Notes under the pieces: model-generated
The model's database searches: none
The model's input: the letters and a program-made list of their open reading frames with translations, nothing else
What the model was told of the DNA's origin: nothing
NCBI GenBank assembly: GCA_035648555.1
Contig: DASRLF010000020.1
Location: 2,606 to 66,605, forward strand
Direction: 5' to 3'
DNA from: Pseudolabrys sp.
GTDB taxonomy: Bacteria; Pseudomonadota; Alphaproteobacteria; Rhizobiales; Xanthobacteraceae
Length of the DNA: 64,000 bases
Shown: piece by piece, positions 1-64,000 of the stretch
Layout of the letters: each line of letters starts with the position of its first letter
Position numbering within the stretch: the first letter of the stretch is position 1
Program-made: the position numbers and the translations under genes

Positions 1-724
<724 letters not shown>

Positions 725-1031
725 CTGACGCTCGTTTTCGTTGACACTTCACAGGCCGAACGCCGTCGCGGAACGGCGGCGCATATTGTTGGAATCCAAG
801 AGGGAATTCCGATTTACGGGAACGCGGAGGACCCCGCGGAAACCCCCATGAAATCGAGGCGCTAGCTAACACAGGGCCGGGGGCGGTGCAACATCGTGGG
901 GCTTGCAGGCAGGCTTTGCCCCGCTTTGTTTCCGCGGGCGCTGTAGGCGACAAATTTGCATCACAGGGATGCCTCGCCACGCGGATGCCCCCGCTATAGC
1001 TTGCGCCGCGGTCGAATCCTGTCGGGAACTA

Positions 1032-1940
1032 ATGGCGCAAGATAAAAAAGACATTGCCGCGACGGCCAAGCTTCTGGTCGTGTTGCTGGCCTTCGCCTGG
1101 GGCTTCAACTGGATTGCAGCCGCAGTGGCGCTGCGCGAGATCTCGCCCTGGAGCCTGCGCTTTGCCGGCTCGGCCATCGGCGCCGCCACTCTGTTCGCCG
1201 CGGCGGTCCTGACCGGCCATAACCTGAAGGTGCCGCGCGGCGAATACGTGCATGTCATGATCGCCGGCTTTCTCAACGTCGCGGCGTTTCAAATTCTCTC
1301 CGGCTTCGCGCAGCTCAGCGGCGCGACCTCGCGCGCCATTATCATCACTTATTCGATGCCGATCTGGGCGACCGTGCTCGGCCGCTTCGTGCTCGGCGAC
1401 CGGCTGAACAAGATCGGCTGGCTCGCCTTCACGCTCTGCGTCGCTGGGCTGACGACCCTGGTCTGGCCGCTGTTCGCCGACGGGTTTCCGCCGTTCGTGT
1501 TTTACTCGCTCGGTTGCGCATTGTGTTGGGCCTTCGCCACCGTCTATATGAAATGGGTGAAGGCGACGATCGAGCCGCTGGCGAATGCGGCCTGGCAATT
1601 GCTGTTCGGATTTTTGTTCATAGCCGCCGGCACTTTCGTGTTTGAACGCGATCCGCATGTCTGGCCGCTGGCCGGCCAGACGATTCTGGCTATCCTGTTT
1701 GTCGGGTTGTTCGGGGTCGGGCTCGCGCATTTCTTGTGGTGGACGATCGTCAACCGGCTGCCGACCGTCACGGCGTCGCTCGGCTCGCTGCTAGTGCCAG
1801 TGATCGGTGTCAGTGCCTCGGCCGTGCTGCTCGGCGAACGGCTGACCGTGCCCGACATCATCGGCTTCGCGCTGATTTTCGCGGCAGCCGCCTGCGTGCT
1901 GTTGCAGCCGGGCGTCAAGCACACCGAGATGCCGGAGTAG
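1032..1940 (+). CDS. DMT/EamA family transporter
   Basis: About 10 hydrophobic segments with two EamA repeats (AWGFNWIA...; LLVPVIGV). Start ATG 1032 chosen over the ORF-track start 903. Confidence 0.9.
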   Translation: MAQDKKDIAATAKLLVVLLAFAWGFNWIAAAVALREISPWSLRFAGSAIGAATLFAAAVLTGHNLKVPRGEYVHVMIAGFLNVAAFQILSGFAQLSGATSRAIIITYSMPIWATVLGRFVLGDRLNKIGWLAFTLCVAGLTTLVWPLFADGFPPFVFYSLGCALCWAFATVYMKWVKATIEPLANAAWQLLFGFLFIAAGTFVFERDPHVWPLAGQTILAILFVGLFGVGLAHFLWWTIVNRLPTVTASLGSLLVPVIGVSASAVLLGERLTVPDIIGFALIFAAAACVLLQPGVKHTEMPE

Positions 1941-1942
1941 GT

Positions 1943-3067
1943 TTAACCGCCGCCGAATTCCTTGCGCACTTTCGCGGTATGGGCGCCGAGTGCCGGCACC
2001 GGGCCGTACGCCCGTGTCTTGCCGGCCCATTGCGGCGTCGGCGCCGGAATGCTCGCTGGCCCGCTCGGCGCATCGACGCTGATGCGCCGCAAGTGCGGAT
2101 GCTTGCTCAGCAAGGCGGAACCGTTGACGCGTGCAAAAGCGATATCGGCCGCTTCAAGTTTCTTCATCAGGGGTTCGGCGTCATGCGCGGCGAACACTTT
2201 GGCGACCGCGGCGTCGGTTTGCGCACGATGCTCGACGCGCTTGGTGACCGTGGCGAATTTCGGATCGTGCCCCAGCGAGACATCGCCCAGCACCTTGTCC
2301 GCCAATACGCGCCACTCGCGGTCGTTCTGGACGGCAATAAGGATGTCGGCGCCGTCGCGGGTCTGGTACGCGCGGTAGGGCGCGATGGTCGGATGAGCAA
2401 GGCCGACGCGCTTGAACGGATTGCCGTATTCTTCGTTCAGCAGCGGTATCGTCATCCATTCCGCCATGGCGTCGAACATGGAAATTGAAATCGCCGCGCC
2501 CTCGCCGGAGCGCCCGCGCGCGATCAACGCTTCCAGGATGGTTTCGTAGGCGCTCAAGCCGGCGGCGATATCGACGATCGAAACGCCGACGCGCGCCGGC
2601 GCTTCCGGCCCGCCGGTCACCGACGAGACGCCCGATTCCGCCTGGATCAGCAGGTCGTAGGCCTTGCGCTGCGCATAGGGACCGCTCTCGCCATAGCCGG
2701 AAATCGAGCAGCAGATCAGCCGCGGATAGTCCTTGCGCAAGCGCGCGAACGCGAAGCCGAGCTTGGCCAGCGCGCCCGGCTTAAGGTTTTGCACGAACAC
2801 ATCGGCCTTCGCCAGCATCGCTTCCAGCAGCGCCTTGTCCTCGTCGCGCACGAGGTCGAGCACCACCGATTCCTTGCCGCGATTGAGCCAGACGAAGTGC
2901 GCGCTCTCGCCGTGGACCACGTGATCGTAATGGCGGGAGAAATCGCCGTCCGGCCGCTCGACCTTGATGACGCGCGCGCCGGCGTCGGCGAGCCGGCAGG
3001 TGCACTGCGGCGCCGCCACGGCTTGCTCGACCGAGACGACCAGGAGGCCTGCGAGCGGCAGCGTCAT
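1943..3067 (-). CDS. Family III (CaiB/BaiF) CoA-transferase
   Basis: EQAVAAP, LADAGARVIKVERP, WLNRGKES, ADVFVQNLKPG, AYDLLIQAESG motifs. Confidence 0.93.
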   Translation of the reverse strand: MTLPLAGLLVVSVEQAVAAPQCTCRLADAGARVIKVERPDGDFSRHYDHVVHGESAHFVWLNRGKESVVLDLVRDEDKALLEAMLAKADVFVQNLKPGALAKLGFAFARLRKDYPRLICCSISGYGESGPYAQRKAYDLLIQAESGVSSVTGGPEAPARVGVSIVDIAAGLSAYETILEALIARGRSGEGAAISISMFDAMAEWMTIPLLNEEYGNPFKRVGLAHPTIAPYRAYQTRDGADILIAVQNDREWRVLADKVLGDVSLGHDPKFATVTKRVEHRAQTDAAVAKVFAAHDAEPLMKKLEAADIAFARVNGSALLSKHPHLRRISVDAPSGPASIPAPTPQWAGKTRAYGPVPALGAHTAKVRKEFGGG

Positions 3068-3068
3068 T

Positions 3069-4241
3069 TCAATACGAGCGCGGCAGACCGAGCACGTGCT
3101 CGGCCAGATAAGACAGGATCATGTTGGTCGAAATCGGCGCCACCTGGTAGAGCCGTGTCTCGCGGAATTTGCGCTCGACGTCGTATTCCTCGGCGAAACC
3201 GAAACCGCCGTGGGTCTGCACGCACATATCGGCGGCAAACCACGAGGCGTCGGCGGCCAGGAGCTTCGCCATATTGGCCTCCGGCCCGATGTCGGCGCCC
3301 GCTTCGTATTTGGCTGCGGCCTCGTGCACCATCAATTCGGCGGCGCGCATCTGCGCATAGGCGCGCGCGATCGGAAACTGCACGCCCTGGTTCTGCCCAA
3401 TCGGGCGGCCGAACAGCGCGCGCTCCTTGGCGTAAGCGGTCGCCTTGTTGATGAACCATTTGGCGTCGCCGATGCATTCGGCGGCGATCAAAATGCGTTC
3501 GGCGTTCATGCCGGAGAGAATGTAGCGGAAGCCCTGCCCCTCTTCGCCGATCAGATTTTCCGCCGGCACCCGCAAGTCGTCGAAGAACACCTCCGTGGTG
3601 GCGTGGTTCATCATGGTGCGGATCGGGTTGATGCTGATGCTGGTGCCTGCGGCGAGCCGCATGTCGACCAGAAAGACCGATAGACCGTCGGTGCGTTTCT
3701 TGACCTGCTCCTTCGGCGTGGTGCGCGCCAGCAGCAGCAGCAGGTCGGAATGTTCGGCGCGCGAGGTCCAGATTTTCTGGCCGTTGATGACGTAGTGGCC
3801 GTTGCCTTCCCTCCGCGCCGTAGTGCGCAAAGACAGAGTGTCGGTCCCCGACGTCGGCTCGGTGACGCCGAAGGCCTGCAAGCGCAATTCCCCACTGGCG
3901 ATTTTCGGAAGGTAGATTTGTTTTTGCTCGGGCAAACCGTGCCGCAGGATCGTGCCCATGGTGTACATCTGCGCGTGGCAGGCGGCGCCGTTGCAGCCGG
4001 AGGCCTGGATTTCCTCCAGGATCGCGCAAGCAGCGCCAATCGGCAGACCGCTGCCGCCGAATTCCTCCGGGATCAAGGCTGCGAGATAGCCGGCTTCGGT
4101 GAGCGCGCCGACGAATTCAGTCGGATAAGTTCTTTCGCGATCGAGCGCCCGCCAATATTCGCCGGGAAACTTGGCGCACAAAGCGCGCACCGACGCGCGG
4201 ATGTCGGCAAAGTCCTCATGCTGGGCGCTGCGCTTGCTCAT
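3069..4241 (-). CDS. Acyl-CoA dehydrogenase family protein
   Basis: FGVTEPTSGTD, NGQKIWTS, LFGRPIGQNQ, HGGFGFAEEYDVERKFRE motifs. Start 4241 overlaps the upstream stop (ATGA). Confidence 0.93.
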   Translation of the reverse strand: MSKRSAQHEDFADIRASVRALCAKFPGEYWRALDRERTYPTEFVGALTEAGYLAALIPEEFGGSGLPIGAACAILEEIQASGCNGAACHAQMYTMGTILRHGLPEQKQIYLPKIASGELRLQAFGVTEPTSGTDTLSLRTTARREGNGHYVINGQKIWTSRAEHSDLLLLLARTTPKEQVKKRTDGLSVFLVDMRLAAGTSISINPIRTMMNHATTEVFFDDLRVPAENLIGEEGQGFRYILSGMNAERILIAAECIGDAKWFINKATAYAKERALFGRPIGQNQGVQFPIARAYAQMRAAELMVHEAAAKYEAGADIGPEANMAKLLAADASWFAADMCVQTHGGFGFAEEYDVERKFRETRLYQVAPISTNMILSYLAEHVLGLPRSY

Positions 4242-5101
4242 GAGCCTTTTACTTCTGCCCGTCCATTGTCGATCACGACCGCGTCTCGTTCCACCGCCCA
4301 CGCGCGGAACCTTACCACGCCGGCATCGCGCCAAAACTCGGTGCGGATGGTTTCGCCCGGGAACGCCGGCGCCGAAAATCGGCCGGACATCGTGGTCAGC
4401 CGGGCCGGATCATAGCCGCAAACCGCCTTGAGCAGCGCGTGACCTGCGACCCCGAAGGTCGCCAGGCCGTGCAAAATCGGGCGCGGGAAGCCGGCGGCTT
4501 TGGCGAATTCCGGATCGGCATGCAGCGCATTGACGTCGCCGGACAGCCGGTAAATCAGCGCCATTTCCGGCCTTGTCGGCAGATCGCAGACGCCGTCCGG
4601 CGCGCGCGCCGGCAGCGCATGCGGGCGCGGCGTGTCGCGCTTCACCCCGCCGAAGCCACCATCGGCGCGGCAGAATGTAGTCTGCGTCAAGGTCGCGAGC
4701 AGGCGGCCGCTCGCTTTGTCGCTGATCGCGCGCTCGGAATAAACCAGCGCGCCTTTGCCTTCGCCTTTGTCGACAACGTCGAGGATGCGGGTGCGGCCGA
4801 TCACCGTACCTTGCGGCGCGACCGGTTCATGCAGCACCAAACCCTGCTCGCCATGCACGACGTGGGTCCAGGTGATGCCGAGATCGGGCTGGCGCAGCCA
4901 ATAGGCCGAGTAGCCTTGCACCAGCGCGTAAGTCGGTAGAATTTTCAGATTTTTTTCGTAGACGAAGGCAAGTTCATCGGCGTTGAGCGGATCCTGGCCA
5001 AGGCCCAGACCCAGCGCATAGAGCATGCAATCTTTGGGGCCGTAGCTGTGCTCGACCACCGGGATTTTCAGCGCCAGCAATTTTTCGCGATCGAGCGGCA
5101 T
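4238..5101 (-). CDS. MaoC/MFE-2-type double hot-dog (R)-enoyl-CoA hydratase
   Basis: LYALGLG, VVHGEQ, YRLSGDVNALHADP..A...GFPRPILHGL hydratase-2 motif. Confidence 0.9.
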   Translation of the reverse strand: MPLDREKLLALKIPVVEHSYGPKDCMLYALGLGLGQDPLNADELAFVYEKNLKILPTYALVQGYSAYWLRQPDLGITWTHVVHGEQGLVLHEPVAPQGTVIGRTRILDVVDKGEGKGALVYSERAISDKASGRLLATLTQTTFCRADGGFGGVKRDTPRPHALPARAPDGVCDLPTRPEMALIYRLSGDVNALHADPEFAKAAGFPRPILHGLATFGVAGHALLKAVCGYDPARLTTMSGRFSAPAFPGETIRTEFWRDAGVVRFRAWAVERDAVVIDNGRAEVKGS

Positions 5102-5108
5102 TCAAACG

Positions 5109-6212
5109 CTAACCCCAGACTTCCTTTGCGACCTCAACGATCATCTTCAGCTTGGCCCATTGCTCGTCCTCCGCCAAGACATTGCCCTCCTCGGTCGAGG
5201 CGAAGCCGCATTGCGGCGACAAACAAAGCTGATCAAGCGAGATATATTTCGCCGCCTCCTCGATGCGGCGCTTGAGATCGTCCTTGTTCTCCAGCCGGCC
5301 GGTCTTGGTGGTGACGAGCCCGAGCACGACATGGCGGTCCTTCGGCACCAGTTTAAGCGGCTCGAAGCCACCGGCACGCGCGCTGTCGTATTCCATGAAA
5401 TAGCCGTGCACCTTGATGCGGTTGAACAGGATCTCCTGCTCGGCCTCATAGCCGCCCGAGCCCATGAAGGTCGATTTATAATTGCCGCGGCACAGGTGCA
5501 TCGTAATGCGCATGTCGGCGGGAATATCCGACATAGCGGTGTTGATCAAATCGCCGTAGAGTTCGCCCAGTTTTTCCGGATCGTCGCCGCGCGCTTCCAT
5601 CTGCGCGCGGTATTTTTCATCGCACAACATGGCGATGAACACCTCGTCGAGTTGCAGATAACGGCAGCCGGCATCGGCGAAGGCGCGCACGGCTTTTTTA
5701 TACGCTTGGCCGAGATCGTCGAAGAACGCGTCGAGCTTGGGATAAATATTTCGGTCGATCGGTGTCGGCACCGGCCTGCCATAAGCCGCCGATGGCGATG
5801 GAATCGTAATCTTAGGCGTGCGCTGGGTGTGCGCGGCGACAAACTTGAAATGCTCGATCATCGGATGGCCGGAGAACCCGACTTTTCCCGCGACCTTGAG
5901 GCCTTCATTGCGCGTGGTGACTGCGGCGAAGGCGATGCCGGTGTCCATCACGTGCTTTTCGATGCCGTCGAGGCCCCAGAGAAAATCGAGGTGCCACCAG
6001 GACCGGCGGAATTCGCCGTCGGTGATCGATTGCAGACCGGCGTCTTCCTGGCGCTTGATGACGCGCTCGATCTCGCGATCTTCGACCGCCTTCAGTGCGC
6101 CGGTATCGATCTCACCTTTGGCGCGCTGCTCGCGCGCCTTTTTCAGCGCGGCTGGTCGCAGCAGGCTGCCGACATGGTCGGCGCGGAATGGCGGCTTTGT
6201 TCGCATCGTCAT
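5109..6212 (-). CDS. Cobalamin-independent methionine synthase II family protein (MetE catalytic barrel only, YxjH-like); array copy 5 of 5 in transcription order
   Basis: DHVGSLLR, TDGEFRR, Zn ligands H-L-C (MHLCRGN), E (YFMEYD) and C (SPQCGF); 367 aa, about half of full MetE. Confidence 0.9.
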   Translation of the reverse strand: MTMRTKPPFRADHVGSLLRPAALKKAREQRAKGEIDTGALKAVEDREIERVIKRQEDAGLQSITDGEFRRSWWHLDFLWGLDGIEKHVMDTGIAFAAVTTRNEGLKVAGKVGFSGHPMIEHFKFVAAHTQRTPKITIPSPSAAYGRPVPTPIDRNIYPKLDAFFDDLGQAYKKAVRAFADAGCRYLQLDEVFIAMLCDEKYRAQMEARGDDPEKLGELYGDLINTAMSDIPADMRITMHLCRGNYKSTFMGSGGYEAEQEILFNRIKVHGYFMEYDSARAGGFEPLKLVPKDRHVVLGLVTTKTGRLENKDDLKRRIEEAAKYISLDQLCLSPQCGFASTEEGNVLAEDEQWAKLKMIVEVAKEVWG

Positions 6213-7321
6213 CGGCTACCCCATACTTCTTGCGCGATTTCCACGATCATCTTGAGCTTCGCCCATTGCTCGTCCTCGGCCAGGATATTCCCTTCCTCGG
6301 TCGAGGCGAAGCCGCATTGCGGCGAAAGGCAAAGTTGGTCAAGCGGGACAAATTTCGTCGCCTGATCGATGCGGCGCTTGATGGCGTCCTTGGATTCCAG
6401 CCGGCCGCTTTTGCTGGTGACCAAACCAAGCACTACGGTCTTACCCTTGGGTACGAAACGCAGCGGCTCGAAACCGCCGGCGCGATCCGAGTCGTATTCC
6501 ATGAAATAGCCGTGCACGTTGATCGCATTGAACAGAATCTCCGCGACCGGCTCGTAGCCGCCAGAGGCCACGAAGGTAGACTGGAAATTTCCGCGGCACA
6601 GATGCATGGCGATGGCCATGTCGGCGGGAATGTCGGAGATCGCGGCGTTGATCAGCCGGGCATAGGCCGCGGGCAATTGGGCCGGATCCTCGCCGCGTTC
6701 GCTGACCTGCGCCCGCAGTTTGGGATCGCAAAGATAAGCGAGATTGACTTCATCGAATTGCAGATAGCGGCAGCCGGCATCGGCAAAACCACGCACCGCC
6801 TGAGCGTAGGTCCGGCCCAGATCAGAATAAAAGTCCTCCATGTCTGGATAAATCGCGCCCGGAATGGCGTCGCGGCCGTAGCGGAAATGCAACGACGACG
6901 GCGACGGGATCGTCATTTTCGGCGAAACGCGCGTGTGCGCCTTGACGAACTTGAAATGCTCCAGCATCGGATGACCGGAAAACGTGCCGAGCTCGCCGGT
7001 CACGCGCAGCATCATCGGCTTGGGGTTATTGCCCGCGAACTTGATCTTGCGTTCGCCGAGATAGGCTTCGACGCCATCAAGCGCGCCCAGAAAATCGTAA
7101 TTCCAGAAGGCGCGGCGAAATTCGCCGTCAGTGACGGCTTTTAGCCCAATGTCTTCTTGCTTCTTAATGACGGTGGCGATCTCGCGATCCTCGATCGCCT
7201 TGAGCTGATCGGCGGTGAGCTCGCCTTTTTCGCGCTGGGCGCGGGCTTCTTTCAGCGGCGCGGTCCGCAACAGGCTGCCGACATGATCGGCGCGGAAGGG
7301 AGGACTAAGACGTAATGTCAT
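6209..7321 (-). CDS. Cobalamin-independent methionine synthase II family protein; array copy 4 of 5
   Basis: Same motifs: MHLCRGNFQST, YFMEYD, SPQCGFASTEEGN; 370 aa. Confidence 0.9.
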   Translation of the reverse strand: MTLRLSPPFRADHVGSLLRTAPLKEARAQREKGELTADQLKAIEDREIATVIKKQEDIGLKAVTDGEFRRAFWNYDFLGALDGVEAYLGERKIKFAGNNPKPMMLRVTGELGTFSGHPMLEHFKFVKAHTRVSPKMTIPSPSSLHFRYGRDAIPGAIYPDMEDFYSDLGRTYAQAVRGFADAGCRYLQFDEVNLAYLCDPKLRAQVSERGEDPAQLPAAYARLINAAISDIPADMAIAMHLCRGNFQSTFVASGGYEPVAEILFNAINVHGYFMEYDSDRAGGFEPLRFVPKGKTVVLGLVTSKSGRLESKDAIKRRIDQATKFVPLDQLCLSPQCGFASTEEGNILAEDEQWAKLKMIVEIAQEVWGSR

Positions 7322-7330
7322 GCGCGGAGC

Positions 7331-8437
7331 TTAGCGGCCCCACACTTCTTCCGCCAACTCGACGATCATGCGCAGCTTGGCCCACTGCTCGTCCTCGGCC
7401 AGCACGTTGCCTTCCTCGGTCGAGGCGAAGCCGCACTGCGGCGAAAGGCACAGCTGCTCGAGCGCGACATATTTGGTGGCCTCCTCGATGCGGCGCTTGA
7501 TGTCGTCGCGCGGCTCCAGCCGGCCGCTTTTCGAGGTGACCAGGCCGAGGACCAGTTGCTTCTTGCCCTTGGGGAAAAAGCGCAGCGGCTCGAAGCCGCC
7601 GGCGCGGTCGCTGTCGTATTCCAGGAAATAGCCGTCGAAATTGGTGTTGCCGAGCAGATGCTCGGCGACGAATTCGTAGCCGCCCTGCGCGATCCAGGTG
7701 GAGCGGAAATTGCCGCGGCAGGAATGCATGGTGATCGCCATGTCGGCGGGCTTGCCGGCGAGCGCTTCATTGGTGACGCGCGCGTAGATCGCCGGCAGCG
7801 TGTCGGGGTCATCGCCGCGCGCCTTCGACTGCGCGCGCTCGTTCGGATCGCAGATCATTGACCAGGCGGTGTCGTCGAGCTGCAGGTAGCGGCAGCCGGC
7901 GTCGTAGAAGGCGCGGATCGCCTTGCGCCAGGCGGCGGCGACGTCGGCGAAGAAGGCGTCGTAGTCGGGATAGGCCTGCTTGCTCACCATCGCCCGGCCC
8001 TGCCGGAAATGGAACGTCGACGGCGCCGGGATCGTCATCTTCGGCGTGACGTTGCAGTGCGCCTTCAAGAACTTGAAATGCTCGATCATCGGATGGCCGG
8101 TGAAATCGACCTTGCCGGAGATCTTGATTGCCTCGGCTTTCGTCTCGACACCGTGAAATTTGATCGGCGGCGCGCTGATCATCTCGACGCCCTGCAGCCC
8201 CTTGAAGAAATCGAAGTGCCACCAGGAGCGGCGGAATTCGCCGTCGGTGGCGAGCTTCAGGCCCACCGCCGCCTGCTTCTTGATGATTTTTTCGATCTCG
8301 CGGTCTTCGACGTCTTTCAGCGCGCCGGCGTCGATCTCGCCCTTGGAAAATTTGGCGCGTGCGTCTTTCAGCGGAGCGGTGCGCAACAGGCTGCCGACCA
8401 TGTCGGCGCGGAACGGCGGCGCGGTGCGGGCGCTCAT
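7331..8437 (-). CDS. Cobalamin-independent methionine synthase II family protein; array copy 3 of 5
   Basis: Start ATG 8437 (MSARTAPPF) overlaps the upstream stop (ATGA); MHSCRGN, YFLEYD, SPQCGF. Confidence 0.9.
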   Translation of the reverse strand: MSARTAPPFRADMVGSLLRTAPLKDARAKFSKGEIDAGALKDVEDREIEKIIKKQAAVGLKLATDGEFRRSWWHFDFFKGLQGVEMISAPPIKFHGVETKAEAIKISGKVDFTGHPMIEHFKFLKAHCNVTPKMTIPAPSTFHFRQGRAMVSKQAYPDYDAFFADVAAAWRKAIRAFYDAGCRYLQLDDTAWSMICDPNERAQSKARGDDPDTLPAIYARVTNEALAGKPADMAITMHSCRGNFRSTWIAQGGYEFVAEHLLGNTNFDGYFLEYDSDRAGGFEPLRFFPKGKKQLVLGLVTSKSGRLEPRDDIKRRIEEATKYVALEQLCLSPQCGFASTEEGNVLAEDEQWAKLRMIVELAEEVWGR

Positions 8438-9540
8438 TTGCCCCACACCTCTTCTGCCAGTTCCACGATCATGCGCAGCTTGGCCCACTGCTCGTCCTCG
8501 GCCAGCACGTTGCCTTCCTCGGTCGAGGCGAAGCCGCATTGCGGCGACAAGCACAGCTGATCGAGCGCGACATATTTGCTGGCCTCGTCGATGCGGCGCT
8601 TGATGTCATCGCGCGGCTCCAACCGGCCCGACTTCGAAGTGACCAGGCCGAGCACCAGCTGCTTCTTGCCCTTGGGAAAATGACGCAGCGGCTCGAAGCC
8701 GCCGGCACGCTCGCTGTCGTATTCCAGGAAATAGCCGTCGAAATTGGTGTTGCCGAGCAGATGTTCGGCGACGAATTCATAGCCGCCCTGCGCGATCCAG
8801 GTGGAGCGGAAATTGCCGCGGCAGGAATGCATCGTAATCGCCATGTCGGCGGGCTTGCCTTCGAGCGCGGCATTGGTGACGCGTGCATAGATCGCCGGCA
8901 GCGTGTCGGGATTATCGCCGCGCGCCTTCGATTGCTCGCGCTCCTTGGGGTCGCAGATCATCGCCCAGGCGGTGTCGTCGAGCTGCAGGTAGCGGCAGCC
9001 GGCATCGTAGAAGGCGCGGATCGCCTTGCGCCAGGTGGCGCCGACATCCGCGAAGAAGGCGTCGTAGTCGGGGTAGGCCTCCTTGCTCACCATCGCCCGG
9101 CCCTGCCGGAAATGGAACGTGCTCGGCGCCGGAATGGTCATCTTGGGCGTGACGTTGCAATGCGCCTTCAGAAATTTGAAATGCTCGAGATGCGGATGGC
9201 CGGCGAAGTCGACCTTGCCGGTGATCTTGACCGCCTCGGCTTTTGTTTCGACGCCGTGGAATTTGATCGGCGGCGCACTGATCAGCTCGACGCCCTTGAG
9301 TCCCTTGAAGAAATCGAAATGCCACCAGGAACGGCGAAATTCGCCGTCGGTAGCGAGCTTCAGGCCCACCTCCGCCTGCTTCTTGACGATCTTCTCGATC
9401 TCGCGGTCTTCGACTTCGCGCAGCGCGTCGGCGGGAATTGCGCCTTTGGCAAACTTGGCGCGCGCCTCTTTCAGCGCAGCGGGGCGCAGCAGGCTGCCGA
9501 CGTGATCGGCGCGGAACGGCGCGGTCGTCCGCGCGCTCAT
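8434..9540 (-). CDS. Cobalamin-independent methionine synthase II family protein; array copy 2 of 5
   Basis: Start ATG 9540 (MSARTTAPF), ATGA overlap; about 90% identical to copy 3 by hand count. Confidence 0.9.
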   Translation of the reverse strand: MSARTTAPFRADHVGSLLRPAALKEARAKFAKGAIPADALREVEDREIEKIVKKQAEVGLKLATDGEFRRSWWHFDFFKGLKGVELISAPPIKFHGVETKAEAVKITGKVDFAGHPHLEHFKFLKAHCNVTPKMTIPAPSTFHFRQGRAMVSKEAYPDYDAFFADVGATWRKAIRAFYDAGCRYLQLDDTAWAMICDPKEREQSKARGDNPDTLPAIYARVTNAALEGKPADMAITMHSCRGNFRSTWIAQGGYEFVAEHLLGNTNFDGYFLEYDSERAGGFEPLRHFPKGKKQLVLGLVTSKSGRLEPRDDIKRRIDEASKYVALDQLCLSPQCGFASTEEGNVLAEDEQWAKLRMIVELAEEVWGK

Positions 9541-10646
9541 TTGCCCCAGACCTCTTGCGAAAGATCCACGATCATCTTCAGCTTGGCCCATTGCTCGTCC
9601 TCGGCCAGCACGTTGCCCTCTTCGGTCGAGGCAAAGCCGCATTGCGGCGAAAGACAAAGCTGATCGAGCGCGACATATTTAGTCGCCTCCTCGATGCGCT
9701 TCTTGATGTCTTCGCGCGGCTCCAGCCGGCCGGATTTCGAGGTGACGAGACCCAGCACAACGATCTTGTTGCCTTTCGGGACGAAGCGCAGCGGCTCGAA
9801 GCCGCCGGCGCGGTCGCTGTCATATTCCAGGAAGTAGCCATCGTAATTGCACTTGGCGAGCAGGCTCTCGGCCACCGGCTCGTAGCCGCCGGACGAAATA
9901 AAGGTGGAGCGGAAATTGCCCCGGCAAACATGGGTCGTGATGGTCATATCGGCGGGCTTGGCCTCCAGCGCCTTGTTGATGCAGCGGGTATAGCTATCCT
10001 GCAGATGATCGACATCGAGGCCGCGCTCGCGCGCCTTCTTCAACTCGGCCTCCGAGCAGAGATAGGCCCAGGCGGTGTCATCCCATTGCAGGTAGCGGCA
10101 GCCAGCGGCGTAGAACGCCTTAATCGCCGACTGATAGGCCATGGCGAGATCGTCGAAGATGGCGTCTCGGCTCGGATAGAACTCTTTGCTCACCGCGCCG
10201 GGTTCGAGCCGGAAATGCATCACGCTCGGCGCCGGAATGGTCATCTTCGGCATGACCTTGGTGTGCGCCTTCAGGAACCTGAAGTGCTCCAGCATCGGAT
10301 GATTGGAGAAGCCGATCTTGCCTTTGACGCGGATGCTGAGCGGCTTGGTCTGCACGCCCTGAAACTGGATGCCGTGGTCGAGCTCATAAATCTCGACGCC
10401 ATCGAGCATGCCGAAGAAATCAAAATGCCACCATGAGCGGCGGAATTCGCCGTCGGTGGCGAGCTTGAGCCCGATGTCTTCCTGTTTCTTGATGATCTTC
10501 TCGATCTCGCGATCCTCGACCTCTTTGAGCTGGGCCGGGCTAATTGCGCTCTTCTCGCGTTGCGCGCGCGCCTGCTTGACCGGCGCGGTGCGCAGGATGC
10601 TGCCGACATGGTCGGCGCGGAAAGGCGGCTTGGTTCGCTGCGTCAT
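9537..10646 (-). CDS. Cobalamin-independent methionine synthase II family protein; array copy 1 of 5
   Basis: THVCRGNFRST, YFLEYD, SPQCGF; GGAGG RBS upstream of ATG 10646. Confidence 0.9.
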   Translation of the reverse strand: MTQRTKPPFRADHVGSILRTAPVKQARAQREKSAISPAQLKEVEDREIEKIIKKQEDIGLKLATDGEFRRSWWHFDFFGMLDGVEIYELDHGIQFQGVQTKPLSIRVKGKIGFSNHPMLEHFRFLKAHTKVMPKMTIPAPSVMHFRLEPGAVSKEFYPSRDAIFDDLAMAYQSAIKAFYAAGCRYLQWDDTAWAYLCSEAELKKARERGLDVDHLQDSYTRCINKALEAKPADMTITTHVCRGNFRSTFISSGGYEPVAESLLAKCNYDGYFLEYDSDRAGGFEPLRFVPKGNKIVVLGLVTSKSGRLEPREDIKKRIEEATKYVALDQLCLSPQCGFASTEEGNVLAEDEQWAKLKMIVDLSQEVWGK

Positions 10647-10690
10647 CGTTTCCTCCGCAATTCGTCCATCGGCGTTGCCGGCCGTGGGTT

Positions 10691-11545
10691 TTATTTAATG
10701 TGAGCCATAGCACGGCCCGGCTGCGGCGTGCCATGCGCCGCTTCGCATGCGTAGCGTGCAGTTTCGATGGTGCCCCCGAATGAAAAATAATGCGGCGCGG
10801 CATCGCCCAGATCGCCAGCGGCCACAAGCGCCTCAAGGATGCGGTCCGGCCCGACATGGCCAATCAGGCCGGCGGCCGCGCCCGACATCAGGCCGCGCAG
10901 CGAAGCGGCAACGCCGCAACGCTGGGCGTAACGGAACAGCGCCGGCACGCTGGTCGGTCCAGCCATACCGACTTTCACCGGCTGATTGATGCCGCAGGTG
11001 CGCAACTGCCGGAGCCAGGCGAGGATACGCTCGGGCGAAAAGGAAAATTGGCTGACGATATGTACGCCAAGTCCTTGCGCGGTGGCGGCGGCGATCTTTT
11101 CATCAAGCGCCGCTTCAAGCCGGCCGGCCGGAATGCGCGGGTGGCCTTCCGGATAGGCGCCGATGCCGATCTCTTCAATGCCGGCTTCGCGCAATTTGCC
11201 TTTCTGAATCACCGCCAGCGCGTCTGGATAAGGCCCCGCGGCGTCGACATCGCCACCGACCACGAGAATACGGCGGATGTCCGCTTCGCCACGCAGGCTG
11301 GCCAGCAGGTTTTGCAAGTCGGCGGCCGCGCCAATTCGGCGCGCCGCGATATGAACGACCGGTTCCAAGCCGGACTTACGCAGCAAAGCCGCCGCCGCGA
11401 TCAGCTCAGGCGGCTCGATCGTCGGCACCGCCGAAAAATAGACCGGCGTTCCGCCCGGCAGCAGGTCCGCCAACGCCGCAATCTCGGCCGCGCCGGGACG
11501 CGTGGCCTCAAGCGAAAACCGCCGCGCGAAGGCGTCCGGGCTCAT
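10691..11545 (-). CDS. metF: Methylenetetrahydrofolate reductase-like flavoprotein (atypical alphaproteobacterial MetF family)
   Basis: FSLEAT, PVVHIAARR, LVVGGD, GAYPEGHP, VSQFSF, GMAGP, RCGV, YFSFGG match the MTHFR barrel motifs in order. Confidence 0.8.
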   Translation of the reverse strand: MSPDAFARRFSLEATRPGAAEIAALADLLPGGTPVYFSAVPTIEPPELIAAAALLRKSGLEPVVHIAARRIGAAADLQNLLASLRGEADIRRILVVGGDVDAAGPYPDALAVIQKGKLREAGIEEIGIGAYPEGHPRIPAGRLEAALDEKIAAATAQGLGVHIVSQFSFSPERILAWLRQLRTCGINQPVKVGMAGPTSVPALFRYAQRCGVAASLRGLMSGAAAGLIGHVGPDRILEALVAAGDLGDAAPHYFSFGGTIETARYACEAAHGTPQPGRAMAHIK

Positions 11546-11549
11546 TGCG

Positions 11550-12959
11550 CTATTCGCGCCGGTGCGAGATCACGAAAGATTCGTCGTAGAACCAAAGACC
11601 GCCCTGCTGCTGCAGCACGTCGCGCGTCGCCTCGATGTAGCGGCGGTCGCTGTTGACGTCGGACAGGCGGTCGTCCTCGATTTGCGCCACGTAGATCGCG
11701 GCGTTCCAGGCCGCCAGCAGCGTCGAGGTGCCGATCGATGAGGAAATTTCCGATGGCAGCGTGTGCATCTCGTAGCGGAACAGCGAGCGCTGGTCGGAAT
11801 AGGCGTTGAAATTGAGATCGCGGCCGGCAGGCCCCAGTTCGTGTTTCACCGCCTTGAGTAGATCGTGGCGGCTATGCGCGAAGGGATTATCCTCGGGCCA
11901 AACTTTGTGGATGATTTCCATGCCGGGGTCACGCCCGTAGGAATGGATCGCGATCATACGGCCGCCGGGCCCGAGCGCGCGAGCGAGCGGCGCCAGCACG
12001 CGCTTGGCCTTGAAGTCGATCGAGGCGCGCGCGCGATAAGGCTGCGACGCGATCACCAGATCGTAGTCGGCAACCGTGGCGCCCGGTTTCGGGATGACCT
12101 GATCGAGCAGAAACTTGTGATCGTTGCGGTAAAGCACCAGCACCACCGGCCGCTCGTAGACCGGATTGCCGCTCTTCGGCGACACGCGCGCTTTCCAGTT
12201 TTCACCAAGGAACGGCTCAAGCGCGGTGATCTGCTGCTCGAACGAATGCGCGGTGTCGCCCTCGAGCGCAACTTCCTTCCAGACCATGCTGGAGGCCGCC
12301 GTCACCGACTTGACGGACAGCCACGGCGCTTCCGCGTAAGCGAGGTTGGTAAGAACAATGACGCTCGAAGGATGCTCAATGAAACGGTCCGCCATTTTCT
12401 GCAGCGTGAGGCGGACATCTTCGAGGCTGATTTCCTTGGCCACGATGTAGAACGGCATGGTCGGGTAACGGTCGTGCATCGAGCGCATGACGCGCGCCAG
12501 CACGGTGCCGTCGCCAACGCCGGCGTCGAACACACGCACCGCCGGCGGTCGCGGGTGGATGCTGGCAAGTTCGAGACTGACGCGGTTGGCGACTTCCCAC
12601 TTCTCGCTGCAGGTATTCACGAACAGCAGATATTTCTGCCTGTTGTCGAAGAATCGGAAATTGCGTTGCGGGTCGTCGCCCGCTTGACCGGAGGCGACCG
12701 GCGGGGCCGGCGGCTTGACCATCGGCAAGACCGCGGGCGGCGCCGCATCGAACAATACGCGGCGGCGAGCCGGCGCTGCGTCGGCGTTGCGCGCCATGAA
12801 GCTACGGATGCGCTCGAGCGTGTCAGTGGTAATGCGGCCGCCATTGCGCAGGCGGTTGGCGAGCTTGCCGTCATTGACCGCGCGGCGGCCGAAAGTGGAT
12901 TCGGCCAGACCGCGCTGGCGGCAGAATTCGCCGATCTCCTGGAGGATTTGATCGTTCAT
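11550..12959 (-). CDS. Fusion of an N-terminal small HTH-like DNA-binding domain and a class I SAM-dependent methyltransferase-like domain
   Basis: Residues 1-56 (GLAESTFGRRAVNDGKLANRLRNGG) are Cro/XRE-like, followed by a Pro/Ala linker and the SAM-binding motif I VFDAGVGDG. Confidence 0.65.
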   Translation of the reverse strand: MNDQILQEIGEFCRQRGLAESTFGRRAVNDGKLANRLRNGGRITTDTLERIRSFMARNADAAPARRRVLFDAAPPAVLPMVKPPAPPVASGQAGDDPQRNFRFFDNRQKYLLFVNTCSEKWEVANRVSLELASIHPRPPAVRVFDAGVGDGTVLARVMRSMHDRYPTMPFYIVAKEISLEDVRLTLQKMADRFIEHPSSVIVLTNLAYAEAPWLSVKSVTAASSMVWKEVALEGDTAHSFEQQITALEPFLGENWKARVSPKSGNPVYERPVVLVLYRNDHKFLLDQVIPKPGATVADYDLVIASQPYRARASIDFKAKRVLAPLARALGPGGRMIAIHSYGRDPGMEIIHKVWPEDNPFAHSRHDLLKAVKHELGPAGRDLNFNAYSDQRSLFRYEMHTLPSEISSSIGTSTLLAAWNAAIYVAQIEDDRLSDVNSDRRYIEATRDVLQQQGGLWFYDESFVISHRRE

Positions 12960-13041
12960 GGGTGCGTTTCCTGGCTGGCTCTCATGGCCGGCTCAGCGCC
13001 TAGGGAACCAAGCTTACTCAAATCCGTCAATCACAAAAGAG

Positions 13042-13180
13042 GCTATATAAAAGGTGGGCAAAGTGGGTGGGCTCAGCCCAACGCTATATTTATATGAATA
13101 TATTGTTCTTTGAAAAGGTGTTTCCGGCTTTCAGTGGGCTACTACCCACTTACTGCGTAAGTGTGGGCAATAAGTGGGCC
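13042..13180. promoter_or_regulatory. AT-rich upstream region of the met-like operon with repeated GTGGG boxes and three palindromes
   Basis: GTGGG at 13054, 13063, 13067, 13134, 13163, 13174. TGGGCT-C-AGCCCA 13068-13080; AGTGGG-N6-CCCACT 13133-13150; CACTTAC-N3-GTAAGTG 13147-13163. Confidence 0.55.
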
Positions 13181-13202
13181 GCGCGGTCCGGCGATAACGT
13201 CT

Positions 13203-13817
13203 TCAGATGTCGAAGAAAACCGTTTCGTCGCCGCCCTGGACGCGAATGTCGAAGCGGTAGGTGGCGGGGCCGCTGCCGGGCTGCTTGTGGGCAATAAGGG
13301 TGCCGCGGCGGTCTGCCGGCACTAGCGTCAGGATTTGATCGGCATCGTTCGCCTTCTCGTCGGAGAAATACAGCCGCGTATAGATCTGCCGCAGCATGCC
13401 GCGCGAGAAGATGCAGACCACGATATGCGGCGCCTGCGGCTTGCCGTTCGGCCCCTGCACCGCGCCGGGCTTGACGGTGTCGAACGAATAGATGCCGTCT
13501 TTGTCGGTGGCGGAACGGCCGAAGCCGGTAAACTTCGCATTCGGGCGCGGCTTCTCACCGCGCGCATGGGCATAACGGCCTTGGGCATCGGCCTGCCAGA
13601 TTTCGATCATGGCGTCGTTGATCGGCTTGCCGTCACCGTCGAGCACGCGGCCTTCGATGTGGATCTTGGTGCCGGTGGCGTCGGGTGTGATCAGATTGTC
13701 GCCGACGGTTTCCTTCCAGCTATAGTGGCCGTTCGGATCCCATTGGCAGCGGCCATCAGGCGTCAGCCCATAGGCGAAGAACGGCCCAACCGTCTGTGAG
13801 GGCGTGATTTCGGACAT
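13203..13817 (-). CDS. pcaG: Protocatechuate 3,4-dioxygenase alpha subunit
   Basis: ITPSQTVGPFF, IEIWQADAQG, QAPHI..FSRG, YRFDIRVQG..ETVFFDI. Confidence 0.96.
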   Translation of the reverse strand: MSEITPSQTVGPFFAYGLTPDGRCQWDPNGHYSWKETVGDNLITPDATGTKIHIEGRVLDGDGKPINDAMIEIWQADAQGRYAHARGEKPRPNAKFTGFGRSATDKDGIYSFDTVKPGAVQGPNGKPQAPHIVVCIFSRGMLRQIYTRLYFSDEKANDADQILTLVPADRRGTLIAHKQPGSGPATYRFDIRVQGGDETVFFDI

Positions 13818-14524
13818 TAGTGTTTATCCGTGTCTAGCGGCGTCGCCTCGCGCCCGCGCAACACGATGTTCCAGCGGAAGCAGAGCGCCCAGTCGGGAAT
13901 GGTGTTCTCCAGATCGAAGTTGGAGACCATGCGCTGGCGCGCTTTCTCGTCGGTCACCGAATTGAAGATCGGATCGAACGGAAACAGATAATCGCCGGGG
14001 AAATACATCTGGGTGACGAGGCGCGTGAGGAACGACTGGCCGAAGACCGAGAAATGGATGTGGTTCGGCCGCCAAGCATTGTGATGATTGCCCCACGGAT
14101 AGGCGCCGGGCTTCACGGTGATGAATTTGTAGTAGCCGTTCATGTCCGTGATGGTGCGGCCCGCGCCGGTGAAATTCGGATCGAGCGGCGCCGGATGCTG
14201 ATCGACGATGTGCACGTAGCGGCCGCAGGCATTAGCTTGCCAGATTTCCACCAGCGTCTCGGGGATCGGTCGCTTGTCCTCGTCCAGCACCTGGCCGTGC
14301 ACGATGATGCGCTCGCCCAAGGGCTCGCCTTTGTGCTGCTTGGTGAGGTCGTTGTCGGTGTCCTGGATCGCGTCGTGACCGAAGGCCGGACCTGAGAGCT
14401 CGGACAGCGTGTGCGGTACAATCACCAAAGGCTTGGACGGCGAGCGCTTCACCGTGCTGCGGTATTCCGGCGACAGATGCTTGGGAAAGGCGTCGAGGCT
14501 TTCCTTGGGATAGATCAGCGACAT
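13817..14524 (-). CDS. pcaH: Protocatechuate 3,4-dioxygenase beta subunit
   Basis: EIWQANACGRYVH, KPGAYPWGNHHNAWRPNHIHFS (Fe ligands Tyr/His). Confidence 0.97.
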   Translation of the reverse strand: MSLIYPKESLDAFPKHLSPEYRSTVKRSPSKPLVIVPHTLSELSGPAFGHDAIQDTDNDLTKQHKGEPLGERIIVHGQVLDEDKRPIPETLVEIWQANACGRYVHIVDQHPAPLDPNFTGAGRTITDMNGYYKFITVKPGAYPWGNHHNAWRPNHIHFSVFGQSFLTRLVTQMYFPGDYLFPFDPIFNSVTDEKARQRMVSNFDLENTIPDWALCFRWNIVLRGREATPLDTDKH

Positions 14525-14541
14525 TATCGTCGTCCTTGCTT

Positions 14542-15752
<1,211 letters not shown>

Positions 15753-15756
<4 letters not shown>

Positions 15757-16526
15757 GCCGCCTCGCCGTGGGCGCGGTTGGTGCGCGCCTGCAATTCACG
15801 CAACACTTCGAGCTCTTTCGCGGTCGGCGCCGGCGTCTCGGCGACCTTCGAGGCAAAACGTATTTTCCAGCCAGTGTTCTCCTGGATCTGCTCGCGTGTG
15901 ACGCCGGGATGAATCGAGACGACGGTCATTTCCTTGGTTTGCGGATCGGGCTCAAGCATCGCCAGGTCGGTGATCAACTTGGTCGGGCCTTTGGTTTTGA
16001 CGCCCAGTTTGGCCCGCGAGTCGCCGCCGGTGACGTGGCCGATCGACGTCACGAAATCGAGTCTGTCGACAAAGCCGCGCTTGCCCTGCGCCATGATGAT
16101 GAAAATCTCGCCGCACGAGGTGGCGATCTCCGGCGCGCCGCCGCCGCCGGGCAGCCGCACCTTCGGCTTGTCGTAGGGACCGACCACGGTGGTGTTGAGA
16201 TTGGCGTATTTGTCGATCTGCGCGCCACCGAGGAAGCCGATCTTGATGCGGCCGCCTTGCAGCCAGTAGCGGAACATTTCCGGCACCGACACGGTGGTGA
16301 CCGCAGTCTCGCACAATTCGCCGTCGCCGATCGACAGCGGCAGGATGTTGGGCTTGGTGGCGAGCGTGCCGGATTCGTAAATCAGCGTGATACCGGGCGC
16401 ATGCGTGAGGCGCGCGAGATTGCAGGCCGCCGAGGGCTGGCCGATGCCGACAAAGCAAACGTCGTCGTTCTTCAAAGCGCGCGCCGCAGCGATCGTCATC
16501 ATCTCGTTGGGCTTGTAGTCGGCCAT
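15753..16526 (-). CDS. pcaJ: 3-oxoadipate CoA-transferase subunit B (GctB/CatJ type)
   Basis: FVGIG, LIYESG, GGAQIDKYANLN, RLPGGGGA. Confidence 0.88.
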
Positions 16527-16531
16527 GCTTC

Positions 16532-17395
16532 TTACTCCGCCGCCGAACTAAGTTTGCGCGCGTGCACGGCAAAAGCCTCGGGGCCTTTCGCCAGCACGTT
16601 TTCCTTCATCCATGAAAGGAACGAGTCGCGCTCGCGCGAGACCGCATCCCATTGCTTGTAGAAACTGTTGTTGCGCGGGTAATAGCCCTGCGCATACGAC
16701 GGGAACGCGCCGCCCGGTACCTCGACCACATGGCCGACGGTCCAGTGCGGCAGCACCACCGCATTGAGGCTGCGATCCGGCGGCAGCTCGTCGACGATCT
16801 CCTCCACCGTCACCACCGAGCGCTTCGACGCCAACACCGCTTCCTTCTGCACGCCGAGCACGCCCTCGATCATGACGTTACCGGCTTTGTCGGCGCGTTG
16901 CGCATGGATCATCGCGACGTCTGGCCGGTGCGCCGGGATCGCGGCCAGTTCCTCGCCGGTGAAAGGACAGGTCACCCGCTTGATCTTGGAATTCACTTTC
17001 GGCAGGTCGCCGCCGATATAGCCGCGGAAAATCGCGCAAGGCAGCCCGGCAGCGCCCGCTTCATAGGCGTTGGCCATGGCGGCGTGCGAATGCTCCTCTA
17101 TTTCCAATTTATGCGGCCAGCCGTTTTCTACTGCGTCGCGAAAACGATACAGCGAGCCGACGCCCGGATTGCCGCCCCATGAGAACACCAGTTTCTTGAC
17201 GCACCCCATGCCGATGAGCTGGTCGTAAACCAGGTCTGGCGTCATGCGGATCAGCGTCAGGCCCTTGCGGCCCTGGCGGATGATCTCGTGGCAGGCGGCA
17301 TGGGGAATGAGATGGGTGAAGCCCTCCAGCGCCATCGTGTCGCCGTCGCGAACGGCATCTTTAATGGCTTCGGCGAGAGACGAAATACGCGCCAT
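16532..17395 (-). CDS. pcaI: 3-oxoadipate CoA-transferase subunit A (GctA/CatI type)
   Basis: ALEGFTHLIP, RMTPDLVYDQLIG, WGGNPGVGSL. Start ATG 17395. Confidence 0.88.
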   Translation of the reverse strand: MARISSLAEAIKDAVRDGDTMALEGFTHLIPHAACHEIIRQGRKGLTLIRMTPDLVYDQLIGMGCVKKLVFSWGGNPGVGSLYRFRDAVENGWPHKLEIEEHSHAAMANAYEAGAAGLPCAIFRGYIGGDLPKVNSKIKRVTCPFTGEELAAIPAHRPDVAMIHAQRADKAGNVMIEGVLGVQKEAVLASKRSVVTVEEIVDELPPDRSLNAVVLPHWTVGHVVEVPGGAFPSYAQGYYPRNNSFYKQWDAVSRERDSFLSWMKENVLAKGPEAFAVHARKLSSAAE

Positions 17396-17467
17396 GCGAG
17401 GCTGCTTCCCGGTTGCGGCACCGTATTTACGGCTGGTCACAGGCAGGGTCAAATGGCGAAATAGGCG

Positions 17468-17487
17468 TAAGTTTGAGCTCCAACGAA
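17468..17487. promoter_or_regulatory. Putative MarR operator, degenerate copy (TAAGTTTGAGCTCCAACGAA)
   Basis: 13/20 match to the 22321 palindrome; abuts the DUF3237 start codon in the pcaI/DUF3237 divergent gap. Confidence 0.5.
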
Positions 17488-17948
17488 TGGCAGCCATGCT
17501 GGGCAAAGAACCGATCTTCACAATTCACGCCGACTTGGCGGACATCATGAATTTCGGCCGCACGCCCTATGGCGAGCGCCGCGTTATCGGCATCCTCGGC
17601 GGCAGCGTGCGCGGACCCAAGTTGCAAGGGCGTATCCTGCCGGGCGGCTTCGACTGGCAAATCATACGCAATGACGGCGCGGCGGATATCAGCGCGCGCT
17701 ACACCATCGAGACGGATGCCGGCGCGCGCATCCTGGTGTCGAGCGACGGCTTGCGGCATGGTCCGCCCGACGTGATGGCGCGGCTGGCGCGGGGCGACAG
17801 TGTCGACCCCTCGCACTATTATTTCCGCACGGTGATGCGGTTTGAGACTGCCGATCCGGCGGTGGACTGGCTCAACCGGATTCTCGGATTGACGCGCGGA
17901 CAGCGCGAGGCCAACGCCGTGCGTCTCGATGTCTATGAGGTCAAATAA
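17487..17948 (+). CDS. DUF3237 family beta-barrel protein
   Basis: TPYGERRVI.I.GG.V.GPKLQG..LPGGFDWQ, ARYTIETD, YYFRTVMRFET pattern. Confidence 0.85.
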   Translation: MAAMLGKEPIFTIHADLADIMNFGRTPYGERRVIGILGGSVRGPKLQGRILPGGFDWQIIRNDGAADISARYTIETDAGARILVSSDGLRHGPPDVMARLARGDSVDPSHYYFRTVMRFETADPAVDWLNRILGLTRGQREANAVRLDVYEVK

Positions 17949-18742
17949 TGGCGGATCGGCTGGACGTAAAACTGCCTGCCTCGCTCGCCGCCGAGCGACA
18001 GGGCGCGGTGGCGATATTGCGCCTGGCGCGGCCCACCAAGCGCAACGCATTCAACGACGAGACCATTCTCGGCATCGAGACATTCTTCACGTCGCTGCCG
18101 GACGGCGTCGGCGCGGTGCTGCTGCACGGCGAGGGCGAGCATTTTTCCGCCGGGCTCGATTTGAGCGAGCTTAAGGAGCGCGACGTCGCGCAGGGCATCG
18201 CGCATTCCGGACTGTGGCATCGCGCCTTCGAGAAAATCCAGTTCGGCAAGGTGCCGGTGGTCGCCGTGCTGCATGGCGCGGTGGTCGGTGGCGGGCTGGA
18301 ATTGGCCGCCAGCGCGCACGTGCGCGTCGCCGAACGCTCGGCTTATTACGCGCTGCCGGAAGGCAGCCGCGGCATCTATGTCGGCGGCGGCGGCTCGGTG
18401 CGGTTGCCGCGGTTGATCGGCATCGCGCGCATGATGGACATGATGCTCACCGGCCGCACTTATTCCGCCGAGGAAGGTCACGCCATGGGGCTAACGACCT
18501 ATCTGGTCGAGCCGGGCCAGGGTTTTGCCAAAGGTCTCGAGCTGGCGACGGCAATCGCCGGCAATGCGCCGCTCACGAACTTTGCGGTGATGCAGGCGCT
18601 GCCGCGCATCGCCGAGATGGATCCGGCCAGCGGCTACGAAGTCGAGGCGCTGATGTCGGCGATCGCGCAGGCCGATCCCGAGGCAAAAGCGCGGCTGAAG
18701 GAATTTCTGGCAAAGCGCGCGCCAAAGGTGACGCGGCCTTGA
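17948..18742 (+). CDS. Enoyl-CoA hydratase/crotonase family (hydroxycinnamoyl-CoA pathway context)
   Basis: HFSAGLDL, GAVVGGGLELA, LPEGSRGIYVGGG; adjacent to fcs. Confidence 0.88.
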   Translation: MADRLDVKLPASLAAERQGAVAILRLARPTKRNAFNDETILGIETFFTSLPDGVGAVLLHGEGEHFSAGLDLSELKERDVAQGIAHSGLWHRAFEKIQFGKVPVVAVLHGAVVGGGLELAASAHVRVAERSAYYALPEGSRGIYVGGGGSVRLPRLIGIARMMDMMLTGRTYSAEEGHAMGLTTYLVEPGQGFAKGLELATAIAGNAPLTNFAVMQALPRIAEMDPASGYEVEALMSAIAQADPEAKARLKEFLAKRAPKVTRP

Positions 18743-20586
18743 GCGCACCGCTACGCCCCGTGCGCCTCGGCGCGCTCGATCCGGTGTTGGAGCGGCGCGG
18801 CGACGGCGTAATTCATATCCGCGCCAAGCAGGTGCTACCGCCTTATCACGCCAAGCTGAGCGAGCCGTTGCAGCATTGGGCCAACGCCGCGCCCGAGCGC
18901 GTGTTCCTGGCGCAGCGCGGCGCGCAAGACCGCTGGCGCACCCTGTCGTATGCGGAAGTTCTGGCGCGCGTGAAGCGCATCGGCGCTTCATTATTGCGCC
19001 GCGGGCTGTCGGCCGAGCGGCCGATCGCAATCATTTCCGGCAACGACATCGAGCACGCGCTACTGGCGCTGGCGGCGATGTATGTCGGCATTCCTTACGC
19101 GCCGATTTCGCCGGCTTATTCACTGCTATCGAGCGACTTCGGTAAATTGCGCGCCATCATCGATTTGCTGACGCCCGGCCTGGTGTTTGCCAATGACGGC
19201 GGGCCGTTCGCGCGCGCGCTTTATCAAACGGTGCCGGACGATATCGAACTGGTGGTGACGCGCAATCCGCTGGGCGACCGCCCCACCGCGCTGTTCGCCG
19301 ATCTCACCGGCGCCGACGACGACGCGGGCGTTGCCGCCGCGCACGCGAAGGTCACGCCCGACACGATCGCAAAATTTTTATTCACCTCTGGCTCGACCGG
19401 ATCGCCCAAGGCAGTCGTCAACACCCAGCGCATGCTGTGCGCTAACCAGGCGATGCTGGCGGCCGGTTTTTGTTTCGTCGCCGACCAGCCGCCGGTGGTG
19501 GTGGACTGGCTGCCGTGGAGCCATACCTTCGGCAGCAACCACAACTTCAATATGGTGCTGGTAAACGGCGGCTCGCTCTACATCGACGACGGCAATCCGA
19601 CGCCGCCGGGCGTGCCGAAGACCGTGCGTAATCTGCGCGAGATCGCGCCGACCATCTATTTCAACGTGCCGAAAGGTTACGAGGCGCTGGTGCCGCATTT
19701 CCGCGCCGACAGACAATTGGCGCAGAATTTCTTCAGCCGGCTGAAGGTGCTGTTTTACGCCGGCGCCGGGCTCAACCAGACCACCTGGGACGATCTCACC
19801 AAGCTCGCGATCGAGACCACCGGGGAGCGCATTATTTTTCTGTCCTCGCTCGGCTCGACCGAAACCGCGCCGCTGGCGCTGGCCTGCACCTGGGATTTCG
19901 GCCGCCCCGGCAATATCGGGCTGCCGGCGCCGGGCGTCGAACTCAAACTGGTGCCGAACGAAGGCAAGCTGGAGGCGCGCCTGCGCGGGCCGCACATCAC
20001 GCCGGGCTATTGGCGGCAGGATCAACTCACGCGTGAGGCGTTCGATGAGGGAGGCTTTTATAAATTGGGCGACGCGCTGAAATTCGTCGACCCCAACGAT
20101 GCCGGCAAGGGTCTGCTGTTCGACGGCCGCATTGCCGAGGACTTCAAGCTTTCGACCGGCACCTGGACCAGTGTCGGTCCCTTGCGCGCCCGCTTCATCG
20201 ATCACTTTGCGCCCTTGGTGCGGGATGTCGTGTTCGCCGGGCCCGACCGTGACGATATCGTGGCGCTGGTGATCCCCGATATCGAAGCCTGCCGCAAATT
20301 CGCCGGCCTTACGGCTGATGCGGCACCCGCCGCTGTGCTGGACGAGCCGCGCCTGCGCGCGAAATTCACCGAACTGCTCAACCAACTTGCCGTCACGAGC
20401 CGCGGCACCTCGACCCGGGTGACGCGCGCCATTCTGATGGCGGAGCCGCCATCGATGGACAAAGGTGAAATGACCGACAAGGGCTCGATCAACCAGCGCG
20501 CGGTCCTCAAAAACCGCGCCGCGCTGGTGGACGAGCTTTATGCCACGCCGCTATCCTCGCAGGTGATCGCCACCGACAGCGCCTAA
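18739..20586 (+). CDS. fcs: Feruloyl/hydroxycinnamoyl-CoA synthetase
   Basis: LFTSGSTGSPK, DWLPWSHTFGSNHN, YFNVPKGYE, LGSTETAP, EMTDKGSINQRAVL. TTG start overlaps the ech stop. Confidence 0.88.
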   Translation: MSAPLRPVRLGALDPVLERRGDGVIHIRAKQVLPPYHAKLSEPLQHWANAAPERVFLAQRGAQDRWRTLSYAEVLARVKRIGASLLRRGLSAERPIAIISGNDIEHALLALAAMYVGIPYAPISPAYSLLSSDFGKLRAIIDLLTPGLVFANDGGPFARALYQTVPDDIELVVTRNPLGDRPTALFADLTGADDDAGVAAAHAKVTPDTIAKFLFTSGSTGSPKAVVNTQRMLCANQAMLAAGFCFVADQPPVVVDWLPWSHTFGSNHNFNMVLVNGGSLYIDDGNPTPPGVPKTVRNLREIAPTIYFNVPKGYEALVPHFRADRQLAQNFFSRLKVLFYAGAGLNQTTWDDLTKLAIETTGERIIFLSSLGSTETAPLALACTWDFGRPGNIGLPAPGVELKLVPNEGKLEARLRGPHITPGYWRQDQLTREAFDEGGFYKLGDALKFVDPNDAGKGLLFDGRIAEDFKLSTGTWTSVGPLRARFIDHFAPLVRDVVFAGPDRDDIVALVIPDIEACRKFAGLTADAAPAAVLDEPRLRAKFTELLNQLAVTSRGTSTRVTRAILMAEPPSMDKGEMTDKGSINQRAVLKNRAALVDELYATPLSSQVIATDSA

Positions 20587-20598
20587 GGACACGAGATC

Positions 20599-21360
20599 AT
20601 GGACATCAAGGGACAGGCGGCCATCGTCACCGGCGGCGCATCGGGATTAGGCGCGGCCACTGCGCGTGCGCTCGCCACCGCCGGCGCCAAGGTGGCGGTG
20701 TTCGATCTCAACGAGAAAGGCGCGGCCGACGTCGCCGCCGACATCAAGGGCATCGCGGTGGCCTGCGACGTCGCCAGCGCGCAGAGCGCCAAGGCCGCGA
20801 TCGAGACCGCCAGCGCCGCGCATGGGCCGGCGCGCATTCTGATCAATTGCGCCGGCGTCGGGCCGGCCAAGCGCATCGTCGGCCGCGACGGGCCGATGCC
20901 GCTGGAAGATTACGAGAAGGTCATCCGCGTCAACCTGATCGGCACCTTCAACATGATGCGGCTCGCCGCCGCCGCCATGGCGCCGCTCGACCTGTTGCCG
21001 GAGGGCGAGCGCGGCGTGATCGTTTCGACCGCCTCGGTCGCGGCCTTCGAAGGCCAGATCGGGCAATCCGCTTATTCGTCATCCAAGGGCGGCGTCGCCG
21101 CCTTGACGCTGCCGGCGGCGCGCGAGTTCGCGTCATTCGGCGTGCGCGTGCTGGCGATCGCGCCCGGAATCTTCGGCACGCCGATGCTGCGCGCGTTGTC
21201 GCAGGAGGTACAGGACTCGCTTGGCGCCGCGGTGCCGTTCCCCAAACGCCTAGGCGAGCCGAGCGAATTCGCCGCGCTGGCGATGCACTGCATCAACAAT
21301 ACCTATCTCAACGGCGAGGTCATCCGCCTCGACGGCGCGATACGCCTGGCGCCGCGTTAA
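20599..21360 (+). CDS. SDR family 3-hydroxyacyl-CoA dehydrogenase (type II, HSD17B10-like)
   Basis: [33 protein letters not shown]. Confidence 0.9.
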
Positions 21361-21776
21361 TGATCACAAACAGCCGCAAGGTTCGTATCGAATGGGGCGA
21401 CTGCGACCCCGCCGGCATTATTTTCTATCCGCGCTATTTCGAAATCTTCGACGCCTCGACCTCGGCGTTGTTCGAGCGCGCGATGGGCATGACCAAAATT
21501 CAATTGCTCAAGACCTTCAACTTCGCCGGCTATCCGCTGGCGAAAACGCGCGCGCGGTTCCTCAAGCCCACGCGTTTCGGCGACGACGTGACGGTGGATA
21601 CGTCCGTCAAATTCGGCCGCGCCAGTTTCGAGATCGAACACCGGCTCAGCCTGAACGGCGAGACTTGCGTCGAATGTTCGGAGACCCGCGTCTGGGTGGT
21701 GCGCGATCCGGCAACCGGCGGCATCAAGTCGCACGCGGTTCCGGCGGCGGTGCTGGCGAAGTTCAAAGCGCCCTAG
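21360..21776 (+). CDS. Acyl-CoA thioesterase (4-hydroxybenzoyl-CoA thioesterase family)
   Basis: IEWGDCDPAGIIFYPRYF motif; ATG overlaps the SDR stop (TAATG). Confidence 0.9.
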   Translation: MITNSRKVRIEWGDCDPAGIIFYPRYFEIFDASTSALFERAMGMTKIQLLKTFNFAGYPLAKTRARFLKPTRFGDDVTVDTSVKFGRASFEIEHRLSLNGETCVECSETRVWVVRDPATGGIKSHAVPAAVLAKFKAP

Positions 21777-21781
21777 CGGCC

Positions 21782-22312
21782 TTACTCGATCTCCGCCGCC
21801 AGCCTTTTCAAAATCTGGATGAACCGCTTGCGGTCGCGTTGCCCGATGATGCCGTCCATCACGCGCTCGTGCCGGCGCGCGCAGCGCGTCAGGTCGGTGA
21901 GCGTCTTCTTGCCGGCCGGCGTCAAATTCAGCCGATAGGTGCGCCGGTCCTGGCGGGTGCGCTTGCGCTCGACCAGGCCGCGCCGCACCAGATCCTCGAC
22001 CACCGGGGTGAGGCTCGATTTGTCGCGGCCGTTGGCATGGCTCAACTCGGTCTGGCTGATGCCGGGGTTGCGCGCGATGATCGTCAGCGTGGCGAAACGG
22101 CCCGGGCTTTCGCCGATCTCCTGCGAACGGCGCGAAAACGCCTGAAAGGAGGACTCCTGCGCCATGCGCAGATTGAAGCCGACCCAGTACTCGAGCGGTC
22201 CGAATCTGACCGATTCGGCAATGGCTTCGCCGTTCTTGCCGCGCCGCACCCGATTGGCGCCGTTGGTCGCCCGCACTGTCGTTGCCCTCACCCGGCCGCC
22301 TGCACTCCGCAA
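21782..22312 (-). CDS. MarR family transcriptional regulator (start codon uncertain)
   Basis: PGISQTELS...DKSSLTPVVEDLVRRGLVERKR..DRRTYRLNLTPAG winged helix. Confidence 0.92.
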   Translation of the reverse strand: MRSAGGRVRATTVRATNGANRVRRGKNGEAIAESVRFGPLEYWVGFNLRMAQESSFQAFSRRSQEIGESPGRFATLTIIARNPGISQTELSHANGRDKSSLTPVVEDLVRRGLVERKRTRQDRRTYRLNLTPAGKKTLTDLTRCARRHERVMDGIIGQRDRKRFIQILKRLAAEIE

Positions 22313-22320
22313 GCCGGTAC

Positions 22321-22340
22321 ATAGTTTGATATCAAACTAT
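22321..22340. promoter_or_regulatory. Putative MarR operator, perfect 20-bp palindrome ATAGTTTGATATCAAACTAT
   Basis: Exact self-reverse-complement between divergent marR and dctP. Confidence 0.75.
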
Positions 22341-22422
22341 AACCTTTACAACGTCCACGACATGCGGCTGAATAATAAAAAAGTTGGCAAGCAAACCAAC
22401 ACCCAACCGAGGGAGGAAGTCC

Positions 22423-23448
22423 ATGAAAATTCGCTTCGCCGTCAGCGCGGTGGTGATCGCCGGCCTGATCAGCGGCCCGGCGCTCGCCCAGGAAAAGACC
22501 TTCGAACTCAAGCTTTCGCACTGGGTGCCGGCCTCGCATCCGCTGCAAAAGGCGCTGGAAGACTGGGGCGCCGCGGTCGAGAAAGCATCCGGCGGCACGC
22601 TGCATTACAAAGTTTATCCGGCGCAGCAGCTCGGCAAAGCCTTCGACCATTACGACATGGCGCGCGACGGCATCGCCGACCTCACTTATATCAATCCCGG
22701 CTATCAGCCCGGCCGCTTCCCGATCATCGCCGCCGGCGAATTGCCGTTCTTGATTTCGGACACCAAGGGCGGCTCGGAAGGACTCGACGTCTGGTATCGA
22801 AAATATGCAGCAGCCGAAATGAAGGACGTGAAATTCTGCCTCGCCTTCATCCACGCGCCGAGCTCGTTCCACTCGAGCACCAAGAAGATCGTGCTGCCTG
22901 GCGACATCAAGGACATGAAGATACGTCCTGCCGACGCGACCATCGCGAACTTCGTCACGTTGCTCGGCGGCACCAACGTTCAATCGTCGGCCCCCGAAGT
23001 ACGCGACATCATCGAGCGCCACGTCGCCGACGCCGTGACCTTCCCGTGGGGATCGCTGGTGCTGTTCGGCATCGACAAGGTGACGAAGTATCACATGGAT
23101 GCGCCACTCTACGTCACCACCTTCGCCTTCGTGTTCAACAAGGACAAATACAACCAGATGTCCGATCGGCAGAAGAAGGCGATCGACGACAACTGCAACA
23201 CCGAAGCAGCCGCCCGTGTCGGCGGGCCATGGGGCAAGTTCGAGGACGCCGGCGTCGACAAGGTGAAGGCTGAACCTGGACAAGAGGTTTACAAGCTCAC
23301 GGCCGAGCAGACCGCGGCGTGGAAGAAAGCGGCCGAGCCGCTGGTCAAGACCTGGGCCGATGGCGTCAAGAAGGTTGGCGTCGATCCCGACGTCGCGATG
23401 AAGGAACTTCGCGCCGACCTTGCTAAATATAACGCGCTGGCGAAGTAA
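22423..23448 (+). CDS. dctP: TRAP transporter substrate-binding protein (DctP family; aromatic-acid context)
   Basis: Signal peptide; LKLSHWVPASHP, YPAQQLG, IRPA, DAVTFPW; GGAGG RBS. Confidence 0.9.
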   Translation: MKIRFAVSAVVIAGLISGPALAQEKTFELKLSHWVPASHPLQKALEDWGAAVEKASGGTLHYKVYPAQQLGKAFDHYDMARDGIADLTYINPGYQPGRFPIIAAGELPFLISDTKGGSEGLDVWYRKYAAAEMKDVKFCLAFIHAPSSFHSSTKKIVLPGDIKDMKIRPADATIANFVTLLGGTNVQSSAPEVRDIIERHVADAVTFPWGSLVLFGIDKVTKYHMDAPLYVTTFAFVFNKDKYNQMSDRQKKAIDDNCNTEAAARVGGPWGKFEDAGVDKVKAEPGQEVYKLTAEQTAAWKKAAEPLVKTWADGVKKVGVDPDVAMKELRADLAKYNALAK

Positions 23449-23473
23449 ACCGGCGCGCCAACGATATTGGACT

Positions 23474-23502
23474 ATCGGCGGCGGGGATCCCCCGCCGCCG
23501 AT
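23474..23502 (+). terminator. GC-rich 13-bp hairpin between dctP and dctQ (attenuator or mRNA-stabilising stem, no U tract)
   Basis: ATCGGCGGCGGGG-ATC-CCCCGCCGCCGAT. Confidence 0.55.
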
Positions 23503-23531
23503 TCTACTGACTGTCGGAGTCTGGTGCGGCC

Positions 23532-24041
23532 ATGAAACGCGTCACCATGGATCGTTTCATCGATACGATCGAATGGATCGCTGCGTTTTTTATCGGCATT
23601 GTCGCACTCAACATTTTCGTCGCCGTGCTGCTGCGTAACATTTTCAATTACGCGATTCCGGATTCTTACGACTTCGGCCGGCTGCTGCTCGGCATTCTTA
23701 TTTTCTGGGGCATCGCGGCGACGTCGTATCGCGGCGGCCATATCACCGTCGATCTGATCTGGGCCAATGTCGGCCCGAAATACCAGCGCATGATCGACGT
23801 GTTCGCGACGCTGGTGCTGCTGTTCGTCGTGGCGGTGCAGACCTACACGCTGTTCGACAAGGTGCGCGGCACTTATTACGACCACGTGCTGACGTTCGAC
23901 CTGCGCCTGCCGACCTGGCCGTTCTTCGCGGTCGCCTGGATCGGCGACGTGTCCGCCGTGCTGCTGATCGCGGTTCGCACCTACCGTCTGATCTTCCAGC
24001 CGGATTTAATGCACGACACTAAAATCAAACCGGTTGAGTGA
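23532..24041 (+). CDS. dctQ: TRAP transporter small permease
   Basis: 4 TM segments; GGHITVDL motif. Confidence 0.9.
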   Translation: MKRVTMDRFIDTIEWIAAFFIGIVALNIFVAVLLRNIFNYAIPDSYDFGRLLLGILIFWGIAATSYRGGHITVDLIWANVGPKYQRMIDVFATLVLLFVVAVQTYTLFDKVRGTYYDHVLTFDLRLPTWPFFAVAWIGDVSAVLLIAVRTYRLIFQPDLMHDTKIKPVE

Positions 24042-24051
24042 AAGAGACGCG

Positions 24052-25362
24052 ATGAGCACCGAGGCCGTCGCAATTCTGGGCTTTGTCTCGTTGTTCGGCT
24101 TGATGCTGCTACGCGTCCCGGTCGGCATGGCGATGGGCTTGGTCGGCGTCACCGGCTTTAGCTATCTGGTCGGCGCCGGGCCGGCGCTCAAGCTGGTCGG
24201 CGCGACGTCGATGCGCACCGTCACCGACTACACTTTCGGCGTCATCCCGATGTTCCTGCTGATGGGCACCTTCGTGTCCAATTCCGGCATGAGCCGGCAG
24301 CTGTTCAGTGCGGCCAACGGTTTCGTCGGACATCTGCGCGGCGGCCTGGGCTTCGCCACCGTCGCCGCTTGCGGCGGCTTTGCCGCAATCTGCGGCTCGT
24401 CGGTGGCGACCGCGGCGACATTCTCCGCCGTCGCCTATCCGGAGATGCGGCGCCACGGCTACCCGCAGAGCTTCGCCACCGGCGTCATCGCCGCCGGCGG
24501 CACGCTCGGCGCCATGCTGCCGCCGTCAACGGTGCTCGCGGTTTACGGCATCATCACCGAACAGGATATCGGCAAGCTGTTCATGGCCGGAATAGTTCCC
24601 GGCATTCTGGCGATGCTGATGTATCTCTGCACCATTGCGGTCATCGGCTATGTGCGGCCCGGTTTTCTGCCGACCGGCCCGCGCGCCAGCTGGGCGCAGC
24701 GAATGTCCGGGCTGAAGGAAATCTGGGCGCCCGCGCTGCTGTTTATCTTCGTCATCGGCGGGCTCTATGGCCTGCCGTTCCTGCCGCGCTTCACGCCGAC
24801 CGAAGCCGGCGGCGTCGGCGCCAGCGGGGCACTCGTGATCGGCGTCCTTACCGGCAAGCTCAACAAAGAGAAAATCCTGATGTCGCTGCTGCAGGCGACG
24901 CGCACGGCGGCGGCGGTATTCACGGTGCTGATCGGCGCGCTGATCTTCGGCTATTTCCTCACCATCACGCAGACGCCGCAGCGGGTCACCGAATTTCTCA
25001 CCGGGCTCGGGCTCGGCAGTTACGGCGTGCTGGCACTGATCATGCTGATGTATCTGGTGCTCGGCTGCCTGATGGATGCGATGGCGATGATCATCCTGAC
25101 CGTGCCGATCATCTTCCCGGTCGTGACCCATCTCGGTTTCAATCCGATCTGGTTCGGCGTGATCATCGTGATGACGGTCGAACTCGGGCTCATTCATCCG
25201 CCGGTCGGGATGAACGTGTTCGTGATCAAAAGCGTGGTGAAGGACGTGAGTTTCGCCACGATTTTCAAGGGCGTAATCCCCTTTATCATCACCGATCTGA
25301 TCCGGCTGGTGATCCTGATCGCCTTCCCGATTCTGGCGCTTTGGCTACCCTCGCATATGTAA
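24052..25362 (+). CDS. dctM: TRAP transporter large permease
   Basis: IPMFLLMG, FAAICGSSVATAA, GGTLGAMLPPS, GLIHPPVGMNVFV. Confidence 0.93.
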   Translation: MSTEAVAILGFVSLFGLMLLRVPVGMAMGLVGVTGFSYLVGAGPALKLVGATSMRTVTDYTFGVIPMFLLMGTFVSNSGMSRQLFSAANGFVGHLRGGLGFATVAACGGFAAICGSSVATAATFSAVAYPEMRRHGYPQSFATGVIAAGGTLGAMLPPSTVLAVYGIITEQDIGKLFMAGIVPGILAMLMYLCTIAVIGYVRPGFLPTGPRASWAQRMSGLKEIWAPALLFIFVIGGLYGLPFLPRFTPTEAGGVGASGALVIGVLTGKLNKEKILMSLLQATRTAAAVFTVLIGALIFGYFLTITQTPQRVTEFLTGLGLGSYGVLALIMLMYLVLGCLMDAMAMIILTVPIIFPVVTHLGFNPIWFGVIIVMTVELGLIHPPVGMNVFVIKSVVKDVSFATIFKGVIPFIITDLIRLVILIAFPILALWLPSHM

Positions 25363-25377
25363 CCCCAATCTGGTAAT

Positions 25378-25397
25378 ATAGTTGGGGTCCCAACTAT
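25378..25397. promoter_or_regulatory. Putative MarR operator, third copy (ATAGTTGGGGTCCCAACTAT)
   Basis: Palindromic at 18/20 positions, 14/20 identical to the 22321 site, 16 nt upstream of the iorA ATG. Confidence 0.65.
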
Positions 25398-25413
25398 CTA
25401 CCAAGGCCTGACG

Positions 25414-27567
25414 ATGGAACGCTCGTTTAAAAAAGAGGTGCAGGCGCTCAGGCTGGGCGACGGCGAGACCTTCCGCGGCGAAGGCATCCTGGCCGTCACC
25501 AAGGCGTTGCTGCAATCGGGCGTGTCCTATGTCGGCGGCTACCAGGGCGCGCCGGTGTCGCATCTGCTCGACGTGCTGGTGGATGCCGAAGACATCATGG
25601 CCGAGCTCGGAGTCCATCTGGAAACCTGCTCGAACGAAGCCTCCGCCGCCGCCATGCTGGGCGCTTCGATCAATTATCCGCTGCGCGGCGCGGTGACCTG
25701 GAAATCGATCGTCGGCACCAATGTGGCCGCCGACGCGTTGTCCAATCTGTCGTCGCCCGGCGTGGTCGGCGGCGCCATGATCATTCTCGGCGAGGATTAC
25801 GGCGAAGGCGCCAGCGTGATCCAGGAACGCTCCTATGCCTATGCGCTGAAATCCTCGATGTGGCTGCTCGATCCGCGCCCCGATCTGCCGTCGATCGTGC
25901 GCATGGTGGAGAAAGGCTTCGAGCTGTCGGAGGCAAGCCACGCGCCGGTGATGCTGGAGCTGCGCATCCGCGCCTGCCACGCTACCGGCGAATTCGCCGC
26001 CAAGGATAATCGCAAGGGTGCGATCTCCGGCCTCGACAAGCTGGCCGGCCCGCCGCGCTTCAACTATGGCCGGCTGGCCCATCCGCCGGTGATCTTCAGC
26101 CAGGAGAAACTGAAGATCGAGGAACGCCTGCCGGCTGCGCGCGCCTTCATCCGCGAGCATAAACTCAACGAATGCATCGCTGGCGATCTCGGCGATATCG
26201 GCATCATCGTCATGGGTGGGTTGACCAACTCTGTGCTGCGCGCGCTCGAGCGCATCGGATTGGCCGACGTATTCGGCGTCTCGCGCGTGCCGCTGCTGGT
26301 GCTCAACGTGGTCTATCCGCTGGTGCCGGAGGAAATCCGCGAATTCTGCGCCGGCAAGCGCGCCGTGCTTATCGTCGAGGAGGGCAACCCCGACTACATC
26401 GAGCAGGCGGTCAACGTCGAATTACGCCGCGCCGACATCCAGACCCGTGTGCTCGGCAAGGGTCCGCTGCCGCAGGCCGGCGAATACACCTCCGACGTAC
26501 TGCTGGAAGGCCTGGCGGCATTTCTGCAAACCGCGAAGCCGAACGGCGTCGACGCCGAGACCGTGGCCGAAAAAGCCCGCGGGCTGATCGCCCATAAAGC
26601 CAAGGCTGCCGCGGCGCTTGGGCCATTACCCCCGCGCCCCCCGGCCTTCTGCACCGGCTGCCCGGAGCGCCCCGTTTTTTCCGCCATCAAACTGATGCAG
26701 CGCGAACTGGGGCCGACCCACATCAGCGCCGACATCGGCTGCCATTCGTTCGCGACCTTCGCGCCGTTCAGCATGGGCAATTCGATTCTGGGCTACGGCA
26801 TGTCGCTGGCGAGCGCCGCGGCGGTGACACCGAACATGGACAAGCGCCCGATCGCGATCATGGGCGACGGCGGCTTCTGGCATAATGGGCTGATCACCGG
26901 CGTCGCCTCGAATTTGTTCAACAAAGGCGACGGCGTTTTGATCGTGATGCAGAACGGCTACGCCTCCGCGACCGGCCAGCAATACATCCCGTCGAGCGTG
27001 ACCAGCCGCGACGGCGCGGTACCCGGCATGGATATTGAGCAGACGTTGCGCATCATGGGCGTGAAATGGCTGCGCACCGTGCGCACCTATAGCGTCAGCG
27101 TGATGGTGAAGGCGCTGAAAGAAGCCATGCGCACCGCCGAGCGCGGCCTCAAGGTCATCATTGCCGATGGCGAATGCCAGCTGGCGCGCCAGCGCCGCGT
27201 GCGCGCCGAGGACGCCGTCAAGCTCGAGCGCGGTGAGCGCGTGACACGCACACGCTACGGCGTCGACGACGAGATCTGCACCGGCGATCATTCCTGCATT
27301 CGTCTGTCCGGCTGCCCATCGCTGACGGTGAAACCGTCTACCGACCCGCTGCGCAGCGATCCAGTGGCAACGGTGATCGAGTCTTGCGTGGGCTGCGGGC
27401 TGTGCGGCGAAGTCGCGCATGCGGCAGTACTGTGCCCCTCGTTTTACCGCGCAGAGATCGTGCGCAACGCCACCTGGCGCGACCGCGCGGCATTTCGCAT
27501 CCGACAGAAAGTCATCGGCTGGCTCGGCGGCTATGGCGGCGAGGCTGCGGCAAAGGCCGCATCATGA
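25414..27567 (+). CDS. iorA: Indolepyruvate:ferredoxin oxidoreductase-like alpha subunit
   Basis: GGYQGAP, FCTGCPERP, DIGCH, TPP motif GDGGFWHNG, C-terminal ferredoxin CTGDHSC...CVGCGLC. Confidence 0.88.
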   Translation: MERSFKKEVQALRLGDGETFRGEGILAVTKALLQSGVSYVGGYQGAPVSHLLDVLVDAEDIMAELGVHLETCSNEASAAAMLGASINYPLRGAVTWKSIVGTNVAADALSNLSSPGVVGGAMIILGEDYGEGASVIQERSYAYALKSSMWLLDPRPDLPSIVRMVEKGFELSEASHAPVMLELRIRACHATGEFAAKDNRKGAISGLDKLAGPPRFNYGRLAHPPVIFSQEKLKIEERLPAARAFIREHKLNECIAGDLGDIGIIVMGGLTNSVLRALERIGLADVFGVSRVPLLVLNVVYPLVPEEIREFCAGKRAVLIVEEGNPDYIEQAVNVELRRADIQTRVLGKGPLPQAGEYTSDVLLEGLAAFLQTAKPNGVDAETVAEKARGLIAHKAKAAAALGPLPPRPPAFCTGCPERPVFSAIKLMQRELGPTHISADIGCHSFATFAPFSMGNSILGYGMSLASAAAVTPNMDKRPIAIMGDGGFWHNGLITGVASNLFNKGDGVLIVMQNGYASATGQQYIPSSVTSRDGAVPGMDIEQTLRIMGVKWLRTVRTYSVSVMVKALKEAMRTAERGLKVIIADGECQLARQRRVRAEDAVKLERGERVTRTRYGVDDEICTGDHSCIRLSGCPSLTVKPSTDPLRSDPVATVIESCVGCGLCGEVAHAAVLCPSFYRAEIVRNATWRDRAAFRIRQKVIGWLGGYGGEAAAKAAS

Positions 27568-29096
27568 CCAGCACACGCCCCATCACCTTGCTGATCGCTG
27601 CGCTCGGCGGCGAAGGCGGCGGCGTGCTGACCGACTGGATCGTCTCGGCGACGGCCGAGGCCGGTTTTCCGGTGCAGAGCACGTCGATCCCCGGCGTCGC
27701 GCAGCGCACCGGCGCCACCACCTACTACATCGAGATTTTTCCGGTTCAGGCGCGCGGGCTTGGCGGCAAGCGGCCGGTGTTGGCGCTCACGCCTGGCGTC
27801 GGCGACATCGACATCGCGATGGCGAGCGAAATGCTGGAAGCCGGCCGCATGGTGGCGAGCGGCTTCGTTACGCGGGAGCGCACGCATCTCATCGCGTCGC
27901 TCAGCCGCTTCTATGCCATGGACGAAAAGATCGCGATGGGCGACGGCCGCTTCGACCAGGACAAGCTGATCAAGACCGTCAAGGACAATGCGCGCGACGC
28001 ACTTCTGATCGACATGGACGCGCTGGCAAAGCTTAGCGGCTCGATCATCAGCGCGGTGATGCTCGGCGCCATCGCCGGCTTGCAGCGGCTGCCGCTGACG
28101 GCCGAGCAATTCGAAGCCGCGATCCGCGCCGACGGAAAGTCAGTCGACAGCAATTTGCGCGGCTTCCGCGCCGGGTTTGAGGCCGCGCGCGCCAAAATGC
28201 CGCCGGTCAAAACCGCTGACAAAAAGAACAACGCGCCGACCACGCCCGATCTGCTCGAACATGAAGTGACGTACTCGCTACCCGCCTTGGCGCAGCCGAC
28301 GGCGATCGAAGGCGTGCGGCGGCTCATCGCATATCAAGGCGTCGGTTACGCGCGGCTCTATCTCGACCGGCTGCGCGCTTTGGTCGATGCCGACGCTGCC
28401 GGCGGCGCACCGGGCAAGCTGCTCAAGGAAGTCGCGCGCCATCTTGCGGTGCGCATGTCGTACGAGGACGTGGTGCGGGTGGCGCAAGCCAAGATCGCGC
28501 CGTCACGCATGCGCCGCATCGCGCGCGAAGAATTGCGCGTGAAGAACGAGCCTTATTCGGTGCACGATTTCCTCAAGCCCGGCATCGAGGAAATGTGCCA
28601 GCTGCTGCCGTCGTTCCTGGCGCGGCCGATCCTGTCGTTCAGCGAGCGCCGGGGCTGGCTCGGCCGGGTCTATTTCGGCATGGAGATCAATTCGACCTCG
28701 ATCAGCGGCTATCTGCGTTTCCTGATGCTGGCCAAGTTGCGCGGCTTGCGTCCGCACGGCCATCGCTACAAGCAGGAACAAGTACAGATCGAATCTTGGC
28801 TGGCGCTGATCGCCGAGGCGGCGCGGCAGCCGGGTGAACTGGCGCGCGAAGTCGCGGAATGCGCGCGGTTGATCAAAGGTTATGGCGACACTTATGCGCG
28901 CGGCCTTTCCAACTACCGCAGCATCGAGGCCCGCGTGATCCGCCCGGCACTGGCGGGCCATATCCCACCGCAACGCGCCGCCGACGCCGTCGCCAGCGCG
29001 CGCACAGCCGCGTTGGTCGATCCCGAGGGCGAAAGCCTCGCCAAATGCCTGGCCGAAATCGATGGAACCGGAACTTTCCGGATCGCGGCCGAATAG
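27564..29096 (+). CDS. iorB: Indolepyruvate oxidoreductase beta-subunit family, long form with C-terminal extension
   Basis: LGGEGGGVL, TSIPGVAQRTGATTYY; ATGA overlap with iorA. Confidence 0.85.
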   Translation: MTSTRPITLLIAALGGEGGGVLTDWIVSATAEAGFPVQSTSIPGVAQRTGATTYYIEIFPVQARGLGGKRPVLALTPGVGDIDIAMASEMLEAGRMVASGFVTRERTHLIASLSRFYAMDEKIAMGDGRFDQDKLIKTVKDNARDALLIDMDALAKLSGSIISAVMLGAIAGLQRLPLTAEQFEAAIRADGKSVDSNLRGFRAGFEAARAKMPPVKTADKKNNAPTTPDLLEHEVTYSLPALAQPTAIEGVRRLIAYQGVGYARLYLDRLRALVDADAAGGAPGKLLKEVARHLAVRMSYEDVVRVAQAKIAPSRMRRIAREELRVKNEPYSVHDFLKPGIEEMCQLLPSFLARPILSFSERRGWLGRVYFGMEINSTSISGYLRFLMLAKLRGLRPHGHRYKQEQVQIESWLALIAEAARQPGELAREVAECARLIKGYGDTYARGLSNYRSIEARVIRPALAGHIPPQRAADAVASARTAALVDPEGESLAKCLAEIDGTGTFRIAAE

Positions 29097-29208
29097 CCGC
29101 GCCGGTCCGTTGTCAGCCCCCGCCTCTGTCGCGTAAAAGACCAGCAACAACACGGCGTCCGGGGGGACACCTTGCCAAGCTTCGCCGCGGACGCCTGAGG
29201 GCGACGCA

Positions 29209-30915
29209 ATGGCCGTGACACCGACTGGACGCGAACGGCCGGCCATCGCCGCCGAGGCCTTCCTGCGCGCGCTCGCCGACCACGGTACCGAGTATTTCTT
29301 CGCCAATCCGGGCACTGATTTCCCGCCGATCGTGGAAGCCTTCAGCCGCGCCAAGAAGACCAATGCCAAGGTGCCGAGGCCCGTGCTGGTGCCGCACGAA
29401 AATCTCGCGGTCGGCATGGCGCACGGCGCCTACCTGATGACCGGCCACCCGCAGGCGGTGATGGTGCACGTCAATGTCGGCACCGCCAACACCATCAACA
29501 ATCTCACCAATTTGTCGCGCGACCGCGTGCCGCTGATCCTCGCCGCCGGCCGTACCCCGATCACGGAAAAAGGTTCGTTCGGCTCGCGCTCGCGGCCGAT
29601 CCACTGGGCGCAGGAAATGTTCGACCAGGCCGGCATGGTGCGCGAACTAGTGAAGTGGGATTACGAATTGCGCCAGCCCAACCAGATCGGCGACATGGTG
29701 GCGCGCGGCGTGGAAGTCGCCATGGCGCATCCGCGCGGGCCGGTCTACATGGTGCTGCCGCGCGAGCCGCTGTCGGCGCCGCTGTCCGAGCCGATCGCGC
29801 CAATGAAACCACGCGCGCAAGCCGCCGAGACGCATCCCGATCCGAAGGCGATCGCGACTTTGGCCGAATGGATCGTGGCGGCCGAGCGGCCGCTGATCGT
29901 CACCGCCACGCTGCCGGCCGACGCGGTTGCAGCGCTCGCGCATCTCGCCGAGCGCTGCGCGATCCCCGTGGTGACGCATAATCCGCGCACCGTTTGCATG
30001 CCGTCGAGCCATGCCATGCATTTCGGCTTCGAGCCGGGCGTACTGCTCGCCGACGCCGACCTCGTGATCTCGCTCGAATCCGACGTGCCGTGGATTCCGC
30101 ATTTGCAGCATCCGCCGGGCGGCTGCCGCGTCGCCCATATCGGCGAGGAACCGCTTTACGTGCGCTATCCGATGCGCAGCTTTCCGAGCGATCTTGCCGT
30201 GCAGGCCGGCCCGCTCAACGCACTCGACGCGCTCATCAAAGCAGTGGAGGCGCGCCTGCAAATGGCGGAAGCACGGATCGCCGCGCGGCGCGCGCGGCTG
30301 ACCGAGCGCATGCGCACAAGGCGCGCGCAGCTCGCCAAGGATTCCGCGCCGGGCCCGACCATCTCGCCGGAATATCTGTCGCGCGTGATCGGCGAGACGG
30401 TCGGCGATGACGCCATCATCGTCAACGAATATCCGCTGCGGGCCGACCATTGCGCGCGCGAGAAACCTGGCACGCTGTTCGCGCTCGGACCGGCCGGCGG
30501 GCTCGGCTGGGGTTTCGGCGCAGCGCTTGGCATCAAGCTCGCCGCGCCCGACGCCTTCGTGGTCGCGACGCTGGGCGACGGCGCCTATATGTTCGCCAAT
30601 CCGATGGTCGGACACTGGGTAGCCGCCAATCACAAGCTGCCGATCCTCACGATCGTGTTCAACAACAGCCGCTACGGCGCGGTGCGCCGCGCCACGCTGT
30701 CGATGTTCAAGGACGGTGCTGCCGGCGAAGACGACGGCCGCACGCTTGCCGATCTTGGGCCCTCGCCGGCTTTTGAGGCGATGGCACAGGCACAAGGCGC
30801 CTATGCCGAGCGCGTCGAGAAGCCGGCCGACCTGACCGACGCGCTCATGCGCGCCCGCGATGCCGTCGTCAACGGGCGCCGCCAGGCGCTGCTCAACATC
30901 ATCACGCCCTATTGA
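29209..30915 (+). CDS. Thiamine-diphosphate-dependent enzyme (acetolactate synthase/benzoylformate decarboxylase superfamily)
   Basis: PHENLAVGMAHG, GGLGWGFGAALG, GDGAYMF...NN TPP-binding motif. Confidence 0.88.
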   Translation: MAVTPTGRERPAIAAEAFLRALADHGTEYFFANPGTDFPPIVEAFSRAKKTNAKVPRPVLVPHENLAVGMAHGAYLMTGHPQAVMVHVNVGTANTINNLTNLSRDRVPLILAAGRTPITEKGSFGSRSRPIHWAQEMFDQAGMVRELVKWDYELRQPNQIGDMVARGVEVAMAHPRGPVYMVLPREPLSAPLSEPIAPMKPRAQAAETHPDPKAIATLAEWIVAAERPLIVTATLPADAVAALAHLAERCAIPVVTHNPRTVCMPSSHAMHFGFEPGVLLADADLVISLESDVPWIPHLQHPPGGCRVAHIGEEPLYVRYPMRSFPSDLAVQAGPLNALDALIKAVEARLQMAEARIAARRARLTERMRTRRAQLAKDSAPGPTISPEYLSRVIGETVGDDAIIVNEYPLRADHCAREKPGTLFALGPAGGLGWGFGAALGIKLAAPDAFVVATLGDGAYMFANPMVGHWVAANHKLPILTIVFNNSRYGAVRRATLSMFKDGAAGEDDGRTLADLGPSPAFEAMAQAQGAYAERVEKPADLTDALMRARDAVVNGRRQALLNIITPY

Positions 30916-30959
30916 AACTCTAGCCCAAAAGAACAATCGCCAGTCACGGAGGACAGTCT

Positions 30960-31976
30960 ATGCGCATCGATGCCTACACCCACTTCATCCCGGAAAAGTT
31001 TTTCAACAAGATCGTGGAAAGCGGGCACCACGACATCGGCAAACGCGTGCGCGAGATCCCGTGCATCCACGACATCGAGGTGCGCCGCAAGATCGTCGAC
31101 GGCTTCAAGGATTATGCGCAGATCATTTCCTACCCGATGCCGCCGCTCGAACTATTGGCCAAGGGCGATGCCGCGCTGGTGGAGGAATACACCAAACTAG
31201 TGAACGACGGCTTTGCCGATATTTGCGCGAAATATCCCGACCAGTTTCCCGGCTGGGTGGCGCAGGCGCCGCTGGCGGCCGCCGACGCCGGCGTGCGCGA
31301 ATGCGAGCGCGCCCTCAAAAACGGCGCGCTCGGCGTGCAGATCTACACCAACGTCGCAGGCCGGCCGCTCGACGATCCGGCATTCGAGCCGTTCTTTGCC
31401 GCCATGAACAAAAACGGCAAGCCGATCTGGATGCACCCGGCGCGCGCCGCTAATTTCCCGGATTACCTTTCAGAGAAAAAATCGAAATACGAAATCTGGT
31501 GGACCTTCGGCTGGTCCTACGAAACCGCGGCGGCGATGGCGCGCCTGGTGTTCTCAGGCATCATGGACAAATACCCGAACCTGAAGATCATCACCCACCA
31601 CTTCGGTGGCATCGTGCCGATGCTGGAAGGCCGCATCGGCCCGGGCTGGGATCAGCTCGGCTCACGCACCTCGGACGAGGACTTGAGCCTGGTGCTCAAA
31701 CGGCTGAAGAAGCGCCCGCTCGATTATTTCAAGCACTCGTTCTATGCCGACACCGCGGTGTTCGGCGGCGAACCGGCGACCCGCGCCGGCTTCGAGTTCT
31801 ACGACCACGACAAGATCGTGTTCGCCTCCGACTGCCCATTCGATCCCGAAAAGGGCACGATGTACACGCGCGAAACGCTGCGCATCGTCGATGAATTGGA
31901 CATGCCGAAGGCCGACAAAGAGAATATCTGGCACGGTAATCTCGAGCGGATCACAGGGGTAAAATTCAAGTCGTAG
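30960..31976 (+). CDS. Amidohydrolase_2 family protein (ACMSD/LigW-like decarboxylase or hydratase)
   Basis: IDAYTH, IWMHP, ITHHFGG, FASDCPF. Confidence 0.85.
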   Translation: MRIDAYTHFIPEKFFNKIVESGHHDIGKRVREIPCIHDIEVRRKIVDGFKDYAQIISYPMPPLELLAKGDAALVEEYTKLVNDGFADICAKYPDQFPGWVAQAPLAAADAGVRECERALKNGALGVQIYTNVAGRPLDDPAFEPFFAAMNKNGKPIWMHPARAANFPDYLSEKKSKYEIWWTFGWSYETAAAMARLVFSGIMDKYPNLKIITHHFGGIVPMLEGRIGPGWDQLGSRTSDEDLSLVLKRLKKRPLDYFKHSFYADTAVFGGEPATRAGFEFYDHDKIVFASDCPFDPEKGTMYTRETLRIVDELDMPKADKENIWHGNLERITGVKFKS

Positions 31977-31998
31977 TCGACGCCTTGGCGCAGAAAGG

Positions 31999-32031
31999 GC
32001 GTGGATGCCCGGCATAAAGCCGGGCATGACG
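31999..32031. repeat. Rhizobiales-type REP palindrome
   Basis: GCGTGG-ATGCCCGGC-ATAAA-GCCGGGCAT-GACG (9-bp stem), resembling the GTCATGCCCGG...CCGGGCATCCAC REP class. Confidence 0.75.
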
Positions 32032-32078
32032 CCGCGCTTGGGTGGAAGCCCAGCCCACTTCTGCTAGCATCGCCGCTT

Positions 32079-34817
32079 ATGGCGCTCACCCACCCCATCG
32101 GAATGTCCGAATCCGAACCGCCGCCGCCAGGCGACGGCAACGGACGCCCCAGTCCGATGCTGGAGCAGTACATCGAGATCAAGGCCGCCAATCCGGACTG
32201 CCTGCTGTTCTACCGGATGGGCGATTTTTACGAGATGTTCTTCGACGACGCCGAAATCGCCTCGCGCGCGCTCGGCATAGTACTCACCAAGCGCGGCAAA
32301 CATCAGGGCCGCGATATCCCGATGTGCGGCGTACCCGTGGTGCGCGCCGATGAATATCTGCACCGGCTGATCGCGCTCGGCCACCGCGTCGCGGTCTGCG
32401 AACAGCTCGAAGATCCGGCGGAAGCGCGCAAACGCGGATCCAAGAGCGTGGTGCGGCGCGATGTGGTGCGGCTGGTGACGCCCGGCACGCTCACCGAAGA
32501 CACGCTGCTGGATGCCAGGCGCAACAATTATCTGCTGAGCGTCGCGCGCGCACGGCTCTCATCCGCCGGCGAGGACGCGCGTTTCGCGCTCGGCTGGATC
32601 GATATTTCCACCGGCGAATTCCACATCACCGAATGCGACCGGCTGTCGCTGCCAGCTGAGATCGCGCGGCTGGAACCGAGCGAGATCATCGTCTCCGACG
32701 CGCTCTATGCTGACGCCGATTTGGTGCCTTATTGGCGCACGCTGCCCGCCGTGACGCCGCTCACCCGCGACGTGTTCGATAGTGCGACCGCCGAGCGGCG
32801 GCTCACCTCGTTCTTCGCGGTGGCGACCAGCGAGACTTTCGGCGCGCTGACCCGGCTCGAACTTACCGCCGCGGCGGCCTGCGTCACCTATGTCGAGCGC
32901 ACGCAAATCGGCAAACGGCCGCCGCTGTCGCCGCCGTTGCGCGAAAGCGCCGGCGCGACGATGGCGATCGACCAGGCGACGCGCGGCAATCTCGAACTGA
33001 TGCGCACGCTGTCCGGCGAGCGGCGCGGCTCGCTGCTGGAATCGATCGACCGCACGGTCACCTCGGCCGGCTCGCGGCTGCTGGCGCAAAGATTATCCGC
33101 GCCGCTCACCGATCAGGCAGCCATCGCGCGCCGGCTCGACGCGGTGGCGAGCTTCGTCGATGACGCGACGGCGCGCGCCGATACCCGCGCGCGCTTGCAG
33201 GCTTCGCCCGATCTGGCGCGTGCACTCGCTCGCCTGGCCGTTGGCCGCGGCGGTCCGCGCGACCTCGCCGCCATCCGCGACGGCGTGCTGGCCGCCGCCG
33301 ATCTCGCCCGCGCTTTGGGCCCGCTCAAAGACGCCCCGGCGGAAATCTCTGACGCACTGAAGTCCTGCCGCCGCCCGGACGGCATGCTGGCCGCCGAGCT
33401 TGCCGCGGCGCTCGCCGCCGAGCTGCCCGCGTTCAAACGCGACGGTGGCTTCGTGCGCGAAGGCTATGACACGAGCCTCGATGAGACGCGTGCATTACGC
33501 GATGAATCCCGCCGCGTGGTTGCGGCGCTGCAGTCGCGCTACGCCGAGGAGACCGCTGTCCGCGGTCTCAAGATCCGGCACAACAACGTGCTTGGCTATT
33601 TCGTCGAGGTCACCGCGCAGCACGGCGAAAAATTGCTGGCCGCGCCGCTTAACGCCACTTTCATCCACCGCCAGACGCTGGCCGGCCAAGTGCGCTTTAC
33701 CACCACCGAATTGGGCGACCTGGAGGCCAAGATCGCCAGCGCTGCCGACCGCGCGCTCGGGCTTGAGTTCGAGATTTTCGACCGGCTGGTGGGAAGCGTC
33801 CTCGCACAAAGCGCAGAGATCAAGGAATGCGCCGAGGCGCTCGGCAGCCTCGATGTAGTGAGCGCCCTGGCCCATCTTGCGGCCGAGCGCGATTACGCGC
33901 GGCCCGTGGTCGACGACGGCCACGGCTTCGTCATCGAAGGCGGCCGCCACCCGGTGGTGGAACAAGCGCTGGCGCGCGACGGCACGCCGTTCGTCGCCAA
34001 TGATTGCGATCTGTCGCCGCCGAAAGACGCCGAGGCCGGCCGCATCTGGCTGATCACCGGGCCCAACATGGCGGGCAAATCCACCTTCCTGCGGCAGAAC
34101 GCGCTGATCGCGATCCTGGCGCAAATGGGCTCGTTCGTGCCGGCGAAAGCCGCGCATATTGGCGTCGTCGACCGATTATTTTCGCGCGTTGGCGCCGCCG
34201 ACGATCTGGCGCGCGGGCGCTCGACCTTCATGGTCGAGATGATCGAGACCGCCGCAATCCTCAATCAGGCCGGCCCGCGCGCGCTGGTGATCCTGGACGA
34301 AATCGGCCGCGGCACCGCCACGTTCGATGGCCTGTCGATCGCCTGGGCGACCGTCGAGCATCTGCACGACGTCAACAAATGCCGCGCGCTTTTTGCCACC
34401 CATTTCCATGAATTGACCGCGCTGGCCGCGCGGCTCGACCGCCTGCACAACGCTACGGTGAAGGTGAAAGAATGGCAGGGCGACGTGGTGTTTCTGCACG
34501 AAGTGGTGCCGGGCTCGGCCGACCACTCCTACGGTATCCAGGTCGCAAAGCTGGCCGGCCTGCCGGCGAGCGTGATCGAACGCGCCAAACTGGTGCTGGC
34601 CAAGCTCGAACAGGACGACCGCGCCAAACCGAAGGGCTTCGAGGACCTGCCGCTATTCGCGGCGCCCTACAAGCCGCCGGAGGACATGCAGGACGACGCC
34701 CTCGACCTGGTGGTAGCCGCTGTCGCCGCGCTCAATCCGGACGAGATGTCGCCGCGCGATGCCATGGAAGCGCTCTACATGCTCAAGCAGAAGCTGGCTA
34801 AGACCGAGAAGAAGTAG
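32079..34817 (+). CDS. mutS: DNA mismatch repair protein MutS (start uncertain, 32079 or 32103)
   Basis: [59 protein letters not shown]. Confidence 0.98.
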
Positions 34818-34823
34818 CGCGTG

Positions 34824-36581
34824 ATGAACCTCGCCGAAGGCAAGCGTGTGACGGCGCCGGAGGCCGCGGAAAACTGGCTGATGCGTTTCGCCGAGGCCTT
34901 GCAGGCGCAGGACGCCCACGCCGCCGCCGACATGTTTCTCGCCGACGGACTGTGGCGCGACGTGCTGGCCTTTACCTGGACTATCGAGACGATGGCCGGC
35001 CGTTCCGCGATCGAGGCGGCGCTAAACCAGACGCTGGCGCGCACCAAGCCTGCGCACTTCCATATTCCACCCCAGCGCACGCCGCCGCGCCGGGTCAGCC
35101 GCGCCGGCACGGAATCGATCGAGGCCATTTTCGAATTCGAGACCGCCTTCGGCCCCGCGCACGGCATCGTGCGCCTGGTGCCCGACCCGCAGACGCCGCG
35201 ATTACGCGCCTGGACGCTGCTCACGAGCTTGCAGGAACTGCGCGGCCACGAGGAGGCATTCAAGCGGCGCGTGGCGGAAGATGCAACGCGCGACTTCGGC
35301 GCCGTCAACTGGCTCGATCGCCTCGACACAGCGCGCGCCTATGCGGATCGCGATCCGGCGGTGATCGTGGTCGGCGGCGGCCAAGCAGGCTTGTCGATCG
35401 CGGCGCGCTTGCAGCAGCTCAGCGTCGATACGCTAATCGTCGACCGGCACGAACGGATCGGCGACAACTGGCGCAAGCGCTACCACTCGCTGACGCTACA
35501 CAATGAAGTGCATGTCAATCATCTGCCTTACATGCCGTTCCCGCCGAATTTCCCGGTATACATTCCGAAGGACAAGCTCGCGAACTGGTTCGAATCTTAC
35601 GTCGAAGCGATGGAGCTCAATTTCTGGACTGGCACCGAGTTGGTTGGCGGCAGCTATGACAATGCACGCAAGCAATGGTCGGTGACACTCCGCCGCGCCG
35701 ATGGCAGCGCGCGTGTCATACATCCGCGCCATCTCGTCTTCGCCACCGGGGTCAGCAGCATTCCGGTGACGCCGGAGCTGCCCGGCCTCGCCGACTTCGG
35801 CGGCACCGCTGTGCATTCCGGCGCGTTCAAGAACGCCGAACAATGGCGCGGCAAGAAAGCTTTGGTGCTCGGCAGCGGCACCAGTGGCCACGATGTCGCG
35901 CAGGAACTGCACGCGCACGGCGCCGACGTCACCATGATCCAGCGCAGCAAGACCTATGTCGTGAGCCTGCAGGAAGCGCAAAGCGTCTACGCGATCTACT
36001 CCGAAGGCATCGCCTTCGAGGATTGCGACCTGCTGGCGGCGTCGTTCCCCTACCCCGTGCTGCAACGCTCCTATCAGCTCTCGACCGCGCGCGGCCGCGA
36101 GGTCGACAACGCGCTGCTCGACGGCCTCGAAAAATCCGGTTTCCGCCTGCATTACGGAGAAGACGAGACCGGTTTTCAGATGATGTATCTGCGGCGCGGC
36201 GGCGGATATTATTTCAACGTCGGCTGTTCCGACTTGATCATCGCCGGAAAAATCAAGCTGCTGCAATTCACCGACGTCGAAAGATTCGTCGCGCAAGGCG
36301 CGCAGCTGCGCGACGGCAGCATCGTGCCTGCCGACTTATTGGTGCTGGCGACCGGCTACAAGAACCAGCAGGACACGGTGCGCGCCTATCTGGGCGACGC
36401 CGTCGCCGACAAGATCGGTCCGGTCTGGGGCTTCGACGAGGGCGGCGAATTGCGCAACATGTGGCGGCGCACCGCGCAGCCGGGCTTGTGGTTCACCGCC
36501 GGCAGCCTAGCGCAATGCCGGATTTTCTCGCGCTATCTGGCAATCCAGATCAAGGCGCTGGAGACCGGGCTTTTGCGCTGA
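34824..36581 (+). CDS. Flavin-containing monooxygenase with N-terminal SnoaL/NTF2-like extension (type II FMO-like)
   Basis: GGGQAG FAD motif, GDNWRKRY, HSGAF, GSGTSGHD, LATGY; about 170-aa N-terminal extension. Confidence 0.85.
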   Translation: MNLAEGKRVTAPEAAENWLMRFAEALQAQDAHAAADMFLADGLWRDVLAFTWTIETMAGRSAIEAALNQTLARTKPAHFHIPPQRTPPRRVSRAGTESIEAIFEFETAFGPAHGIVRLVPDPQTPRLRAWTLLTSLQELRGHEEAFKRRVAEDATRDFGAVNWLDRLDTARAYADRDPAVIVVGGGQAGLSIAARLQQLSVDTLIVDRHERIGDNWRKRYHSLTLHNEVHVNHLPYMPFPPNFPVYIPKDKLANWFESYVEAMELNFWTGTELVGGSYDNARKQWSVTLRRADGSARVIHPRHLVFATGVSSIPVTPELPGLADFGGTAVHSGAFKNAEQWRGKKALVLGSGTSGHDVAQELHAHGADVTMIQRSKTYVVSLQEAQSVYAIYSEGIAFEDCDLLAASFPYPVLQRSYQLSTARGREVDNALLDGLEKSGFRLHYGEDETGFQMMYLRRGGGYYFNVGCSDLIIAGKIKLLQFTDVERFVAQGAQLRDGSIVPADLLVLATGYKNQQDTVRAYLGDAVADKIGPVWGFDEGGELRNMWRRTAQPGLWFTAGSLAQCRIFSRYLAIQIKALETGLLR

Positions 36582-37371
36582 GCCGGCGCAAAGCCCACAG
36601 CAGCGCGTTCCAGGTGAGCCCGACGCTCAAGCCCGCGGCATAGGACCACCACACCCCGGCCGGCTCCGCCAAGAGATGCACGACCAGCAGACCGAGACCC
36701 AAGCCGATCAGCGGCGTGAGCACATGCGCCGCCACGCTGGCCGAAGCCTTGCCGCCGATGCGCGGATGCAGGATCACGAAAAACGACCCCATCGCCACCG
36801 GGAAAAACGCGAAAACGCCCGAGAAATATGAGCCGATCGAGTGGCTCGCGGCGGTGACGATAATGACGCAAATCGTCACCACGCCGGCGCGCCAGGCAAG
36901 ATCGCGGGCGGTCAGGCTAACGCGCTTGATCGCGCCTTCGGCGCGAAAGCGGCTGCCGGCCAGGATCGCCAGCGGATAGACCACGGCATTGAGCAGTACG
37001 GCTTCGGTCGCGCTCCAGTCCACAAGGCGCGACAGCAGCGCGCCCGTCAGCCACACCGCAAAAGCGCCACCCAGGCTCACCGCCAGCGAACGCTTCTGTG
37101 CCAGCGTGGCATAGGTGAGCGCGAACGCCGCACACACCGCGTTGGCAATCAGGCTACCGACCGCGCTGGCCGCGATGAAGTCCGGTGGATGTTCGATGGC
37201 GAGAATGATCAACGCAGCGCCGCCCGCGGTCGGCAGCGCGGCGATCAGCGAACCGATGAACGGCCCGCTGCGCTCGACCACCACCGAAGCCGCCACCACG
37301 ATGGTCGCGGTCAGCGCGATCTTGAACGCGAGGCCGTACCAAAAGATCGGGTTTGTCAGAATGTCGGTCAT
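36550..37371 (-). CDS. Uncharacterised polytopic membrane protein (internal two-fold repeat), paralog B
   Basis: About 9-10 TM segments; ERSGPFIGSLIAALP repeated as SIGSYFSGVFAFFP. Confidence 0.7.
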   Translation of the reverse strand: MTDILTNPIFWYGLAFKIALTATIVVAASVVVERSGPFIGSLIAALPTAGGAALIILAIEHPPDFIAASAVGSLIANAVCAAFALTYATLAQKRSLAVSLGGAFAVWLTGALLSRLVDWSATEAVLLNAVVYPLAILAGSRFRAEGAIKRVSLTARDLAWRAGVVTICVIIVTAASHSIGSYFSGVFAFFPVAMGSFFVILHPRIGGKASASVAAHVLTPLIGLGLGLLVVHLLAEPAGVWWSYAAGLSVGLTWNALLWALRRLSAKARSPAP

Positions 37372-38162
37372 GCCGCGGCCGACCGCCGGCGAACGACATA
37401 AATCAGCCAGTTACAGCAGAGCGAAACCAAAACCGTGAGCGCGAGCGCGATCCACGATCCGAGCCGGTCGGCGGTCAGATCAAGCACCACCAGCGCGACA
37501 CAAAAGCCGCCCAAGCCGATCACCGCATTGGCCATCACGGCCGCGGTCGCCGGCCCGCCGACCCGCCGGCGCAAAATGATCATGATGCTGGTGAGCACGA
37601 TCGGAAACACCGCAAGATTGCCGCTGGCGACCGGGCCGATCCGGAAACTGAGCGTGATCACCGCCCCAACCAGAAGCGCCACCATGCCCGCACGCAGCAC
37701 GAGGTCATACCAGCGCCGCTGCACGCGCGGCATCGGCGCGTGCCGCAACGGCGCGGATAGCCAGAACGAAAATCCGACCACGACGATATTCAGCACGACC
37801 GCCGACACCAGCGTCCAGGCCACCGCCTCGGATACCCACATCAACGCAAACCAGATCGCGTAAGCGCCGGCCAAGGTGACCGGCAGCGAGCGCTTTTGCG
37901 CCAGCAGCGCGCAGCTCAGCGCAAAAACCACGTTGTCGGCATTGGTGACGAGGCTGCCGAGCGCGCTTTGCGCGATGAAATGCGCGTCGTGATCGAGCGC
38001 CAGGAAGATGTAGACCGGCCCGGCGCTGATCGGCAGCGTCGCCACCAGGCCGCCAACCAGCGGACCGAACCGCTCTGCCGATACCGTCGCCACCAGCAGG
38101 AAGCCGGCGGTGATGGCCATCTTCACGATGAGCGTGAGCGCGAAATAAAGGTCGGGCGGCAT
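37368..38162 (-). CDS. Uncharacterised polytopic membrane protein, paralog A
   Basis: ERFGPLVGGLVATLP / RIGPVASGNLAVFP; ATGA-coupled to paralog B. Confidence 0.7.
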   Translation of the reverse strand: MPPDLYFALTLIVKMAITAGFLLVATVSAERFGPLVGGLVATLPISAGPVYIFLALDHDAHFIAQSALGSLVTNADNVVFALSCALLAQKRSLPVTLAGAYAIWFALMWVSEAVAWTLVSAVVLNIVVVGFSFWLSAPLRHAPMPRVQRRWYDLVLRAGMVALLVGAVITLSFRIGPVASGNLAVFPIVLTSIMIILRRRVGGPATAAVMANAVIGLGGFCVALVVLDLTADRLGSWIALALTVLVSLCCNWLIYVVRRRSAAA

Positions 38163-38202
38163 TTTCTGCTTCTACCTCTTTCCGCGAGGAAAGAGGTAAG
38201 TT

Positions 38203-39261
38203 TCAACCGGTTGCCGGCGTGAGCACCACGCGGCCGACGATCTTGCCAGCGCGCAACTGATCCATCACCGCGTTCACATCCTTCAGCGGACGCGTCGCGA
38301 CCGGCACCGGTGGCAGACCGGTGCGCTTCACTAGTTCGATCAGCTCCTTCATCTCCGGCAGGCTGCCAACGTAAGAACCCTGGATGGTCACAGCCCGCAT
38401 CGGGATCGGCGGCAGCGACACGGTGAGGTCGCCGCCGTACAGACCGACGATGATGTATTTGCCGCCCTTGATCAGGCTGTCATAGCCTAGCCGCGCGCTT
38501 TGCGACGAGCCGACCAAGTCGATCACCCCCCAGGCGCCGCCTTTGGTGAGATCGATGATCTGCTGCGCGGCATCGGGCGCGGCGCCGTCGATCACGGCAG
38601 CGGCGCCAGCTTTCTTCGCTGCCTCGCGCTTGACCGGATCGATGTCGACCACGATCGCCGAGTGGCCGCCCATCGCCTTGTGCAGCGCCTGGCACATCAG
38701 TCCGAGACCGCCGGCGCCGATGATCACCGTCGGCTCGCTGGCGAGCGTCGGAACTTTCTTGAGCGCGCCGAAGGTCGTGACGCCGGAACAGGCGAGCGGC
38801 GCGGCGCGCTCGGGCGACAGGTCGCCGATATCGAACAGATAGCGCGGATGCGGCACGATCAGATAATCCGCGTAGCCGCCATTGCTGAACACGCCGAGGC
38901 TCTTCATGGCGCGGCAGAGATTTTCCTCGCCGCGCTTGCACGGGCCGCAATTACCGCAGCCGATCCAGGGATGGGCCAGCATGCGCGCGCCGATCTTGAC
39001 GCTTTTGGCCTCGGGCCCGACCGCGACCACTTCGCCGACATTCTCGTGGCCGAGCGTCACCGGCAGTTTCATGCCGCGGTCTTGCAGGCTCATGCGCTTG
39101 CCGCCGCCGAGGTCGAACCAGCCGTCGGCGAGATGCAGGTCGGAATGGCAGACGCCGGCGGCGATGACTTTCAGCAGCACCTCGCTGCCCTTGGGCTCGG
39201 GCGTCGGCGCCTCGCTAAGCTGCAGCGGCTGGCCGCACACACAGACTTGAAACATACGCAT
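38203..39261 (-). CDS. Zinc-dependent alcohol dehydrogenase (MDR)
   Basis: GVCHSD, LGHE, structural Zn C-x2-C-x2-C-x7-C, GAGGLG. Confidence 0.95.
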   Translation of the reverse strand: MRMFQVCVCGQPLQLSEAPTPEPKGSEVLLKVIAAGVCHSDLHLADGWFDLGGGKRMSLQDRGMKLPVTLGHENVGEVVAVGPEAKSVKIGARMLAHPWIGCGNCGPCKRGEENLCRAMKSLGVFSNGGYADYLIVPHPRYLFDIGDLSPERAAPLACSGVTTFGALKKVPTLASEPTVIIGAGGLGLMCQALHKAMGGHSAIVVDIDPVKREAAKKAGAAAVIDGAAPDAAQQIIDLTKGGAWGVIDLVGSSQSARLGYDSLIKGGKYIIVGLYGGDLTVSLPPIPMRAVTIQGSYVGSLPEMKELIELVKRTGLPPVPVATRPLKDVNAVMDQLRAGKIVGRVVLTPATG

Positions 39262-39529
39262 GGCATTTCCTCCCGGCCGCGCTAATTTTTGTCACTTCTT
39301 TATAGCGCCCGGCGCGGCCAAAGCATCGGTGCCTGTGTCTGGTTTAACGGCGGTCCGCCATGCGATGATTCCATGCTGTAAAATGATATTTGCTAGGGTA
39401 AAACTGCTGTTTCTATCATATTTCACGTTAAAATAACAAAATTATTCCCACGCGCCACGATGGACGATTTCAGCGATTCTTGCAGCGGCGGCGGTGACTT
39501 CACGCCCGGCCTCCGCTATCCGATGCGCC

Positions 39530-42367
39530 ATGGCCTCCCTCGCCCTCGAACAAGACACGCGCGCGCCGTCCGCACCGCCGTCTAAGGCGTCGAGCGAATT
39601 GATCGATAGCCGCGCCGCCGCCGCCGATCTGGAAAAGATCGCCAAAAGCCATGCCGGCAACGAACGCGACATGCGCAGCGCGGTCGCTCAACGCCTAAAG
39701 GCCGCGCTGATCGAGGGCCGCGCCAAGGCCGAGCAGATGCTGCTCAAGGATCGCCACGGCCGGCGCTGCGCCGAGCGGATCTGCAAACTGGAAGACGAGA
39801 TCATCCGCCTGCTGTTCGAGTTCGCGCGCAAACATCTCTATCCGTCGCAGAATCCGTCCGAGGCCGAGCGCATGACGGTGATCGCCACCGGCGGCTATGG
39901 CCGCGGACTGCAGGCGCCCGGCTCCGACATCGATCTGCTGTTCCTGTTGCCTTACAAGCAGACCGCCTGGGGCGAGTCGATCGCGGAAGCGATCCTCTAC
40001 TGCCTGTGGGACACCGGGCTCAAGGTCGGCCATGCCACCCGCTCGGTCGACGAATGCATCCGCCAGGCCAAGGCGGACATGACCATCCGCACCGCCATCC
40101 TGGAAGCGCGCTTTCTGCTCGGCGATAAAAAACTGTTCGACGAATTACAGACGCGCTTCGACAAAGAAGTGGTGCGCAATACCGCGCCGCAATTCGTCGC
40201 CGCCAAACTGGCCGAGCGCGAAGACCGCGTCCGCCGCACGGGGCAATCACGCTATCTGGTCGAGCCGAACGTCAAGGACGGCAAAGGCGGCCTGCGCGAT
40301 CTCCATACGTTGTTCTGGATCGCGAAATACGTCTACCGCGTGCGCGAGCCGGACGAACTGATCAAGCGCGGCGTGTTCGACAAGCCAGAGTATCAGCGCT
40401 TCCGCGCCTGCGAGGATTTCCTCTGGTCGGTGCGCTGCCACATGCATTTCGTCACCGGCCGCGCCGAGGAGCGGCTGTCGTTCGACATCCAGCGCGAGAT
40501 CGCGGTGCGGCTCGGCTATACCGAGCATCCGGGCCAGCAAGACGTCGAGCGCTTCATGAAGCACTACTTCCTGATCGCCAAGGACGTCGGCGATCTGACC
40601 GCGATCCTGTGCGCCGAGCTGGAAGACAGCCACGCCAAGAGCGTGCCGGTGCTCAGCCGCGTGATGGCGAAATTCCGCCCGGTCAAACGGCGCAAGCTCG
40701 CCGAAAGCGACGACTTCATCGTCGACAAGAACCGCATCAATGTCGCCAGCGCAGGGATTTTCAAGCGCGATCCGGTCAATTTGATCCGCATCTTCCATCT
40801 GGCGCAGAAGCACAATCTCGCCTTCCACCCCGACGCCATGCGCGCCATCACGCGCTCGCTCAAGCTGATCGACGGCAAACTGCGCGAGGATGAGGAAGCC
40901 AACCAGCTGTTCCTGGAAATCCTTACCTCCAAGAACGACCCGGAAACCGTGCTGCGGCGGATGAACGAAGCCGGCGTGCTCGGCCACTTCGTGCCGGCCT
41001 TCGGCAAGGTCGTGGCGATGATGCAGTTCAACATGTATCACCACTATACGGTCGACGAGCACCTGCTGCGCTGCATCGGCATGTTGACCGAGATCGAGCG
41101 CGACGGCGGCGAGACGCCGCTCGCCAGCGAACTGTTTCACAAATTGCTGCCCGGCAACCGCACGGTGATTTACGTCACCATGTTCCTGCACGATATCGCC
41201 AAGGGCCGGCTCGAGGATCACTCGATCGCCGGTGCGCGGGTGGCGCGGCGGTTTTGTCCGCGCCTGGGATTCTCGGCGACCGACACCGACACCGTCGCCT
41301 GGCTGATCGAGCAGCACCTGACGATGTCGAGCGTGGCGCAGTCGCGCGATCTGTCCGACCGCAAAACAATTGAGAATTTCGCCGCGGTGGTACAATCGGC
41401 CGAGCGGCTGAAGCTGCTGACCATTCTCACCACCGCCGACATCCGCGCGGTCGGTCCCGGCGTGTGGAACGGCTGGAAGGCGCAACTGCTGCGCACGCTT
41501 TATTACGAGACAGAGCCGGTGCTCACCGGCGGCTTCTCGGAAGTGAACCGCGCCCAGCGCGTCGCCATGGCGCAGGCCGAATTCCGCGAGGCGATCAAGG
41601 ATTGGCCGCGCGAGCGGCTGGAGACCTATATCGCGCACCTCTATCCGGCCTATTGGCTCAAAGTCGATCTGCCGCACAAGATCGAGCACGCCAAATTCGT
41701 GCGCGTCGCCGAGGACGCCGGCAAATCGCTTGCCACCACCATCGCCTTCGATGCCGGGCGCGCGGTGACCGAGCTCACGGTGCTGGCGCCCGACCACCCC
41801 TGGCTGCTGTCGATCATCGCCGGCGCCTGCGCCATGGCCGGCGCTAACATCGTCGACGCGCAGATCTTCACCACCACCGACGGGCGTGCGCTCGACACCA
41901 TTTCACTGTCGCGCGAATTCGACCGCGACGAGGACGAGGAACGGCGCGCCAACCGGATCGCCGACTCGCTCGAAAAGGCGCTGCGTGGCGAATTGCGGCT
42001 ACCCGACGTGGTGGCCAAGCGCGCGCCCCCGAAAGGACGCATCAAGGCCTTCGCGATCGAGCCGTCGGTTACCATCAACAACCAGTGGTCCCACCGATAC
42101 ACCATGGTGGAAGTGGCCGGGCTCGACCGCACCGGGCTACTCTATGAGATGACCACGACGCTGTCGAAGCTCAATCTCAACATTATCTCGGCTCACGTCG
42201 CCACCTTCGGCGAGCGCGTGGTGGACGTGTTCTACGTGACCGATCTGTTGGGCGCGCAGATCACTTCGCCGACCCGCCAGGCTGCCATCAAGCGCGCGCT
42301 GATCGCTTTGTTCGCGGGCCTCGAAGCGGAGGCCAAAAGTAGAGCCAAAAGCGACGCCAAGGCGTAA
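39530..42367 (+). CDS. glnD: [Protein-PII] uridylyltransferase / uridylyl-removing enzyme
   Basis: ATGGYGRG..APGSDIDLLFL, EPNVKDGKGGLRD, HHYTVDEH, LHDIAKG, two ACT domains. Confidence 0.97.
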   Translation: MASLALEQDTRAPSAPPSKASSELIDSRAAAADLEKIAKSHAGNERDMRSAVAQRLKAALIEGRAKAEQMLLKDRHGRRCAERICKLEDEIIRLLFEFARKHLYPSQNPSEAERMTVIATGGYGRGLQAPGSDIDLLFLLPYKQTAWGESIAEAILYCLWDTGLKVGHATRSVDECIRQAKADMTIRTAILEARFLLGDKKLFDELQTRFDKEVVRNTAPQFVAAKLAEREDRVRRTGQSRYLVEPNVKDGKGGLRDLHTLFWIAKYVYRVREPDELIKRGVFDKPEYQRFRACEDFLWSVRCHMHFVTGRAEERLSFDIQREIAVRLGYTEHPGQQDVERFMKHYFLIAKDVGDLTAILCAELEDSHAKSVPVLSRVMAKFRPVKRRKLAESDDFIVDKNRINVASAGIFKRDPVNLIRIFHLAQKHNLAFHPDAMRAITRSLKLIDGKLREDEEANQLFLEILTSKNDPETVLRRMNEAGVLGHFVPAFGKVVAMMQFNMYHHYTVDEHLLRCIGMLTEIERDGGETPLASELFHKLLPGNRTVIYVTMFLHDIAKGRLEDHSIAGARVARRFCPRLGFSATDTDTVAWLIEQHLTMSSVAQSRDLSDRKTIENFAAVVQSAERLKLLTILTTADIRAVGPGVWNGWKAQLLRTLYYETEPVLTGGFSEVNRAQRVAMAQAEFREAIKDWPRERLETYIAHLYPAYWLKVDLPHKIEHAKFVRVAEDAGKSLATTIAFDAGRAVTELTVLAPDHPWLLSIIAGACAMAGANIVDAQIFTTTDGRALDTISLSREFDRDEDEERRANRIADSLEKALRGELRLPDVVAKRAPPKGRIKAFAIEPSVTINNQWSHRYTMVEVAGLDRTGLLYEMTTTLSKLNLNIISAHVATFGERVVDVFYVTDLLGAQITSPTRQAAIKRALIALFAGLEAEAKSRAKSDAKA

Positions 42368-42376
42368 CATCCGCCC

Positions 42377-43264
42377 GTGATGAGTTCCTCCCCCGTTGCC
42401 ATTGTCGGTCTGGGCTTGATGGGCGAGGTTTACGCCCAACGCCTGATCGACGCTCGTATTGCCGTCACCGGCTTCGACATCGACCCCGCCCGGCGCGCGC
42501 GGCTCAATGAGATCGGCGGCAAGGCGGCCGACAACATTGCCGCGCTCGCCAAGCGCACGCGCTGCATCATCGTCGCGGTGTTCTCGACCGATCAGGTCGC
42601 GGACGTGATCGAGAACCACCTGTTGCCGGCGCTCGGCGAAAATTCGAACAAGATCGTGCTGGTCATGAGCACCTGCGATCCCGATGAGGTGGCCGCATTG
42701 GCCGCCCGCGTGATGCCGCGCGGCATTCGCTATTTGGACGTGCCGGTGTCCGGCACCAGCGATCAGGTGCGGCGCGGCGACGGCGTCGCCTTGATCGGCG
42801 GCGATCCGAAAATCGCCGACGAGGTCGGCGACATCATGGATGCGCTGTTCGCGCGGCGCTTTCACGTCGGCAAAATCGGCGACGGCGGGCGCGCCAAGCT
42901 CGCGGTCAATCTGATCCTCGGCCTGAACCGGCTGGCGCTGGCCGAGGGCCTGGTGTTCGCCGAACGGCTCGGGCTCGACCCGGCGGCCTTTCTGGATGTG
43001 GCGCGCGGATCGGCCTCATACTCGCAGGTGATGGAGACCAAGGGGCCGAAAATGGTGCGCGGCGACTTCTCACCCGAAGGCCGCGCCAAGCAGACCCTGA
43101 AAGACGTTCATCTGATGCTCGATCAGGCAGCCGGCGTCGGGCAGAAACTGGCGATGCTCGAATTGCATGCCGACGTACTTGAAGCCTGCGTGCGCGCGGG
43201 CGAAGCTGACATGGATAACAGCGTCATCATAAAAGAGGTTCGCCGGCGGCGTGTCAAAAAATAA
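42377..43264 (+). CDS. NAD(P)-dependent oxidoreductase, 3-hydroxyisobutyrate dehydrogenase family
   Basis: GLGLMG, LDVPVSG, AKLAVN, KDVHL. Confidence 0.88.
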   Translation: MMSSSPVAIVGLGLMGEVYAQRLIDARIAVTGFDIDPARRARLNEIGGKAADNIAALAKRTRCIIVAVFSTDQVADVIENHLLPALGENSNKIVLVMSTCDPDEVAALAARVMPRGIRYLDVPVSGTSDQVRRGDGVALIGGDPKIADEVGDIMDALFARRFHVGKIGDGGRAKLAVNLILGLNRLALAEGLVFAERLGLDPAAFLDVARGSASYSQVMETKGPKMVRGDFSPEGRAKQTLKDVHLMLDQAAGVGQKLAMLELHADVLEACVRAGEADMDNSVIIKEVRRRRVKK

Positions 43265-43291
43265 GTCGGCAACCGGTCTGGGGAGGATGTC

Positions 43292-44254
43292 ATGAAGAAG
43301 CTTTGGTTCGCGCTCGCCGCTTTGCTGCTGAGCGTCACTGCCGCGCCAGCGCAGGACTTTCCGCAGCGTCCCATCCACATGATCATCGCGTTCGGGCCCG
43401 GCGGCGGCTCCGACATCATCGGCCGCATCCTGGCGGATTCGATGCAGGCCAAGCTCGGCCAGGCCATCGTCGTCGAAAACAAACCGGGCGCCGGTGGCAT
43501 CCTGGGCAACGACTATGTCGCGCGCGCCGCGCCCGACGGTTACACGGTCGGAGTCATGACCGCGGGCCAGATTATCGCCGCCGTCACCACCAAGAAGATG
43601 CCGCACGACGTGCTGACCGCGTTTGCGCCGATCGGCCAGATAGCGACTGCCAGCCTGATGATCGTGACGCGGCCGGATTTCCCGGCCAACAACATCAAGG
43701 AGTTGATCGCTTACGCCAAGGAGCATCCCGGCAAGGTCGTGTTCGCCAGTCCGGGCTTTGCCGCCACCCAGCATTTCGCCGGCGAGATGTTCAAGCAGAC
43801 CGCCAAGATCGATCTGCTGCACGTGCCGTTCCGCACCACGCCGGAAGCCCTCAACGCGGTGCTCGGCAAGCATGCCGACATCATGTTTGACACGGTGTCG
43901 GCGGTGATCGGCCAAGTAAACTCCGGCCAGCTCAAGGCGCTCGCCGTCACCGGCAAGGACCGTTTTCCGGCGGTACCGAATGTGCCGGCGGCCATCGAGT
44001 CCGGTCTGCTGCCCGGCTACGACGTCACCACCTGGTACGGTCTGTTTGCGTCGCGCGGCACGCCGCCGGACGTCATCGCCAAGCTGAACAAGACGCTCAA
44101 TGAGAGCCTCGCCGACGAGACCGTCAAGAAGCGCCTGGAAACGGTCGGTGTGGTGGTCCAGGGCTCGACGCCGCAGCAGTTCGGCGATTTCCTGGCGAGC
44201 GAATACAAAAGATGGAGCGACGTCCGGATCGCCGCCGGTCTGCCCCAGCAATAG
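43292..44254 (+). CDS. Bug/TctC tripartite tricarboxylate transporter substrate-binding protein
   Basis: Signal peptide; FP.RPI..IIAFGPGGGSD, VVENKPGAGG, APDGYT, HVPFR. Confidence 0.93.
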   Translation: MKKLWFALAALLLSVTAAPAQDFPQRPIHMIIAFGPGGGSDIIGRILADSMQAKLGQAIVVENKPGAGGILGNDYVARAAPDGYTVGVMTAGQIIAAVTTKKMPHDVLTAFAPIGQIATASLMIVTRPDFPANNIKELIAYAKEHPGKVVFASPGFAATQHFAGEMFKQTAKIDLLHVPFRTTPEALNAVLGKHADIMFDTVSAVIGQVNSGQLKALAVTGKDRFPAVPNVPAAIESGLLPGYDVTTWYGLFASRGTPPDVIAKLNKTLNESLADETVKKRLETVGVVVQGSTPQQFGDFLASEYKRWSDVRIAAGLPQQ

Positions 44255-44264
44255 GAAACGCACC

Positions 44265-44648
44265 ATGGACGACAAAGATCAGCACGCGCGCGGACTGAAG
44301 CTGCGCACAGAGATGTTCGGCCGCGAAGCGGTCGAAAAGCGCATGAGCGCATTCGGCGAATTCGGCAAGCCGCTGCAGCACATCATCAATGCTTATGCAT
44401 ACGGCGATGTCTGGAGCCGCACGGCGCTGCCGCCCGCGACCAAATCGCTCGCCATGATCGCGATGATGGGCGCGGCCGGGCATTCAAACGAACTGCGCGT
44501 GCATCTCAATGGCGCTATGAAGAGCGGCTGCACGCCAGAGCAGATCCAGGAAGTGCTCCTGCTGCTTACTCTTTATTGCGGCATTCCGGCATCGAACGAG
44601 GCGCACCGGATCGCCGCCGAGGTGCTGCGCGAACACGGCAAACTGTAG
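44265..44648 (+). CDS. Carboxymuconolactone decarboxylase (CMD/AhpD-like) family protein
   Basis: AYGDVWSR..L, ELRVHLNGA..GCT.EQIQEVLL...YCGIPA. Confidence 0.85.
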   Translation: MDDKDQHARGLKLRTEMFGREAVEKRMSAFGEFGKPLQHIINAYAYGDVWSRTALPPATKSLAMIAMMGAAGHSNELRVHLNGAMKSGCTPEQIQEVLLLLTLYCGIPASNEAHRIAAEVLREHGKL

Positions 44649-44770
44649 GTCCGCAAGACCCCGCATTTGCTCGCTAATTCCCGCTTAACGGCCCCTTAAA
44701 TCGCCCGCTTTAGCGTGCCTTTTGGGGGCCGGCGCCGTTGCCGCCGGCATGTATAAAGTCGGGTTGCGTA

Positions 44771-46879
44771 ATGGCGGGACGGGGACAAACGGGCGCGCGC
44801 CGGGAGCCGGTGTTCGACAGCGGTCCCGATTTGCGCGCCGACGCGAGCGAGCGGCCCGGCAACGGCAAACCACCCACAAAACGAAGACGTCCGAAAAAAT
44901 CGCGCAAGAAGCGATCGCGGCGCTCGCTGCTCGGCCGCATGATCTATTGGAGCTTCGTGCTCGGCCTGTGGCTGGTGATCGGCGCGGTCGGCGTCGTGGC
45001 CTGGACCGGCGCGCATCTGCCGCCGATCCAGTCGCTGGAAATTCCGAAACGCCTGCCCTCGATCCAGATCGTCGACGTCAACGGCCGCCCGCTCGCCACG
45101 CGTGGCGACGCCGGCGGCGCCGTGCTGCCGCTCAAGGAAATGCCGGGCTATGTGCCAAAAGCCTTCGTCGCCATCGAGGACCGGCGCTTCTACGAGCATT
45201 ACGGCGTCGATCCCTGGGGCATTTCGCGCGCGCTGATCGCCAACATCCTGCACCGCGGCGTGGCGCAAGGCGGCTCCACCATCACGCAGCAGCTGGCGAA
45301 GAATCTGTTTCTCACTCAAGAGCGCACCATCCATCGCAAACTGCAGGAGGCGATGCTCGCGATCTGGCTGGAGCGAAAATTCACCAAGACGCAGATTCTC
45401 GAACTCTATCTCAACCGCGTTTACTTCGGTTCGGGCGCCTATGGCATCGAGCAGGCCGCGCAGCGTTATTTCGGGAAATCCGCGCGGCAACTCTCGCTGC
45501 CGGAAGCGGCGATCCTCGCCGGCCTGGTGAAGTCGCCGTCACGGCTGGCGCCGACGCGCAATTTCGACGGCGCCGAACAGCGCGCGCAGACCGTGCTCGC
45601 CGCCATGGCCGAGCTCGGTTTCATCAGCGAGGCCAGTTCGCACGCCGCGGTCGCGCACCCGCCGCATGTGGTGGCGCAGGGCGGCTCCAGCTCGGCCAAT
45701 TATGTCGCCGATTGGGTGATGGACGCGGTCAACGACGTGCTCGGCCACGTCGAGGAAGACATCGTGGTCAAGACCACGATCGACAGCGCCTTGCAGGCGA
45801 ACGCCGAGGCGTCGCTGATCGATGAACTGGCGCAGAAGGGCGACAAGGCCGGCGTCTCGCAAGGCGCGCTGGTGGCGATGACGCCGGACGGCGCGGTGCG
45901 CGCCATGGTCGGCGGACGCAATTACGCCGAAAGCCAGTTCAACCGCGCGGTCGCCGCCAAGCGCCAGCCTGGCTCGGCTTTCAAGGCCTTCGTCTATCTC
46001 ACCGCGCTCGAACACGGATTGACGCCCGACACGATACGGCAGGACGCGCCGATCAAGATCAAAGGCTGGCAGCCGGAAAACTACGGCCATCAATATTACG
46101 GCCCGGTCACGCTGACCCAGGCGCTGGCGATGTCGCTCAATACGGTGTCGGTGCGCCTGACGATGGAATTCACGCCGATGGCGGTGATCCGCACGGCCTA
46201 TCGCCTCGGCATCGCATCGAAACTCGAGCCCAATGCCTCGATCGCGCTCGGCACCTCGGAAGTCTCGCCGCTCGAACTGATCAGCGCTTATGCGCCGTTC
46301 GCCAATGGCGGGCTGGCCGTGGTGCCGCACGTGGTCGAACGCATCACCGCGAGCAACGGCAAGGTGCTTTATACCCGCAACGAACAGCCGCTCGGCCGCA
46401 TCATCGACGCGCGCTACGTCGGCATGATGAACGACATGATGGCGCAGACCTTGACCATCGGCACCGCGCACAAGGCCGCACTGCCCGGCTGGCCGGCCGC
46501 CGGCAAGACCGGCACCAGCCAAGATTTTCGCGACGCCTGGTTCATCGGCTACACCGCGCACCTCGTCACCGGCGTTTGGCTCGGCAATGACGACGGCACG
46601 CCGACCAAAAAAATCACCGGCGGCAGCCTGCCGGTCGATATCTGGAGCCGCTTCATGCGCACCGCGCATCAGGGCGTGCCGGTTGCCGCCCTGCCCGGCC
46701 CGCCGGCCGCTGGTGTGATGTCCGGATTGTTCAGCAACAACGCGCCGGCACCCGCAACCGAGAGCGCAGCGCCAACGCCACCGGCGCCGATTCAATCGGC
46801 CGGCAATACGCCCAATGCACGCGGCGCCAGTCTCGACGGCTGGCTGCTCGACAATCTGTTCGGGCGCAGCAGAAATTAG
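44771..46879 (+). CDS. Class A penicillin-binding protein (PBP1A family)
   Basis: EDRRFYEH, GGSTITQQLAKN, RKLQE; transpeptidase motifs SAFK, SLN, KTG. Confidence 0.95.
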   Translation: MAGRGQTGARREPVFDSGPDLRADASERPGNGKPPTKRRRPKKSRKKRSRRSLLGRMIYWSFVLGLWLVIGAVGVVAWTGAHLPPIQSLEIPKRLPSIQIVDVNGRPLATRGDAGGAVLPLKEMPGYVPKAFVAIEDRRFYEHYGVDPWGISRALIANILHRGVAQGGSTITQQLAKNLFLTQERTIHRKLQEAMLAIWLERKFTKTQILELYLNRVYFGSGAYGIEQAAQRYFGKSARQLSLPEAAILAGLVKSPSRLAPTRNFDGAEQRAQTVLAAMAELGFISEASSHAAVAHPPHVVAQGGSSSANYVADWVMDAVNDVLGHVEEDIVVKTTIDSALQANAEASLIDELAQKGDKAGVSQGALVAMTPDGAVRAMVGGRNYAESQFNRAVAAKRQPGSAFKAFVYLTALEHGLTPDTIRQDAPIKIKGWQPENYGHQYYGPVTLTQALAMSLNTVSVRLTMEFTPMAVIRTAYRLGIASKLEPNASIALGTSEVSPLELISAYAPFANGGLAVVPHVVERITASNGKVLYTRNEQPLGRIIDARYVGMMNDMMAQTLTIGTAHKAALPGWPAAGKTGTSQDFRDAWFIGYTAHLVTGVWLGNDDGTPTKKITGGSLPVDIWSRFMRTAHQGVPVAALPGPPAAGVMSGLFSNNAPAPATESAAPTPPAPIQSAGNTPNARGASLDGWLLDNLFGRSRN

Positions 46880-48078
46880 TGCGGCTGAGCGACGCGCGCC
46901 CGTAACGCACGCGTCAAAATCCACAATAACAATGTCGCGCAGCCCATGACCGCCACCGCGGCGGCCAGCGGCCAGGCGTTTGCACCAAGCAGAGTGCCGA
47001 CCACCGCCCCACACAGCGCGGCCATCGTCTGCTGCACAAACCCCAGCAGCGACGACGCCGCGCCGGCCCGCTCCGGAAACGGCGTCATGGCGCCGGCAAA
47101 CGACTGCGGCAGGACCATGCCGAGGCCGGCGAGATAGATCGCCACCGGCATCACCAATGACGCCGCCGATGTCAGGCCAAGCGCGAGTACCGCCATCATG
47201 ATGAGACCGCCGGCAGCGCAGGCGCTAGCGCCGATACCAATGGTTCGGTCTAGCCCGACTTTGACCACCAGCCGCGCGGCCAGCGCCGTACCGGTCATGT
47301 AGCCGACCGAGCCAAGCGCGAAGGCAACGCCGAAATTAAACGGCGTGAGCCCGTAAAGATTTTGCAACACGAAGGACGCGCCGGAAATCCAGGCAAACAA
47401 GCCGGCATAACTGGTCGAGGCGAGGCCGAGATAGGCCAGATAAGCCGGATTGCGCGCCACCACGCGATAGGATTTGAGCATCGAGGCCGGCGACACCGGC
47501 TCGGCCGCGCGCCGGGTCAGTGTTTCCGGCAATAACAGCCAGATGGTGCCGGCGCCAAAAAGCCCGGCCACGACCAGTGTGAAGAAAATCGATCGCCAGC
47601 CGAAGCCGGTCTGCAAGGCCCCGCCGACGACCGGCGCCAGCACCGGCGCCAGCGCCATCACCGAGCCGATCAGCGACAATTCGCGCCCCGCACGCGCGCC
47701 CGAATAAAGATCGCGCACGATGGCGCGCGCCAGCACGATGCCGCCGGAGCCGCCGATCGCCTGCAGCGCGCGTGCCGTAATCAGCATTTCGATCGAGGTC
47801 GAGAGCGCGCAGGCGAGACTAGCCGCGCAGTAAAGCCCGAGCGCGGCCAGCAGCACCGGCTTGCGGCCGTGCCGGTCGGACACCGGACCGTAGAGGATTT
47901 GCCCGATGGCAAAGCCAATCAAATAGGCGGAGATGGTGAGCTGCACCTGCGCGGTCGGCGCGGCGAGCTGGCGCGCGATGTCGGGCAGCGACGGCAGATA
48001 CATGTCGGTGGTGAGCGGGCCGATCGCACTCAATGCCGCCAGCAGTGCCGTGAGCGCGAAAGTGCCGGAGCGCAACAT
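46876..48078 (-). CDS. Bcr/CflA family MFS drug efflux transporter
   Basis: DMYLPSLP, GPVSDRHGRKPV, 12 TM segments. Confidence 0.93.
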   Translation of the reverse strand: MLRSGTFALTALLAALSAIGPLTTDMYLPSLPDIARQLAAPTAQVQLTISAYLIGFAIGQILYGPVSDRHGRKPVLLAALGLYCAASLACALSTSIEMLITARALQAIGGSGGIVLARAIVRDLYSGARAGRELSLIGSVMALAPVLAPVVGGALQTGFGWRSIFFTLVVAGLFGAGTIWLLLPETLTRRAAEPVSPASMLKSYRVVARNPAYLAYLGLASTSYAGLFAWISGASFVLQNLYGLTPFNFGVAFALGSVGYMTGTALAARLVVKVGLDRTIGIGASACAAGGLIMMAVLALGLTSAASLVMPVAIYLAGLGMVLPQSFAGAMTPFPERAGAASSLLGFVQQTMAALCGAVVGTLLGANAWPLAAAVAVMGCATLLLWILTRALRARVAQPH

Positions 48079-48110
48079 CAGGTGTGACTACAGCAAGCGC
48101 CGCCGCGATG

Positions 48111-48875
48111 CTAGCGCGAGGCGTCCGGCAGCCCATAGCGATGGAGATTGCTGCCATGCGCGTCGAGCCAGGCCTTGGCGCGCGCGACATGGGGGCAGAT
48201 GCGCTCGACCACGCGCCAGAATCGCCGCGAATGGTTCATCTCGATCAGATGCGCGGCCTCGTGCGCGGCGAGATAGTCGAGCACGAACGGCGGCGCGAAG
48301 ATCAGTCGCCAAGAATAAGACAGTACGCCGGTGGTCGAGCACGAACCCCAGCGGCTCGACGGATCGCGGATCGACACCCGCTTGAAGGGAACGCCGAGAT
48401 CCTCGGCCGCGCGCCGGCTGGCGATCTCCAGATCGGTTTTGACCTCGCGCCTGAGATAATCCGAAACCCTGCGCGCAATGTGCGGCGCCTCGCCGGCGAC
48501 ACATAGCAAACGCTCGCCACTGTCATCGGTCTCGGTCCACACCGTGCCGCGTGACCCGCGCCGGTGCACGATGCGGTGGTCGATGCCGCGCAGCGGGATC
48601 GTAGCACCAGGCGCGAACGGCGCCGGCGCCGGCAATCGGCCGAGCCGCGCGGCGATCCAGCCGCCGTGCTTCTCCGCGAATTCGCGCGCCTGCTTCAGGC
48701 TGCCGCGCGGCGGCATGGTGAGCACGACTTCGCGGGTGGCGGACTGGATGCGCAAGGTGTAACGCCGCGCTTGCCGGTGACGCCGCACGCGCACCAAATA
48801 GATCTCGCGGTCGAAGGTGACGCTGATCGCCGGCGGCTCGCTCGGCCGTCGGTAAAGAAGCGCGCGCAATGGCAT
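48111..48875 (-). CDS. M48/YgjP (DUF45) family metal-dependent hydrolase
   Basis: SRWGSCS, LSYSWRL, HEAAH zinc motif, NHSRRFW. Confidence 0.88.
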   Translation of the reverse strand: MPLRALLYRRPSEPPAISVTFDREIYLVRVRRHRQARRYTLRIQSATREVVLTMPPRGSLKQAREFAEKHGGWIAARLGRLPAPAPFAPGATIPLRGIDHRIVHRRGSRGTVWTETDDSGERLLCVAGEAPHIARRVSDYLRREVKTDLEIASRRAAEDLGVPFKRVSIRDPSSRWGSCSTTGVLSYSWRLIFAPPFVLDYLAAHEAAHLIEMNHSRRFWRVVERICPHVARAKAWLDAHGSNLHRYGLPDASR

Positions 48876-48993
48876 GCGAAGGGTCCGCCCGATCCCGAAA
48901 TGTCTCGGAAATATTGCCATATTCGCCGCCGTTCGCCACGCGGTTTTGCGCGGCCGAAAATGCCGCAATGACGCAAGGGCTTACACGTAAAGA

Positions 48994-50400
48994 CTAGCGG
49001 CGGGCCGCGGCCACCTTGGCCGGACGGGCGGCACTGCCGCGTCCGCCATTATGCGACAGCGCGAAGTCCGCGATGCGGGGCGCGATCTCGGCGCGGAAGC
49101 GCGAGCCGTTGAACACGCCGTAATGGCCGACCGCCGGCTGGAGATAATGCGCTTTATTCTCGGCCGGAATGCCCGAGCACAAAGCGTGCGCGGCCTCGGT
49201 CTGGCCGACCCCGGAAATGTCGTCGTGCTCGCCTTCGATGGTCAACAGCGCGACGCGCGTGATCATGCCCGGATCGATCATGCGGCCGCGATGGGTCATC
49301 TCACCTTTCGGCAGCGCGTGGCGGATGAACACCGTGTCGACGGTCTGCAGATAGAACTCGGCGGCGAGATCCATGACGGCGAGATATTCGTCATAGAACT
49401 CGCGGTGCTTCTGCGCCGAATCGCCGTCGCCTTTGACCAGATTGGTGAACAGTTCGCGATGCGCCTCGAGATGGCGCTCGAGATTCATGGTCATGAAGCC
49501 GCTGAGCTGCAGGAAGCCCGGATAGACATCACGCATGAAACCGGAATGCGGGAACGGTACCTTGGTGATGACATGGGTGCGGAACCATTCGAGACCGCGA
49601 TCCTCGGCCAGCTTGTTGACCGAATTTGAATTGATGCGGGTGTCGATCGGCCCGCCCATCAGCACCATCGAATGCGGGACGTAAGGATCCTTGTCGGCTT
49701 CCATCAGTGCGACCGCCGCCAGCACCGGCACCGAAGGCTGGCACACCGCGATCACATGCACGTCGCCCGCCAGCATGTGCAGAATGGAAATGATGTAGTC
49801 GATATAGTCGTCGAGATCGAAACGGCCGGCGCTGACCGGCACCGAGCGGGCGTTGCGCCACTCCGTGATGTAGACGTCGTGGTTGGGCAGAAAGGTCTCG
49901 ACGGTGCCGCGCAACAGCGTGGGGTAGTGACCGGACATCGGCGCGACGATCAACAATTTCGGCTGCGGACGCCGCGGCACATGCGGGAAGGCGCGCTCGA
50001 AGTGCAGCAGCCGGCAGAACGGGCGCTCCCACACCGTGTTGATGTGAACCGGCACGCGTTCGCCGCCGACGGTCGTTGAATCGATCCGCCACTCCGGCCG
50101 CGCATAACGGCGCGTCGACCGCTCGAACAATTCCGCGGCGGCCGCGACCGACTTGCCGTAGGTGGTGTGTGCGAACGGATTGGCGGGGTTCTTGAAGAAC
50201 AGCCGTGTGGCGTCGGCTAGCGCGCGCGACGGATCGAGCGCGGCCTGGCCCATCTCGTAAAGCCAGTACATCGGGGTCGACAGCAAAACGCCGTTGTCGC
50301 CGGGCAGCGTTGCTGCCCCGTCGAATTCGCCAATCGGCATCTGCCTTTTCCCCGCCCTCGCGCTTTGCTGCGCTGCAGCAGGGTGTCGTTTTTCGGTCAT
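48994..50400 (-). CDS. phaZ: Intracellular polyhydroxyalkanoate depolymerase (start may be 50340)
   Basis: LIVAPMSGHYPTLLRGT, AVCQP (Cys nucleophile), GGPID, VYPGFLQL, EGEHDDISG, GHYGVFNG. Confidence 0.93.
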   Translation of the reverse strand: MTEKRHPAAAQQSARAGKRQMPIGEFDGAATLPGDNGVLLSTPMYWLYEMGQAALDPSRALADATRLFFKNPANPFAHTTYGKSVAAAAELFERSTRRYARPEWRIDSTTVGGERVPVHINTVWERPFCRLLHFERAFPHVPRRPQPKLLIVAPMSGHYPTLLRGTVETFLPNHDVYITEWRNARSVPVSAGRFDLDDYIDYIISILHMLAGDVHVIAVCQPSVPVLAAVALMEADKDPYVPHSMVLMGGPIDTRINSNSVNKLAEDRGLEWFRTHVITKVPFPHSGFMRDVYPGFLQLSGFMTMNLERHLEAHRELFTNLVKGDGDSAQKHREFYDEYLAVMDLAAEFYLQTVDTVFIRHALPKGEMTHRGRMIDPGMITRVALLTIEGEHDDISGVGQTEAAHALCSGIPAENKAHYLQPAVGHYGVFNGSRFRAEIAPRIADFALSHNGGRGSAARPAKVAAARR

Positions 50401-50485
50401 GGCGTCAATATAGAGCTAAGCCCTTGGCGTCCGGTTTACACCCCCGAAGCCGCCGAGAAAGCACTAAAAACGCGGACTTTTCGAC

Positions 50486-51298
50486 TTATTCACCGCCCTG
50501 AAGCAGCGACCCATGGATCCGGGCGCTGGCCAGCAGCTTGAGGAAGGCAAATGACGCAGCTGCGAACAGCACGACATTAAACGCCAGCGCCTCCAGCATT
50601 AGATCGACGCGGAACACATGCTCGATCAGCAGCGCGCGCATGCCTTCGAACACATAAGTCGGCGGCAGCGACCAGGCGACGTATTGCAGCCAGCCCGGCA
50701 ACACCGTCACCGGATAATAGACGCAGGTGAGCGGCAGAAACAAAAACATGATGGTCCAAGCCATACTCTCGGCGCCCATGCCGTTGCGCAGCAAAAGCCC
50801 GGCGACGAAAATCCCGATCGCCCAGCTGGTCAGCATCAAATTGGCGAAGAAAGCGACCAGCGCGAAGCCGAGCGACCACAGGTTAAATTCGAAAAACGCC
50901 AGCGCCAGTAGCGTCACCGGAATCATGCCGATCAGCAAGCGCACGATGCTCATGATCATCAGGCTGGCGATGAACTCGACCGGGCGCAGCGGCGACATCA
51001 TCAGGTTGCCGAGATTGCGCGACCACATTTCCTCGAGAAACGAAATCGAAAATCCGAGCTGGCCGCGGAATAAAACGTCCCACAACAATACGGCGCCGAT
51101 GAATACGCCGGCGGCGCGCACGAACGGACCGCCGTTCTGCGATACGTATAGCTGCAGGAAGCCCCACATCAGCATCTGCACCGTCGGCCAATAGATCAGA
51201 TCGAGGATGCGCGGCCAGGACGAGCGCAGCAGATACCAATAGCGCCGCACCATGGCGGCGACGCGATTGACGGAAAAATCGACGCCGGCGTCGCTCAT
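50486..51298 (-). CDS. ABC-2 type transporter permease
   Basis: 6 TM segments; EEMWSRNL, VYYPVTVLPGWLQ...LPPTY. Confidence 0.9.
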   Translation of the reverse strand: MSDAGVDFSVNRVAAMVRRYWYLLRSSWPRILDLIYWPTVQMLMWGFLQLYVSQNGGPFVRAAGVFIGAVLLWDVLFRGQLGFSISFLEEMWSRNLGNLMMSPLRPVEFIASLMIMSIVRLLIGMIPVTLLALAFFEFNLWSLGFALVAFFANLMLTSWAIGIFVAGLLLRNGMGAESMAWTIMFLFLPLTCVYYPVTVLPGWLQYVAWSLPPTYVFEGMRALLIEHVFRVDLMLEALAFNVVLFAAASFAFLKLLASARIHGSLLQGGE

Positions 51299-52062
51299 TG
51301 CGCGGCCTCGCGTTGACCGTTACGTCCGCGTGCGACGTCGAGAAACACCTCTTCCAACGTTTCGCGCCCGTAACGCGCCAGCAGCCGCTGCGGCGTGTCG
51401 TCGTCCTCAATACGGCCGGTCTTCATGATGATGACACGCTCGCACAATCGCTCGACTTCCGTCATATTATGTGAGGCGAGCAGCACGGTCGCGCCATGCG
51501 TGACGCGATGATGCTCGAGCCTGGAGCGCACCCAATCGGCGGTGTCGGGGTCGAGCGATGCTGTTGGTTCGTCGAGTAGCAGGACTTCGGGGCGATTAAG
51601 CAGCGCCTTGGCGAGCGAGACGCGGGTCTTCTGCCCGGCCGACAGCTTGCCGGTGTCGCGGTCGAGAAATTCAGTAAGATCGAGATCGGCGGCCAGCTCG
51701 GCGATGCGCTTGCCGATATCGGCGACCGCGTACAACTGCGCGAACACCGAGAGATTTTGCCGCACCGTCAACCGCAGCGGCAGAGCCACATAGGGACTTT
51801 CGAAATTCATCCGATGCAGCACGTCGTAACGCTGCTGCGGCATTTGTGCGCCCAGCACGGTGACGGTGCCGGAGGTGGGCGCGATCAGGCCCATGATGGT
51901 GGCGATGGTAGTGGTCTTGCCGGCGCCATTGCCGCCGAGCAGCCCGGTGATCGAACCCGGCGCGAGGCGGAACGAAATGCCGTCGACCGCCGCCACGGTC
52001 TTGTAGCGCTTGACCAGGTTTTCGACGGCGACGGCCGGCGTGTCAGAGTGCGGCAAAATCAC
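51295..52062 (-). CDS. ABC transporter ATP-binding protein
   Basis: GGNGAGKTT, LSAGQ, LLLDEPT, ASH; GTG start overlaps the mmcB stop. Confidence 0.93.
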   Translation of the reverse strand: MILPHSDTPAVAVENLVKRYKTVAAVDGISFRLAPGSITGLLGGNGAGKTTTIATIMGLIAPTSGTVTVLGAQMPQQRYDVLHRMNFESPYVALPLRLTVRQNLSVFAQLYAVADIGKRIAELAADLDLTEFLDRDTGKLSAGQKTRVSLAKALLNRPEVLLLDEPTASLDPDTADWVRSRLEHHRVTHGATVLLASHNMTEVERLCERVIIMKTGRIEDDDTPQRLLARYGRETLEEVFLDVARGRNGQREAAQ

Positions 52063-52547
52063 ACCACATCGCCGTAAGGCCCGGCCGGATCGGCGAGCGA
52101 CTGCAAGCGCTGCGCTGCGGCGCGCGCGAATAGTAGCAGCATGGCTTTGCGCGTCGGCGCCGGCAATTTGTGCTCGGGCGCCGCGCACACCATTTGCGCG
52201 CCGAAGGCATCGGCCACGATCAGCCCGGTGTCGGGCGGGAAAATCTCATTTGGCACGTCCATGCACGTGGCAAAGAACAGCCGGTCGCAATGGGTGCGGT
52301 AGTCCTGCCATTTCTGGTCGGCGCGATAATCAGCAACCGAGGATTTGATCTCGACGATCCAGATTTCGCCGCCGGCATCGAGCGCGACCAGATCGGCCCG
52401 GCGGCCGGAGGGCAGCGGCAATTCGCTGACCACGCTGAAGCCGTGGGCGTGCAGCAGCCGCGCGGTGCCGCGCGCGACCCGTAAAGCGGTTTCCGACTGG
52501 CGGCCGTCAACGGGGAGTTCCAGCGGCTGTTTGGCGGCGAGGTTCAT
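52059..52547 (-). CDS. mmcB: MmcB-family DNA repair endonuclease (PD-(D/E)xK)
   Basis: [30 protein letters not shown]...CDRLFFA. Confidence 0.88.
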
Positions 52548-53641
52548 GGCGTCAGTTTAGCACGTTCCGGAAACGCGGCGGCAAGCGCGGCGCGGCTCGC
52601 CGCAATCACGCCGCGCTCGGTGATCAGCCCCGTGACCAGTCGGGCCGGCGTGACGTCGAAACCGTAATTGGCTACCGGCGAACCATCCGGAACGATCTGC
52701 ACGGCTTCGATGCGGCCGTCTTTGGTCTTGCCGGTCATCATGGTGACCTCGTCGGCGCTACGCTGCTCGATCGGGATTTCGCTCAGTCCGTCGCTAATGG
52801 AAAAGTCGATGGTCGGCGACGGCAGCGCCACATAAAACGGCACTTTGTTGTCGTGGGCGGCCAGCGCCTTTAAATAAGTGCCGATCTTGTTGCAGACATC
52901 ACCCTGCGCGGTAACGCGGTCGGTGCCGACGATGACAAGATCGACCATGCCGTGCTGCATCAGATGGCCGCCGGTATTGTCCGGAATGACGGTGTGCGGC
53001 ACGCCGTGATGGCCGAGTTCCCAGGCCGTCAACGAGGCCCCCTGATTGCGCGGCCGGGTCTCGTCGGCGAACACATGCACGGGTAAACCCTTGTCGTGCG
53101 CCATATAGATCGGCGCGGTCGCGGTACCCCAATCCACCGTCGCCAGCCAGCCGGCATTGCAGTGCGTGAGCACGTTGACACGCCCGCCCTTTTTGCGCGC
53201 CACGATTTCCTCGATCAGCTTGAGGCCGTGGCGGCCGATTCCTAAGTTGATCGCGATATCTTCCTCGGCGATTTCATTGGCGCGCTTGAGCGCCGCAGCG
53301 GCGCGCTCAGCCCGCGGGCGGTTACGCACCGCGGCGAGCATTTCGTCGAGCGCCCATTTGAGATTGATCGCGGTCGGCCGCGTGGCAGCGAGCGCCGCGC
53401 AGGCGAGCTCGAGATTGTCGTCGGAGGCATCAGCACGCAGCGCCAGCCAGATGCCATAAGCGGCGGTTGCGCCAATGAGTGGCGCGCCGCGCACCTGCAT
53501 GGATTTGATCGCGTGCACGGCGCCGGCGAGATCGTTAAGCCGCACAATGGCGAAGCGGTGCGGCAGCAAGGTCTGGTCGATGATGCCGACGCCGTCGCCC
53601 GCGACCCAGATCGTGCGCATTTGCTTGCCGTCGATTTTCAT
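52544..53641 (-). CDS. mtnA: S-methyl-5-thioribose-1-phosphate isomerase (methionine salvage)
   Basis: [52 protein letters not shown]. Confidence 0.96.
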
Positions 53642-53717
53642 GGGCTAGAGATAACGCTGTTTGCAGTCCAGGCAAAGCCGGGTAGCTTTCCCGCCGCAAC
53701 AACCGGAGAAGCAGCCC

Positions 53718-54563
53718 GTGCCGCCCATCGACTATGAAAAGGAATACGACAACCGCGGCCGGGTGCCCGAGCATGAAACGATTTTTGCCGGCATGGCCCG
53801 CAATTCGGGGGCCTATCGCGCGGCGGCGCGGAAGGCCGAACTCGGCATTTCCTATGGCCCGAGCGCGCGCCAGATCATCGACTTCTTTCCCGCTGCCGGC
53901 GCGAACGCGCCACTCGCCGTCTTCATTCACGGCGGCTATTGGCGCTCGCGCGACCCGTCGAGCTACAGCCACTTCGCAAAAATCTTGAACGCCAACGGCA
54001 TTTCGGTGGCGGTCGCCGGCTACGATCTGGCCCCGCAGGTCAGCATCGCCGACATTATCGAACAGATGCGCGCGGCGTGCCTGCATCTGTGGCGAAAGCA
54101 CAAACAGCGCCTGTTCGTGTTCGGCCATTCCGCCGGCGGCCACCTCACCGCCTGCATGCTGGCGACCGATTGGAAGAGGCTCGATTCGAGCGCGCCGCCG
54201 GATCTGGTGCCCGCCGCCTATGCCATCTCCGGCGTGTTCGATCTCATGCCGCTGCTGCATGTGTCGACCAATGCCGACTTCAAGCTGAATGAAGCTTCCG
54301 CCCGCGCGTCGTCGCCGGTTTACTGGAAGGTACCGGCCGGGCGCATATTCGACGCCGTGGTCGGCAGCATCGAATCGGACGAATTTATCCGCCAGACCCG
54401 AATGATCGCCGACGAATGGGCGAAGCATGGCGTCACGACGCGATACGGCGAGATTGAAGGCGCCAACCATTTCACCGTGGTCGACCCGCTCAACGATCCC
54501 GATAGCGCGATGAGCTTGCGGCTGATCGAACTGGCCAAACAGGTGAAGGCGCTGCCGCTCTAG
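53718..54563 (+). CDS. Alpha/beta hydrolase (kynurenine formamidase/esterase-like)
   Basis: FIHGGYW, GHSAGG nucleophile elbow, NHF; GTG start after GGAG. Confidence 0.88.
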   Translation: MPPIDYEKEYDNRGRVPEHETIFAGMARNSGAYRAAARKAELGISYGPSARQIIDFFPAAGANAPLAVFIHGGYWRSRDPSSYSHFAKILNANGISVAVAGYDLAPQVSIADIIEQMRAACLHLWRKHKQRLFVFGHSAGGHLTACMLATDWKRLDSSAPPDLVPAAYAISGVFDLMPLLHVSTNADFKLNEASARASSPVYWKVPAGRIFDAVVGSIESDEFIRQTRMIADEWAKHGVTTRYGEIEGANHFTVVDPLNDPDSAMSLRLIELAKQVKALPL

Positions 54564-54573
54564 AACTTTGCGC

Positions 54574-54614
54574 GTGATCTTTTCCGAAAATCGGTTCCCA
54601 CTTTTCGGGATCAC
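54574..54614. repeat. Rhizobiales-type palindromic intergenic repeat between convergent genes
   Basis: GTGATC-TTTT-CCGAAAA-TCGGTTCCCAC-TTTTCGG-GATCAC; the minus strand reads ...DPEKWEPIFGKDH..., a familiar repeat-derived pseudo-peptide. Confidence 0.7.
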
Positions 54615-54617
54615 CCG

Positions 54618-55832
<1,215 letters not shown>

Positions 55833-55959
55833 GGCGATCTCCTCGGAATTTCTTGGCGGGCATTATAGCGCGGCCTGTAGCTGGCTAGCCAACGCTCCGC
55901 TCGCCCTATTCTTTGCGGCGGGGGTACGCCGTATTCTTCCCGCCTTCACGGGGACAAGC

Positions 55960-56347
55960 TTTTCCCCTCGCATAAAGCGAGGGCGTGGAGCGCCAAGCGG
56001 CGCACCAGTCTTCCGTCTAGCCGCATCCTCTTTGAAGGATGCGGGCGCCTCTCGGCGCTCCACAGCGGCGTTTTCCTTCCGGCGCCGGGCCGCGCTTTCG
56101 GGGTCCGTTTCGCCTTGCCGTTGGCTCTGAGTTGCGATGCCTTACGGGTCAATCGCGCCTTTCGAGCTTCGGGCAAGCCTCAACGGCCCGCCATCAGCCA
56201 GCTCCTGGCAGGGACCCATAGTGGTCCCGGGCGGAGCCCTGGCGCTGCCCGGATGCGGGGGGGTACGTTTCGTCCCCTGCCCGCAGGCGCCGCACTCTGC
56301 TCCATCTCCGAAACGTCTCGCGAAGACGCCCCCAATGAGCAAAGCTC
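55960..56347 (-). ncRNA. Candidate large structured non-coding RNA or structured interspersed element (~390 nt)
   Basis: Continuous nested helices and GNRA loops on the minus strand; G.U pairs valid only on the minus strand; upstream TTGACT-N17-TATATT promoter; no credible ORF. Confidence 0.55.
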
Positions 56348-56351
56348 TTGG

Positions 56352-56380
56352 AATATAATCCTACCATAGAAAAGAGTCAA
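56352..56380 (-). promoter_or_regulatory. Sigma70-like promoter driving the structured element
   Basis: Minus strand: TTGACT (56380-56375), 17-nt spacer, TATATT (56357-56352). Confidence 0.65.
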
Positions 56381-56391
56381 GCCGGATTTTT

Positions 56392-56548
56392 CTTCCCCTC
56401 TCCCCTTTTGGGGAGAGGGTGCCGAGCGAACGTCAGTGAGCGAGGCGGGTGAGGGGTTACGGACTATCGTGAGACTATGACCCATCACCCGGCTCGCGCT
56501 TCGCTATCGCTCCGCGCGATCCACCCTCTCCCTCAAGGGAGAGGGAAG
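56392..56548. repeat. REP doublet / miniature inverted-repeat element (CCCTCTCCC...GGGAGAGGG class)
   Basis: Left hairpin CCCTCTCCCC-TTTT-GGGGAGAGGG (56396-56419); right hairpin CCCTCTCCCT-CA-AGGGAGAGGG (56524-56545); inner GGGTGAGGGG/CCCATCACCC; outer CTTCCC/GGGAAG. Confidence 0.8.
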
Positions 56549-56590
56549 TAAGAAGAGCGCCTCACAAAACAGAATCTTCAGCCCACAAAC

Positions 56591-56620
56591 AAAAACCCCG
56601 CCGGCGTCCCGGCGGGGCTT
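56591..56620 (-). terminator. Rho-independent terminator of hup
   Basis: Stem CCCCGCCGG-CGTC-CCGGCGGGG; plus-strand A5 gives a U tract on the minus strand; about 25 nt after the hup stop. Confidence 0.85.
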
Positions 56621-56643
56621 TGCGCGCCTAACAGAAGACGGCG

Positions 56644-56928
56644 TCAGATCGCCATCTTGAGTTCCTTGGTGGCGCGAAACGCTACCTTGCGGCTGGCCTT
56701 GATCTGGATCGGCTCGCCGGTCGCGGGATTACGGCCCATGCGGGCGGCGCGCTTGCGCACTTGCAGGATGCCGAGCCCGGCGATCTTCACCCGCTCGCCC
56801 TTTTTCAGGTGCTTGGTGATCAGACCGACGAGGTCTTCGAGCATTTCCTTGCCCTGCTTTTTCGTGAGTGAATGCTGATCGGCCAGCGTGTCGGCCAGAT
56901 GCTTGGTGGTGATCGGCTTGTCTGCCAT
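56644..56928 (-). CDS. hup: HU family DNA-binding protein
   Basis: LKKGERVKIAGLG.LQVRKRAARMGRNPATGEPIQIKAS.KVAFRA; AGGAG RBS. Confidence 0.95.
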   Translation of the reverse strand: MADKPITTKHLADTLADQHSLTKKQGKEMLEDLVGLITKHLKKGERVKIAGLGILQVRKRAARMGRNPATGEPIQIKASRKVAFRATKELKMAI

Positions 56929-57049
56929 GACGTAGCTCCTGTTGCGCACCATGCGCCGTTGAATCAGCCCTATGAGATTCGCAGCCATCGGGAAAGGGCG
57001 AATACGCATAAAAACACAGAAAGTCGGGCTTTTTTGCAGTGCGGTGGGG

Positions 57050-57080
57050 CGTTGCCGCTGGCGGGGGTTTCGTCTATTCC
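57050..57080 (+). repeat. 31-bp direct repeat copy 1 (sigma70-like promoter TTGCCG-N17-TATTCC)
   Basis: CGTTGCCGCTGGCGGGGGTTTCGTCTATTCC, identical to 58221-58251. Confidence 0.9.
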
Positions 57081-57142
57081 GACCCGGGGCGCCCTCCAGA
57101 CGTCCTTCCGAGGCGCGTCGACGATGGCCGCACAGTATTCCG

Positions 57143-58204
57143 ATGGGTGATGTCTACAAACCGGTGCGCGTCGCGGCAGTGCAAGCCGCTTCTGTTTTTC
57201 TCGACCGGGAGGGATCGACCGAGAAAGCATGCCGGCTCATTCGTGAAGCCGGCGCGCAGGGCGCCCGCGTGATCGGCTTCCCCGAAGGCTTCATTCCGGC
57301 GCACCCGGTCTGGTTTCACCATCACGCCGCGACCGCCGGCATCTCGAACAGACTGTCGGTGGAGCTGTTCAAGAACGCCGTCGAAGTCCCCGGCGCCGAA
57401 ACGGAGGCGCTCTGCGCGGCGGCGCGCGACGCCAACGCCTATGTCGTCATCGGCTTGTGCGAGAAACTTCCGAACACGCTGGGCACCCTGTTCAACACGC
57501 AGCTCTATATCGGACCGGACGGCGGCCTCATCCGCAAACATCAGAAGATCATGCCGACAGTCGGAGAACGGCTGGTGCACGCCGGCGGGCATGGCGACAC
57601 GTTCGGCGCATTTGCGACCGAGTTCGGGCCGGCATCCGGCCTGATATGCGGCGAGAACTCAAATCCGCTGGCGATCTTCGCGCTGATCGCCGAAGGCACC
57701 CGCATTCACGTCATGAGCTGGCCCAATCATTTTCCGACCAGCGGAGATCCGCTGCGCAACCGGGTCGCCATCGACTCGCAGGCCTTCGCCCAGATGAGCA
57801 AGGCCTTCGTGATTTCCGCCTGCGGAACCGTCGACGAAGCGATGATCAAGATGCTCAATGTCGGTCCCGAGGGCGAACGGTTCCTAAGAAACCCGGACTG
57901 CTGCGGCGGCAGTTTGATTGTCGACCCGATGAGCCGGATTATCGCGGGGCCGATGGGGCCGGAAGAAGGGATTCTGTACGCCGACTGCGACCTGGAACTC
58001 GCCATCCAGATGAAACTGCGGCACGATTTCGCGGGCCACTACAATCGCCCCGATATTTTCCAGCTTCATGTCAATCGCGCGGCGCCGCAGCTCTATCACG
58101 TGCACAACGCCGAACTCCCTCTGGAGCTCGGAACGGATGCGCCAGGCGCCCTGCCGCGGCCGACGGGGCGTTTAGCGCCGCCCGAAACAGAACCGCAGCA
58201 ATAA
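57143..58204 (+). CDS. Nitrilase (carbon-nitrogen hydrolase superfamily)
   Basis: RVAAVQAA, catalytic E (FPEG), K (HQKIMPT), C (ICGEN), GHYNRPDIF. Confidence 0.9.
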   Translation: MGDVYKPVRVAAVQAASVFLDREGSTEKACRLIREAGAQGARVIGFPEGFIPAHPVWFHHHAATAGISNRLSVELFKNAVEVPGAETEALCAAARDANAYVVIGLCEKLPNTLGTLFNTQLYIGPDGGLIRKHQKIMPTVGERLVHAGGHGDTFGAFATEFGPASGLICGENSNPLAIFALIAEGTRIHVMSWPNHFPTSGDPLRNRVAIDSQAFAQMSKAFVISACGTVDEAMIKMLNVGPEGERFLRNPDCCGGSLIVDPMSRIIAGPMGPEEGILYADCDLELAIQMKLRHDFAGHYNRPDIFQLHVNRAAPQLYHVHNAELPLELGTDAPGALPRPTGRLAPPETEPQQ

Positions 58205-58220
58205 TCCGATCTGCCAGGCC

Positions 58221-58251
58221 CGTTGCCGCTGGCGGGGGTTTCGTCTATTCC
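58221..58251 (+). repeat. 31-bp direct repeat copy 2 (probable tRNA-Arg promoter)
   Basis: Identical to 57050-57080; ends 9 nt before the tRNA 5' end. Confidence 0.9.
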
Positions 58252-58260
58252 TGCGTTCAG

Positions 58261-58337
58261 GCGCCCGTAGCTCAGCTGGATAGAGCGTTGCCCTCCGAAG
58301 GCAAAGGTCGGACGTTCGAATCGTCTCGGGCGCGCCA
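58261..58337 (+). tRNA. tRNA-Arg (anticodon CCG)
   Basis: Acceptor GCGCCCG/CGGGCGC, D arm with GGA, anticodon stem TTGCC/GGCAA with loop CTCCGAA, T loop TTCGAAT, encoded CCA. Confidence 0.98.
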
Positions 58338-58421
58338 GTCTCAAAACTCCGCCATGCCGGACCATTCCAAGCATCACGGCGGATCAACGCCGGGCGACAA
58401 AAAACCAAAAACCGGGAGGAC

Positions 58422-59408
58422 ATGATGCCGATTTCACGCCGCACGCTGATCGCCACGCTCGGCCTCGGCTCGACGCTCGGCCTGTTGCCGCGCTCGGCCT
58501 TTGCCGCCTATCCGGATCGGCCGATCCATCTGATCGTGCCGTTCGCGCCCGGCGGCAACGCCGACATCGTCGGCCGCATCGTCGGCGAACGGATGAGCGA
58601 CGCGCTCGGCCAGCCGGTGGTGGTCGATAACCGCGGCGGCGCCGGCGGCAGCATCGGCGCCGAGGTGGTGGCGCGCGCCACGCCCGACGGCTACACGCTG
58701 CTCGTCGGCTCGAACGGGCCGCTCACGGTCAATCCGTTCGTGCAGGCCAAGCTCGGCTACGATCCGCTGAAAGATTTCGCGGCGGTGGCGCTGACCAGCT
58801 ACGTGCCGCACGTGATCATCGTCAACGACAAGGTCGAGGCCAAGACGCTACCGGAATTCATCGAATTGTCGAAGAAGGCGCCGATCAACGTCGCCACCAG
58901 CGGCGTCGGCAGCGCCTCGCACATGACGCTCGAGCGCTTCAAGGCGGCGACCGGCGCGCAGATCACGCATATCCCCTACAAGAGCGGCGGCCAGCTGATG
59001 CCGGATCTGATCGGCGGCAATATCCAGGCGGCGATGACGGAATTTTCCACCGCGCTGCCGCAGCACAAAGGCGGCAAGGCGCGCATCATCGCGGTGGCCG
59101 CGGCCAAGCGCTCGCAGCTGGCGCCCGAGATTCCGACCTTCATCGAGGGCGGCGTCAAGGGTTTCACCGCCGCGAGCTATATCGGCATCGTGGCGCCGGC
59201 GGCGACCCCGCCTGCGATCCTCGCGCAATTGCAGCAGGCGGTGGTCAAAGGGCTGAGTGGAGGTCCGGCGCCCGACAAGTTACGCGGCATGGGCTCGGAA
59301 ATCGCCACGCCCGAGGAAATGACCTCCGCCGGCTTTGCCGTCTACATCCACACCGAGTTCGAGCACATGCGCGAAGCCGCCAAGCTCGCCGGCATCGTGC
59401 CGACATGA
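58422..59408 (+). CDS. Bug/TctC substrate-binding protein (Tat-like signal, RRTL)
   Basis: YPDRPIHLIVPFAPGG, VVDNRGGAGG, TPDGYTLL, HIPYKSGG. Confidence 0.93.
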   Translation: MMPISRRTLIATLGLGSTLGLLPRSAFAAYPDRPIHLIVPFAPGGNADIVGRIVGERMSDALGQPVVVDNRGGAGGSIGAEVVARATPDGYTLLVGSNGPLTVNPFVQAKLGYDPLKDFAAVALTSYVPHVIIVNDKVEAKTLPEFIELSKKAPINVATSGVGSASHMTLERFKAATGAQITHIPYKSGGQLMPDLIGGNIQAAMTEFSTALPQHKGGKARIIAVAAAKRSQLAPEIPTFIEGGVKGFTAASYIGIVAPAATPPAILAQLQQAVVKGLSGGPAPDKLRGMGSEIATPEEMTSAGFAVYIHTEFEHMREAAKLAGIVPT

Positions 59409-60250
59409 GCGGCGCGCTGCCGCAAGGCGCCTGCGATTGTCATTGCCATGTGTTCGGACCAGCGGCGCGCTTTCCTTACGCCGAGCCGCGCAGCTACACA
59501 CCCGACGACGCGCCGCTCGAAGCCTACCTCATGCTGCTCGAACTGCTCGGCTTCGAGCGCGGCGTGCTGGTGCAGCCTTCCGCCTATGGCCGCGACAACA
59601 CCGCGATGCTCGACGCGCTGACGCGTGAGCCAAAAATGCTGCGTGGTGTCGCGGTCGGCGGCGCGGAGTTGACGCCCGCCACGCTCAAGCAATGGCACGC
59701 CGCGGGAGTGCGCGGCTTGCGCGCCAACGAATTCCGCCGCGACGGCAAGCCCTATTATCAGAACGGCGTGACTTTAAAGGAAATCGAGCCGCTGCTGCCG
59801 CAACTCGCCGAGCTCGGCTGGCATTTGCAATTGTGGGTCGACGCGCGCGACCTGTCCGACATGGCGAGCGCGCTGGCGCGTGTGCCGGTGCCGGTGGTGG
59901 TCGATCACATGGGGCGGCTCGAGCATCATCACGGCATCAACAATGCCGGCTTCCAGGCGCTGCTGCGCGGCGTCGGCGACGGCAAATTGTGGGCGAAACT
60001 TTCCGGCACCTACCGGCTGGGCGCGACGGCGCCCGATTACGCGCAAGCCCGCCCGTTCCACGACGCGCTGGTCGCGGCCAATCCGGCGAATTTGGTCTGG
60101 GGCACCGACTGGCCGCATCCGCGGCCCGAAGGTCCGGTGCCGGACGCGGGCCGACTGCTGGCGGTGTTTCTCGATTGGACCAAAGGTCCGGCGCGCCAAG
60201 CCGTCCTCACCGATAATCCGGCGCGACTGTATGATTTCCCGGCCGCCTAG
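59405..60250 (+). CDS. Amidohydrolase, 2-pyrone-4,6-dicarboxylate lactonase (LigI)-like family
   Basis: DCHCHVFG, VLVQPSAYGRDN, VVDHMG, KLSGTYR, WGTDWPH. Confidence 0.85.
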   Translation: MSGALPQGACDCHCHVFGPAARFPYAEPRSYTPDDAPLEAYLMLLELLGFERGVLVQPSAYGRDNTAMLDALTREPKMLRGVAVGGAELTPATLKQWHAAGVRGLRANEFRRDGKPYYQNGVTLKEIEPLLPQLAELGWHLQLWVDARDLSDMASALARVPVPVVVDHMGRLEHHHGINNAGFQALLRGVGDGKLWAKLSGTYRLGATAPDYAQARPFHDALVAANPANLVWGTDWPHPRPEGPVPDAGRLLAVFLDWTKGPARQAVLTDNPARLYDFPAA

Positions 60251-60726
60251 GCCGCGCGCGGATCGGTCTTGGCGCGCGGCTCAGGTACATAATTCTCGCC
60301 GAGCTGCATCATCTCGCGCGGCTTGACCATGATCGACATCAGCCGGTCGCGCAGCGCCTTGGGCGAGGTCGGCTTGACCAGATATTCATGCACGCCGGCC
60401 TGCAGCGCCTCGCGTACCGACGAGCGGTGGGCGCGGTCGGTCAACATGATGATCGGTATATTGGGGCGCGGAAACACGCCGGGCGAGCGCACGATGCGCA
60501 TCAGCTCCATGCCATCGAGCAGCGGCACGTCCCATTCGAGCAGCACGACATCCGGGTTGCAGTCGCGGATCGCGTCGAGCGCGGCAAGACCGTCGGCGGC
60601 TTCGGTCACCGACCGGGCGCCCAGATTCATCAGCATCATGCGCGTGAGCCGGCGCATGAAGGAATTGCCGTCGACAATCAGGATGTCGAGGCCCTGAATC
60701 AAAGTCTCAAGCGGCTTGTCTTGCAT
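60247..60726 (-). CDS. Stand-alone response regulator receiver protein
   Basis: ILIVDGN, DVVLLEW (phospho-acceptor position appears to be E), PIIMLT, EYLVKP. Confidence 0.85.
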   Translation of the reverse strand: MQDKPLETLIQGLDILIVDGNSFMRRLTRMMLMNLGARSVTEAADGLAALDAIRDCNPDVVLLEWDVPLLDGMELMRIVRSPGVFPRPNIPIIMLTDRAHRSSVREALQAGVHEYLVKPTSPKALRDRLMSIMVKPREMMQLGENYVPEPRAKTDPRAA

Positions 60727-60914
60727 GGCTTCCCGGGGAGGAATTGGCGTTTAGACTGGGCGGAATCTATTCAAAAAGTCTGGATTTTTGCCAAACCCAA
60801 TCGTTCAAATTTTCTGCATTGCGGCTGGCGGGCCGCGAAACCGCCCCCAAATAAAACGCCCAGGCATAGCCGTTCAGGCAAAATTCACTCTATCCGCAGC
60901 GAGGCCAAGCGCCC

Positions 60915-61274
60915 ATGAAAGTCCCCGGTCCCGACCATCCGATCAGCATTGCGCGCAACCCCAAGCGCGTGCGCGTCAGCTTCGCCGGCACGACGATTGC
61001 CGACACCACGCAGGCGCTGACGCTCAAGGAAGCGAGCTACCCGGCGGTCCATTATATCCCGCGCGCCGACACCAACATGAACCTGCTCAAGGCCAGGGCG
61101 CATGCCAGCCATTGCCCCTACAAAGGCGACGCCAGTTATTTTTCGATCGAGGCGGATGGCCGCACGGCCGAAAACGCCGTGTGGAGTTACCAGCGGCCGT
61201 TTCCGGCGATGGCGGAGATCAAGGACTATCTGGCGTTCTATCCCAGCCGCGTCGACAAGATTGAAGAAGGCTAG
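60915..61274 (+). CDS. DUF427 family protein
   Basis: LKEASYPAVHYIPR, SHCPYKGDASYF, NAVWSY..P. Confidence 0.9.
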   Translation: MKVPGPDHPISIARNPKRVRVSFAGTTIADTTQALTLKEASYPAVHYIPRADTNMNLLKARAHASHCPYKGDASYFSIEADGRTAENAVWSYQRPFPAMAEIKDYLAFYPSRVDKIEEG

Positions 61275-62242
61275 TGCATGCGCGGGGCTTTAAGAAACTT
61301 CTGCCGGTCGGACGAATTCACCCGCACGTCGAAGGTGATGCCCTCGCGGTAGAGCGTCAGCGGCACTTCGACGCCGGCTTGGCCGAGCGCCCAGACCTTG
61401 CGGTAGAACGAGGCAAGCGTCGAAACGGTCTCACCTTTGACCGCCAGGACCACGTCGCCGGTTTTAAGTTCGGCGCGCGCCGCCGGGCCCTTGGGCGCGA
61501 TGCCGACGGCGACGATCTTGTCTTCGATTTCGGTCGAATAGAGCCCGAGCCAGGGCCGCGCCGGCTTGTTGACGCGGCCGAACTTGCGCAGGTCGTCGAG
61601 AATGGGCGCCAGCAGGTCGATCGGCACCACCATGTTGAGATGCTCGTTTTTGCCCTCGCGCGCGCGCTCGAGCTGGAGCGAGCCGACACCGATCAATTCG
61701 CCTTGCGCTGAGATCAAGGCCGTGCCGCCCCAATTGGGATGCGCAGGCGAGGTGAAGATCGCCTCGTCGAGCACGTATTCCCAATAGCCGGCGAATTCCT
61801 GACGCGCCGCGATGCGGCCCGCCAGCGAGCGGGTGCGCCCGCCGGCGCCGCCGATGACGACGCGTTCGCCGATGTCGACGGCGGCCGAGGAGCCGATCGG
61901 CAGCACCGGCAGATCGAGTTTGCCCAGCACCTGCACCAGGCCGAAACCGGTCTCCTGGTCGAAGCCGAGCGCGTGGCCTTCCGCCACGCGGCCGTCACCA
62001 AGGTGCAGCCAGACGGTCGCGGCCTCGGTGATAAGATAGCCGACGGTGAGCACCAGGCCGTTGTCAATCAGCACGCCATTGCCGGCGCGCTCGACGCCCA
62101 GGGTTTCGGCGGTGAAGCCGTCGGGCGGGATGATCGAATGCAGCCCGACCACCGAGGACAGCGCGCGCTCGAGATCGTAACTATAGTCCTCGGCGCGCGG
62201 CTGCGCGGAGGGTGGCACCTTCCATTCGATCAACGCGGCCAT
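61271..62242 (-). CDS. HtrA/S1C trypsin-fold plus PDZ protein lacking the catalytic triad
   Basis: Fold motifs GNGVLID..LVLT, GELIGV, PWLG, GPAARAELKTGDV; triad positions read Y/G/W. Confidence 0.8.
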   Translation of the reverse strand: MAALIEWKVPPSAQPRAEDYSYDLERALSSVVGLHSIIPPDGFTAETLGVERAGNGVLIDNGLVLTVGYLITEAATVWLHLGDGRVAEGHALGFDQETGFGLVQVLGKLDLPVLPIGSSAAVDIGERVVIGGAGGRTRSLAGRIAARQEFAGYWEYVLDEAIFTSPAHPNWGGTALISAQGELIGVGSLQLERAREGKNEHLNMVVPIDLLAPILDDLRKFGRVNKPARPWLGLYSTEIEDKIVAVGIAPKGPAARAELKTGDVVLAVKGETVSTLASFYRKVWALGQAGVEVPLTLYREGITFDVRVNSSDRQKFLKAPRMH

Positions 62243-62322
62243 GGGATCTCCGATGATGCAATCTATCATACGCATCTGGACGCGGGCGGGAAGATGGCGT
62301 CCGGCATGATAGAGTCCCCGCC

Positions 62323-63324
62323 ATGACCCCGTTGTCCATCCTCGACCTCTCGCCGGTATCGGCCGGCTCAACCGGCGCGCAGGCGATCCGCAATTCGCTC
62401 GACCTGGCGCGGCTCGCCGACGGGCTGGGCTATGTGCGCTATTGGGTGGCCGAGCATCACAATCTGCCGTCGATCGCCAGTTCCGCCCCCGACATCATGA
62501 TCGGGCAAATTGCCGCGATTACTAAAAATATGCGCATCGGCTCCGGCGGCGTGATGCTGCCCAACCACGCGCCGTTGATGGTGGCCGAGCGCTTCAAGGT
62601 GTTAGAGGCGCTGTTCCCCGGCCGCATCGATTTGGGGCTGGGCCGCGCGCCGGGCACCGATCCGGCAACGTCCTATGCGCTGCGCCGCCGCCAGGGCGTC
62701 GCCGACGAAGACGACTTCCTCGAGCGGTTTCAGGAACTGATGCTGCTGGAGAACCGCGGATTTCCCGTGGGTCATCCGTTCCATAATGTGCGGGCGATGC
62801 CTTCGGATGTCGCGCTGCCGCCGATTTATCTGCTCGGTTCGTCCGACTATTCCGCGCAACTGGCCGGGCAGATCGGCGCCGCCTTTGCCTTCGCGCATCA
62901 CTTCGCGACTTTCCCCGCCGACGAGGCGATGCGGCTTTATCGCGACAGTTTTCGCCCCTCGGCGTCGCACGCCAAACCGTTCGCAATTTTAGGGACTCAC
63001 GTGGTGTGCGCCGACAGCGATGAGGAGGCCGACCGGCTCGCCAAAACGGTCGATCTCAATATCGTGCGCCGCGCCAAGGGCGAATATCTGCCGCTGGCTT
63101 CGCCGGATGACGCAGCCGCTTACGACTACTCGCCCGCCGACCGCGCGCGCATCGCGCAGAACCGCACCAAGCTGTCGATCGGCGCGCCGGCGACGGTGAA
63201 GGCCCGGCTCAAGCCGCTAATCGAGGCGACCAAAGCCGACGAGGTGATGGTGACGACCATGATTTTCAGCCACGAAGCACGCAAGCACTCCTATGAGTTA
63301 CTGGCGCAGGCGTTTGCCAGCTAG
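62323..63324 (+). CDS. LLM-class (luciferase-like) flavin-dependent monooxygenase
   Basis: RYWVAEHH, RIGSGGVMLPNH, FPGRIDLGLGRAPG, LLGSS. Confidence 0.92.
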   Translation: MTPLSILDLSPVSAGSTGAQAIRNSLDLARLADGLGYVRYWVAEHHNLPSIASSAPDIMIGQIAAITKNMRIGSGGVMLPNHAPLMVAERFKVLEALFPGRIDLGLGRAPGTDPATSYALRRRQGVADEDDFLERFQELMLLENRGFPVGHPFHNVRAMPSDVALPPIYLLGSSDYSAQLAGQIGAAFAFAHHFATFPADEAMRLYRDSFRPSASHAKPFAILGTHVVCADSDEEADRLAKTVDLNIVRRAKGEYLPLASPDDAAAYDYSPADRARIAQNRTKLSIGAPATVKARLKPLIEATKADEVMVTTMIFSHEARKHSYELLAQAFAS

Positions 63325-63397
63325 CTGGTTTGCCCGCCAGCCGCCGTGCTAGAAACCGCGCGGGCGTATTTCTTGACAGCGTTTAAGGGAGGCTTCC

Positions 63398-64000
63398 TTG
63401 GGTAAGCAGTTCAAACTCACCACCACCGACAAACATTCGCTCGGCGCCTATCGCGCCGATCCGCAGGGCACGCCGAAGGGCGGCATCGTCGTGGTGCAAG
63501 AGATTTTCGGCGTCAACCACCACATCCGCGCGGTGTGCGACCGGCTGGCGGCGCTCGGCTATGTAGCGGTGGCGCCGGCGGTGTTCGACCGCTTCGTGCG
63601 CGATTTCGAAAGCGGCTATACGCCCGACGAGATCGCCAATGCGCGCAGCTATCTCGGCAATCTCAACTGGGACCACATGATGGCCGACATCGCGGCCGCG
63701 CAAGACGACCTCAAGGGCGTCGGGCCCCTTGGTGTAATTGGATTTTGCATGGGCGGCACCGCGGCATTTCTGGCTGCCTGCCGGTTGCCCGGCCTCTCAG
63801 CAGCGGTAGCCTATTACGGCGGCATGATCGGCAAGTTCGCCGACGAGAAGCCGAAATGCCCGTTGCAGATGAACTTCGGCGAAAAGGACGAAGGCATCCC
63901 GATGAGCGTGGTGGACGAAATCAAGAAGAAGCAGTCGCAGGCCGAGACCTATGTTTATCCAGGCGCCGCGCACGGCTTTTATTGCGACGAGCGCGCCAGC
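63398..64000 (+). CDS. Dienelactone hydrolase family protein, partial (runs off the right edge; not in ORF track)
   Basis: Manual translation from TTG 63398 after AGGGAGG: MGKQFKLTT...VVVQEIFGVNHHIR...VIGFCMGG...YYGG...HGF. Confidence 0.9.
   Translation, partial: MGKQFKLTTTDKHSLGAYRADPQGTPKGGIVVVQEIFGVNHHIRAVCDRLAALGYVAVAPAVFDRFVRDFESGYTPDEIANARSYLGNLNWDHMMADIAAAQDDLKGVGPLGVIGFCMGGTAAFLAACRLPGLSAAVAYYGGMIGKFADEKPKCPLQMNFGEKDEGIPMSVVDEIKKKQSQAETYVYPGAAHGFYCDERAS

Follow-up and report, generated by a model that had tools for sequence, protein, structure and literature searches.

Classical tRNA-targeting elements carry the 3' part of the target gene and leave a displaced 3' fragment behind. The classification put forward by Williams in 2002 reportedly covers tRNA-targeting islands and prophages with an anticodon-loop sublocation. 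Integrase-less remnants that are flanked by att sites and lie in tandem with ICEs are known as cis-mobilisable elements (CIMEs). Tycheposon-type islands likewise grow at tRNAs (bioRxiv 10.1101/2020.12.28.424599). HTVC019P-type pelagiphages integrate within tRNA genes, tRNA-Arg among them, and themselves provide the 5' portion that makes the gene whole again (Zhao et al., bioRxiv 10.1101/410191). The dusA-specific integrases likewise act at the 5' end of their host gene (Farrugia et al., 2015; PMC4482086).

Here we analysed a stretch of 64,000 nt from a Pseudolabrys sp. genome (contig DASRLF010000020.1; referred to as the window), in which a nitrilase gene lies between two copies of a short repeat just upstream of tRNA-Arg(CCG). 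An earlier reading, made from the letters of this DNA without database searches (the sequence-only reading), had proposed a gene inserted upstream of the tRNA with duplication of the tRNA promoter. Comparison with related genomes makes it very probable that the locus is instead a deletion-worn remnant of an integrase-less cassette that entered the single-copy tRNA-Arg(CCG) gene at its anticodon loop by site-specific recombination.

Results

A 31-nt direct repeat brackets a nitrilase gene at tRNA-Arg(CCG)

The window contains an exact 31-nt direct repeat, CGTTGCCGCTGGCGGGGGTTTCGTCTATTCC, on the forward strand at 57050-57080 (P1) and 58221-58251 (P2), with a start-to-start distance of 1171 nt; the repeat, its coordinates and its spacing had all been given correctly in the sequence-only reading. 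Within the 2.99-Mb genome assembly of the window just two copies are present, both at the tRNA-Arg locus, and the repeat is not one found at many unrelated loci. None of 100 shuffles of the window yielded two matches to the 31-nt repeat with three mismatches tolerated. Inside the repeat the hexamers TTGCCG (57052-57057) and TATTCC (57075-57080) are separated by 17 nt. The same box precedes tRNA-Arg(CCG) at 10 loci of the genus, where cgTTGCCG is followed by a variable spacer and then by gtttcgTCTATT; the resulting pattern, cgTTGCCG…N17…(T)CTATT, lies 9-11 nt before tRNA nt 1. Conserved hexamers, a drifting spacer and a fixed distance to the 5' end of a stable RNA form the signature expected of a promoter. 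The hexamers also fit the alphaproteobacterial promoter consensus CTTGAC-N17-CTATAT. An E. coli-type promoter scan, which is untuned to alphaproteobacterial promoters and uninformative for those considered here, called neither P1 nor P2. Judged by its conservation across the genus, the 31-nt box is probably a sigma-70-type stable-RNA promoter of tRNA-Arg(CCG), which agrees with the -35/-10 unit proposed earlier.

The two copies differ in their surroundings. The left flank of P1, which ends in gggcttttttgcagtgcggtgggg, is homologous to the intergenic region between hup and the tRNA in two relatives with an empty site (loci L007 and L009). The upstream flank of P2 does not correspond to the hup intergenic sequence, and P2 has the architecture found at the right ends of islands in relatives. 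P1 is taken to be the displaced chromosomal tRNA-Arg box, as suggested by its identity to P2 and the genus-wide conservation, and P2, which now serves the tRNA, is probably element-borne.

The left chromosomal neighbour is hup (56644-56928, minus strand; Pfam Bac_DNA_binding, 2.6e-28), encoding an HU-type DNA-binding protein, and hup adjoins tRNA-Arg(CCG) in many members of the genus. P1 is followed on the plus strand by a cassette left-end remnant, GACCCGGGGCGCCCTCCAGACGTCCTTCCGAGGC, at 57081-57114, recognized by its alignment to the post-junction sequence of relatives and including the motif GGCGCCC. Next come the proximal 5' untranslated region of the nitrilase (57115-57142, plus strand), aligned with loci L033, L037, L119, L120 and L121, and the nitrilase gene itself (57143-58204, plus strand; CN_hydrolase, PF00795, 7e-37), which encodes 353 residues and is the sole remaining cargo. 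The stretch from the nitrilase stop to P2 (58205-58220, plus strand) consists of TAAtccg, atctg and ccaggcc, as compared with TAAtccg, a glyoxalase gene and ccaggcc in L033. P2 ends 9 nt before the intact tRNA-Arg(CCG) (58261-58337, plus strand), which was called by ARAGORN and by Rfam (RF00005, 65.9 bits) and was the only match in an Rfam search of the locus. The 9-nt leader together with tRNA nt 1-40, up to the anticodon-loop junction after CCTCCGAAG (58252-58300, plus strand), is probably element-derived, as the displaced 5'-half copies in relatives all stop at this same point in the anticodon loop. The right neighbours of the tRNA encode a TctC-type binding protein and an amidohydrolase. 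Sequence composition is uniform across the region and gives no foreign signal. Inspection of the interval between the repeat copies by open reading frames and Pfam found no recombinase, in line with the earlier statement that the nitrilase lies there alone and without an integrase.

The nitrilase

The CN_hydrolase domain of the window protein is full-length, covering profile positions 1-254 of 256 (PF00795, 7e-37). Matches in the PDB are nitrilase and cyanide dihydratase structures (3e-49). The catalytic cysteine of the CGE motif is in place, with LICGEN aligning to LMCWEH of 8p4i. By domain, structural match and C-x-E motif, the protein is assigned to the nitrilase/cyanide dihydratase branch of the nitrilase superfamily. 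It shares 97% amino acid identity with protein P0001 at the orthologous locus L033. The usual nitrilase locus of the genus, exemplified by L004, has the order site-2 protease, nitrilase, pterin dehydratase; at the corresponding locus the genome of the window lacks both the protease and the nitrilase, and the tRNA-linked copy is therefore its only nitrilase of this type. Close nitrilase homologs (88-94% amino acid identity) occupy many unrelated genomic contexts.

Empty sites and a sister locus

In two relatives, G002 (L007) and G005 (L009), the site is empty: hup, a single box, the leader and the tRNA follow one another with nothing between. BLAST alignments of the hup flank and of the tRNA flank share 30 nt in both genomes, and the flanks of the empty sites match the left flank of P1 and the right flank of P2. 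Compared with these relatives, the window has gained the nitrilase segment by insertion. A single-repeat empty site was one of the checks proposed with the sequence-only reading, and finding it upholds the part of that reading in which a gene was inserted and the promoter duplicated. The other part, an unrecognised route of entry upstream of the tRNA, does not hold, as L033 and many relatives show insertion in the anticodon loop.

L033 (ENA ERZ28533575) is an independently assembled locus of a closely related strain from another sample. At this locus hup and P1 are followed by a leader, a decayed tRNA 5' half, ∼165 nt, the nitrilase, the glyoxalase, P2, a second leader and tRNA-Arg. The decayed 5' half ends in CCTCCGAAG, after which ctggaaga follows. 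The glyoxalase gene (130 aa, about 440 nt) lies between the nitrilase and P2 and is missing from the window; the TctC gene beyond the tRNA is common to both. Nucleotide identity between L033 and the window is 92-96% in the flanks and 92.6% in the nitrilase, and this similar divergence suggests that the cassette was inherited vertically in the two lineages.

Alignment of the two loci shows what the window lacks. Positions 57081-57114 correspond to the left end of the cassette from its ninth base onwards (29/36 identical positions with L033 and 25/28 with L109), and they also align with L092, L037 and L120; at all five loci the matching sequence comes after the anticodon-loop junction. Positions 57115-57142 are a separate part of the cassette leader, the 28 nt that immediately precede the start codon. 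Three pieces of L033 have no counterpart in the window: the leader and the 5' half together with 8 nt at the end of the cassette; some 121 nt of the nitrilase leader; and the glyoxalase gene. The 121-nt piece holds a terminator-like hairpin with a T-tract (L033 3858-3874) and the TTTGCAATGAATGT block, which is found upstream of the nitrilase in most of the other genomic contexts examined. We read the three missing pieces as deletions in the window lineage.

The sequence-only reading had pointed out that GGCGCCC follows each repeat copy after 7-8 nt and, in the second, runs into the first bases of the tRNA. The motif is present at both places, but after P1 it is no tRNA remnant: at this position L109 has GGCGCCCTCCTGAATGTCC / GGCGCCCTCC, which is cassette-internal. 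We also considered that GGCGCCC after P1 might represent tRNA nt 1-6 brought there by a microhomology deletion, and rejected this, as the motif aligns to cassette-internal sequence in L109, L037 and L092. Its likeness to the start of the tRNA is, on these alignments, taken to be coincidental.

The promoter copies themselves have diverged in L033. P1 of that locus carries four lineage-specific derived changes, one of them in the -35 box (TTGTCG), and P1 of the window is unchanged. P2 of L033 differs from the window repeat at 1/31 positions, ending in TATTCA where the window has TATTCC, and P1 and P2 of L033 differ from each other at 5/31 positions, whereas those of the window are identical. Between the window and L033, the 9-nt leaders behind P1 and P2 seem to have changed places. 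Deletions alone do not account for this, and the copies have probably also recombined or undergone conversion, or the right-end module has been replaced. The junctions specific to the window had no match in other assemblies, and the left junction was unmatched in a scan of metagenomes.

A family of insertions in the anticodon loop

Copies of the nitrilase cassette with a matching leader, some 190 nt long, are found at further stages of organization in relatives. In L120 the chromosomal promoter and 5' half are intact, and the cassette follows them directly. In L119, L121, L037 and L038 it lies inside arrays, with 22-nt tRNA-derived cores, aatagaccGCTGCCCTCCGAAG, on both sides. Islands of 10-12 kb occupy tRNA-Arg(CCG) in six genomes (G019, G013, G012, G023, G003 and G014). 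Their repeated unit consists of an inverted tRNA 3' half, a ∼78-nt spacer, the promoter box, the leader and tRNA nt 1-40 ending in GTTGCCCTCCGAAG, after which island sequence begins. In G013 and G019 the copy adjacent to hup is a decayed promoter with a 5' remnant. Displaced 5' halves are present in 11/81 genomes of the genus.

An exact-pattern scan of one genome per species detected 66 loci in which CCTCCGAAG is followed at the junction by CTG and then by unrelated downstream genes. These loci are distributed over Bradyrhizobium, Bosea, Pseudolabrys, Tardiphaga, Nitrobacter and other Hyphomicrobiales, and the upstream promoter is in each case the one typical of the genus; one and the same junction has been reused by many independent inserts with differing cargo. 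Displacement of 5' halves up to nt 40 places the recombination point in the anticodon loop and implies that promoter and 5' half come from the element. Direct repeats with tRNA sequence, ending at the fixed point in the tRNA, are present in L033, L120, L119 and L116 and absent from the window. The window repeat comprises the promoter box without tRNA sequence after the first copy, which makes the window a derivative and not an intact member of the family. No match to the displaced-5'-half junction was found in viral contigs. We also looked beside the right ends of islands for a conserved gene and discarded the idea: the genes there are unrelated cargo or have no Pfam or NCBIfam matches, and they are mutually dissimilar.

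Candidate recombinases

Bradyrhizobium cosmicum RH_3a_1 (L116) contains an intact element of 5.7 kb, bounded by an 85-nt direct repeat without mismatches. The repeat spans the -35 box and the leader and extends to tRNA nt 40, and its second copy runs into the complete tRNA; shortly before the second promoter, 51 nt of the tRNA 3' part recur in inverted orientation. Encoded within the element are an HNH-domain protein, a large serine recombinase of 522 aa (PF00239 and PF07508) and a ParB/RepB-like protein. Homologs of the serine recombinase occur at at least 7 of the 66 loci, mostly 0.4-2.6 kb inside the island and 6.3 kb inside it in L100. Tyrosine integrases were seen at two or three other loci of the 66. 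The Pseudolabrys arrays showed no tyrosine integrase (PF00589) in G019:C7 20-47 kb or in G013:C31 1-16 kb, and the homologs of the serine recombinase that occur in the genus, in G041, G010, G017 and G018, do not adjoin tRNA-Arg fragments. The window genome (G000) has no homolog of the Bradyrhizobium/Bosea serine recombinase, and the segment between its two repeats encodes no site-specific recombinase of its own.

Alternative histories of the repeat

Could the gene have been placed immediately 5' of the tRNA, in an event that duplicated just the 31-nt promoter in the manner of a target-site duplication and so opened a new and excisable route? The exactness of the repeat, its abrupt ends on both sides, the presence of one gene and no integrase between the copies, and the existence of one-copy empty sites would all be in keeping with such an event. 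The same cassette in L033 and L120, however, keeps a promoter and a tRNA 5' half on its left that end at the anticodon-loop junction, and the sequence after the first window copy is cassette-internal and found past that junction elsewhere. The left edge of the repeat, moreover, coincides in all relatives with the edge of the element-borne copy of the tRNA locus. Insertion upstream of the tRNA is largely refuted by L033 and L120, and we regard it as very improbable.

Homologous recombination offers another origin, either through Campbell-style integration of a circular nitrilase segment via the promoter or through conversion of P1 from P2, with the identity of the copies being recent and unselected. 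P1 equals P2 in the window as against 5/31 differences in L033, and from one strain to the other the leaders behind P1 and P2 seem to have traded places, which hints at recombination between the copies. Yet all four differences in P1 of L033 are derived with respect to outgroup promoters, so that decay in L033 suffices without conversion, and the divergence of the cassette equals that of its flanks, which argues against a recent re-insertion. Such recombination is unlikely as the origin of the locus; it modifies the main explanation and does not replace it. The genome is a MAG of 71 contigs and 92% completeness, and the window-specific junctions are unmatched in other metagenome contigs, which would be in keeping with a chimeric contig joined at a short repeat. 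Against an assembly artefact, the independent locus L033 shows the same order of hup, promoter, nitrilase, promoter, tRNA and TctC, composition is uniform across the region, and common assemblers finish with k-mers longer than 31 nt. We consider an artefact extremely improbable.

Discussion

Origin and present state of the locus

On the reading of the locus as the remnant of a cassette recombined into the anticodon loop, it belongs to a family whose elements carry, at their right end, a copy of tRNA nt 1-40 with its leader and promoter. Integration would fuse this copy to the chromosomal 3' half, and the tRNA would stay functional; the chromosomal promoter and 5' half would be pushed to the left end, facing the first gene of the element. 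The common ancestor of the window strain and L033 would have had the order hup, P1, 5' half, nitrilase, possibly glyoxalase, P2 and tRNA. Later loss of three pieces would have left the two 31-nt promoter boxes as the sole repeat. We infer this order of events and the element origin of P2 from the comparison with relatives.

P1 points into the nitrilase, as the sequence-only reading had noted for one of the copies. In the window 62 nt, with no terminator-like feature, separate the end of P1 from the nitrilase ATG, and in L033 P1 faces a dead tRNA fragment and then the terminator-like hairpin. Removal of this hairpin and of the conserved upstream block by deletion leads us to infer that transcription of the nitrilase may now start from P1; promoter capture by deletion is a plausible description of the present state. 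P1 of the window may have been taken over for the nitrilase and kept by selection, as its unchanged sequence would suggest. The cargo would then have gained a stable-RNA promoter by deletion after a conventional site-specific insertion.

The sequence-only reading had further suggested that the cassette could be excised by recombination between the repeats. With the left att core (attL) lost, the original att sites are unlikely to support excision; what survives of the suggestion is homologous recombination across the 31 nt, which could delete the nitrilase at low frequency.

Relation to described systems

Restoration of a tRNA 5' end by an integrating element is already known from the pelagiphages, and the window is a degraded member of such a kind. 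In both cases the element carries the 5' portion, the host gives the 3' part and the 5' fragment of the host is displaced. The locus family described here differs from the pelagiphages in that it comprises non-phage islands and single-gene cassettes of soil Hyphomicrobiales, which build arrays, and in that the carried segment demonstrably begins at the -35 box; in the window, furthermore, the left repeat has lost its tRNA part and the promoter alone is repeated. With classical anticodon-loop islands the family shares site-specific recombination at that position, tRNA direct repeats at the ends and tandem accretion at one tRNA. Unlike them, it is a mirror image in which the promoter must travel with the element.

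Recombinase-free cargo that is bounded by att repeats and stacked at a tRNA, with degenerated elements pushed outward from the tRNA, is a feature in common with CIMEs and tycheposons. Cores persist at either end of the sister copies L119, L037 and L038, as in CIMEs; the window copy has lost its left core, the 5' half ending in CCTCCGAAG, and is no longer a CIME. The dusA element of Farrugia and colleagues (2015) is said to replace the 5' end of its host gene. That system differs in having a protein-coding target and a tyrosine integrase that is always present.

A possible wider family in soil Hyphomicrobiales

More tentatively, and with more doubt than belief, we suggest that soil Hyphomicrobiales may hold a widespread and not properly described family of elements that use the anticodon loop of tRNA-Arg(CCG) in the mirror-image mode. 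Its elements would carry the promoter, the leader and the 5' half together with the inverted 3' part, and the large serine recombinase would be the candidate integrase in Bradyrhizobium and Bosea. Integrase-less single-gene cassettes would form integron-like arrays, and a displaced stable-RNA promoter would be set before the first cargo gene by design. The window would be an end point of this process, with the promoter welded to the nitrilase and fixed in the chromosome.

For the window itself the outcome is mostly clarifying and holds little surprise. A promoter-only direct repeat around a lone gene without an integrase, which would otherwise invite a new mechanism, is explained as the scar of a tRNA-targeting cassette whose att core was deleted. 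The locus is also a testable example of a displaced stable-RNA promoter putatively co-opted for a metabolic gene. Mirror-image integration is common at tRNA-Arg(CCG) in soil alphaproteobacteria, and island-finding tools that seek displaced 3' fragments alone would miss such elements. The wider Hyphomicrobiales family, with its promoter-to-anticodon repeats, inverted 3' part and candidate serine integrase, may merit a study of its own.

An intact element in Bradyrhizobium and a probable remnant beside the nitrilase

An intact 5.7-kb element is present in Bradyrhizobium cosmicum RH_3a_1 (locus L116), where it is flanked by an exact 85-nt direct repeat (491-575 and 6204-6288) that contains the promoter, the leader and nucleotides 1-40 of tRNA-Arg. 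It carries genes for a large serine recombinase of 522 aa and for one HNH and one ParB/RepB-like protein. Immediately upstream of the element-borne promoter lies an inverted copy of the 3' part of the tRNA (6121-6171 versus 6273-6323; 51 nt, 90% complementary), which could be an insulator, could form a hairpin with read-through transcripts or could be a relic.

In the orthologous locus of the closely related strain (L033), a terminator-like hairpin followed by a T-tract is located in the cassette leader (3858-3874), directly past the displaced tRNA 5' half, and would halt transcripts from the displaced promoter there; the window has no such hairpin and T-tract. The two loci also differ on the other side of the tRNA. 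The interval between tRNA-Arg and the TctC gene is only 84 nt in the window and ∼1.2 kb longer in L033 (5631-6909). A 234-aa ORF in this extra segment gave no match in a Pfam search, and no tRNA 3' repeat was seen.

Genomic contexts of the nitrilase

In four arrays (L119, L037, L038 and L121), the mobile unit of the nitrilase is a mini-cassette of ∼1.3 kb with a 22-nt tRNA-derived core, aatagaccGCTGCCCTCCGAAG, on each side; the boundary cores in L119 lie around 40-62 and 1340-1362. All four arrays are free of recombinase genes, and the arrangement is integron-like. Nitrilases with 88-92% amino acid identity are also found in many unrelated gene neighbourhoods (L034-L036 and L039-L044), most of them preceded by a conserved block of ∼70-90 nt, TTTGCAATGAATGT…GATGATC…GCATTCTG-ATG, which may be a regulatory element. 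At the usual nitrilase locus of the genus (L004, G013:C33), the gene sits between those for a site-2 protease with CBS domains and a pterin-4a-carbinolamine dehydratase. Compared with this locus, only the dehydratase side is left in the genome under study (at about 41823-41989 of contig C43, which lies beyond the window), with both the protease and the nitrilase missing.

Features around hup and the tRNA

Downstream of hup, the window carries two G/C-rich, REP-like palindromic units (56394-56545), TCCCCTCTCCCCTTTTGGGGAGAGGG and a 73% copy of it, with inverted repeats at 56400-56421 and 56522-56543. The hup-tRNA interval is variable for reasons other than the tRNA-linked cassettes as well, because in two relatives (L030 of G007 and L031 of G008:C35) a small ORF ending in …YDPxSGTYLGYDGxRHPC, which we take to be a BA14K-like motif, separates hup from the one promoter box present. 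In a further relative (L032, G004:C129), the region at about 3600-3950 contains the displaced 5' half of a tRNA-Arg (nucleotides 1-41), located ∼120 nt upstream of a different sequence variant of tRNA-Arg(CCG), which suggests that the element-borne 5' half is not required to match the resident tRNA.
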